A stretch of DNA of 60,281 bases, filler included, from Dimargaris cristalligena (Eukaryota): NCBI GenBank assembly GCA_003614675.1. It is 5 parts of 5 records of this genome, joined end to end, with 100 filler letters (N's around TTAATTAATTAA, not from the genome) between each part and the next. Parts side by side here need not be neighbours in the genome. Positions count along the whole stretch, not along the records: positions 1 to 11,983 come from ML003067.1; 4 more parts are not named here. One strand, written 5' to 3'. A program made the translations under genes and the position numbers. The notes under the pieces were generated by a model. It was not told the origin of the DNA and did no database searches. It worked only from the letters and a program-made list of their open reading frames with translations. Below are positions 1 to 60,281 of this stretch, one piece after another. Position 1 is the first letter of the stretch. Each line of letters starts with the position of its first letter.

Positions 1-103
1 TCCTCGTCACATTCACTAATCCTCTTTTATGTAGTACCCCCCTACATTCTCTCCCTGCCCTCTCCCCCCCCCTTCGGAACAATGTGTTTATATGCAACCG
101 TAG

Positions 104-2221
104 GCCATTCGCAAGAAGGCCGAGCAGGAACTCTCGCGCAAGATCTCCAGTCCCAAGAGCCGCAACCTGCAACGCACCAAGCGGGTGTCGGGCACCGTTT
201 CTAGCCTCCAGCCCTCGCCGGCCCTGACGGTGCGCCAGAGCATGACGATCCAGGAGGCGGCCCAACTCATGGCGGCCAAGCGAGCTGACTCGGTGCTGGT
301 GGTGGACAACGAAGAGCGCCTGGCGGGTATTTTCACGGCCAAGGATGTGGCCTTCCGGGTGGTGGCCGATGGCCTCGACGCCCGGGCCACCCTGGTATCG
401 CAAATCATGACCAAGAGTCCCCTGTGCGTGACCACGGATACGAGTGCTACTGATGCGCTGAACACGATGGTGAGCCGGGGCTTCCGCCACCTACCCGTCT
501 GCAATGACGAAGGGGACGTGGTGGGTCTGCTGGACGTCATCAAGTGCATGTACGAAGCACTCGAAAAGATGGAACGCGCTTACGGATCGAGCCGCAAACT
601 GTACGATGCCCTCGAAGGGGTCGAAAAGGAATGGGCGGTCCATCCGGCCCCGCTGTTGCAGTTCATTGATGTCATGCGTGAACGTATGGCCTGTCCCGAT
701 CTCATGTCGGTACTGGGTGATTCCGACCCGATTGTCGTATCGCCCCGCACCAGTGTGCGCGAGGTAGCCCATATGATGCGCACCCGCCGGACCACGGCCT
801 CACTGATTGTCGAGGATAACGAGCGACTGTCGGGTATTTTCACCAGCAAAGACATTGTGCTCCGCGTCATCGCCGCCGGTCTGGACCCCTCCAACTGCAG
901 CGTCATCCGCGTCATGACGCCCCATCCCGACACCGCCCTGCCCACCACCACCGTGCTGGATGCCCTCAAGCGCATGTACGAATACCACTACCTGAATCTG
1001 CCGGTCGTGTCGGCCGATGGCGGTATCATCGGGTTGGTGGACGTATTGACCCTGTGCTACTCGACGTTGGAGCAAATGAAATCAATTCAGGGGGCCGATG
1101 CCGAAGGTCCCATGTGGGGCCGGTTCTTCGGTGGGGCCGCCCCGGGCGCGGAAGGCGAGAATGAGTCCGTGTATTCGGATTCCATGATCAATTCCGGACA
1201 CCATCCCGGCTCGTCGTCCCTCTACCAGCCTACCACGTCCGACGTGTACCCGCACGACTCAGTATCCGTTGCTGAAGACATCGCCTCCGCGGTCAATTCC
1301 CGCATCGGCGGTGAATCCTACGTGGCCTCTACTACGGCCGGTCCCAGTCAGGGCGGGGCCCATTCGGTCGTCTACGAAGAGGGCCAGTACGTGTTCAAGT
1401 TCAAATCGCCGACGGGTAAAGTGCATCGGTTCACCTCTACCTATCAAGACCTACCCGAGCTCCAGTCCATCATTGTCCACAAACTGACCCTCGACGGGCT
1501 GCCCGATGCCGAACAGAGTCTGCTCGAGGCGGGTCTTTGCTACATGGACGAAGAAAATGACTACGTGCTCATTTCGTCCGAGACGGACCTGTTGGAGGCG
1601 GTCAAAATCGCCCGGGCCCACCAATGGCAACGTATTGTGCTGGCGCTGAACCCCGAGGTGGTGCCGACGGCTGCGGCAACCTCTTCGGTAGTTACCGGCG
1701 GCGGCGGTATCCCGGGCCCCGGGAGTGTGGCCGCAGGGTACCCGAGTTCCTCCCAGCTCGGGTCCCGGGCCCCTTCAGCAGCGGGTATGACCGCCAGCAT
1801 GACTGGTAGTTATTACCACGCCCATCCCCAAGCGTCGGCATACCAGTCGTACCCGCCGCCACCTCATTCGGTGGCGGATAGCGGCGCCCCGACCGGTAGT
1901 AGCCAAGTCGGCTACGGGGGCAGTAGTGGTTTCCTCTCGGCGCCCGGAGGAGGTCCCGAGTGGGATGAGGCCTCCGCGATAGCTGCTCAGCGATCGGTGG
2001 TACAAGGAGACGGTAGCGCCGCCCTGCACAGCCGTAAGGGAAGCACGACGGGGTCGACGGTCGGCGGTGATAACAACTCCCCCCAAACGGCTAATTCGGA
2101 TGATAATAAGCCCAAGTATCCCGGTGGCTTACCCGAGCCGTGGGTCATCCCGGCGGCCATTGCCGGGGGCTTCTTGGCCGCATTAGTGGGTGTTGTGATT
2201 ATCCTTAAAGCCACCAAATAA
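104..2221 (+). CDS. CBS-domain/PB1-domain tail-anchored protein (Mug70-like), last exon; 5' exon(s) lie upstream of the window
   Basis: Acceptor TAG at 101-103, then in-frame AIRKKAEQELSRK leading into ORF 185..2221. Two CBS pairs (LAGIFTAKDVAFRVV...IMT, GFRHLPV; LSGIFTSKDIVLRVI...VMT, YLNLPVV), a PB1-like segment (FKFKSPTGKVHRF...YMDEENDYVLISSETDL) and a C-terminal hydrophobic helix (WVIPAAIAGGFLAALVGVVIIL). Confidence 0.9.
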   Translation, partial: AIRKKAEQELSRKISSPKSRNLQRTKRVSGTVSSLQPSPALTVRQSMTIQEAAQLMAAKRADSVLVVDNEERLAGIFTAKDVAFRVVADGLDARATLVSQIMTKSPLCVTTDTSATDALNTMVSRGFRHLPVCNDEGDVVGLLDVIKCMYEALEKMERAYGSSRKLYDALEGVEKEWAVHPAPLLQFIDVMRERMACPDLMSVLGDSDPIVVSPRTSVREVAHMMRTRRTTASLIVEDNERLSGIFTSKDIVLRVIAAGLDPSNCSVIRVMTPHPDTALPTTTVLDALKRMYEYHYLNLPVVSADGGIIGLVDVLTLCYSTLEQMKSIQGADAEGPMWGRFFGGAAPGAEGENESVYSDSMINSGHHPGSSSLYQPTTSDVYPHDSVSVAEDIASAVNSRIGGESYVASTTAGPSQGGAHSVVYEEGQYVFKFKSPTGKVHRFTSTYQDLPELQSIIVHKLTLDGLPDAEQSLLEAGLCYMDEENDYVLISSETDLLEAVKIARAHQWQRIVLALNPEVVPTAAATSSVVTGGGGIPGPGSVAAGYPSSSQLGSRAPSAAGMTASMTGSYYHAHPQASAYQSYPPPPHSVADSGAPTGSSQVGYGGSSGFLSAPGGGPEWDEASAIAAQRSVVQGDGSAALHSRKGSTTGSTVGGDNNSPQTANSDDNKPKYPGGLPEPWVIPAAIAGGFLAALVGVVIILKATK

Positions 2222-4863
2222 GTAGGATAGTAAGAATTGGGCGTTTCTTTGGACCAGCTTTAGTTTAAACGGCCGACTGTTGAAAGGAAGCGATTAGGTG
2301 TGGCATGGAAAGATAAGATTGTGATATGGACGTATCATACTTCGCCTTTCTCTCCCACTACCACTCTACCTCCAACACCTCCGACGTTACCCCCACCATG
2401 ACATTACCCTGTTGCAATTACTAAGCCCTTATCGTATTTTTTTCGGGATTCTCTAGTGGCATACCTTTTATTAACACTTCCAATTCGTTAGTTTTGCGCA
2501 ATCACCTATCATAGGCATTTTAAAGTATACGGGCAAATCCCTATTTCTTCCACTCGCGCTATTATTTTTTTATTCATTCAATACATTTATAAATGCATCA
2601 ACAACCATTGCTCACTGGGGACGTTTGTGTAAATTGGCATACAAGCTATGATGAGAGAGGGGGAGGGCTAATAAGAATTATGTATTGGTGAGTGTTATCG
2701 ACTATCCACACATCTTGGGTTGACGGAAATACAACGAAAATAGGGCAAGAGGGAGGGGACGGCCGACTAGACATCTGCCCAAGTGGATTTATCAACGGGA
2801 GGATTCCCAACTTTAATATGTACCAGCTGTGGGTCCCCCGCCCACTTCCGCCCGACTCTTGTTATTGGAAGATGGTTCAAATTAGGGGAGATAATCTGCC
2901 ACTCCGGAGGATGCCCGCTGGACCGCCATGAAAGATCCGCCGATTTTTTTTGTAGCTCCCAGTATAGATTGGTGCATTAGAGAGATGGAGAGGGACGGGC
3001 CTAAAGCCATGGTCGGCGTAATAAATTTAGCTGAGTTAATGTGTGTTTTTGTTTTTATTTTTTAGGTAACCCAGTGTTAATTAAGGGTCAATTAGTTTGT
3101 ATATTGTGTTGGTATATCGGGGTATAGTTTTCCCTCCAAGAGGAGACGGAATGGGTTGACGAAAAAAGATAATATGGGTGTATATATATATTCATTCTAT
3201 AATTATCGAGAGATTTTGAAGGGGGGTCTCTTGAATTACTTGAATGTACCCTTGTCCCCCACCCAATACTAGAATGGGCAAACCATGTAAGCAGCCTATC
3301 GTCGGCTTATCTCGGTATTCGGTTACTCGACTGTGAATCTTCTCGGTCCACAATGGAGAAGGAGGAGGAGGGGGGGGGGTTGAAGGAAGATAACGATAGT
3401 AGTGTTGGCAGCCCCATTGGTGTAAAAGCCGCCAAAACGACGCGGGGCGCCTCAACACTGCCCACGATGGCTCTAGTAAGCAGCGAAATGCACAGCTGGT
3501 CAAGGGGCCATCACTCCCCCCCCCCCCTTCAGCAGCACCAAGTACTGGGTATAAATTAACAGGGGTGTTGTGGTGGAGGAGTTGAAGTATTTAGCCAGCC
3601 TTCGTTATCGGCCAGACAGGTAAATCCAATACAACAACCGATCGGACGTAACGGTGGGTGGTGACGGTCATACCATATTAACTCTTCTCGCCCCAAATCC
3701 CTTGAAGCAAGGTTTAGTGCATCTATCTCTCTCCACCACGGAAATGCAGCGTACCTCTCCTTCTACATATAATAATCCTTTAGCATCTATCTATACCATG
3801 GTGGTGGATGGACATCATCAACTAAAAATAACCGAACGATTTCCAACATGACTATCGATTAAATTACCATTATCCGGCAGTGAGCAGATGTCCATTTTCA
3901 GCCCACAACGATGTGTGGCCCATGACAGGAGATTTCGACCAAAGCCCATTCAGGCGTTGGTTTACGGAACAGTAAACCTGGTAGGTAGACCAGAAAATAG
4001 TATACTATACATACCTATTTATTTATACCGTTCGTTCCTAATGATAGCTGCTCACATACGAGCTATCAATCACATCATCATTCTTTTACACACGTTTACC
4101 GGTCAATGATATATAAGTTATTCCAAGCATTAATGCTACAAGTATATTAGGTGTTATAAGATAGTAAGGAGGGGAGAAATAAAAGACGGAAAATGCATGT
4201 CACCAGTAAGCCATCATATAACAGGACCCATTGATGAATATGCAATCAAAATAGGGGTTGGGGCAGCGGAAAGGAGAGAGACGAGCACACACATATCCAA
4301 GGCCAAGAAGATACGATGACTAGCTAGATGAAGGGGGAGATGATGTGGAGGAAGGGGGTGGAGGCGCAACCAGGCCAGCTAGTCGTTGAAATAATAAGGA
4401 GCAAAAAACCGAACGCTAAAAAACACCCATCAGCGGAAATTGGAGCTATTGTTGGAAATACTAAGGAATATCGGAGGAACATTCGGATACGCCTTATTAT
4501 TCCTCAAAGCGGGAGGATACACACATACAACCATCCCGCCTATCTATTATTATAGAATATGTAGAGTTCCCATACGGGGGAGCATCTCATTAGGCTAAAA
4601 GCAAGACGGATTTTAACGCTTGGGTTTGTCGCGTCTTGTAGGACGTCACCCCTCCTCCTCTCCACATTCACCTCTTCCAGGCACTAAAATAAAACCAAAA
4701 CAATTGCCCCACTAACTAACTTATGGGGGGGGGTTGTTAAAGTATAGGGGAGATTATATAGGAAGGACTATTACTGGTGGCTGGAAGGGGGAATAAAAGA
4801 AGGAACCGGTGGAATTGAGGGTTCGTTAGGCGTGTGGGTTTGGACGGGAATAGGAAACGGAAT

Positions 4864-5733
4864 TTAGAGGGTGACCTGACGCTTGCAGTTCGTGCATCTA
4901 CGCCGGCATTTGCGACCAGAGGTGGTGGTCGTAGTAGTTCCGGAGTAGTCGACAGCGCCGGTGGTGGTGGGGGCGGTAATGATATCGGTGACGGGGGAGG
5001 CTTCCACCATGGGGTTAGTGGTGGTAGTGGCAGCCACCGTCGGGGTCATTTCAGCGGCGCGGTTGTCGGTGACGGTAGGGGTGGCCGTCGCGGCCGAAGA
5101 AGAAGCAGAAGCAGCCTGCGAACTGCCGCCCTTAATGGCCAAATCGAAACAGGTGGAGTATTGCTGACCCGCGGGGTTCTGGTTGAACTCCCAGAAGAGG
5201 ACCAGCTGGAACCGGTCGCTGCTGGGCAGAGTGGCGGGCAGAGTGTAGGTACCCCAGCAATTGGAGTTATCTAACCAGCCGTCGCAGCGGGCTTCGTCCA
5301 TGAACTTCCACTCACCGAGGACCTCGGCCTTGCTGCGCTCGTTATAGTTCACTTCGCCCAGCTCGCGCCCGGGGAAGTACAGGACCTTCATGACGGTATC
5401 ACGGAAAGACTGGTGTCCGTTAATTTCGTACGACACCTTGTAGGTCTTGCCCGCCACGGCCTCGCCCATGGGGAAGGCGGTGGAGTACATGGGCGAGCCC
5501 TGCAGCTTGGGGTCACACATCAGCTGGGACGAGGGGGTCCCGGAAAACAGGTAGGTGTACTTGGTGTTAATGTCAATGTCGTTGCGGCCGGGGTACCCAC
5601 GGCCATAGGCGGTACAGTCCTTGGTCACGGGATCAAAGTCGAAGCAGTCGCCCCAAGTGTGGGCGGTAGCTTGCTGGGGCAGAGTCGATAGGCCGACCAC
5701 CGAGAGGGCGGCAGCTAGCATAAAGGAACGCAT
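4864..5733 (-). CDS. Secreted protein with N-terminal His; LPMO-like/histidine-brace candidate (resembles DUF7492-type proteins), with Ser/Thr-rich linker and basic Cys tail
   Basis: ATG at 5733; signal peptide MRSFMLAAALSVVGLSTLPQQATA followed by HTW. Second His in YEINGH, QQYSTCFD motif, six Cys in the domain, T/S/A-rich stalk. GC-rich coding-like composition. Confidence 0.8.
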   Translation of the reverse strand: MRSFMLAAALSVVGLSTLPQQATAHTWGDCFDFDPVTKDCTAYGRGYPGRNDIDINTKYTYLFSGTPSSQLMCDPKLQGSPMYSTAFPMGEAVAGKTYKVSYEINGHQSFRDTVMKVLYFPGRELGEVNYNERSKAEVLGEWKFMDEARCDGWLDNSNCWGTYTLPATLPSSDRFQLVLFWEFNQNPAGQQYSTCFDLAIKGGSSQAASASSSAATATPTVTDNRAAEMTPTVAATTTTNPMVEASPVTDIITAPTTTGAVDYSGTTTTTTSGRKCRRRCTNCKRQVTL

Positions 5734-6553
5734 ATTGTAAGGAGTTTCGTCCAAAAGAAAACGGGTAGGACGACAGTTGGATTATACTGCCTGTGTGTGT
5801 ATGTATGTGTGAGGGAAGAAGAGCTCTAACAAGAGTGTCTCTTACTTTGGTTCAAAGAAAATTAAACCGCGTCAGGAGTTAGAAAGAAGGAACGAACGAA
5901 GAGGCGGAGGTATATGCAAATAACCAAACGGCGAAGAAGCAACTATACGGATATAATTGCAGGTGCAACCCTGTAAAAATTTAGTGCGTCAATCAAATAC
6001 GAGCTGAAAAAACAAGCGGGTGGTGGTTTCCAAGGAATTAATTTCTAGGGAAAAGGGCAAGATTGGGGGATACGCGACACAATCGGGCGAAGAGACGGCA
6101 GGAATAATGGCAGCGAGGAGACTTGCGACCGAATGATATATAGATGAAAGCGGCAGCGAGGGGAACACTTAAGTGTGAAGGGGATATATGAAAAAGAAGT
6201 AGATATAGGAAAGGGGAGCACACAGCTATTATTAGCTAATGGCAGAGGAGAGAAATAGAAGTTGGTATTAATAAATCCAAAGGAGACAACGAGAAGGGTG
6301 AATAGCACTAGGCTAGAGAATCGTTAGAGAGGGTTCACAGTAGGAAGATACAGGCTGGCTGTAGCGTCATGCAGATGCAAAGAGATGGCGGTTTCTTCAG
6401 GAACACCCGTGTCAACGAGGGAGAGCAAGTAGGGCAAACGGATAACCAACGCGTGGTTATTGTATAGAGATGAATAGAGAAGGCCAGGAGGATACTACCG
6501 TTAGTACTAAGTAGGTGTAAAATAGTAGTGACAAGACAATAAAAGGAGGAATA

Positions 6554-6586
6554 ATAGTAGTGGTGGTAGTAGTAGTGGTGGTAGTA

Positions 6587-6625
<39 letters not shown>

Positions 6626-6643
6626 ATAGTAGTAATAGTAATA
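6554..6643. repeat. Compound trinucleotide microsatellite (GTA/GTG/ATA)n
   Basis: Direct reading: tagtagtggtggtagtagtag...agtaatagtaata. Confidence 0.95.
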
Positions 6644-9600
6644 GGAAGAGGAAGAGGAATAGTAACTGTAGTACGACCAGGCACAAATGCAGCCTCCCTT
6701 GGACCAGGGGGCGACGGCCGTTATATACTACTGCACTGTACAGTGCGCGGGTGGAGCTCGGCTCCTTTCCGTTGGAACGGAACACCACCCGTTCTCTCTC
6801 CCATTGAATTACCACTAGAAATACACCCCCAGTGTAGGCCCAACCAACTGATTGCCCTTGTTGTTCCCCTTTTTCACTGTCTCTCCTCCCCTTTGTCGTG
6901 TGGACCTCCCGCTAAACCATCATCCGTACTGTTGGCTAATTTTGAATATAGGGGCACCAATGGGTCCCATATCCGTCAGCCAACCCCCATCCGCCATGGG
7001 GGTGTCCACCCGATACTCTCCTTTCCCGTCCTGATGGCCTTTTCTTATCCACACACCTAGGCTTACTACTTAATTGGCCGGTATTCTCTATACCAGTGGT
7101 GAATTCCGTGGACCTCTTCTGGTTACATTACAATATACAACCGGCTTTTCATTTACGGAAACTATCATCAAATTAGGTGGAAGGGGGCAAAATGAAGCTG
7201 ATAGGGGAAACTTTTATCAATGGGGGGTGCCCCCCACATTCCTATCTCTTTTTTTGACACTCTCATCTCTCGCTACCTAATTAATTGGCTGGCGCTTCCC
7301 TCCTGCCATGCTGCTGGTGGCCAGCCCGCTGGGTGCCTAGATTGCTCCCTTCACCAGTGGGACGGGTGTGAGTGGGGGGAGGGACTATACTATACTAAAA
7401 TAATCTAAAATAACCCCTAGTAAAAGAATGGGTGTGATAGGTGAACTGCCCCACACACACGGTACAGCTCGGTTCTATAATCATTCCCATTCAATTGGCC
7501 CAGCATGGCTCGGACATTGAGGTTCGTTGCCATATGTGTTGAATGGTGGTGGTTCTTCAAGTTTATCAAAGGTGCCATGGCGGGTCTGGATTGGACTACG
7601 CCTCTTCCCCCTATGGGGTAACAACCTTTATCCGGCCCTCCTCGTAGATACCACCATCCATCCACGGACAATAGTATTACCTTAATTCCAAGAATTGTAT
7701 TAGGTCACACTAAACGTAGCCTATAGAATAGTATATACGACCTTCAGCAGTATACTACACTGAGGTTGGGCTGAATCTTCAATACTTGGGCCGTTGTTGT
7801 CCATGAAAATAAATGGAGTAAGAAGGAGAGGGATAGGCTACACGCTGCCCGAATCGGATGGTATGGGCCATCTGTCGTGGTTAACCTAACTGGATTGGTG
7901 GGGTGTCTATTTAATTTTGGAAGGTAAGGGGAACCGGTGCCGAGAAAACGGCATTTGGGTCCCACTCAACCAAAACAAACACCCTGAATTATTGGGAGGG
8001 GGGAACTGTGGCGGCCATAGATGAGATTGATCAGGTCGTGAGGCGGCTGAAAGCATTAAACAAGCCAAACAATAGCAGCTTCTGCCCCTTTTTGGGGCGT
8101 ATCTCTCTTTCTGTGTTATTTTACTCTCCTTTCCTCCTCCTCCCGGCCAATTCCTCTCCTTTCCTTGGGCAGTGTATAGGAAGGAGGAGAGGCATTGTCG
8201 GGCGGCCAATTGGAAAGAGCTTTCAGTCCCTTTTAGCATTTTGGTTACTTGCTTGCCCATCCCAGGTTAATCATTATGGGCTATTGGTCCGTGGAATGTA
8301 AATGACTGTTTATCTAAAACATATGAAACGAGAAGTTCCTTTTGGCCATTGGTGAGTTCTGTTTCATCTGTTGTTGTTAGTCCTTTGTCACCTATTCGCC
8401 ATCCTCTAGTAGAGGATGCTAAGCAAAGGGCAGGTGGAAAAGGAGCGCATCGCACACTTGCCTATTGGAAGATACGATGGTGGAGCTCATTATTAACCTA
8501 TGCGACTATTATTATAGCCTCGGACGGTGCGGCATTTTCGTAACACCAACGCCGTTTCCCTCTCTTATGCCAAACCACGCCAGTTTTGCCCCATATACAC
8601 CTTACATCTCTTGAACACTGTGATGGTCTGCCCAAGATTCATGTGGTTCCGCCCCTTTCCCTCCTGGACCAGCGCCCCGTTCTATCGGAGGGCTTGTCAG
8701 CTCCACACTGCCCTGATGGTTTTCCTCTCCCCTCTTTTCCCCTTGCCTTCTCCCCCCTCTAAAGCCCACACACCATGGACTATATATCCGTCCATGTGGG
8801 GGGACCTCATCCATACTGGAAACATGGTTGTGGGCATCGTGCCCTAGCCTATTCCGACGGGATGGAGTAGATACGGCCCACAATCGCATCCTCTCTCCCC
8901 AAGGCTGGTCACCCGCCAAGAGGCCCACTATCGTCATCGTAGGTCCTATTTACTCAGGCACGCATTTGCCCTTCTTCACCCCCCAAAAATTCATGAAAGG
9001 CCAGTTTCAATCGGGCCTGGCGGAAATTCGAATGTCCGATGTTCCCCATTCGCTCTTTTAACTAGCCGCGAAGGCTGAATGGAAAATAACTTCTGGGATA
9101 TATAGACTCACCCCTTTCTTTCTTGATCCACTTCTTCTTTGGCACCGTCTCATTCGGGCTTAGAGGGGAGGGGGGACATTCACAGGCAAATCCAACTAAG
9201 CAATCCTTGGAGCCACTCCAAAGGAAAAAGAGGAATCATCATGATTCATTCATTTTTTGTTTTAACCGCCCCCATACGCATACTCTCATATTCAGCCTTG
9301 CCTCGTCTACTCCACCTAATGCATGACATGGTTCGGTCTGCAACGGACTTGCTGGGCGGGAAGGTTCCGGATATGATGGGAGGGCGATGGATTTGGCGGG
9401 ACAAGAACAGGGATTCGAGCGAACTGAACCTCGTGCGCGGGTAAACTTATATTCCGCGGTTAGTGGAGTGGAGGCCAGCAATCAACGCCAGCTCATCCTA
9501 CTGTGTCACTGAAAAATAAAAATCGAGGGACATAAGTGTCGGTGTGAAGGTGTGGAATGCTCATCCGCCTAGCTTCCACATTTGTCGATCACACTTCCTA

Positions 9601-9741
9601 ATCGGGTTTAGTGTCCAAGGTCGCGTAGAATTCACATGAGGGCCATATCCCAGTTGAAAATAGGGGGGCCGCCTAGCCTTCAAAATCTAGTCTTTTTTCA
9701 ATTCTTCCCTATTCCGCGTTCAGTTGGATTTTCGTTTACAT

Positions 9742-9768
9742 GAGAGAGAGAGAGAGAGAGAGAGAGAG
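9742..9768. repeat. (GA)n microsatellite
   Basis: Uninterrupted gagaga run. Confidence 0.95.
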
Positions 9769-11983
9769 GGTTCGGGACTCCCCTCCAATATAGTCGCGGC
9801 TCCTCTTAGGTACCACCACATCACCCTGCCTAAATTACCAGCAACATACTCCCACAAAAAGGAACACTCTGTGGCTTCTTGCCCCGTTCCTGGCTGGCTG
9901 GGGTAGATAAATAGGAATGGGCCGTAGCATCGGAATGATAAACACCCGGCCCCCGATCAGAGCCCCGAAACTTCCCGCTGGCGCAGCAAGACACTTACCT
10001 GTATTTGTTGCTGCCTAACCGGTCTAACCGGTATCCGGCAAAGTGGACTGTGTGTCGACACTGTGGTGGGATAGGCCCACTCCTCTCTTCAACCCACAAA
10101 CTATAAAGCGGGTTGTAAGTCGAAAGCGGCCTTCTCGTTGTCACTCACTGACCTCCCTTGGGAGTGAATCAGTCGCTGAGTGAAATGGGTGCTCTTTATC
10201 TGTTGATGTCATTGCGGTCAACTAGTGTGCGTGTGTACATATATATATATATATAGGTGTGGGTGTGTTTGGTGGTTGATCGGCATGTTTAGGACTGGCA
10301 TATATGACTTTCCTTCTATTGGTATAAGAGTAAAATTATATATCCACCAGCACACCAATCTCGGGATGAAACATCGCCATGTTCGACCATCCCCCAAGTT
10401 AGTCGAGATAGGCTCCGCTACAACCATCTACGTGCGGCATCAGCATTTCATCCTGATTTACACAGTTAACGGATGGTAAACCGAAGCATGTCCATTGATG
10501 TAAGTCCGAAGTGCAATTGGAACAAGCTACCCCAGTTATTTTTGTATCCACTAGCAAATGCGAACAGCCCAGCGGGGGTGTCGCAGGTTTCGTACAAGGT
10601 CCCCGACCAGATGGCCCAAAGTACCGTTGAAGCCCACTCTTAATACGGTAGTTGTTATTTTCTCGAACACCAACCCACATCCTAGTTTGTTCACCATAGC
10701 AACTATCTAGATGGTGATTTCGGTAGGCGGGTCTTTGATTTACGGTACTACTCTGCCGCCGTGTATATCTCGAGAGCAGCCGTGATGTCACTTGGCCATC
10801 CTATATGGTCGGTTCAGTTATAAACGCAAGCCATTTTCCGTATTTATCGACGATGCGATTACTCCCTGTTGCTCATTTCTCATCAGCAGGGATCATTTGT
10901 TAAACAAAGGGCCTGTGATTTACAAATCCCTCATTCCCACATTGGAATTGGCAGGCGAAAACAACACTTTTCCGGCAATTAGCAAGGTGATATCTTATTG
11001 CTATATTAGCTTTGAAGTTGCTGATGCCATAATCCATTGATGATTGGTCTTACAATATGTTGTGCAGCTTGACCATGAACGTTCATCCATATTAGGCCTA
11101 GAGAGGAACCACCACCAGTGTGTGCTATTCTCTCAAAAGAAACCGCGAACACCACAAACTGAATGGCTATCCTCCTCTTTTCTCCATTGCGCTATCATCC
11201 TATGGGAACATTGCTTTTTTCAAGGATTCTTTGTAGACGAATCGGTGTAACGTTTCTCTATTGTAAGGAAACCGGACCAGCTCCACATTCCCGCGTAGTC
11301 CAATAACCATTCCTGTTTCGCCTTGGCCAGGAACCCACTGGCCCCCCGAAAGTAGCTTTAAGCCGAAACCATTCAAGGGGGTGCGCCCAGTCTATCGGTC
11401 GATTGGGCGATGCGCCCAGCGATAAGTATGATAATCAAAGTGGATTCTACTTGTCCTGAACACACCAACTAATCGTTCTTATTGGGTTTATTAGCCAGAT
11501 AACCAACTGATATTCGATGGACCTAATAGGCCTTCCCGCCTCTGCCGGCCACTGGTAGGCGTGCCCTATTCGATCCTACTGACCTATCCCGGCGTATCTC
11601 TTTGCAGATAGATGGGGTCCCACGTTTCCCCAAAAGGCGATTCCACCACCTAATTGGTTTCCAGGCAGCCAATGGCAAGCAAACATGGCGAGTGGCGGGT
11701 TCCCTTCCTTTTTACACCTATAAGGGAGTTGCGTGGTCCTTTCGTCCACGCTCCACACACGAATATATAAGAGTAATCCATGTTGAAACTCTTGAAAGCA
11801 AGTCCATATAAATCCATGCAACTGCCTAGCCATTCTACTCTTGGCATTTCTTTAGATCCGATTAGTTGCCAATATCTACTCCCATTCAATATTATAGGGC
11901 GGGGAATGGTTGACTACGTTTTTAACTGGGCGGTGATGGCGAAGCCATTGGATGGAACTAGGTGTATGTTGACCATTGCCAGT

Positions 11984-12083
11984 NNNNNNNNNNNNNNNNN
12001 NNNNNNNNNNNNNNNNNNNNNNNNNNNTTAATTAATTAANNNNNNNNNNNNNNNNNNNNNNNNNNNNNNNNNNNNNNNNNNNN
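11984..12083. other. Assembly gap with artificial six-frame stop spacer TTAATTAATTAA
   Basis: N-run with the 12-mer at 12028-12039; the same construct occurs at all four gaps. Confidence 0.97.
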
Positions 12084-15000
12084 CAGTCGAACCCACGTTA
12101 AATAAGCGAAAAAGTGGGGAAGGGAAGGAGGGGGGGTTTTGGGTGGTTGGTCTGGGGGTTTCCCGTAAAAAGGAGGAAAAATGGGGGGGGGGGGGGAACC
12201 CCAGCTTTTGATATTTAAGAACTACTTCCACCCCCCCTAAACTACAACCCCCCCCCCCCCCCGCTTCTCCACTCTACAACCCCCCAGGCTCTCTGGTGTA
12301 CTTGGGCCAATTAGGGAATTGCGATTATATTTTACAGGTATTACTTTCAACTCTCTTTTTTGGTGCACTAGGTGTGCCTCCCATTTGATTCCACCCAAGG
12401 AGTGAAGAAAGGGAACCTGATGATGGTTTGAGATTACGCCTGTGGGGCGGAAAGGATAGCCAGCGGTAGCGTATGTAGCATTAGTCTGTGCAACCTCACG
12501 CTGTATACTGTACTGGGCGAATAGCAGCAGTTGCGAGGCCTATACAGCAACCGCTGTTATGGTTGAGTGGCCAGGCTATTTCGAGAAAAAAATTAAAAGG
12601 AGGGGGAAAACCTGCATAAAATGTGACGGAGGCATGGCCTCGTCGTCCAAATTTTGAAACACGCGCCAGTAGATCGTTTCAGCAAGTTGATCGATTGACT
12701 CGGCAGTATTCATAACATCTGGGTTCATAGATTTATCGAAATATAAGGATACACTTACCATACCAGTATAGGTCTATTAAATGTAGATTTATACAGCCGT
12801 CGTTTAAGGTACACTAAACTGACAAGGTACTCGGGTGATTTGGTGAACAGGTGGTAAATCCATGAAGATAAGGCACAAACGAATGGCGCGCTGCATGGCC
12901 ATCAGGGGGAGGGGGATGTACCAAAGGTATAGGTGAAATGAAAATAAAAGCACCCCGCCTTTCTACCTCCCCATATTTGGCCGTATCTAGCCACCCCCGC
13001 CACCATTAGTTGCACATCGGCTGACTGGTGTGTGCGACCGGTTGGTATATACGGGTGGTGGAAGTTGTAACCTTGAGCAGGCTACAATGCTACTCTACCG
13101 ATTAGCCCATTGGATAACTCCTGGAACAATTCCCGTTTCAGTCCGACGAGTCGTATCGATGATGTCTCTTCATGGGGCGGCGGAAACGAATACCTAGCGA
13201 ACGCTGCAGTTAAAATTTTTAAAAAGGGGGGAGTTTCCAAAATGAAACTCAGTTCAAAGGAAAAAAGTATTACCGTTGTATGGTAAGGGCTATTGTTAAT
13301 TTGAAGGTATATTCATGTACCTATTTTTACCAACACTCTCCTTTTCGGACAGCCAAGCCCTTCTCATACAACAGGACTTGGAAACATGATCATTAGAACT
13401 GGCAATCTGATTTGGGATAGATCATTGTCCTACTTTTGCGGAGCTAAATGATCGTAGCATATGCCAATCCTAAGATGGACGCCTTTTACAATGTATAGCA
13501 AGATAGTGGATTATGGAGGACATTAAAGTGGATGTAAAACAAGGGATTGCCTAGCGAAGTAGTCCATCAAGGAACATTCCGGTGACGGGAACGGCTAGCG
13601 CATCAGACCCGTACGTGTGGAAAAAATGAACATTCTTTGATGCTGACGCGCCAAATAAACCGTCACCGTATTCCTATTATAGCCAGTCGCCCCTGACTAA
13701 TCGGTAACGGCTATCAGTAACGGCGCCAACGCGGAGTCCCCTGAGCCCACACACACACTATCTCTCTCTCTCTCTCTTTCTCGCCTGATACACATCACTA
13801 ACGACCAGTGCTAGGCTGATTTGAATACGACCTGTTGGAATCCTTGGGCTTAGAACGCTATACATCTTGAGCGGCCTTGCCAGCTAATCAAACGAAACTG
13901 CAACCCCTCTGTATACCCCACACAGCCATGTCGGATAATTAGGTTCGGGGGAGGCATAAGCAGTTCACATGGAATGCAATGAATGTGCATTAGCGATTAT
14001 ACTGTGTCCTGCGCCGAGATGAGATGAGATGGGTGAGTAGTGATGTACGATGTGCCTAACCAGTGCCACCCACGTCAGCTGAGAGCCGCATATTAATGAT
14101 AACGCCCAGTCACTGTAGCGGTGTGGGACCATGCAAGTCGCAGGTGCCGTACATGAAGGAGCAAGGCAAGGACGGCAGCCTCCTCTCTCTATACTCACTG
14201 AAGGGGCTCATTATATCAAGCATGAACCTGTGCGTCTAAATACGACACCGCCGGATGGTCCGAGTCCCTGTTCCTAGTCTATCTTGTCTTCTACAACCGC
14301 CTGGGGCCCCTGGGCAAAATAGGAAGAGGGGAGGAGAATGGTAGTGGAGCCGACGATGGCCCTATATTTATAGAGGCTGCTTTAGACTAGGTCCACGGTA
14401 TTAGTCCCCCAGCTAAAAATAATAACCAAGGGTGGTAGTGTGGTGTGCCTCGGCGGATTGGCCTTGGGTCGATGATACTTGACAGTGACGGGGGCTGTAT
14501 AGGCCACCAAGGATCGCCAGCTGGGCTGACCAACGGCGTGCGGCGAATAACCAAGTCAGGGTCAGGTTGTCGAGTGATTAGGCAGGGAAAAATCCATCCC
14601 AAGCAATGAGGGAGGACGATTCCCGAGTTGGGGCCTATTGTCATCTGTACAGTAGTGATAGGTGTATAGTAAGTATTAGGGAGTAGTAGTGCCATACTAA
14701 GTATATTGAAGAGGAAGTCGTTTCTTTCCTTGGGGCTTTAGCAGCTACTATAGCCAGGTTGGAAAGGATTAGGATACAATGGTAGTAGTGTATTGTTGCC
14801 ATGGTTTCCCCTCTTTAGCCTCGTCGTTTCCTATTCTTTTACTTAGCCTATTTTTTATTTTAAATACTGGCTTTGGCCGTTTTACAGCTGGCCTTTGGAA
14901 TATACTTCCTTTTTCCCTGCACACCTTTTGTGCGGCCCCCTCGTACTCTTCCTCTAAGCAGCTAAAGCTCTCTTCGCCTTGGCAGTGGTCCCGAGCCTTG

Positions 15001-15432
15001 TTTACATATTCCCAGAAGTTGTGCTTGTACCACTGTTTCCTCCATCTATTCACTTTCGCATTCCAAACGCCTTCTCCACACGTCACTCCCGCCGCCTTTA
15101 CGACTTGCCTTTCCAGCGTCTTTTAAGGCGCTGCGCTTGGTTAAAATATCGACCCTATCCGTTTGTGTGGCATATTTCGTTTAAGCCAGTTTTTTAACCG
15201 CAAGCCTTTCTTCTCCGCCCTGTTGCGCCAAGCCTATATTATTCGACCCGCCCCTTTTACTATTTGTACCTGGTTACTTCAAACACCCCCCCTTCACTGC
15301 CTTACTACGCGCATACACACACTTGGCTCTCTCTCTCTCTCTCGTTCGCATTCTCTTTCAATATTTCTTCGCTAAGCTCCTCCTTTCCTTCATTATCTCC
15401 CTCTTCATTCAACCCCCCTTGTGTAGTGGCCC

Positions 15433-16830
15433 ATGACCGTATCCGCCACCTCCAACGAGACCCCCGCGGTCACCCACTACCAGACGCTGAATGTAGACCC
15501 CGACGCCAGTCCCGAGGAGATTAAACGGGCCTACCGGAGGCTAGCCCTTCGGTACCACCCGGACAAAAACCCCGAGGCCGAGGACATGTTTCGGGCCATC
15601 ACCGCGGCGTACGATGTCCTCAGCGACCCTTACAAACGGCAGGTCTATGACCGCTACGGTAACACGGGCGTGGAAATGCTGGGTACCATGGGCGGGGCCA
15701 TGTTCGACCCCCACCTGGCGGACATGATGTGCACCGTCTCCATTGTGCTGACCCTCACCGTGAGCTGGCTTATTATTTTCCTCAGCTTCCTCTCCGCGCG
15801 GCTGGATAACCGGGTCCAGTGGAAATTCAAGCTGGTATTCATTCCCCTGTTTTTGGTGGATGCCCTGCTGTTGGTGGCTGTGGCCTTCCAGACCCTGTCC
15901 GTGACCTGGGGCGAGGCCCCACCACTCACCGATGATGAAGAAGAGGCCCTGGCCAGTTTACCGGCCGATATTCGCCAGCAGGAGCGCGCCGCCCGGGTCC
16001 GGCGCCAGCGACGGTTCTCTTTATTCCAGGCCTCCCTGGCTCTGCTGTACGTGGTTCTGTTTGTGCTCTTCCAGGTCTTTATTGCCATTCGCCTGGACGA
16101 GGATATAATGTGGTCCACCGCCGTGGTGTTCGTACCGTGGTTTATCATGGAGTTCATGAACCTCGTTCGCCTGACCGTTGAGTTTGCCCACACCCTCGTC
16201 ATGATCAGCTCCGGTCTTTCCGACGAGTCCGTCCTGTTCCGCCTCAAACTATACTACAACGTCACCTTTGATACGTTCTGGTTCTTTGCCCTGCGGGTGG
16301 CCCAGGCCGTTCTTCTGGTCCTCCGTATCGACGAGACCATCACTTGCCACTGGGCCCTTGTGTTCATACCCGCCTACCTGGTAGGCCTGAAGTATCTCGT
16401 TGGTATCATTATGATTCGGCAGAAGGCCCGCCAAGCCTCCCACATGAATGGCCAGGGGCAACAGCTTATCATGTTCTACGTGGCCCTGTGCACCTTTATT
16501 GTGGTGGCCACCCTGGCCTATGCCTTTTTGGGGCTGCTGGTGCGGCGCCTCGAGGTCTCCGACTCCGTCCGGGTCGCCATTCTGCTGATCCCGGTCTTCA
16601 TTGTGCTCTCCTGTATGTGGTTTGGCGTGTGCTGCTGCCTCCCGTGCTTCTCCCTCGCCGTCAGCTTTGATGCCCGCAGCGGGGATACTCCCCTTTTCCC
16701 AAGAACCGTGTCCCCCAACCGCCTCCTTACGCTGCCATCCTTCCAGGACCCGTCGGACCGTGAGCGGCAGTATTCCTCGGCCCGATCCACATCATCACGC
16801 ACCCCCCTAGCCCCCCAAAATGTGTCTTAA
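15433..16830 (+). CDS. DnaJ (J-domain) protein fused to a multi-pass TMEM185/TMEM60-like membrane domain
   Basis: J-domain HYQTLNV...[18 protein letters not shown]...[15 protein letters not shown] with intact HPD. About 8 hydrophobic segments with repeated W-x(2-4)-VF-x-P motifs, then a Cys cluster [12 protein letters not shown]. Single exon. Confidence 0.88.
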
Positions 16831-18810
16831 CTCTTTACCACCCACCCCCTCTACGGTTCCCCAGGTTATTGTACGGTAGCCCTCTAAGCTGTTTCCCCCA
16901 GGCGGGAGCCCGTGGGCCATTTAATGTCGCTGTGACTTGTTTTCCTCCCCCTTTAAGTGCCCCTCATTAGTTTATCCATCATATTATACGTTTACTCCAC
17001 CCATAATTTATTTGTTCTATTTTAATGCCTCGTTTGGTTGCTTTATCGGTACTATGTGTTCTCCGCTGTTGTTGTCCTCTAATAGTGCTATGCACCTTTG
17101 GACTGCTCTGTACGATCTCTATCATGCGTTACCTCGCATGCGGTTGCTTTCCTGTTTCATAGCCGAATTTTACCATGCTGAGTTTCCTATTATTATTTTT
17201 CTTTTTTGACTGCCCTTCGTTTCGACTTTAATCCTTTCGCATTCTTCCCCATTCGTAACAACCTCCTCATACTTCCCCCTTTCCTTTTGCCCTCCAATAA
17301 AAACCAAAATCAGGCATAATCCAGCTGATACAGGGCTTCGTCACAAACTGAACTGCACCAATCCTATATTTTCCTATTGTTTACCCTTTAGTGAGGCGAA
17401 ACACAAAAAAAAAGCAAAACATTTGCATACAAAACCCATGTTGTTATTACTATTTTCGGGTTGGGGAGGGCGGGAGCATGTCATGTTTGTTGGGCGTGAT
17501 TAGATGACCCATATGGGAGTGAACGAAACAATTGCAATGGTTCACAGTCGTTAGTAGTTTCAGTGGAGCTTTCTGATGTAGGTGTAAGAAAGCTGGCCCA
17601 CCTCCAGCTACAACGGTTTCTGTAAAAGATCCGTGCGTCCATTTACTCTTCCTAATAGATCCTATTTGGGAGGAGTACCTCTGTGTCTTCCCGTTGAATA
17701 TAATAGTTTTGGCATCACAATCGACAATTTACCAGGCTTATTCGTAGTGCTAATGATGAGTGATTTAAAGATAGAAAAGAGTTAAATGACAGTACTATAC
17801 CTCTATTTTTCTTACACGTCCAGAGTACACTAGCCCATGAAACTATTTCATACGGGCAAGGTAACTACAACATCTCTTATTGAGTAATGGAATGTTAGAA
17901 TGCACCCACAGTCTTTGCTGTCCGCTTGACTAGCCTACCTCTAATAGTCATATGTCCAATTACTCGAATGGTTTAGTTGCTTTTCAGTATTTACTTGCGA
18001 TTATAGAATCAGCAAATTGACCTGATCCACCAAGTTTCCGAATGGAGTAGTGTATATAGTCGCTTCAACATGGTTCTTCGAAGGATTGGATAGTACGATT
18101 TATATATTCATCAACGACACCAAGGCCATTTTATTCGGGTTCCATTCGACTTAAGTTTCTTCCGATGCAATAATGCTACCATATCAATCTAACGTATGCT
18201 TCAGACTGGTCTGTGGCAATAATGGAGAACCAATATCAGGTCTATAGGGTTTGTCGCGGCCCATTATTATACATTCTGGGGTATGCTTCTTTGACCCATT
18301 AACCAGCCCGCCTAATAAAACCATATTGTGAGTGCCAGTATCTTCGCTGATTTAGACTGCAATTCAGTGAAAGTGGTAAAAGACCTATATCCTTTCTGCC
18401 CACTGATAAAAAGGCCCTCGCCATACCGGTAGTGGCTACGTAAAGGTCCAAATTCTGCACGTCTAGTGAATGCCGGTATACAATGGTGGGAAAGTTAGTT
18501 TTCTGGTCATTTTAAGTATAGGGAGAATAGTGGAAGTCTCCCCCCAGTCTTGGAATATCCCCCCTTCTCTGGTCCATTCGCCTACCTTGGCATTTCAATT
18601 GTTCAAGGTTCAGTGGCCCTTTATTGGACTTGTTTTTGCGGTACGTGCACTTTCCCTACTCTTCTCATTTGTTATTCCTATATCTACATTTTGTCCCATT
18701 CACCGTTGTTTGGCCCCGAGGCAACCTTATACTCCCCCAGCTCCTTGTTATTATCCAAACCCCGACGCATTAAAACCCACGCTCGTTTCGCTCACCCGGG
18801 TCCAAAGTAT

Positions 18811-21305
18811 ATGGACGTTAATTGCCAACGCAAGCGCCAAAAGATGGACGACGTATCGAGCCCCTTGCAAGTCGATTTGGCCAGTCTGTCGGAGCGACTA
18901 GCGGGATACCAAGGTACTGTGGCCTCATGGACTAGACCATTGTTTATCCTAATAACCATTATGCTTAACCCACCGGTATGGGGCTACCCAATACTTATCG
19001 GTCCGTCACTTGCCACTGTGTTGGTCTTCATACGACCGCTGGGTGGTTTAGCCTTTAGTATTTGTAATAGTTTACCCCTGGTAGCTGTAGCCATTGAACT
19101 CAACCCAGCCTGATTTTATCCCATGTTGACCCATTTATACTGCGTTTAGGATACGCCAAGGTTGCCCGTCTCCAATTCATCGCTAACCACACCCCTGCCT
19201 TGTCGGAATGGGTGTACCTCCAACTCCTGGAGGTGCTACGCACGGAAACACTGGATACCGAGCGGTATCGCCAAACTCACCAGCTGCTCGCGGAGCCGAC
19301 CCCCCTGGGTAACCACCCACCGTCGGGGGGCGACCACGGTTCCTACCAAACACCCCCACCGCTCGACGAGGCCTGGATCCGGACTACTGAGCAGTCTAAC
19401 CGAACGGCCATAGACCGCTTAGAGGCTGAGTTGGGGGACCATAGGCATGAAATGAACCGGGCCGGTATCTACGCGAGCTCCTGGGCCCTGGCGGACCAAC
19501 TGTATCGCATGGGAAAAGCCAGGGGCGCTCTCAAGCTTTATCTCCGTACACGGGATTTTTGTAGTAGTATCCCGGAGTCGATTAAGCTCCAGTTGCGTAT
19601 CATTGATGTAAGTAGTGTAGGGCCAAATGGACTGGGACCAACCGTATCTAGAAAATTGAACGGTCCATTCGGATACTGACCACGTCTACATTGTCAAGAC
19701 ACCGCTTTTGACTCTAAATCGGGGGGTTATTTCCTCCATTATTTTGGACCTCATCCACGAAGTGGCCTGGCTCTATACCTCGAAGACTATGAAGTAACCG
19801 AAGCCCCCGATCAAACTACCCCCAATTTAATCACTGACATCGTGCCCCTGTTTTGTTTCTTGTTTTTTTAGTTGGCCGTTCTTTTACAAGAATGGGGTAT
19901 TGCGGGTGCCCAGATGAGCAAACTAAGGAGCATAACCCAAGGCTCATTCCCGGTTGAAAGCGATGAAGACCACTTTCAGGCAGTGGCGGGAATTGGCCAC
20001 CTTCGTACGCGGAACTACCTGGAAGCTGCCCAGCACTTTAGTCGCATGCAAACTGACCCTGACCAGTTTGTGAGCCAGGTAACCCGATTCGGCATATAGT
20101 ATCATTTTATAGAAACCATTTCCCGGCCGCAAGGCTTATCTATAGTCTACAAATCCGGTTTGCTGGATTGGTCCTGCATCTAACTCTATTTTTATAATAG
20201 TATCCACCCCGATTTTTTTTAACCTTATCTATGGATGACTTACCATCGGAAATATAATTTGGTCACTAGGTCATTTCCCCGCTTGATATCGCCACTTACA
20301 CCACGATGTGCGCCTTGGCGACTTACAACCGGGACGAGCTCAAGGGGTTAATCTACAATAGTCCTCGATTTAAACACTACCTGGAACTCGATCCTGCCCT
20401 CCCGCAAATCCTGGAGGCCTTTTATTCGTGCCAGTTCCGGGAGGGTTTTGAGCTGCTCAAGACCCAGAAAGTACGTTAATGGAGTCCAACGCGACACCCA
20501 TCCAAGCCCCACTCAACATTTCGTTTTCCTTTTATGGATAATGTACCTGGCCATCACTTCCATTTTCTTTTGAAATCCATCGGTTGGCAAGTTTCATTAT
20601 AGTGTTTGGCTGTGTTGCGATAGAACATTTTCAATCCTGATACTGCTTGTTTTTATTTATGGAATGCAGCTTAACCTTATCCCGTGTTATTACCCTTATC
20701 ACTACCAAATCCTATTTAGGCCCTGCTTCAATTGGATATGTTCATGTCAGGCCTCTTAGACTCAGTGGAGACCATTCTGCGCAAAGCGATGCTCCACCGG
20801 TATATCAAACCCCTAAATACTATAAGTATCCCGACCATGGCCACCGCTTTCGGAGTGACGCCCGCCTTTATGGAGTCTACTCTCTTTCGCTTAATTACCC
20901 AGGACAATATGGATGCCGAAATCGACGGAGTCCAACAGGTAATGCAGGCCGATTTATTTTTGCCGGTGCCTATGGAAGTCATTGCCAAGCTTTCTTTTCG
21001 ACTACGTGCGCGTAGGCCTGTGTTACGATTGCAAAAAAAAAAAGAACTCCATGCCCAAGCATTAACTCTTACATTGGTAGCTCTGTATTGATATCGCTCC
21101 TCCCGTTATTCCCTGGTTATTTAAATATATTCTAATGTATTAGGTGGTTCGTTTCAAAACTCGAGATGCAATTGGCAAGTCTATCGAACGAGCACATAAT
21201 TTGGTTCAGGAAGCCGAAGAAACCCTACGTTTGCTCAACGCTCGAAGGGAATTCATTAATGCCGGTCTAGTGGTTTCCAAACCGACACGATCCCATCGCC
21301 GTTGA
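18811..21305 (+). CDS. CSN1: COP9 signalosome subunit 1 (CSN1/GPS1), 6 exons
   Basis: Exons 18811-18913, 19150-19607, 19872-20078, 20270-20470, 20720-20938, 21144-21305; all GT-AG and in frame. CSN1 motifs YQGYAKVARLQFIANH, YLRTRDFC, DIATYTTMCALATYNRDEL...FKHYLELDP, and PCI winged helix MATAFG...LITQDNMDAEID. Confidence 0.88.
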
Positions 21306-22705
21306 TATAGCTCGCACTTAAAACACCCCCCTGTGATCAATTGTGATTGTCCGATTGATATTCTACTGGTAAATTATACCCTATGTTGTTTCGGTCAGTA
21401 TTAAAAAGCCCTTATTTACTACAGCCCTAGTGCTATCTGGCGTCCATCTACTACCATACTTTCGGAATAACAGCCACACAAGGCATTTTATCTATAGGTT
21501 GGCTATTTAGGAATTACGATGCCATTTGAAAAGAGGCTTGGGAATAATAACAATTATATAATTGGGAAAGCCCCAATTAAACTGTAAACGACGGGATCGA
21601 TATGGATGGCCAGCTCGTTGTAGCAACGAGATTCTCAGAGGATAGAAGGGATGTCTAGCCCATATATTTTTACATTGCTTGGTATAGATTGCAGGGGAAA
21701 CTGTCATGTCTAGCAGCAAGGGTGTCCAAGCAGGACTGGAAACCATGCCTGATATCTAATTGAGTACCAATGGCATAGGACGATCGTATTAAACCTCACA
21801 GTTGTACCACCCTCCTGATACACGTATAGGGACCATTATCATTTTCATTGAGGTTCAACAAGTGAGAAATAGTAAATAGTAAATTGCAAATGCTATATTG
21901 TAAATGGAGGCGGATTATTAGTGAATTATAAATAGCGAATAATAAAATGTACATAGTGGTGTTATGGCAAGCTGCTCCATTTCCTTCCCCTCCATGTTTG
22001 GTCATATATTTATGTTGGTTGCATTACTATTACTTACATTTATTTTACCTGCCTCTCCTTTAGCATCTGTATCTGAATAATAGCTCATTAGCTTTACCAA
22101 GTTCATCATCTCCCATATCCTGTATTCACAGCCAGTTAACATCTTAATTCTTCCTTTTCCTTTAGACCAATTATAAACAAATGAACTCCAACACAGCTTT
22201 ATAGAAGGTAAAATGAATTATAACCGGGAAAACAGTACTCAGTCAGCTAACCTATCTCCTCAAATATATGATATGTGTTACGTAGCCAGATTGTATTCCT
22301 CGCATATCAATCATTGAAAAGGGCACTTGTTAAAAATACCAAACCAAACTTCTTATTGTAAACACCAGTAAATATATTTAGGGACATTGTCATGGATAGA
22401 TTAAGGCGTCTCAGTGGTTGCAAAAAAAAAATTTCTGATCCGCCGCAAAATATTGGGCTTACGGGGTCTCGGCTCGGGAACACTTCATCCAGGATTGGTT
22501 CAGTTGCTTTACGGTTCTGATTATTCGCCACTACCCCCAAAAACGACTTGGCCGCATGATGAGCAACAAGTTCGTCATGTTTCTGGAGATCTTGGCTAAG
22601 CCTATAGTCAGTAGGCTTCGAACCAAGGTCATTGTCCGCCTTGGCGCGGGATAAGTCTGCACTCTGGACCCAGGCAGACGAGACATATTGAAATGGAGTT
22701 CCTTT

Positions 22706-23567
22706 CTACGTTATTGAAATGGTGACACTAGCTTTCATATATAGAGGCCAAATATAGTCCTTGGGTTCAGTGGTTTTGGGCCAAAAGCAATTGAACTCTT
22801 TCCCATGGTGGCCAAGTTCTAGTGACTGACATCTCTTAAGTAGGTGCTCCCGGTCAATAACCAAAAAGGTAGCCAAATCCGGGGGAATATTCTTGGCATT
22901 GAAAATTTTCCGGATCTGATCTAATGCAGTACAGGTTTGATTGAACGTAGGCATATATGAGAATTTGCCTAGCCTGGTCACGTATATTGTCGGCTCTAAT
23001 CAGTATGTGATTCTGATCACCCTCGAAAGCTTGGATAAGGGGGCCAACTACACCTTTAAAATACCCGTAGACCTCCTCGTAGCACCCGTGATTGTAGAGG
23101 TACCATAATCCGATTTGTATAGACCGTTCAACTACCGCTGGTAGTATTTTCCAAAGTTTTGGAATATAAATAGTGGTCCCATTGGGTTCCAGTCCAGGCA
23201 TGTGGGTCATGTAAGTACTAGTACGTTTGATAACCAAACCCTCATGCAGATAAAGTTTCCACAGAGATAAAAGCCAATCTTTGTTGAGACTGGTGGCCAG
23301 CGGGAATTCGGTTTGAAGTTCCTCATCATTAAGTTTTGATAGGCCAATTGCCATCCGATGGTTTTTGGTCAATAAATCGTGATTTGCTACTAAAAATTGA
23401 CCGTAAACTTGGGCAAACCTCAATCTATCAGCGGATAATTGGTGGGGATCATCTTTAAAGAATTTAATACATACATCGAAAGAATACGAATGTTGAAACC
23501 AGATTCTATTTAGATATGCATTCTGTACTGCCATAGGTTTAGACAAACTTCCCTTCCCATGAGACAA
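22706..23567 (-). pseudogene. Probable frameshifted orphan gene (two overlapping protein-like ORFs)
   Basis: 237-aa ORF (22854..23567) overlaps a 91-aa ORF (22706..22981) in another frame. Protein-like text switches frame near 22930 (AYVQSNLY to TALDQIRKIFNAK). No recognisable family. Confidence 0.4.
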
Positions 23568-24063
23568 CCTAGGCGTATTCCCTCACCACATAATGGCTGC
23601 ACATTCAATATCCACAGTTACACTCTTTGAGCAAGCACTTGGAAGACCTCCATTTTGCTGATCCGTGTTTGGGCCTAATCACTTCCACTTCCAACCGACC
23701 CACTAACTACTTCTATTTTTGTCAGCTACATGATTCCAGACGAGTCAGTGGGAATGGCCTTCACATTAGAATAAGGGAGCAATGTCCAAGTTTTCCTTAT
23801 TTACATCTTATTTCTATGAATGCCCCAGAGGATCCGAGGCATTCTTGTTTTTCCATTTTCCATTTTCCCTCTTCCATTTTTCCTTTCTCTTCTTGTACAT
23901 TGTTTAAACTTAAGGACCCAACCAGTTTTTTCCCTTCATAGTTTTATGGTTGTCAGTTCATTTGAGGATAACGTCCAAAAGGTCATAGTATAGTCTTAAG
24001 GCTGTAATATCAAATTTTCTTATTTATAGTCTCCCAGCCAGCCCTTAAAATGGCAAGTTATCT

Positions 24064-24163
24064 NNNNNNNNNNNNNNNNNNNNNNNNNNNNNNNNNNNNN
24101 NNNNNNNTTAATTAATTAANNNNNNNNNNNNNNNNNNNNNNNNNNNNNNNNNNNNNNNNNNNN
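24064..24163. other. Assembly gap with TTAATTAATTAA spacer
   Basis: N-run with spacer at 24108-24119. Confidence 0.97.
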
Positions 24164-24397
24164 TGGGTGGAATTCAGTGCAGATGTATAAGGTTTTGGAT
24201 AATACGTGTATGGGAAAATATATGAGGGATCCATTATTAACCAGTGGTTTTTGCCTCATCCAACGGATTTATCGTTATACAGTCTGGTTGAACTTTTCCC
24301 ATATATATATTTAATAATTTTTTAGTCGACCTAGACATATCTATTGGAAATTGATCGGTTTAGGACTAGGAACTTTGAGACACCATCCCCCTCTCGT

Positions 24398-26477
24398 CTA
24401 ATACCCGGGCATTTCATAAAGCACCACGCTACGGGAATCATCGTGCATGGCCAAATAACGACTATCATGGGCAAAGGCCGCATGGTTGACTCTTTGGGTG
24501 TCACCGGTGATCATGGGCCACCTCGCCAAAACGGAGCGAGTGGGCATATGGAACAACCGTAGGCCCATTTCCGCCGTCTCGCTATTGATTAGCAAAAACT
24601 GGCCATCGGAATTGAACTGCAAGTGGCTAATAGGGGTGGTTAAATTGTCGATGGTTTTCAGCGGCGTGGGACGGGCAGTGTGTTTGACCAGTTGGTGGTC
24701 GTAGATGTTGACCAAACCGGTTTCCGATCCAATAACGGAGTAGTGGTTACGGTCGGGGGAGAGGGCCAGGGTCGTGGGTTTGAAACCGCCCTGGTCGTGG
24801 AAGGTGTGTACCGTACGGAGCATCCGGACATCCCACACCAGGCAACGGGCGGCGGGGTCGAGGGCGTACAGGTAGTTGGAATCGTGGCTCCATTGCAAAT
24901 CCGTGGGAGTATGGTCCATTTTAAGACGATGGACGAGCGTCCGGGATTTGGGGCTAACCAGGCCAATATGACCCCCGCGGGCCGCGTACCCCATGAACCG
25001 GTTATCGGGGGAGATGCGAACCGAAGCGAAATTGCGGTCGTTATCGGCGAAATGGTTTTTGCAGGTCAGGATTTGGCCCGTGGGAATGTGGTACGAATAA
25101 TAGGTGCGGCGGTTAGCAATGGCAATGATTTCATCACCTGCCGGCGTGAAGTGGGCCTCCTGGAGGCGGTCCCCGGGGAATTTGATGTTTTGGATCAGGA
25201 CGTTACGCCGACCGTCAATATCGTAGAGTTGGAGGGTACCCTTGGACGTGGTGGTCATCAAAATGTGGGCCGTGGGGTGGAAGGCGATACTCTGCAGACG
25301 GCCCTCAGTAGCGGTAAAACGGGCTACTTCGGCCCGGCGCTTCGGGGAATACTTCGAAGGTTGAACGGCCAGTCGGGATCCGGAACCAGCCAGCAGGGGC
25401 TGGGTCGACCGGAAAATGGCGTCGGGGTCATCTTCAGTATCCGTGTCCTCATCCGAATCGCTGCCCTTCGCCTTTTTCACTTTCTTCGCCTGCGCCCGAG
25501 CCGGGGCTTGGGGCTCCGTTTGGGCCCAATCGGGCGTAGGATTAATTTGTTCGAATTTAGTCCGCAGCCGTCGTTGCAACTCCACTCCGTCCAAGTGAGT
25601 TTCCTCCGCCGTCTGGCGAACATGTCGGTCTAAACGCCGATTGATACCGACCACTTCCACCTCATCATCCTCATCCTGCCAGGCGGCGGCGGGGCCCTCC
25701 GTTTGGGCGGTGTTCAGCCAATCGGTCCGGTCAGCGGAATCAGACTCGTCGGGGTCCACGTATTCGAGAACAGGTACCGCCACCGTCACCTTGCGCTTTT
25801 GTTTGGGGATATCCATCACATCGAGACTGGCGGAATCGGCATTGTCGGCAAAGGGGTCGATATTAAGCGTACCCGCGGTGTCAATGGAAAAGCCGACCGG
25901 CCCGTCCGTGGACTGGTTGGCAAAGGGGTCGACGTTGAGCGTGCCCTCAGTGTCAATGGAAAAGCCGACCGAACCGTCCATGGGCTCGTCGGCACCGGTG
26001 TCGATAAAGAAATCCTGTGTATATGTGGGGAAAGGGGGCCATATGGAAGTGGCATGGTGGGTTAGCATTATATGGTCCACTAATTGGCTTATAAGAGCCA
26101 ATATAAATGAATTTTTATATATAGTTTAGTTGACGGGCTGAATCAAGGGAAAATATCAATACATTCTATCACGAATTAGTACTTACCGGGCCGGCATCTA
26201 TAGATTCCATGGCGGACTGCTGTGGCTCGTCCTCATCCTCATCCTCGTCCTCAGGGTCGCTTAATTCCACCTCTACATCCACCCACCGGGTTTGGGTTTC
26301 CCTTTCCATAGGGTCCTGCTCCGGTGGGGGGAGCTCGGTACCGAACAGCAGAGACTCGAGCACGGCCTCGGTGGCGGGGGTTTTCCCGGCACGGGGGGCC
26401 GTCCGAGGGGCCACCGTGTTGGCCGCCGGGGTGGGGGTTTTGCGGTTCCTGTGGAGGCGGGGAACAATCGGGGGCAT
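24398..26477 (-). CDS. UTP18: U3 snoRNA-associated protein 18 (WD40, SSU processome UTP-B), 2 exons
   Basis: Exon 1 26477-26187 (donor GTAAGT), exon 2 26014-24398 (acceptor CAG). UTP18 motifs AAWQDEDDE, RLRTKFEQINPTPDWA, SIAFHP, NLTTPISHLQFNSDGQFL, LRLFHMPTRSVLARWP. Confidence 0.92.
25847..25979 (-). repeat. 72-nt in-frame tandem duplication inside UTP18
   Basis: ggcaaaggggtcga...tgtcaatggaaaagccgaccg at 25847 and again at 25919; encodes DG(S/P)VGFSIDT(E/A)GTLN(V/I)DPFA twice. Confidence 0.92.
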
Positions 26478-27317
26478 AGTTGATATATATATATATATAT
26501 ATATTATTGGCACAGGCCGGGTCGAACGGGGTTGAATGAATGGGATTGAATTGGGCTACGCTAAGGTAGATTTCAAGGACCTATTTGAATCCCGGGGAAT
26601 TAAGAGGGGGCGTTGGCGATTGACGGCGTATCGCACAATAGAAGAGGAACTGTAATAAAAACGAGTAGGCAAAACCAAATAGCAGCAGAATGCCGGTATG
26701 GCTGAATGAGGGGAGAGTGACCAGGGTGGTGAACGAGGCTCAACTTTCAGTTCGCTAATTCGGTCTGGTTAAGGCTGGTAGTAGGTTTAGGGGAAATACA
26801 GTATTTAGACGCTACTAGCGCTTTGGTGAATTTTTTTGCTTTTTTTTTCCCCTTTAGAATACAGCATTTATAGTCTGGTCGAATAGTGAATCTCATATTC
26901 ACCAAAATGACTTTCGAAGTGCTTGGAGTGGAATTGGAGGATGAGAGAGACTCCAGTAGAAGCATCTCCCAATTATTGGTCACGTGCCGATTATTCCGCC
27001 GATGGTGTGTGTGTATGTGTAGTAGGCCTTATTATGATCCACTATCATCCGGTTAGGCCCAAAAAAGCGGCTGGGCGAAACTGCACCACAATGGGCGCTA
27101 CTCCGGATTTTTCGAACCCTCCACGAACGACTAATGTACGAATCAAGAGCCCTCCCTTCTTCTCCGGGTGACGTTTTTTCTACATTCCTATTGCAGCATA
27201 TATCCAACCTCCCTCTTATTGTTTTGTCGTTCTTTGGTTGCCCAAGTGTACAATCCAAGTCCTTTGAAGTTTATTACTATCCACCCACAACACCGTCCTT
27301 GTCCCAAAGTCTCCATC

Positions 27318-29505
<2,188 letters not shown>

Positions 29506-29808
29506 GTGTAACATCTCTCTTACTCATTGACAAGTAATATGTGCATACTACTCTGCGTCTTTGGGTATTTGGTACAACTATGAGTCCGTCCATCGAGGAA
29601 AGTGCTTACTGTGTTTTGGTGCAGCCCATTTTTAAAGTCTTTTATATATAATATTTGGAATAAAAACATAGCTGACAGGTGAAATATAACGCACACGATA
29701 TTGCCCACAGTAGAAGAGGACATAGGTGAAGTCGGTCGCCTATCCTGATCTGACATTTTGGGTTACAGTACCAATGGAGAGGGAGACACTTAGACCAGAA
29801 GGGTGGTA

Positions 29809-32004
29809 TTAACCGAAATTGACTTGCATGCCCTCCTCGCCACTTGGAATAAAGGAACTGACGATACGCTCGTTTTTGGCTTGGGCTAAATATAGTATCA
29901 TGGTTAATGGGGCCAGGTTGGACAGTGGTAGAGGAAATACAGCAAGCAGTGAACGCAAATAAAAAAAATCACAATTAGAATATGGGAGAAGTTCATTCAG
30001 GCTGTATAATGAAACATCCATTGGATGAGGCCCATATTACTGGTTAAAAGCTATCCTCACATATATTAGTCCATACACGTATTATGTACAACCTTATACA
30101 GCTGGTTTGAATTTCATCCATATGTTTGGGTGATTATGGAAATAGTGAATATGACGAAAAGCAGGTGATTCTTTGAAAAACCACTAAAATGCATCCTAAA
30201 TAATACGTAGCCAGAGCTAACTTACTTTCAGGGTCCACCACTAAACTTGCTCCGACCTCGCAGTCCTTAAGCTGGGCTTTGGCTTGGATCTTGGCGTTAT
30301 TGCAAATAACACAGCCGTCCAGTTTGGCGCTATAGAACCCATGGTGAATTAATCGGCCCCGAAAGGAGGTTAAAAAGGAGAGGTATAGTAAAATAAGCCT
30401 GCAATTAGTAACGATGATTATCAATGTTTCCGCTATCCGAGACGACGCCTTCCAGAAGTATGATGAATATAGGAACTGAAGAAATTGATCAAATCACTTA
30501 CCCGTCCTCTACCGTAATGTAGTCCATCAGTACGGAGTTGACAATCTTGACATTTTTACCAATCACGCAGTGGGCCCCAATGACGGATTTCTTGACGGAA
30601 GTGCGTTCATCAACCTTGGTGAGGTTGCCCACCATCGAATCGGCACCAATCTATAAGTGAAAAGTTCAGAATAGCAATCGATGTTGGTTAAGCGTTAAGG
30701 TTAGGTGGGTTAATAGTAAAGTGCGACCGTTTTTGGCGGTCGGTAACCAGACCACGACACTTCATAGAGAGGGGTATATTTAAAGGGGAACTTACCTGAG
30801 AGCGCGAGTTAATCTCGGCGGATTTGGCCACCCGGTCATCGGGGAAAAGCCTGGAGGCCTATATTCGGAATTCAGAGCGGATACATATACATACGAACAT
30901 GTTAAGAAACATACTAATACACTATTCATGCCATGTGTTAATGTGAATAGAGGGCCCCCCTCTCAGGTTGCTCCGAGTACCTAATCTAAAAACTGGTTCG
31001 CGTGAATAAAATAGTCGAGGTATGCTACTTACATGCTTATTCAAGTCGCAGTAGTGGGGCACGCTGTCTGCCCGGCCCATGAACCCGCTGGAAGCAATAT
31101 ACAAATTAACCCGCAGCTCCGGCTCCATCGGGTCATCCGCCACGGTGGTGGACCACTCGTGCACACTCTGGTTATACTTGTGCCGCTGGCGGGCGGCGTC
31201 CATGATAGCGGAAATCCCTTCGGTTTCCAGGAGCGAGGGCCGGCACTGGGCCCGCACCAACAAGGGAAGGACGTCCTTTTGGAAGCTGGTGAGTTCCTTC
31301 TTCTGCACAACCAAATCGAGGATCCATTTCTTACAAACGTAAATATGGGCGTCTTGCAGGTGGGTGACGAGGTTGAGGCGGGTAAATTTCCGGAGGAGTG
31401 GCATGCGCAGATTGAGAGCCTCCTTGACGCGGTCACCGGGTCGCATGTACAGCAGGCGTTGCTGGGTGGCATCCAAACCGACGTAGAGGGGCCACTCGGA
31501 ATCCTTCGTCGAACCGCCGCCACCCTCGGACTTGGGGGGTTCGTAAAACAGGGCGGTTAGGGCGGGGTTAGCGGACCGGTAGGAATCGAGGAACCGCTGG
31601 GGGTAGGCGGTCTGGGGGTTAGCCACGGCGTCACAGGGGAGCACAATGAAGTCCTGGAAAATGCGGGGGGCCAAATAACGGAGCACCTCGGCGGTACTGA
31701 AGTGCTCGTCGACGGTCACGATATCAATGTGGGCCGAGCCTTCGTAGACGTTGCGTAGGTAATGGGTCAGTTTGGCCTCCGACGATGAGCAAATGGCCAC
31801 GATTATGTTTTGGATGCCGGTGGCTTCGAGCCATTGCAGGGGGTAGGCGATCATGGGACGGTTGGCGATGGGCAGGAGGGCCTTGGGCAGGTTGTCGTCG
31901 GCAGCCAGGGGGTAGATATTACCCTGGTTGCCGGCCAGGATAATGGCCTGGAACTCGAGCACCACTTGGGGCTTGGCCGAGGTGGTCTGATCCAGGGAAA
32001 ACAT
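29809..32004 (-). CDS. GCD1: Translation initiation factor eIF2B gamma subunit, 5 exons
   Basis: Exons 32004-31033, 30858-30796, 30650-30502, 30329-30226, 29885-29809. Nucleotidyltransferase-like N-terminus FQAIILAG...PKALLPIANRPMI, DAHIY, and left-handed beta-helix repeats (IGADSMVG...SVKKSVIGAHCVIGKNVKIVNSVLMD). Confidence 0.92.
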
Positions 32005-32694
32005 GGCACAAAGGAGAGGGGAGGTGGTGGTTGAATGCCCAAAGAATAATATATATAAAAGGATAAAAGAACAGGTTATAGGAAAGGTCTCTCGCTTCGA
32101 GCTGAGTGAGGGGGATTGATAAAGAGTAGTATGCTATGCTTAACCACTCTGCCTCGGCTGTTTCCGTTTGAAGGATTCAGACAGGAATGTATGTAATGGG
32201 CCTTGGAAGGCTCCTCCATACAACTATTTAGAGTACAGTGTAGTAGTAGTTGCAGTTGCAATGGTGGTGTGGGTCACTTAACTACTTCCCGCCTCCATTT
32301 AGAGAGCATGGTGTGCATACAGCTAGGAATAACTACTACCACTACTACTAAAACCCAAAGGGGAAAAATGAGCCCGGCCTATAAAAGCGAAATATCCCGC
32401 TCGGCCAGTGCTTGGAGGCAGCGGTGACGAGGACTCCTCGACTGCGGCTCCTCAACGTACGCCATATACGCATACGGTCGTTGGAGGATATTTCTTGCTC
32501 TTCCTTCTACTCTCCCATTCATGGCTAAGCCCTCTCTTCCCCTTTAACCCTACTGGGATCCGCTCATTCATACAACCTTCCTGTTCATAACTAACGACCG
32601 ATTGCCCCGCGCCCGAGACCTCCTGGCACCGATACCCACGCCCTCTTTACCACCCACACTTACTTACCTTCCCAACAACTGCCCTCTTGGTGCC

Positions 32695-33282
32695 ATGTCA
32701 AGCAATGCCTTCCTACGTCTCTGGATTCGGGCCCGGGTGGCCGCCACTACCCCCCGGCCTCTTGCCCCGTTCACACCTAGTTTAACCTCCCCCCTAACCC
32801 GAGTTCAACCACTACGCCGGCCCGTCCAGTGGTTCACGACTAACAGTGGCGGCGGCGGCCCGACCCCAGCTTCAACCCCACCGCCCTCCTCGCTTATCCA
32901 ACGGACGATGCACTCCTTCCGCAACCTCACCCACAAATACGGCAAAGTAGCCACCATCGTTTACTTTGGCATATCCACCGTGGACCTCGGCCTCAGTATC
33001 TGGTTTGTCCACGCCGCCGGCCAGGAGCGGGTCATGGCCATCGAAAAGTGGATGCAAGAGAAGCTGGGCGACTGGGCCATTGTGGGGCGCCAACCCAGCC
33101 AGGTCGTGGAAGAGGAGTCCGCTTCGATGCAGGCCACGGGCCCCAGCTGGACCTCTACGGCCCTGATTGGATACAGTATCCATAAATTGCTGATGCCCGT
33201 GCGGATTCCGCTAACTATCATGATTACCCCATCGGTCGCGGCGAGATTCCACCGGCTTGGTTACTTTTTGCCTAAGAAATAA
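32695..33282 (+). CDS. FAM210/DUF1279 family mitochondrial membrane protein (NAT2-like)
   Basis: ATG at 32695 starts an Arg-rich, acid-free presequence-like region. Family motifs KYGKVATIVYFGISTVDLG and IGYSIHKLLMPVRIPLTIMITP. Confidence 0.85.
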   Translation: MSSNAFLRLWIRARVAATTPRPLAPFTPSLTSPLTRVQPLRRPVQWFTTNSGGGGPTPASTPPPSSLIQRTMHSFRNLTHKYGKVATIVYFGISTVDLGLSIWFVHAAGQERVMAIEKWMQEKLGDWAIVGRQPSQVVEEESASMQATGPSWTSTALIGYSIHKLLMPVRIPLTIMITPSVAARFHRLGYFLPKK

Positions 33283-33815
33283 ACGAGCGAGTCTTCGTCT
33301 TTGGTAATATACGGGAGAACTGGGGTGGTGATATATTGCTAAATGGCCACACCGCTCCTATACTTAACCATATTGCACTGGTGAAATGACCTTTCTTACT
33401 ATACTTGGATGTTTATCGTGATTTTCTTGATGAAAAATCAACCCAGTCAAATCAATCCTTACAACATCGGAGGAATAAAACAACTACCATTTACGTGTGG
33501 ACCATGTGCTTGGCCTGCTTAATTAATTCCAGCAGGAATAATACTGGTTTCTATTTGGGCATGGAGTTGATTAATTGAATTAAACGAAAGAGAGCCGTGC
33601 CTATAGTAGACGAAACGGGCTCTATAATTCCTCTGGGCAGGTCTCTATGCTCCCCCTCGTATTTCCCCCCTGGCAAAAGTTATTTTGAATATTCATTCTT
33701 TTATTTACTTCCGACGTAAAGCTTTTCCCTACTTGTCCATTCCACCCCCTTTTTTTTATTACCGCTTCTACTTTCCCCATTCCCGTAGTACTATTGTATT
33801 ACCTATCGCTAAACC

Positions 33816-35714
33816 ATGTCCGAGCCTAATCGTGAACTCCATCTCTACCAGCAGTTTCTCGATGAGCAGGTTGCGTTTGTCGACCAACCCTTCAATGTTC
33901 CGCGTGAATTCGCTGAACGCGACGACTCGCTTCCTTCCAAAGTGCTAGTAGGCTTTTCCCGTCGCTGTAAGTAATACATATTTCTACTTCAAATTCGACG
34001 TACACACATCCGTTCACGGCCCTTCTTCATACTCCCATGCTTAGCATGTGGGTCAGGATTCGCAACCGAATGCCCAACATGTCCCAAGCCCCAGTGTAAC
34101 GCCAAGTTCCTAAATAAGAATATTGGGTATAATAGGACTGACCTAGTCGCCGCAAATGTATACTATTAAACCAAATAATAACACCCCCTCCCATGTAGTA
34201 AATATCGAGTTGAAGAAGCGGTGCTTGGCCGCTTTCAATGAGCAGTCCCGGGCCCAGTTTTTCCGGCAAATCAAATACAACCAGCTTTATGCCCATTCAT
34301 CGGCGTCGACTATACCTGTCAAAGTGCCGACCAAAGATACGTTAAGGTAAAATGCAGTGGAGTATTTTATTCACGGTTTGTGCTTAATATCGGGGATGGA
34401 ATTCCGTCGTCCAGCTAGTTGAAGTTGACTTCGGATAAGGTCACCCGGATTAATGAAATGCACCAATTGTAATCCATCGTCCCTTAACTGTAATTAGCGG
34501 CGACTGGATTGAGACGTTTCCAGCCGAGTGGCCCGTGGATGAATCATCCGCGGTATCCACGCAGTTAATTAAACGGTAAGATCATTTACCCATCCGAATC
34601 GAATCGAAATGAATCCAAGCACTGTGCCCTGTTGCACTATTCCTTAGGGCATTTGTCCATTTTGGGACATGTTCTTTAAAGAATCCCCCCCTACGCACAT
34701 ACACTTCACCCCGGCATCTAATTCAGGAAAGTGTGTCTAGTTCAATTCGTCCGTCTGCACAGGTACACCACTCTGAGGGAACGCATGCTGCGTCTTCAAC
34801 TGTCCTTAAAGTACGCTCAAGACAAACATCGGCATTACAAGGTAAAATAACCAGGCCCGACCACGGCGCCCCGTGCATTTGGGTTTACCATCTACACTGC
34901 CCTTTATCCCTACACCATTCGCACCCAGTCTAGATCACTCTCTAACCAGTCCACCCCCCCCCACACCACCTTTTGTTATTGTGTGCGACGTTTCTGTTGT
35001 TAGACGCTTCATGAGACAAGTACATCGCTGGATGTGCCGACCATGGGGAAATATCTGGAAGTTCAAGCGAGTAAATGCCAAAATGAACTCCGTGACGTAA
35101 GGCTTGCAAGTAAGTACACTGCGTCTTTTGCATGGCAAGCCGTGTCTATACCCTTCCCCCAATCACTCTTTAACTCCCCTGATGCCAGTTATTATTAGCC
35201 AGCTCGATGCATCTGGTTCTCCGTTTAATATCCTTTACACTGCCTGCCCCATTAGGCGGTACTCAATTAGGCCGAGTAAACGCCAAGTCCACTTTCTTAT
35301 ATACTATTTGCATAATGCCACATCATCATCCCCCGGGACCATGCGAATCTCCTGCAACACTTCGACGCTCTCCTCTAAATATAGTGGCCCAATTATCCGC
35401 TATTATGAAAAAGAAAACACCGGCTATTAAGCGGCAAATAAGCAACCGGCAGGAACAACCTTCAGGTAAATATAGTGCATGGTTTCGTAAGAATGGTTTT
35501 TGCGCATGTTAGTCGAGTCTAGGCCTACGGAATTTAGTCCTCTCGGCTAAAATAAAGCCAAAGCCACCTATATGTTTACTGTTTTGCTTGACTATAGGAG
35601 GATTTTGCATGTCTAATATGTGTCGGATATGGCCAACTCTATTTCCCTATTTATGTTATTAATGTAGCTACCACGGCAAACAGCACCGTGCTCTCCATGC
35701 TGGACAAGGCTTAA
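33816..35714 (+). CDS. Fta4-like (Sim4/CCAN complex, Nkp1-related) kinetochore protein, 7 exons, 229 aa
   Basis: Exons 33816-33966, 34199-34346, 34498-34575, 34763-34841, 35004-35109, 35385-35465, 35668-35714; GT-AG junctions with consistent phases, 690 nt in total. Product QQFLDEQV..VDQPF..P...LPSKVL...LNIELKK...FNEQSRAQFFRQI...WIETFPAEWP...RYTTLRERM follows my recollection of the Fta4 pattern. Confidence 0.7.
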
Positions 35715-36142
35715 GAAGGGTTCCCCCAAACCCAAAATGTACATTTAGTTTTCCGAAATATTATCTATAAAATACCGGGATGTATTCCAATTTCCGTGGA
35801 TTCTCACTATAGCGACTGCTGGTGAGCAAGTTAATCCCATTGGAGTGGTTACGAATTTGGTCACGAACTGCCCAGTATGATGGACAGGTTTCATGTCAAG
35901 TGGTTGAATTCACACTGCCGTATATATAACATACTCTAGTGGCCATTTTCATTATAGTCTAAATCAAGCCACTGCTAAGTCATGTCGGGGAATTTGAGGA
36001 CTGGTTCGTTAGATTATAAGACTATATGATACTAGGGTACAATGTCTCCACTATCAACACCAACGTGCATTTTCATTAAAACGTTATTCACATTTATTAT
36101 AATGAATCCATGCACCTTTTTGCCAACCATTTAAGTTGGTTG

Positions 36143-36241
36143 NNNNNNNNNNNNNNNNNNNNNNNNNNNNNNNNNNNNNNNNNNNNTTAATTAATTAANN
36201 NNNNNNNNNNNNNNNNNNNNNNNNNNNNNNNNNNNNNNNNN
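36143..36241. other. Assembly gap with TTAATTAATTAA spacer
   Basis: N-run with spacer at 36187-36198. Confidence 0.97.
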
Positions 36242-38685
36242 NGGGGGGGGGGGGGGGGTTCCAATATTGACAAGAGAGGGGGGAATTGAACTATATACAA
36301 AAAGGTCTGGCTTATTGAACGTACCCTTTTACAGGTGTACTCTACACATAATTGGGCGAGACAGTCGTCGAACATCCACTACAGACACGATGTAAGGGCA
36401 TGACAGCGATTATTGGATACATGGATCTTCGACTTGAACTTATTCGATGACAGTTAATTCGCCAACGATGTACTACCGAAAATATAGGGCAGGGGAAATT
36501 GTGGAACTCTATCAAGCTGCTAATTGGCACCTCAGTATGGGCGGTATTCGACACAGCTCTATAGGAGTATGTATGAAACGAAGAGGGAAAGCACCCTTTC
36601 ACGCTAAACAGAATATCAGGTATATAGCCAGACAGGATGACACACATGTCGTGTATAGAAGGTAGTCTCTGACAGCAACCAGCCGCGTAATATAGGTGAG
36701 CGTAGAAAAGCATTGTTGAACAATTTAAGTTTTACTAAGGCCCCCTATTTCGATGTTTTTATAATGAGGGGGCATAGGAGATACGCGGAGAAATGTACTT
36801 TTTATACTTAAATGGATCGAGCCCCGCCTCTGGGTGTAACGGAGTCTGGACTTCAAATCCGAATGGGTTAATTGAGGGGATGTCAGTTCTATGGTTTGGA
36901 CAAGCCCAGTTCAACTATTGGGCCATTAAGCTGATGACCCTTCCCCGTTGTAAAGGCATATACAAAAAACCGGACATAGTCTCGTTTGTCATGGACGCAC
37001 TGACGTTAAAATGTAACCATGTGCCTGCGATTATAGGTCAACAATTTTCTTGGTACGCTTTGAGGTCGCCTAGTTATTGGGTACATATACTAAACCTCGC
37101 GACGTGGTCACTCCCTCTTCTCCCCCGCCACCGCATTAGGTCTGTTTGGGTGCGTACGTAAATATGTATTCGATCCCTTATGCGCATCGTAATAGACTGC
37201 ACTAGACCGAAAAAGGGACTGGTAGGAAACAGCCGAACAAAATGATTTGGGACGGTTGGTTGTTATCAAAACCAACCGCCCTCGCCCCCTTTTAGTACGG
37301 GAAAGACACCTTTCCTTAGGTATGCTACCCTATTGATAAACGCATACACTGCGCTCCCTAATACCCCTCTGGTTTGCCAGCTATAATACTATTTTTTTCG
37401 GCTGTGTGCAGTTGTCCCACCCCGAATCCCACTGCCTTAGTCTATAGGACGACTACTATTAGAGAAAACATAGCCAACAGGTCCAAATGGCCGGGTTAGG
37501 GGGAGGGGTTGGTACAATGACCAAGCTCAAAGTAGAGATTTGGTAAAGTAAAACTGCGCTCTAGGAATAATAATATCATAGCAAAGGGCCGGTGTGTCCT
37601 GCCTTTCGGCAAATATACTCGCTGTTGGGGCGTGAGAGAGATGTTCTCCCTGCTTTTGTTGTAATAGAAAATGCACCTCCCCTGTCATGAAATTCCATGT
37701 AGTAGGCGGGATAAATAGATCGATCATATAGGGGAATTTCGGGCACTAACGGGTCAGAAAACCGAATCGCCAAACCAGGCAGACTATCCCATAGTGGGTG
37801 TGTTTCCTTCTGGCACATTATAGGGGATGGTGCACGGTGGGTTGCTCCATACTCTTAAATACTCTTTAGGTAGATTTCCTGCACCTAATGGATTTGGTTG
37901 GGTTAGGGAATGTTAGAAAAGGTAGGCGTCATTGGGAACGGGTGAAGCACATGCAAATGAGAGAGATTATGTAAGTATAAGAGAACTTGGCACTACTGCC
38001 CTGGCAAATATAAAATATATTTCACTGGTCAACCCAGGAACGGGATGTGAAGCACGGCTGATTGGAACGAAATCTCTACTCAATTCCCCCAAAGGCCTTA
38101 TTATTCCTACCCACATTTAGCCACTCCACGGCGAATCTATTTACCAAGGCCTACGTTGGAATAGGGCAAGTGCATTTCTGTTGGCCATGTAGGGTGGTTC
38201 CGCGGGCCTATTGAAACTGCAGTAGATTTGTGCCACACACTCCATAGAAACACAGAGAAGGTGGGCCAACTGGTCATCGGAAAACCGAAAGGCCGACAAG
38301 CTGCGACAGTAAACATTTCTTCGCCACTTTTGGCTACTACTACTGAGCTGCCATATTTTCCTGTACCTTGAGGCACAACCCCTTGCTCTTTTATAGAAGG
38401 TGCTTGCTAAAATGAGTATTTATAAATAATTAATTTTAAGGCTGGCATGTATCATTGCCCCCATAGTTTATCCACTCTATAGCCAACATAGTCTCTCCCC
38501 TTAGAGGTAATTATTACAAGTATTATATTTTGGTTAACCTTAGTTAAATTTATTGTTACAAGCAGCAGGACGGCAATTTAAGTTAATGAATAGTTGGTTA
38601 GCTGGGGCGGGGGCCGGAGGACCCCCCGGTGGCCAAATCGGTGGTAGGAGGGGTGTTTTTGCTATATCCCACCACGGGTCATTTT

Positions 38686-38871
38686 TCACTTCGAGACCTG
38701 GTTGATACCAGTCACACCACGGTGGCGAAGGTGAGGGTCGGTCACGAGTTTGTAGGAGGCAGTAGAAATGCCCATGACTACGGCGAAACCAAGGGCACCC
38801 ATGAGGGGGTATACTTCAACCGGCAGATATTTGCGGATGTTGGCGAAGGTGCGAACAGCGGGGGCGGCCAT
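38686..38871 (-). CDS. NDUFA4/COXFA4 (B12D/MLRQ family)-like small single-pass mitochondrial protein
   Basis: 61 aa: PVEVYPLMGALGFAVVMG...YKLVTDPHLR matches the P-E-x-Y-P-L / TM / L-x-x-D-P pattern. Good start context (CAACATGG) and upstream TATAAATA at 39133-39140 on the minus strand. Confidence 0.75.
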   Translation of the reverse strand: MAAPAVRTFANIRKYLPVEVYPLMGALGFAVVMGISTASYKLVTDPHLRHRGVTGINQVSK

Positions 38872-39424
38872 GTTGATAATAGTAGTGTAGTTGAGGGGGG
38901 AGGAAGACTAAAAAGGGTGGCGGCGGGAGGCGTGTGGTATGTAGTGGTGGTGCAGGTGAGATTACGTTCGCAACAGCAAGCAAGATACAGCGGTAGATTT
39001 TAAATGGTAGAATAATATAACAGATGCTGGAGGCAAAGTGGAGATTATATAAAGGGTTTATAGTCGAGTAGGAGAGATGGAAGGAAGTGAAACCTGGTGA
39101 TGAATAAGTCCCATGTCCTTCAGAAAGGGTGGTATTTATAGCCAAAGGGGAGAGAGTGGGTCGTCGTTGTTGGTTTCACCGCCGAACCCAGTTACCACGG
39201 AATGTGGTTGCCGTAGTCTCTCTACTTTTCCTCCATATTGACATCATTTGAATTCATAGGGAGAGGTCTCAAACGAGGGGAAATGGAGTAGAGTGGACTG
39301 CTGCTGATCGAAGGGGGCAGGGGGAGGAGGATACCGCCTGCCGAACAGGGTTATCAATATAGAATTACACACCGCCGGCTGCCATCCGAGCCCTTCCGGA
39401 CCCTCTCCCTCATATTTCCCATTT

Positions 39425-39458
39425 ATTGGTGTGGCCAATCGGGTAAAACCCGGCCAAT
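39425..39458. promoter_or_regulatory. Cluster of three CCAAT boxes upstream of the NDUFA4-like gene
   Basis: ATTGG at 39425 and CCAAT at 39435 and 39454, the latter two within a repeated GGCCAATC. Confidence 0.4.
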
Positions 39459-41017
39459 CACCCGGGCCGTGACCCTCTTCCCAAACCTAGCCACTCGCGG
39501 GCCGAATTCACCCGGCTGGGCCGACGGGAACGGCAGGGTGGGACAAGAACGGCCAAGGTTCGAACAAGCAGAGCCTATGGTGGTGATTGTGGGAGAGACC
39601 TCTCCTATTTTATCGCCCTCTCGTGTGCTCTTTTCTTTGTCTTGCGGGGAGAGAGGGCTGTTGGGTGAATAGGAAGGAATGGGTCGGAGCGGGAAATATC
39701 GGACTGCGGCAGCCGGATCACCCACGGGCATCCTAATTTGGTTAAACCCCGTGCCTCTCAGTGAGTGCGCCTGCCAAATGGCCGGCGGTCGGCGGATTGA
39801 GTCCGGCGACCCGCGCCCATTTTATTGGCGGGGTCTATGCGGATGCTGTTATGGACAGACCTATGTTCAATCTCCTCATTATTTCTCCAGGTGAAATTAT
39901 CCTACACCGGCAATTGATATGTATGAGCTGATGGAGTAGGAAATGCATAAATACGGCCAGGTGACTCTGTACGTCAACCAGCAGGTCCACCACCAATACC
40001 GGAGGTGTTGAGTGTTAAGTTGGGAAGACGCCCCAATGAGTTGCTGCTGTGTAACATATCCTCCGTCCTATGATAGCAGCGCCAATTTCTCCCACATAAT
40101 GTCCCTTGGCTGAGTAACGCCGACAAATGTACGTGGAAAATACCTTTGCCACCCGGTGTATCTTACTATACCCAAAGTCACTCAAATCCCACTAAGATGG
40201 GGAGGCCCTCTACGTTTGTTTAGTCCAATTAGTAAAAACGGGTATGGGACGGCTGACAACTACGGAGCTAACTATATTGATATTAGACTACAACTATATT
40301 ATATACCAACCCAATAGCAGAATGACCACACATATGGCGTTAAGGCCCTGACACTTAGGCTCCCCCTAATTGGCCTCTATTCATTTGGGCTGGTTCTGAA
40401 ACGCCCTTCCTTTCTCTCTCTCTCAGACCCGCAAAACAATAATATATAACAAAGCGGAGGCCTCGGGAATTAGCAGCCAGTCAACTGGAGGAAGAGCGTG
40501 CCTCGGCTGTCGTTGGAGGGCTCTGGGCAAAGCCATGCCCGTTGGAAAGGCATGCAGGGCAGTGGTGGTGTTTTAGGACGTAGGGTGCTTTACTCCCAGA
40601 GGCTGGTGGAGTGACGAAATGAAAAGTCACCCTTTTATCCACGTATATGTAACTCGTGAGAAGTTCTCCCATTGTCCAAGTTCAATGGGCGTGGTGACCT
40701 ACGCTTTAACGAAGCAGCCCCGGATATATTAATGAAATGAATGAGAGAAATAAGGCAAATAAAACTATAAGCTCCAGCCCCTGGAGTTCAAAGTTTCTTA
40801 CTTTATCATTGTTGTAAACTAACTGACCTTCACCTCACAGTCTCTTCTTTTTTCAAAAACCACCCCCCCACCCTCTTAAATCTTTTATACTTCTTCAGCC
40901 CCTTGTCACACCTCGTGTTCCGCATCCATTATATACCTACTTCGATCCCGTCAGCGAGTAGTAGTAATCCACCGCCTCTCCCCCCCCTCAACCCGATATT
41001 ACCATCTTATCGCTTCT

Positions 41018-41338
41018 ATGAATCCTCTCCAAAACACCCGCTCAAATCACCCGTTTATTGGCTTTAAAGGCAACGGCGCCCGTGGTCCCTACCCGGGCCA
41101 CTTGGACTATGTCATGTCCAACCATATCGCCGAAGGTTCTTCCGACGTAAAATGGGCCCGCCATCAACCGCTGGATGCCACCAACAGCGTTGATACGGGC
41201 GCTGCCTTGCAAGCCCGTCAGTCCACCGCGCCTTCTCCCCACCCCCACCGTACCTACGCCCGCCATAGCGATTATTGCGAGTGCGCTGGTTCGGGCGTGG
41301 GCTGTCAGTGCGCAGCTGCCTGTACCTGTGGCCATTAG
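41018..41338 (+). CDS. Small protein with C-terminal metallothionein-like Cys cluster
   Basis: 106-aa ATG ORF with coding-like composition and a pyrimidine-rich 5' leader; ends CECAGSGVGCQCAAACTCGH*. Confidence 0.6.
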   Translation: MNPLQNTRSNHPFIGFKGNGARGPYPGHLDYVMSNHIAEGSSDVKWARHQPLDATNSVDTGAALQARQSTAPSPHPHRTYARHSDYCECAGSGVGCQCAAACTCGH

Positions 41339-44300
41339 CGCTTGAAGTAGTGGTAGCTTTGTTAGTCGTCTCATTATGTCGTCTAAATAGTGGGCACATG
41401 TAAAGCCCTTCTACCACTTACTCCTAAGTCAATAGCACCGTATTCGTGAGATTTGTATAGCGAGTCCCTTAATCCCCCGTTCTCCTCAATTAATGAGATT
41501 TATTAGGAGTTGCTACTGGAAATCCCCCCCCCCACCCCAATATCACCCACTATATCCCCCCTTCCGGTCGTTAGGCCATACCTTTATTTAATAATACCAT
41601 TCTAGCTTCTATCAAAATTACCCATCCACCATATACATGTATAGTATAATTTATCAACTCTTCTATTATTAGTTTGGCCCCACTTATCGGGACCTATTAT
41701 GGGTTGCGACATGCTCATTATTGCAATTTCACTAATGTCAAAGTGGGCATATGTGCACCCCGTTTGTATCAGTGCGCATTAGCCACCCCTCTCCTTTAAA
41801 AAATGAAACATCTAGCAAAATAAACCTATTTACTACCCCAAACTCTATCCACAGATATTTTTAATTTGCAATCTGAGTTGTGGGGATGGGCACCAGAGCC
41901 ACCCCCACCTTTTTCTAATTTATCAGTGTAATTGGTACCATCAGTTAAACATAGCGTCGATTAATCCAAGTCTTGGGGAAGTATAATGAAAATGTAGTGC
42001 GACTGAAATGCGTGAAAACGGAGCCGTGATGCTATTTGTGGGATATTAGGGGCTACTAATTGGAACGGTATTCCCTACTTAGTTTCAAGTCTAGGGTGGG
42101 GGGTCCAATGCCGAATTTGCGAACTTGGTGCAGATTGAACTATGCTAACTAAGAGGCAATCTCGCAATTCTCTAGGAATACCAGGTGACATAGTGCTGCC
42201 CAAACCCGGTTGAGGTCGAAACAGTATTTTTCTAGTGGGAACGACGAGAACCGCTGAATGGATACGTCGTACAGACCCGCTTGGAAGAGCTCATAATGTC
42301 TTAGGTAAATATGTCTATACTACACTGGTCGGTTACAATTAAGAATCAAATTGCTGAGAGGACACCCCGGTGTCATGAGAGAAATAGCCATATTAATTGG
42401 AGTGGTAAATAAATGTGCAATATTATGAGGAAAAGGAAATATTGAAACACAGGCAGGGGCAGGGCTCCAAGGATTTTAGCTTGCCCAAGTGGAAGCAGTC
42501 CTCCCTGAGAAATCCGGGCATATTAATTTGAAGCAATTTTTACATTTGATATATAGGCATATCCCGGCTTTATTGGGCAGGGCGATACGCGCTAGAAATG
42601 GTGAGGGGTGCCGGGATAAGGAAAGGGGGTCTAGCATAGCCTGGGACATGTGCGAGAGTTCAATAAACCGGTCCGGGCAGGCTTGCTTATAGGTGGGCCA
42701 CTGTCGACGAACCCCTTCTTTATGCATACAACACGTCCATTCATGGAGCGCCAGCTCTATTTACCCATAAGCCCCCAGTGGAGTGTGAACAGCCGCCTAC
42801 TTTAATACGCAATCGGGAGTTCTTTGGCACAAAAACCATCAATATATGGTGTCATATAAGTTGTGGAATACCGGGTTAACGAGTAGTAGGAGCTGTGGTG
42901 CTAGTATTGGCTTGTGTTCTGGTAATGGCGGCGTGGCAACTAAAATTAAAATACTCCACTGTTTTTGGTGTCCGGCCAAATGCCATTTTACAACTCCCCC
43001 ACATTTCATCGCGTCCACAGTTCAGGTATTTTTCACCGTAATGTACCAAACTAGATACCGAGTGATCAAATTGAGTGCCTCTGTTTCCTCTATCCATCCT
43101 GCCCATCAGAATCACCCCACCTTACCTTCTCACCTAAAATCCCCATTTTAAATGCGCTAATAATAGAAGGCGGCGAAAGTCATTTTCGTTGGTTCTGTTA
43201 GATTCTGGGGTTTAAAATCGTCCTAAAAGTAGATTACCACCATACGCCGGAGAGAGGGAGGGGAAACCTCCTCTTCCCGTGATCTAGTACCTCGTTCAAC
43301 TTCCCGATACCGATAGTCTCTCTTTAAAAGGGCATTTCCTCATACCGCTTTCGCCCCATAGTATTCACACGCATTCCCTCTCTCTCACCCTCTCTGTGCG
43401 CCAAGTCTCATTGGTACCCAATGTCCCTTTGGAACTACTATAGCTACTTTGTCCTCAGCTGATTTAATCTTGGCGACGAGTAGTAATGTTCCCTATTTAA
43501 ATGTACTATGGGAACAAAGAGTATAGGAATTCGTCCCACCATTGGTTAGGGTCGACTTAGCTAAATTAATGACCAAGCTAACAATCGACCATCTTTCGTC
43601 GGGGACTTCTTTTATACTCAAGGGGTAGGATTGGAGGAAAGGGAGGGGAGTGTACGGCTATGCATTGCAGGGCGCTCAATCGGATATTGCAATGGAAAAT
43701 ATGCCCTACAAGCCAACCGACCCCCTTTCCCTCCTATCGATCCTGCTTGCCCAGTGGAAAAATATGCTAAGGGGGTAGATGCAACAAGTATTGCAGACGC
43801 TTGCCTCTATCCCCCCTAGTAAGGCAGCCCATGGCCCGCATGTGTGCGCTCTGTCCCTCCGACACGCAGTCTCGAGTATTCCTCTGCGGCTTTCAAGGCA
43901 TAGCGTACGATGCGCAGACGTGTTAAGTCATTATTAATGCCGATAGTAATCGCCCATTCCTTAATTTCAAGTACGACGGCCATCAATTTACGCCCGCTTC
44001 TGCATCATCCAATTTCGATTGCCGCTCTTCTGGAATCGACTCGTTTCACTCCTCATCCCCATCGTCCCCCTCCCCTCTTCTCCCCTTCGTCACTGCCCTC
44101 CCTTCTCTACTCTTTCCTGCCGTCTTGTTCCTTGCGTAGCGAGAAGAAGATCCCATTATACAAAGGGGAGCCATGGGGAACGCCCATCCCTCGCCTTTGT
44201 CTGTTCACTCCTGTGGACTCCCTCCTCGATTCTTTGGGAAACATAATATCATTTTTAAATGACCCGACAAAGAAAAAAATCGGTAAGTCCAGTAATCCCC

Positions 44301-45049
44301 CCCTCTCATCTCCAATTTACGTAGCCGCCCCCTCTCTAGTGTTCACTAACCTCCACCCAATCCATTTCCACTATTCAGGGCGCTATATAAACCACCTCCA
44401 CCGCCGCTGTGTTTTCCCGAATAGCTCGCTTCCCTATCAGAGGTTTTACTGTACAGTCGACCGTGTCTTTCATATCTCGTGTTTCCGAATATTAAAATTG
44501 TTGGTACTCTACACTTGTTTATACCAACTTCTACCATTTATTCACCGTACATTCACGTTCGTTTTTCGGCATTTTTTAGTTGACTTCAACGTCTTTCTAT
44601 TCCTATTCCCGTATTCCTTGGAAAGGAACCCCCCAGTCACACCCAACTTTAAGCCCTAGTCAATACACTTGTGCTTCGCACCACCCCTGCCAAAATCACT
44701 CACAATATAATCCTATCACATTTTATGACATTCACGTTTCTCTAGACTATCCTACTAAATTACGCCCCATCCCTACTCTTTGCATTTTACTCTGTTTATA
44801 TCTCGCCCAGTATTTTTTTAAATTTTTTCACGAATCCTTAAAATATATATCCCTAAGCATCTACCATTCTTGTATATATCACACTCATATCGCACACCTC
44901 CCTCAATCATTATCTGGCCAATTGATTTTTAAACTATCCTGTCACTCCACTTACCGCTGTGTTATCTCAACCTATTGCAGTATTTCTCCTGCCCCTCCTA
45001 ACTATCCCCTACACAGTCCTTGTCCAACCTACCCCCCCCCTTTCGCATT

Positions 45050-47095
45050 ATGTGGAATCAACGCCGCACATCCACCGGCCAATACAGTTCCAACGACCTT
45101 CCCTCCATGTACCTATCCGGGATGATGTCCGGAATGGAAAGCCCTCCTCCGGCCAGTGCCGAATTTCTCCGGGCCGACTACCACGAGCTCGGGGCCAGTC
45201 GGCTTTTTCTGGTGGAAAAGACGGGTCCGCTCACTACGCTGGAACCCACTTACCAGCCCACCCCCGGGGGTGGTATGCCAAGTGGGACCGATGGTGCTCA
45301 TTTGCCGGCGACCCTCAAGGCACCAGGTCCCCGGCGGTTATCCGGGGCCCGGGTGGCTGAGTTACCCGCATTGCTGGACGGAACTCCCGGTCTACCCGCC
45401 TACCAGCCCTCCCGCTGGTCGCACTATACCCAGGCCCATGGTCGCGATGGTAGTGGCCAGGGTCCCTTGTACCCGGACACGCGCAGACGGTCGTCGGCGT
45501 CTTCGCTCGCATTGGCCCTCTCATCGTCGCCCTCCGCCTGGAATATCCCCTCCGACATTACTACCGCCGGGACAGTCCGCCATAGCTCAGGCCAAGGTCC
45601 GCTTTTCCCCGTGGTGCAGCCCGGCGCCATACCACCGGCGGCCCCGACTAACCCAAGGGCTTCGACATCGTCCTTCCTGCGTATTTTCACCAATTTCAAT
45701 ACCTCCGGCCCCCAAATTCCGGACCATTCCATGGGGTATAGTGATAAGCTATCCACCCACCTAAGTGGCAGCGACGCATCGGGTCAAAATGGTCGGACCA
45801 TGCGGACCGATGCTAGTGGTCGTGGCCTGTACACCCAGGAAAAGGAAAATCGCTCCCTGTCGTCCATCTCAAGCTCCCAAACCTGCGTCAATAGTAAAAC
45901 GGACTCACGGCCGCTGCCGGCTACACCAAGCCAACCAACGTCAATGGACGGACCCAACCACTTTGATATCAAAGGCCAGCCCATCACCACCAGGTGCCTC
46001 AATTGTCAGCGGAGCATCACCACCGTATTTGAGAAACGAATTGGTAAGTTATCCATAACTATAAGGGTGGGCCTGGGACAAGGGCGGGATGATGACGAGA
46101 GGATGGATCAACCCCGTGGATTATCCCACTCTGGTTGTCCCATTTATCCTCGGATAAATGAGTCAGGAAAGAGGGGAGGGAGTTCTGAGGGCCGCACGTT
46201 TATCCGAAAGGATTTACATCGATCGATCTGGTTGGACATGGTGGGGAAGGAAACTTGGCACGCTGGATCGCCTGGGCGGGATTCCCTCGTTTAGATACAT
46301 AGACATATATACGAGCGGGCGAATCGCCCGGTACCTTCCGCGGCTATGTTTTATCTCTACTACCCACAGTTAGTTGGCTCTTGGACGGTTGCCAGTGCGC
46401 CCATACTCCGGGGCAGCTATTGCGTATCCCCTCGACTCAATGGTACGGCTGAATGTTGCCATGGTAACCAAACCACTCCTGCCATTGCTCCCCTCTTTAT
46501 TTTTTGAAAGGGTAAATAAATGGGGTGGTTGAGGGGGGGATCGCCTGGAGATACAGCTGGCAACGGGGCGGGGGTGATGAAAGGAGATCAGCACCGAAAG
46601 AGTCTTCCGATTTTCGTCCTCTTCCTTAGTTTTGCCTAATCCTCCCCTTCTCCCATTAAGAGTACCTCAGGGGGCTTTAAATTATAAAGTCAGTCACCAT
46701 GGTGGGGGATGTGAAATGCCTCCATTGGCATGTCTCGTCCATACCCATTCATGCGCATCTACACACACAGACACTCCATCGCCCATTTACCCTCCAGAAG
46801 TTTGTCATGGTGGACTCTGCGTGACCATAGTGGTACACTACTTATCCAGCCACACTCGCATACTAATATATTTTATATCATATATTCTTGCCAATGCCAT
46901 TTTATATATATATATATTATTTATTGTAAAAAAAATCACATTGCATTCTTAGGGTCCAAATCCGTGATTTCTTCGATCGCTCTCGCCATTTTTTGCCTAC
47001 CCTGTTTCTTTGCCCCACTGTTGATGGACGGCTGTAAAGACGAAATTCATTACTGCCCCCATTGCAAATTCGTCGTGGACCACATCCCAGCCTAG
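45050..47095 (+). CDS. LITAF-like zinc-ribbon domain protein with long disordered N-terminus, 2 exons
   Basis: Exon 1 45050-46043 (donor GTAAGT), exon 2 46953-47095. Splicing gives PITTRCLNCQRSITT...hydrophobic stretch...CLPCFFAPLLMDGCKDEIHYCPHCK, the LITAF CxxC/HxCxxC signature. Confidence 0.85.
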
Positions 47096-47821
47096 AATAC
47101 ATATACTTTCCCAAGTTACTGTATAGTCACTTCAGTCCGCGGTTGGCTTTTGGCAGCAACATTTCATTGTATTTTTTTTTAGATGGCCGATTGCCGACGG
47201 AAGAGGAGAAAGGAAAATAGGAGTGGTGGTAGCTCTATTGCAGCCGTCTTACCCTTTATAGATGCTGGCTAGTTCATCCCGTCTAAATGAATATAACAGT
47301 GGCTATGTCATACATGAAATGCACCTATAATGCAGAATATATATGTATTTTCCTTCACTTCTAAAAAATCAGTCCCCTTTTCTTTCAAATAGAAATTATT
47401 TGTATTGTCTCTCACAGTAAAACCATTATATCATATTGCCTTCAATTTTTATTGGCAAAAACCAGTATTATACATTCCCCCAATGTTGGCAATAGTTTCT
47501 GCGAATAGCCATGTATTTAATCATGCCAACTAGTCAGCTCTGCAGTTACATCAAGTAAAACCTCAGCAGAGTCCCCATTATTTATCTAAACATGTAACTC
47601 ATCTATTTTTAGTGGTATATATATATGCTGACGTGAAAGAAAGTCCAAATAAAGCAACTATAGCAGCACCCAAAGAGCAAAAGCCATAAAGAGGGACCAT
47701 AGTGTCTTGGGATCCAATCATAGTAAACACTAGGATTCCTACACCTAAGAGGGATATGCTCAGGAAGTGTTTGGCATGGGGTTGTAAAGGGTATTTTATA
47801 AAAGAAAATTGAAATCAAGGT

Positions 47822-48172
47822 TGTTGCCCAGGTTAAACACTCTTAGTCCGTCAAGAGTCCCAAGGGTAGGCTTCTTATAGTAGGTGGGGCTTAGACTCAG
47901 CCAAGCAGGCTACTAGTGTTAGGTATGGGGTACAGTACTAACTAATAAAGGATAGGTGCAGGCAAATGCAAGGGATGTGTAGTAGGCACACTTACTGGTC
48001 AGTATGAGGGGGGTGAGCATATATAGAGTTTATTAGAGTAAACTAGGGGGTAAGAATAAGCCAATGAATTAAACCAGTCCCAATGGGGGCTGGTTGTATT
48101 TATGTGGGGAATAATACCAAAGGGAGGTCCCCAGAGGAAGATACTACTAAGACTAAAGGTGTAAAGAACTGA
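47822..48172 (-). mobile_element. Partial LTR copy (3' part), same family as 59092-59971, inverted orientation
   Basis: TGTTGCCCAGGTTAAACACTCTT... aligns by eye with the reverse complement of about 59620-59971 and shares the same terminus; similarity is lost shortly before the gap. Confidence 0.85.
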
Positions 48173-48214
48173 AATCAAATCCTTGAAAACTGAACTTTAT
48201 TTGAAAAGATAGAT

Positions 48215-48314
48215 NNNNNNNNNNNNNNNNNNNNNNNNNNNNNNNNNNNNNNNNNNNNTTAATTAATTAANNNNNNNNNNNNNNNNNNNNNNNNNNNNNN
48301 NNNNNNNNNNNNNN
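48215..48314. other. Assembly gap with TTAATTAATTAA spacer
   Basis: N-run with spacer at 48259-48270. Confidence 0.97.
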
Positions 48315-51002
48315 AATAGGTTAAAGGAATAGCTGATACTCATTGATAGAGTACAGCAAGGGTATAAATGTAGTACTCAGAAAAATAATCCAATTAGAAA
48401 TAAATGTATAAATGTTGTATGACAATAACAACTTATAAAAGAGGAAAACTTAGGCTAGCAGTGCCAATTCTTTAACTAATCACCTAAATATGGATGGTGG
48501 TTTCAATTAAAGAGGTAAAATAAATATGATAATGCCAATTACTAACTATGGCCATTTGGCTATATCACAACATGAAACATTTTTATTGTGATAAGATACA
48601 CTCATAAATTATAGTATAAAGGAAATAATTGATTATTCAGTCCTGAAATTTTCAGGTGGCTTACCTGTGGTTGCTTTGGTAATTCAAAAGACCCATTTAT
48701 GCTGACTCTGAAGTTTCAAAATAACTGTTCATGAGTATTGTTTTAAAAAAACAACAAAACGGCATTGAGCTATCAACAAATGACAACTCCCTCCCAAAAC
48801 TTGAATTACTATCACATTACTCACCATTCATTTATGACTGCGCGCTTTTACATGCTGAATAATTCGCTACCTCTTTTAATTGGTCACAATTGGTGTAGTG
48901 TTCGTAATTGTGTATCTTATTGTAAAGGATACTTCAAGTATTGTGATTATATATTGATTGATTCGGATGTTTTTAAGAATAAGGGGAGAGGGGGATGTGC
49001 TGAACTGACTGATCGTTTCATCATAGGAGTGTGACAAATTGGTAGTTAATATCGGTTCAGAGGGGATTCATGGACCCCGGACAATCGTCTAGGCAACGGG
49101 AAAGCGAAGAAGTGTACAGAGAAGGACTCAACCTCGAACTTTAATGTTGCCTTTGGATTTTTGTTCATAAATCCTAAAAGAGAAGCGATTCACCGGTCCT
49201 TTTATAGGTCCAGTCCAACAACGGTCAGTGACTGGATTCCATTCAGACTGGTTATGGGATTGGATCAGTCATTTTAACTAACTGTATATTATACAGTATT
49301 CATTCACTGTCATTTAGCTTAACTGTGTTAATTTTTTTTCTGTAAAAAATAGTTTGGGACCAAATGGTTTCTTTTCACCTTGAAATTCACCTGGTTGTTT
49401 TGGGACAATAGGTGGAGGGTTCGTTTTTTGACCAGTAATACTTGCCTCCTCCAACGGATTTTTCGTTATATGACATAGCTGAACCTCTCCCATATTTAGA
49501 ACGGAAAATGAACATTGTATCATGATTTTTTGCAATAAAGTGATTCAATGAAAGTAAATAATTGTGATTGATAATGTTCTTGACTTCTGGGATCAAATAG
49601 GTCCTTAGCTTAAGCAAATAAGTATATACGCCTCATTTCCCTTAACCCTTTAAATCCAATCGAGTGCCAGAGAGAACCATTGGGTGCAAATGTTCTGGGC
49701 TATCCAACAGCTAATACACAGAGTCCTTGGTGTGCGTCAAGGTAGGTATGCAATTTATATAGGGATCCGTGGCACCCCATTAAGAAGGTCGCCGATTCGG
49801 TGGGAAAGCTGAAAATACGCCCAGCTCTGGACCAACAAGAAACCCCAATGTAACCAAAGTATGAAACTCATTCCAACCCAACTACTTTCAGTGCACTGGA
49901 TATAAGCATTCCCGAGTTCGAATATGGTGAGAGCTATGCTTAGCCGGGCGCAAAGTACACGTATATCAGTCAGGTTAAATGCCGGTGATCGGAGTAGTGG
50001 GCTACACGGCGTCGATTTCCCTGCTAGTTCAGTACAGCGGATAATATTAACAGTTCGACCGACCCAATATACCTGTCATAAATCGACAGAGATGACCTAA
50101 CCGGACATTGTCAATGATTTAGGGGATTGCTCTGAAATGCACACCCTCCCGAGCGTCATTTTACAAGAATACTCTATGATTTCGGATTCCGAGATATTCC
50201 CGCTCAGCGAAATATAACCTGTAAATACCACCGCGGAGAGATTATATATATTATTACAGTACTTCCTTATATTCTCTGTACCAATGAAATTGAGTTATCT
50301 ATCGCGACATTATACTTCGAGGGAATTACGGCGTATCTAACAGAGTAATTAAGTACCAGTACATAAATATTATGAACTCTTTAAAATCTATTACACATGC
50401 CAGTAGTATTACAAGCGGAGGGGTGCGTCAAATTGTAGCATATATAATGCCACGGCTGTGGACAATTCTACCGAAATCAGTGGTATCCAACCTTATAGCA
50501 ACTCAAAACTATATATAGTTGACCATTTAATTATCTATGTACCAGAATTAAATAGGATTGGCTTGATTCGCCCAGGCAATACCAATAATATTTCAGACAT
50601 ATGGGCACATAATAAATTGATTTACTGAATAAAGTGCTTCTTTCGAACTATATAGCGAGGATGGTGTTCATTATGTAGCCATTTAATATTTCATGGGGAA
50701 ATGCCTCTCAATAAAATATCATTTAAATAGATTAATTTCGAAGGATGTTAATATACGCATTATGTCGGACTTTCATCAGCCTAGACAGCTTCGCGGGAAC
50801 AGTAGATGCGCTCGCCATATCCATAAATCGCCACGACTATCTCTGACCGTGGGATATACCCAAGGTAATAGCAAATTACCCGTTGGTTCAATTCAGATCC
50901 AACCTATCTTTTAGTTTCTGAGCCCGGGTCAAGAGCTGCCCTTTCCCGGATGTGGAATGTTAGCATTACTTCTAGAATGCACCAGACGCTGTACTAAGCG
51001 TT

Positions 51003-51011
51003 ATGACTCAT
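51003..51011. promoter_or_regulatory. Gcn4/CpcA response element ATGACTCAT upstream of ILV1
   Basis: Perfect consensus 9-mer, with a further TGACTC at 51469-51474, upstream of an amino-acid biosynthetic gene. Confidence 0.55.
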
Positions 51012-51586
51012 ACCCGGGTGTGATGCTGTGGCCTTGCATGCCTCATTCATACTGAATTGCATATAAATTGACAGCCCCCTTTCGCCGTGGACTCATCTTT
51101 TGATATATAATCTCCCTATCCGATAAGATGGCATGTCCACGCTGATCTACCATGTAGCGAAGCCCCGAACCCAACGGTGCCCATACACGTACACCTTTTA
51201 TGCGCCCAACACTCATTAGGGTCGTTTTCTTCAGATTACTCTGTGATATTCTGCTGTGCTCTAGCGACTCAGTCGGAATTAGTCGGATCAACCTCGAGGA
51301 AGCCCGACAGTTCGCCACTCTTATATAAACCCGCCAATATTACCACTATCTAATTGTTTTGTCCTGTTTATCACTTATCTGCTATGCCATTTTAATACTA
51401 CCTTGGGACTAGTTACTGCTTGGATTTGTTCAACCAACCAGAGGTATATTTGATATGACCAACATTGGTGACTCGCCTATTTAGTTCGCCACTTTATTGA
51501 TTCGCTGTCGCTTTATCTGCCGAATTGCCCTTAATTAATTACTCACTAAACCCATTAACTCCCACCCAAACTACCCTAAACAAAAA

Positions 51587-53498
51587 ATGCCTCCCACCGC
51601 CCGTGATAACTATCCCGGCCTATCAACCCGCCCAGTTTTGGCGGGAAGCTTCGCTGGCCATACATTAGGCACCATTCCCCTTGCCAAACAGCCGTTCAAG
51701 TTATCCCTCACATCTACTCCCACTCCTTACATTATGACTAATCCCCACGTCAAAGCCACATCCTCCGACCAGCCCGAGGGCCCGGACTACCTCCGCATGA
51801 TATTAACCGCCCGGGTCTATGACGCAGCCATTCAGACCCCCTTGACCAAGGCGGTCAACCTGAGCAACCGCCAGGGTAACGATTTCTACCTCAAGCGGGA
51901 GGACCTCCAGCCCGTGTTTTCGTTCAAAATCCGGGGGGCGTACAACAAAATGTACCACCTCACAGCCGCCGAGAAGGCCCGCGGAGTGGTCGCCTGTTCG
52001 GCCGGCAACCATGCCCAGGGGGTGGCCCTGTCTGCCCAAAAGCTAGGCATTCAGGCCACCATTATCATGCCCACCGCCACCCCGGAGATCAAATGGCGCA
52101 ATGTTAAGCGCTTGGGCGCTGAAGTAGTGCTTTTCGGCTCCACCTTCGACGAGGCCCGGGAGGAGTGCACCCGACTGTCCCAGCTGCATGGCTGGGTCAA
52201 TATCCCCCCCTATGACGACCCCTATGTGATCGCCGGGCAAGGTACCGTGGGCTTTGAAATTCTGCGCGAAATCGATACGGATAAGCTCGACGCCGTCTTC
52301 ATCGCGGTCGGCGGGGGCGGTCTGGCCGCCGGTGTCGGAACTTACATCAAACGCATTCGGCCCGACATCAAGGTCATTGGGGTGGAAACCCACGATGCGG
52401 ACGCCATGACCCAGTCCCTACGCGACGGTCACCGCCACCGACTGTCCGAAGTGGGCCTGTTCGCCGACGGTACCGCCGTCAGCATCGTCGGTCAGGAGAC
52501 TTTCCGGGTGTGCCGTGAAGTCATTGACGATATGATCCTGATTGACAATGATGAAATCTGCGCCGCCATCAAGGACGTATTCGAAGATACTCGGTCCATT
52601 CTGGAACCTTCGGGTGCCTTGAGTCTGGCCGGTGCAAAACAGTACTGCCAACTGAAGGGCTGGCAGGGTAAGACGGTGGTCGCCATCACCAGCGGGGCCA
52701 ACATGAACTTCGATCGTCTACGTTTCGTCGCAGAACGTGCGGCCATTGGTGAGGGCAAGGAGGTGCTCATGTCCGTGCTGATTCCCGAACGCCCTGGAAG
52801 GTAAGATTTCCCTCAACTACCATGTGGAACTTGTTATTGAACTACTTTAGCAATTACCTATCCGTCCAATGTCTCCGAAACCCCCCAACTATGCTGGTTT
52901 ATTATATGCTTGTTCAAACCTAATGCCTAATATGTAACAATTATCTCGCCCATCTCCCATCCCTATCTATACCCTCCCCCTTAGCTTCTTGAAACTTCAT
53001 GATACCATCTTCCCCCGGAACATCACCGAGTTTTCGTACCGCTACAGTGACCCGGAAAAGGCCTATATTTACATGTCCTTCAACGTACAGCACCGTGAAG
53101 CCGAGGTCCCCGCCATTCTAGGCCAACTATCCACCTTAGGTATGGAGGCCACCGATATCAGCGACAACGAGATGGCCAAGAGCCACGCCCGGTACTTGGC
53201 GGGAGGGCGTTGTCAGCAGGCCAATGAACACCTGGTGCGCTTTCAGTTCCCGGAACGCCCAGGTGCGCTAAAACTGTTCCTCAACTCGCTCGCGTCCTCT
53301 TGGAACATTTCCCTATTCCACTACCGTAATTTCGGCAGCGATGTCGGCAAGGTTCTTGTAGGTATTCAGGTACCTCCCACGGCCAGCCTCTCCCCAGATG
53401 GCCAACAGCCGTCGGAGTTTCAGAAATTCCTGGATAGTCTCAACTACCCCTACGTAGACGAAACCAACAATCCGGTTTATCAGCAGTTCCTTAAATAA
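51587..53498 (+). CDS. ILV1: Threonine dehydratase (biosynthetic), 2 exons; alternative start at 51734
   Basis: Exon 1 to 52800, exon 2 52985-53498. PLP lysine motif [43 protein letters not shown], and two ACT-like regulatory repeats ([23 protein letters not shown]). Confidence 0.97.
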
Positions 53499-53872
53499 TT
53501 TTATTTTGCGACACAGTCGGGTATTCGCTACCTTTAGTTTTATCATTAGACCAACTAGGCGGGGTATTAGAAAAATATATACTTCATTTATTTCATAATT
53601 ATTTCAATTGTTTTACATGGGTGCAAGTCGACTCAATCGATAGTTTGATAAACGGAAGGACTTAGACCGGCTAAGTAGTTTTGGGGGCATATTTGTACAG
53701 GATAGTGAACCTATGTATATATTTTTGATGTACAGACAGGACGGGAAAGTTCAAGAGAGGGGGAGCTCAGGTGGAGTGAGTTGGACTAGAACGGGTAATA
53801 AGATGCTTGGCCGTGGGTATATAGGCCTACACGGGCGAATAGCCAGCTTCCCCCCAATGGGTCACCGAACCT

Positions 53873-55771
53873 TTACTTCGATTCGTATGATTCTTCGAAA
53901 AGCTGAGTGTCGTCGAAGGGGTCGGCAAGGCTAAAATGCGAGGGCATATTGAAGGGCTCCTGTAGCTCGGTATCCTTGAGGGTCACCCGATAGGCCATTC
54001 CCTCCTTGACAGCGGTGGAGTTCTCTGGCTTCAAATCGGAGATGACATCGGCAATAACATCGGTAAGGGAGGGGCCTCGGCTCATGAGGTGACTCAGGCT
54101 CTGGACGGGAGGCAGCTCATCCAGTAAATGGGGCTGAGCCGAGAGGCTGGACAGACTCGTGTCTGTGCCGGAACCACTCCCCTCAAACGGCAAGGGGATG
54201 GGGTGGCTGGTCACTATACTAGTACCGAAGGAGACTTGAGACACTAGGGAAGTCGAAAAGAAAGTGTCGTCATCGGAGCTCGTGGTACTTTTATCGGTGC
54301 CCACGGTACTACCTCGGAAACTGGTGGCCCCAGTGACACTGTGCGATTGCGGAGGAGCCGTCCCAGGGGAGGGGAGAGTGGCGGGTCCTGTGGCCGCTGC
54401 CCCAGGGCTGGTACTCAGGAGAGAATGGGCTCGAGATCGTCTCGGATAGGACAGGGGTTGAAGGATGGGCGAGGTGTTCATCGCTAGTATGGTAGAGGTC
54501 GATCCATCTAGTGCGGGGGAGCTTCGCGGAGTGTAGAAGGAGGCGGTAGGGACGATCGATTGACTGGAACCCGAGAGGATCGATTCGATGGAGGGGGTAC
54601 GGTAGGATGGACCAAGGTGGCAGGCGGGAGGTCGGGTTACGGTCGCAAGGGAAGCATTGGTCCCATTACTGGCGTCCGAGGAAACCGGGGGCGGGGCATC
54701 GGTTCTCGAGGCATCCGCCAAGGCGATGGCTTGGGTTACCGGACCAGGGGTGTCCGCCGAGTCGTCGTCCCCTTTCCCTGAGTTCGTGCTATGGACCGAT
54801 GCCTGGTCGGAATTGGCCCGAGACCGGTGTTCCCGTTTCGACGCCTGCCGCGTTAGAGTGTTGACTCGCTTAAACTGGAATATCTGGGGACTCACCTGAT
54901 CGGAGTCGCGGTGTTCCTCGCCTAGTCGGTCCTCCTCGCCCCCCATGTCGACCGGTACGGCCGTGACGGGGGTACTGACTTGACTCGCCTCGGGACCCGA
55001 GCGCGCAATATTGATGGGCGGTACCTCAATGCCAATGTCGCTCGACCAACTGTTGCGCCCCATGGTGGACGGCGCCCGGCTGAAGGCGGTATCCTTGGAG
55101 GTGGCCGAGTACATAGATGACAGGTCAAGTTGTTTGGGCTTCAACATACTCGTGGACGCCCGTGACGAGCGGACTACTCGGGCACGGTCAATGACGACGT
55201 TGGGTGACATGGGCTCGCTGGAAGTACCCAACGAGTTGTGGTTGGAGTCCGTGTCGGTGGGGTTCATTAGGTGGGGACCCTTTTCGTTGGTGTCTTGCGG
55301 ACCTCCCTTGAGCATAAGAGTGTCGGAAGAAGGGTTGGGTCCTACTTTGTCCTCCATCCAGTGGCCCGGACCACAGTTAGCGTGTAGGCAGCAAGATGGG
55401 CGGTGTTCACTACACGGGTAGGAGGCCCCTGGAGGTTGTGTATTGGCCGATGACCGATACCGACGCCAGAGGAACAACATAATTCCGAAGAGGAGGATTA
55501 CCCCTACGATGGTGCCCACTGATATACCTACTGTTGCGGGCAAGTTGGACGCCTCTGAATTAATATCGACGCAGACGGCCGTCGCGCAGGCATCGCAGGT
55601 CCGAGTGGCCGACACACATTTTTGGTTAGCCGAACACGGCGGGCATACTGCGACCAGTTGGGCCGAGCAGTCGACACACTGAGGACTATTAAACGGGTCT
55701 TCGGCGTCCCGGCGATGGAGCCATTCTAATCGACCCGATACGGCAAACGGAGGTCGCCGAAGGTCTGGCAT
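53873..55771 (-). CDS. Opy2-like single-pass membrane anchor protein
   Basis: 8-Cys domain CVDC...CPPC...C...TCDAC...C typical of Opy2, then TM (VGISVGTIVGVILLFGIMLFLW-RRYR) and a long Ser/Thr/Pro-rich cytoplasmic tail. Confidence 0.8.
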   Translation of the reverse strand: MPDLRRPPFAVSGRLEWLHRRDAEDPFNSPQCVDCSAQLVAVCPPCSANQKCVSATRTCDACATAVCVDINSEASNLPATVGISVGTIVGVILLFGIMLFLWRRYRSSANTQPPGASYPCSEHRPSCCLHANCGPGHWMEDKVGPNPSSDTLMLKGGPQDTNEKGPHLMNPTDTDSNHNSLGTSSEPMSPNVVIDRARVVRSSRASTSMLKPKQLDLSSMYSATSKDTAFSRAPSTMGRNSWSSDIGIEVPPINIARSGPEASQVSTPVTAVPVDMGGEEDRLGEEHRDSDQVSPQIFQFKRVNTLTRQASKREHRSRANSDQASVHSTNSGKGDDDSADTPGPVTQAIALADASRTDAPPPVSSDASNGTNASLATVTRPPACHLGPSYRTPSIESILSGSSQSIVPTASFYTPRSSPALDGSTSTILAMNTSPILQPLSYPRRSRAHSLLSTSPGAAATGPATLPSPGTAPPQSHSVTGATSFRGSTVGTDKSTTSSDDDTFFSTSLVSQVSFGTSIVTSHPIPLPFEGSGSGTDTSLSSLSAQPHLLDELPPVQSLSHLMSRGPSLTDVIADVISDLKPENSTAVKEGMAYRVTLKDTELQEPFNMPSHFSLADPFDDTQLFEESYESK

Positions 55772-58700
55772 AGTAAATAGAACGAGAGGGCTAAAGGAAA
55801 TGGAACCAGGGCTTCGTGTATAATAACTAGGATTAAGTGCCAGTATCTAAGGATAAAAAAATAAACGATGGTATATAGATAAGATTTACGTCAATTGGCT
55901 ATTTAACGAGGCTGATATCGAGGTACAGAAAATACAAAGCGGCTGTACCAAGGGTCGGCAAACGGGCATAAAACAGTAACTGATTGAAGACGAAGAAAAA
56001 GGGAGAGGGATACAATGGTAAATAAATAGCCAACAAGGGAGTGGGCATTAAGGGCATTGGCAGTAGTTGACGGGGTGACACACTAGATTGCACAAATTTA
56101 GAGGGTTGGCAAGTGTACCGCCCTAGTCGAACAATCGAGACTCGGCTCAAATGATGGAGTCGGGTTAGTTCCCCGAAATGCACTGGGTCGCCGACGCCTT
56201 AATTTTTCTATAAAAAAATCCCCGCCCAGCGAAGATTGGTGGATAGAGGGGGCCGGTCAGTATATTGTCATGTATTCGAGGTATGAAGAAGTATGCACAA
56301 ATTTGTAAAGCACAGCTAAACAAAATTCACACCAAAAGTATGTATATCGACAGTAGAGAGGACCCGTGAGGGTAAAACGGGTAGCTTTGACGCGGTTTAG
56401 GGTTAGGGAAGTGAATGGATAGACATATAATAATTGATAATGCGAAATGCAGGGGGCTGTAGATTAAGGTGGGCGACTAGCTCGGCAATAGGGTATATTC
56501 AATAATTGCAAGTACATAAGAATCTAAACATCAAACGAGAAAATGGACTGTTGGCTAGGGAGAGCATCGGCCTTATATATATATCCTGCTGCAGAGGTGT
56601 TTTGATGGGGCCGTCGGGGAGTAGACGGAAAAGAAGGAATGTATGAAGAAGAGGAACTACAGGACTACTGGCGCGCTAGGACTTGGTAATCAGCAACGCG
56701 GAATGTTGGGCTATTCCTCCTCTACTACACACTGAAAGCGGCCTAGGCTGCCCTTATTTCAGGAAAATCCAGTGCCGACCACATAATGACGATGATGATC
56801 ATCGAATCGGTTGATGTGCTTTTGACTATTCCATATACGGGTGGCCCACTATGAGCCGTCAGGATTGGCCTACTTCACCACCAGTTTCATTGAATAATAT
56901 ACAGGGTGCCTTACCAACGGCCAATTTTATCTTTGTTGACCCGTATGTTCCTTCGCAACCCCCCTCTTCTCCCTCCATCCTCGCCCCTCCCCCTAACAAA
57001 CTCCTTTCGCGAGATCGTTTAGGTTATTTCGGAATTTTTGATGAGCGCCAAGGTGCCGATTACACCCTTCTCCTCTACTCCTTCCCGACACCCGTGAAGC
57101 GGTATGACAAATGCCCCAATTGAATCGGTCGGATCTGCTCTTTGACTTAAATAGCGCACCCTCCCTTGGACAGCGGAGGGTAAGTGGTAATCCCGCTACC
57201 CATATATTTCACGCTGCCAGTAGTAAGCTTACCAGCCTATGTGTTACTACGGGAGTTTCATGTTCACTGGCAGGCGTGATGGAGGAAGACTATGGTTTTC
57301 ACGAAGGACAGAGGAAATGCAGCTGGATTCGGATTAGCACTGGTTACTTTATTGGCCGTTTGTTTTTACGAAGGTGGTTGGCTAAACGGGGAGGACCCTA
57401 CAGGTACTGCCCCATCTCCGTTCTTCCGTTCAATCGAAGATTCAATATACCAATAAGGCAGCTGGTGGGCATCTACCGCCTCCCTCTCCCCCCATTCCTA
57501 TGTTACCAGGATCGACCTATATGGCCCAGAGGCCTGTTTCTACCAATTTTTAGAGATTTGGATGAATTTCATAGCTAATACAGAGCGGCTGCAATTACGT
57601 GAGCACATCGAGTAAGCGCCAAGGGCCCTGTTAATCCCAGCCAAGCAATGATAGGTATACAGAAACCCGTCAGCTTCACCGAGTACCTTTAAAGTACATG
57701 GTGCTTCTTAGCAACGAATATGTATAGTTTAAGTGGCCTTGCCTGTTGTTTTTTGACAGTACGCAGTCAGTCAACTCGAAGGGGCTATAGTATTGAATTG
57801 TAGAGACAGTATTCCGCCACATTGTGGAGGACGGGGAATAAAGAAATGTTAATATAACTTGCCAATTTACCATGCCCCTACTTTTGGTGCCGACAAAGTT
57901 GGCGACGGGGCTAGCTATACCACCTATACACCAGCCAAGTTTTTTAATATGGTTTCAGGTTTACAGGGATCTATAGATACGATGCCCTTTATAAATATAC
58001 GGGATCAGATGGGAAGGAATATATTAAATTTATACCATCAAGTCCCGGGCGAATCAATCCGGGACCCGTTTGTCCACGATAGTAAATCGGTAGCCAATGG
58101 TGCCGCCCTCGAGCTTCACGGATTAAACCTCCCTGTTTACTAGGGGGCGGTTCACCTCCCAACACTTCCCGATGCACCAACGGCTTACACTCCTATAGAA
58201 CAATAGAGTGTAGCGGGTAGGGGGCAATTTTTAAAATAGTACCTGACCGCGGGACTGAGACTGTGGCTATTGCTGACCAGGCGGACAAAATAGCTAGAGA
58301 AGATAGCTACATAGAGTGGCTGACATTATTAGAGGTTGATTAGGAAAAAGTTGGTATCATTGTTTAACTTGGGTTTACTCATTGAATGTGCTCTAAAAAA
58401 GATGGTACTTAATATAAGTATAGGCGAGTAGCTTTTGGCAACGCCATTGCAATCGAAAGGACGGGTGGCCTGTTTACATCCCTGCAACTGAAAAAATAAT
58501 AATGCAAGGTCTGGTATGAACTCAGGGTTATACAGGGGGGGACTGGTCCAAATCCACTGGCCGGAAAGAGAGGGTAGGTATTGAACCATGCTATGACTAT
58601 AGTGGTGGGAGGAGAAGGATGGAGAGGGAGGGATACAAATACAACAATGGAAAATGGGGACGAGGAATGGCCGGAAAATAATCATCTGAGACCAAATGGT

Positions 58701-59091
58701 TAATCATCTAGTTGCTGAACAATAACGAGTATATATTACAGTGGAAATGCGGATAGACAAGCTAGGGCGTGCCAGTCTGTTTCACTAATGAACTGCCTGA
58801 CCCTTAACCTTCTTTGGCCACATCATATGCTCAATTATGCATTGAATTATATCATCATAAGCAGAATCTCTGACTCTTCAATAGTTCATTTGCATGGCGG
58901 ATATCAATATCTTACTAACATTTATAAAATACACCATGGATATATAATCCCATCCCATATAAAATATATACAAAAAGGTCTTGAATAACCTTCATATTAT
59001 CCTTTAATCATTCACGGATATCAATGAAAAGATGGGTATCTTCTCAAACATTTGAGAAAACTAACCTGAATCAATAATAAAAAATTGGTAT

Positions 59092-59971
59092 TGTCAGCCC
59101 TCCTAGTCTGACTTAATCCAGACCTAATGTGACAGGGGCATGGTGGACCATAGGTTTACCAGTTGTGCTTGGATCCAAGGTGGGATATGGGGAACTCAAA
59201 TGATTCCTTTTAGAATAATATGAAATCTGTAATAAAGTTAAATATTTTATTGAAACACACTTTTTCCTGAATTCTGGGTCGATCTGGCTAATTTATAATT
59301 TTGGTTTGATTAAGGTTTTGGCTCCGGTACTTATCACGCTTGCTTCGCCCATTGAGGGCCCAGCCAGGATTCAATCACGTGATGGGGGAGATGGTCAGGC
59401 TGGGGGTTCATTGTGCAGTTATACTAACAATTGCCCATCCTTATTAGGCCTTATAGTGCCCTATAAACCTTCCCATAGTCACCCACAGTACTATGGTTCA
59501 TCATTTATTATATATCCCCACCCATTCCAACCCCAATGCTTTGTACCCCAAATACTCAACTTGTGGATCCAAGACTCTTCCCATTCCCATGAGAGTCTTC
59601 CCGATGTGAAGTCATCTGGTCAGCTTCTTTACTTCCATACCTTAGTCTTAGTAGTATTTCCTTTGTGACCCCCCTCTGGAGCCATCCCTGTGTATATATA
59701 ACCAGGCCCCACTGGGACTGGTTCAATTCCTGAGCTTATTCATATCCCCCAGTTTACCTCAATAAACTCTATATATACTCACCCCCTCATACTAACTAGT
59801 AAGTGTACCTACTGCATGTCCCAGACATTTACCTGCATTGTCCTTTATTAGTTAGTACTATGCCCCCATCTTAATACTAGTAGCTTGCTTGGCTGAGCCT
59901 AAGCCCCACCTACTGTTAGAAGCCTATCCTTGGGACTCTTGATAGACCAAGAGTGGTTAACCCAGGCAACA
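59092..59971 (+). mobile_element. Solo LTR (880 bp) with 5-bp target-site duplication
   Basis: Starts TGTCAGCC and ends GGCAACA; flanked by GGTAT at 59087-59091 and 59972-59976. Internal TATATATA near 59693 and AATAAA at 59761. Second copy at 47822. Confidence 0.88.
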
Positions 59972-60281
59972 GGTATGTTGGAATGAACCTCTTTGACTCA
60001 CTAATACAGGGTCCAACAATATATCTAAAGGGATATCAATATTAAAATAATGCACTCATGCTAAGCTATGGGAGTTATGTTCTATAGCTTTACTATTAAT
60101 AGGCTATGGTGGTTGCCCTTGAATGTGGCGGCTTATTGGACCTATAGACTAACAGGCTGATAGCCCTAGGCCCCCGAATTAACCCAATGCTACGTATCAC
60201 TCGATTTCAAATAACAATATAGATTTAGTGTAGTGCAGAGCACTAAATGTGCTTAGAATTTTTCAGTTGTGGCCATATGTC

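What the first reader, a model, noticed from the sequence alone, without database searches (positions are those of the whole stretch)
4864..5733. Secreted histidine-brace (LPMO-like) protein that fits no classical AA family I recognise
Seen: signal peptide ending A-T-A leaves His as mature residue 1 (codon 5661-5659); second His at mature position ~83 (YEINGH); Q-x-Y at ~166-168 in GQQYSTCFD; six Cys; then a Thr/Ser-rich stalk. Known: lytic polysaccharide monooxygenases (AA9/10/11/15/16) bind Cu through His1, a second His and an axial Tyr/Phe in a (Q/E)-x-Y-x-x-C motif at similar spacing. Inference: a copper enzyme or copper-binding protein of a poorly characterised family (resembles DUF7492 as I recall it), possibly acting on chitin or glucan walls.
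Basis: partly seen in the sequence, partly recalled or inferred. Interest (0 to 1): 0.8.

Follow-up and report, generated by a model that had tools for sequence, protein, structure and literature searches.

The report
Unclassified LPMO-type copper protein family
This intact gene of a fungus-parasitising fungus encodes a secreted protein with the fold and copper-binding residues of polysaccharide-cutting copper enzymes (LPMOs), but it belongs to an untested family that matches none of the LPMO families I could compare it with.

Summary
Observation confirmed. It passes Pfam DUF7492 (36.6 bits, cut-off 27) and is 98% identical to a Dimargaris cristalligena hypothetical protein. In 67 aligned relatives: His1 62 (4 rows truncated), His83 67, Tyr168 65, Glu/Gln166 64. 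The model (pLDDT 93) has the LPMO fold but scores flat against AA9/10/11/13/15/16 (Z 8.4-11.0, 9-19% identity); a true AA11 from the same genome scores Z 17.5, 34%. AA11 is nearest by sequence, but the protein is not a member. Brace geometry could not be measured directly. Best reading: a secreted copper histidine-brace oxidase cutting a wall polysaccharide (about 0.55). It has two copies here and relatives across many lifestyles, so own-wall remodelling is likelier than host attack. Main rival: a non-lytic copper or peroxide protein like X325 or AA16. No paper names DUF7492, but automatic annotators already label some relatives LPMO-like, and this scan noted a DUF7492-like gene in another genome. 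Verdict: candidate new LPMO family, untested.

The parts
4864..5733 (-). Single-exon CDS, 289 aa plus stop; DUF7492 protein
   Evidence: 98% identical to a D. cristalligena hypothetical protein
5662..5733 (-). Predicted signal peptide, aa 1-24, ending A-T-A
   Evidence: hydrophobic core and (-3,-1) pattern, shared by 60 of 60 scorable His1 rows; SignalP not run
5128..5661 (-). LPMO-fold beta-sandwich domain, mature residues 1 to about 178
   Evidence: AlphaFold2 pLDDT 93, pTM 0.88; top 21 of 48,161 chains are LPMO or LPMO-family chains, Z 8.4-11.0
5659..5661 (-). His1, predicted copper ligand (amine and imidazole)
   Evidence: 62 of 67 rows, 4 truncated; aligns with AA11 His1
5413..5415 (-). 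His83 in N-G-H, predicted second brace histidine
   Evidence: 67 of 67 rows; loop after strand 73-79, within two columns of the AA11 second His
5164..5166 (-). Gln166, predicted second-sphere residue (Glu in most relatives)
   Evidence: Glu 53, Gln 11, Asp 2, Pro 1 of 67; aligns with the AA11 Glu
5158..5160 (-). Tyr168, predicted axial residue
   Evidence: 65 of 67; aligns with the AA11 Tyr on the last strand
5149..5646 (-). Six domain cysteines (6, 16, 49, 126, 135, 171); pairing 6-16, 49-171, 126-135 is my inference
   Evidence: kept in 50, 53, 66, 64, 64, 67 of 67 rows
4918..5121 (-). Ser/Thr-rich low-complexity stalk, aa 205-272, probably disordered and O-glycosylated (inference)
   Evidence: 43% Ser/Thr; poorly alignable among the closest relatives
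4867..4917 (-). Basic C-terminal tail with three Cys
   Evidence: Lys-Cys invariant in the 8 closest rows; K/R-C-basic motif in 11 of 67 rows

Best explanation
The protein is secreted and the signal peptide is cut after Ala24, freeing His1 (strongly inferred). His1 and His83 bind one copper ion as a histidine brace on an LPMO-type beta-sandwich, with Tyr168 axial and Gln166 positioning H2O2 (inferred from fold and conservation). After reduction, the copper uses H2O2 or O2 to oxidise and break glycosidic bonds of an extracellular polysaccharide, most plausibly chitin, chitosan or beta-glucan of a fungal wall (inferred from family knowledge, substrate unknown). The stalk spaces the domain from a basic Cys tail that may bind the wall or form disulfide-linked dimers (weak inference). 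The low copy number and the spread of relatives over unrelated lifestyles point to remodelling of the fungus's own wall more than to a dedicated host-attack role. It is a DUF7492 protein, outside the AA families tested.
For: Fold: top 21 of 48,161 chains are LPMO or LPMO-family chains, aligned from model residue 1 to about 177-189. Conservation of His1, His83, Tyr168, Glu/Gln166. Profile-profile match to AA11, probability 96%, putting His1, Glu/Gln and Tyr in register. Tyr-Glu and Tyr-Gln are the second-sphere pairs of catalytic AA11 and AA9 enzymes (PMC12186267, passages), whereas X325 uses an Asp as fourth ligand (PMC10952591, passages). Three relatives carry carbohydrate-binding modules: CBM96 in P0025 and P0084, Carb_bind in P0052. 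Two copies in this genome against at least 9 AA11 genes. Named relatives in Dimargaritales, Kickxellales, Ramicandelaber, Syncephalis, Entomophthorales, Mortierellales, Allomyces, Rhizophlyctis, Savitreella and Pezizales.
Against: No member was found with an assay. A typical brace does not guarantee cleavage: MtAA16A and AnAA16A have one and did not cut polysaccharides (PMC10088020, abstract). 16 of 67 rows end in a hydrophobic, GPI- or membrane-anchor-like tail, as GPI-anchored Bim1 does. Only 3 of the proteins scanned carry a recognised binding module. Brace geometry and a flat substrate surface could not be inspected in the model. His83 is offset by two columns from the AA11 His in the profile alignment.
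Confidence: 0.55

Rival explanations
1. A copper histidine-brace protein that does not cut polysaccharides: a copper carrier or buffer at the cell surface like X325/Bim1, or an H2O2-producing oxidase like some AA16 proteins that feeds the genome's many AA11 enzymes.
For: Precedents in PMC10952591 (passages) and PMC10088020 (abstract). Anchor-like tails in 16 of 67 rows. At least 9 AA11 genes are present as possible partners. The four BIM1-like proteins of this genome lack His1, so a copper-carrier slot could be open.
Against: The domain is full LPMO size (about 178 aa) and scores higher against catalytic LPMOs (Z up to 11.0) than against X325 (Z 7.8). It keeps the Glu/Gln-x-Tyr pair in 64 and 65 of 67 rows. 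No profile similarity to the BIM1-like proteins (hhalign probability 0.2%).
Confidence: 0.28
2. A true LPMO specialised for attacking the host fungus's wall at the haustorium, for example a chitosan-rich wall (Mucorales hosts and their chitosan walls are recalled, not checked).
For: The species is a biotrophic mycoparasite (PMC6784888, passages). Its orthologue clade in Dimargaris, Dispira and Tieghemiomyces has switched to Gln166 while the paralogue clade keeps Glu, and this gene is freely secreted, not anchored.
Against: No expansion: 2 copies, while AA11 is the expanded family (15 in D. cristalligena, PMC6784888 supplementary file 8). Relatives occur in Coemansia, Mortierellales, Allomyces and truffles. 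Gln166 also appears in Spiromyces and Entomortierella rows.
Confidence: 0.12
3. A divergent AA11 that a curated classification would absorb into that family.
For: AA11 chains are the best sequence hits of the family profile in the PDB (E 1.3e-9, 1.6e-9, 8.4e-6); hhalign to AA11 gives probability 96%; most rows share the Tyr-Glu pair described as unique to AA11.
Against: Those hits cover only profile positions 157-224 of 310, the last two strands and linker. A profile from 9 AA11 genes of this genome scores this domain 6.8 bits and the best family row 13.4; the reverse scores 17-22 bits over about 40 residues. Structure: Z 9.3-10.4 at 12-15% identity to AA11 against Z 17.5 at 34% for a real AA11.
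Confidence: 0.04
4. Not a copper protein: a non-catalytic wall-binding or structural beta-sandwich.
For: Z values of 8-11 are only moderately above common beta-sandwich matches (NIS1 at 7.3).
Against: The only two His of the protein are among its best-conserved residues across rows that are 20-58% identical, and His1 sits exactly at the predicted cleavage site in 60 of 60 scorable rows.
Confidence: 0.03

Closest known systems
Pfam DUF7492 (PF24320)
   Same: Passes the cut-off (36.6 bits against 27); 66 of 67 aligned rows hit it at E <= 0.01; Atlas structure row meets the bar for this name.
   Different: The Pfam model is centred on an Ascomycota-rich cluster; this protein is a distant zoopagomycete member whose best stretch covers profile positions 185-259 of 265. 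No function is attached to the family.
AA11 LPMOs (AoAA11 4MAH/4MAI, AfAA11B 9EXJ/9HDG, 7P3U)
   Same: Fold (Z 9.3-10.4), His1, second His after the first core strand, W-x-W ... E/Q-x-Y-x-x-C on the last two strands.
   Different: 12-15% structural identity; N-G-H replaces the H-x-G-G-x-C loop seen in this genome's AA11s; a longer insertion with Cys126 and Cys135; this gene has Gln, not Glu; profile scores do not cross.
AA10, AA13 and AA15 LPMOs (7OKR, 4OY7, 4OPB, 5MSZ)
   Same: Highest structural scores, Z 9.7-11.0, tied within about 1.
   Different: No Pfam LPMO_10 hit for this protein; 1 of 67 rows hits it weakly; AA10 examples have axial Phe; identity 9-15%.
AA9 LPMOs (7NTL, 6HA5, 7OVA)
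   Same: Tyr-Gln pair and Q-x-Y-x-x-C motif; weak phmmer hits E 0.1-0.27; Z 8.5-10.1.
   Different: No AA9 Pfam hit for this protein; no third His, which NcAA9C has; domain ends at the Tyr strand.
X325/Bim1 copper proteins (6IBH) and AA16 (7ZE9)
   Same: Same fold family; Z 7.8 and 8.7; many relatives look surface-anchored.
   Different: Larger domain; keeps Glu/Gln-x-Tyr; no BIM1-like Pfam hit in 67 rows.
AA9-X283 proteins with Cys and basic tail (CoAA9A)
   Same: Disordered stalk ending in Cys followed by basic residues; there the Cys drives a disulfide dimer (PMC10990093, passages).
   Different: The tail here has three Cys and lacks the RXHAR consensus; dimerisation is untested.
Egh16-like TrsA, proposed as a new LPMO family (PMC12377627)
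   Same: Secreted fungal histidine-brace candidate outside the CAZy families.
   Different: Different Pfam family (no Egh16-like hit); TrsA has Phe facing the brace (passages).

Membership tests
Pfam DUF7492 | Score above the gathering cut-off | tested here: met
   36.6 bits against 27
LPMO superfamily (works like) | Secreted with His as mature residue 1 | tested here: met
   (-3,-1) pattern and hydrophobic core; 60 of 60 scorable rows. Sequence pattern only; SignalP and N-terminal sequencing not done.
LPMO superfamily (works like) | Immunoglobulin-like beta-sandwich of LPMO type | tested here: met
   pLDDT 93; top 21 chains LPMO-family, Z 8.4-11.0
LPMO superfamily (works like) | Conserved second His, axial Tyr/Phe and second-sphere Glu/Gln | tested here: met
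   67, 65 (+1 Phe) and 64 of 67 rows; register against AA11
LPMO superfamily (works like) | His1, His83 and Tyr168 converge in space as a T-shaped brace | tested here: inconclusive
   Coordinates not available to measure. Indirect: same strand register as the AA11 control model; structural alignments start at residue 1.
LPMO superfamily (works like) | Binds one Cu and oxidatively cleaves a polysaccharide | not testable with these tools
   needs bench assay
LPMO superfamily (works like) | Flat substrate-binding surface with exposed aromatic residue | not testable with these tools
   conserved aromatics exist (W3, Y23, Y35, Y37, Y59) but their exposure could not be inspected
AA11 | Sequence similarity to AA11 over the whole catalytic domain | tested here: not met
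   6.8 bits against a 9-sequence AA11 profile; only the last 40 or so residues match; control AA11 hits 7P3U at E 4.5e-28
AA11 | Structure clearly closer to AA11 than to other AA families | tested here: not met
   AA11 listed at Z 9.3-9.9, tied with or below AA10 and AA13; control 17.5 against 11.5 for the next family
AA9 | Pfam AA9 (PF03443) hit | tested here: not met
   no hit at E <= 1; 4 of 67 rows hit it at E <= 0.01
AA10 / AA15 | Pfam LPMO_10 (PF03067) hit | tested here: not met
   no hit at E <= 1; 1 of 67 rows at E 5e-4
AA13, AA14, AA16 | Family-level sequence or structure similarity | tested here: not met
   listed at Z 10.4, 7.3 and 8.7 with 12, 10 and 16% identity; no profile hit to their PDB sequences at E <= 10
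AA17 | Family-level similarity to oomycete pectin-active LPMOs | tested here: inconclusive
   no chain labelled AA17 was listed; 8S71 'Oxidoreductase B from Phytophthora sojae' (Z 7.1) may be one, not verified
AA18 | Family-level similarity | not tested
   named in PMC13431639 (passage) citing Santos et al. 2025; I recall that enzyme as a different fold; no sequence was at hand
X325/Bim1 | Pfam BIM1-like (PF20238) similarity | tested here: not met
   no hit; hhalign 0.2% against 4 BIM1-like proteins of this genome
X325/Bim1 | Asp as fourth copper ligand | tested here: inconclusive
   conserved acidic or amide positions exist (D5, D/N160, N/D162, D/E173); distance to the site not measurable
Any CAZy AA family | dbCAN/CAZy HMM assignment | not testable with these tools
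   no CAZy library on hand

The most novel reading that the evidence does not exclude
DUF7492 is an old, pan-eukaryotic LPMO family, as distant from AA9, AA10, AA11, AA13 and AA15 as they are from each other, that acts on a wall polymer for which no dedicated LPMO family is established (chitosan or beta-1,3/1,6-glucan; that gap is recalled). It switches naturally between Tyr-Glu and Tyr-Gln active sites, even between the two paralogues of this genome, and some branches have coupled the copper domain to a membrane span and a cytoplasmic WW domain.
Probability: 0.2. Interest if true: 0.8.

Novelty: new variant of a known kind. Interest (0 to 1): 0.52.

Why it matters
Each new LPMO family has tended to bring a new substrate or a new biological role, so a well-bounded untested family spanning early-diverging fungi, some ascomycetes and unnamed eukaryote sequences is a concrete target. 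The gene is intronless, the domain is compact and has no N-glycosylation sequon, so it is easy to express. The Gln/Glu pair of paralogues is a natural test of how the second-sphere residue tunes copper reactivity, a question so far studied with point mutants (PMC12186267). If it is non-lytic, it adds a case to the open question of what brace proteins without lytic activity do. The ceiling is limited: it is one more family of a known enzyme class, and automatic annotation already half-recognises it.

Tried and rejected
Single-sequence PDB search: only weak AA9 hits, E 0.1-0.27. I suspected from recall that distant rows such as P0085 were AA17; its PDB search gave only 7P3U at E 0.027, so I dropped that. 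No chain labelled AA17 appeared in the three fold searches of this model; absence from a list excludes nothing. Own-genome searches for LPMO_10, AA9 and Egh16-like found no match; the genome may be incomplete and the AA9 and Egh16 searches rang in no control genome, so these show nothing. RNA runs: no RNA holder listed. Phage collection, tblastn: no match. Gene neighbourhood: on this contig (window 1-11983) the only other ATG-started ORFs of 150 aa or more are a CBS/PB1 protein and a short frame antisense to it, so no functional cluster. Literature: 'DUF7492' anywhere, 0 papers; two narrower LPMO searches gave 0; seven others listed nothing on this family by title or abstract start. The library lacks most subscription papers. 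The first BIM1 comparison had one wrong-strand row and was redone. No complex prediction was run, since no binding claim is made.

Full report
THE GENE. The stretch 5733-4864 on the minus strand is one uninterrupted frame of 289 codons with GC3 of 0.78. It lies on contig C860 of genome G000, which covers window positions 1-11983; the rest of the window is other DNA beyond N runs. The closest database protein is 98% identical and is annotated as a Dimargaris cristalligena hypothetical protein; orthologues in Tieghemiomyces, Dispira and Coemansia are 42-58% identical (7 hits among 158 candidates). The organism is therefore taken to be Dimargaris, described as a biotrophic mycoparasite (PMC6784888, passages).

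FAMILY AND CONSERVATION. Pfam gives one family, DUF7492, at 36.6 bits over a cut-off of 27. A search of 1.84 billion representatives returned 82 proteins at E <= 0.001. Alignment A2 holds the mature domain, 62 of those 82 and four more orthologues. I left out 20 by eye as fragments, frameshifted or duplicated gene models or long unrelated-looking proteins (P0015, 19, 40, 41, 44, 45, 50, 54, 55, 57, 62, 64, 65, 66, 68, 73, 74, 81, 84, 86); this choice favours full-length rows and may raise the His1 count. In the 67 rows, 20-58% identical to the query, His1 is kept in 62 (4 lack the N-terminus, 1 has Arg), His83 in 67, Tyr168 in 65 (1 Trp, 1 Phe), position 166 is Glu in 53, Gln in 11, Asp in 2, Pro in 1, and Cys171 is invariant. 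His1 follows a small residue at -1 and a small or aliphatic residue at -3 in 60 of 60 scorable rows. 66 of 67 rows hit DUF7492. A search from the Rhizina protein added Tuber and Choiromyces, all hypothetical proteins bar one kinase-fused model (12 hits).

FOLD. The AlphaFold2 model has mean pLDDT 93.1 and pTM 0.88. Against 48,161 representative chains the top 21 are all LPMO or LPMO-family chains: AA10 11.0, AA13 10.4, AA11 9.9, AA15 9.7, AA9 9.1, AA16 8.7, at 9-19% identity; X325 follows at 7.8, AA14 at 7.3 and the unrelated NIS1 at 7.3 (searches agree). As a control I folded an AA11 from the same genome (pLDDT 77.5): it scores Z 17.5 at 34% identity to 7P3U and 11.5 or less to other families. 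Our protein thus shows the between-family level of similarity to every labelled family. Brace geometry could not be measured. Indirectly, His83 lies in the loop after strand 73-79 and Gln166/Tyr168 at the start of the last strand 166-176, matching His75 after strand 63-68 and Glu137/Tyr139 at strand 138-148 in the control. Profile-profile alignment to AA11 (probability 96.4%, E 1.2e-9) places His1, Glu/Gln and Tyr in register and His83 two columns from the AA11 His.

IS IT AA11? This was the main threat, because AA11 chains are the best PDB sequence hits of the profile (E about 1e-9) and D. cristalligena is reported to have 15 AA11 genes (PMC6784888, supplementary file 8). A motif search found 9 places in G000 and none with the reversed control pattern; all 9 encode His1 proteins with the AA11 motifs, and the one tested hits 7P3U at E 4.5e-28. 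A profile of these 9 scores our domain 6.8 bits and the best family row 13.4; the family profile scores them 17-22 bits over about 40 residues only. It is not an AA11. It has no AA9, LPMO_10, BIM1-like or Egh16-like Pfam hit; among 67 rows, 4 touch AA9 and 1 touches LPMO_10. AA17 is inconclusive, AA18 untested and dbCAN unavailable.

HOW IT LIKELY WORKS. Shown: an intact gene, a conserved signal-peptide-His1 junction, LPMO fold, and conserved His83, Glu/Gln166 and Tyr168. Inferred: one copper in a histidine brace and peroxygenase chemistry. The pair matters, since AA11 uses Tyr-Glu, AA9 Tyr-Gln and AA10 Phe-Glu (PMC12186267, passages), and X325 has an Asp ligand instead (PMC10952591, passages). 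In a FastTree tree of the 67 domains, midpoint-rooted, this gene sits in a Gln clade with Dimargaris, Dispira and Tieghemiomyces rows, its paralogue (L002, 42% identical, no stalk) sits in a sister Glu clade, and Gln recurs on other branches; deep nodes are weakly supported. For a polysaccharide substrate: two relatives carry CBM96 and one a Carb_bind domain (30 proteins scanned). Against certainty: two AA16 proteins with a typical brace did not cleave polysaccharides and only made H2O2 (PMC10088020, abstract), and 16 of 67 rows have anchor-like hydrophobic C-termini by my hydropathy threshold. Two copies here against at least 9 AA11, and relatives in fungi of very different lifestyles, favour own-wall remodelling over host attack; that step is inference. 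The tail (K/R-C-basic in 11 of 67 rows; also in 2 of 9 AA11s of this genome) resembles in kind the Cys-plus-basic tail that dimerises CoAA9A (PMC10990093, passages) but lacks its RXHAR motif.

NOVELTY. No paper in the library contains 'DUF7492', and nine further searches showed no study of this family (judged from listings, with passages read in PMC13431639, PMC13353379, PMC8615602, PMC8393829, PMC10079182 and PMC12377627). Most subscription papers are not searched. Automatic labels already point the same way: UniRef calls relatives chitin-binding type-4 or AA9 LPMO, and the nearest Atlas clusters are auto-named LPMO, chitin-binding type-4 and DUF7492. Earlier notes of this scan describe a DUF7492-like gene in another fungus and an unclassified LPMO-fold pair in a Basidiobolus-like genome; I did not check either, and no look-alike was found by sequence.

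VERDICT. Real, well conserved and very probably a copper histidine-brace protein (about 0.9). Probably a polysaccharide-cleaving LPMO (about 0.65 counting both the own-wall and host-attack readings). A member of DUF7492 and a candidate new AA family. New variant of a known kind; interest 0.52.

Noticed in passing
L002:1477-2097 (-), G000:C93: Paralogue, 206 aa, 42% identical, catalytic domain only with no stalk; has Glu where this gene has Gln166. 37 of 75 identical residues use a different codon.
   Followed up: partly
L004-L012 (G000 contigs C209, C234, C462, C607, C952, C1209, C1128): Nine AA11-type LPMO genes, with two each on C462 and C952; two end in a Lys-Cys-basic tail like this gene.
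   Followed up: partly
L015-L018 (G000 contigs C65, C171, C873, C669): Four BIM1-like (PF20238) proteins with signal peptides and hydrophobic C-termini; none has a His at the predicted mature N-terminus, so none can form a brace.
   Followed up: partly
proteins P0075, P0079, P0096, P0098, P0100, P0101, P0103, P0106: Distant relatives from unnamed sources join the LPMO-fold domain to a C-terminal WW domain; in P0075 and P0079 a hydrophobic span lies between them. A copper ectodomain wired to a cytoplasmic interaction module would be unusual.
   Followed up: no
proteins P0025, P0084, P0052: Family members fused to CBM96 or Carb_bind modules.
   Followed up: no
window 185-2221 (+): Neighbouring gene with four CBS domains, a PB1 domain and a hydrophobic C-terminus; no evident link.
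   Followed up: no
window 6500-6820: Simple repeat that reads as poly-Val or poly-Leu in two overlapping ORFs; probably non-coding.
   Followed up: no
window 11984-12083, 24064-24163, 36143-36242, 48215-48314: Paired N runs; the window is stitched from separate pieces, only 1-11983 being this gene's contig.
   Followed up: yes
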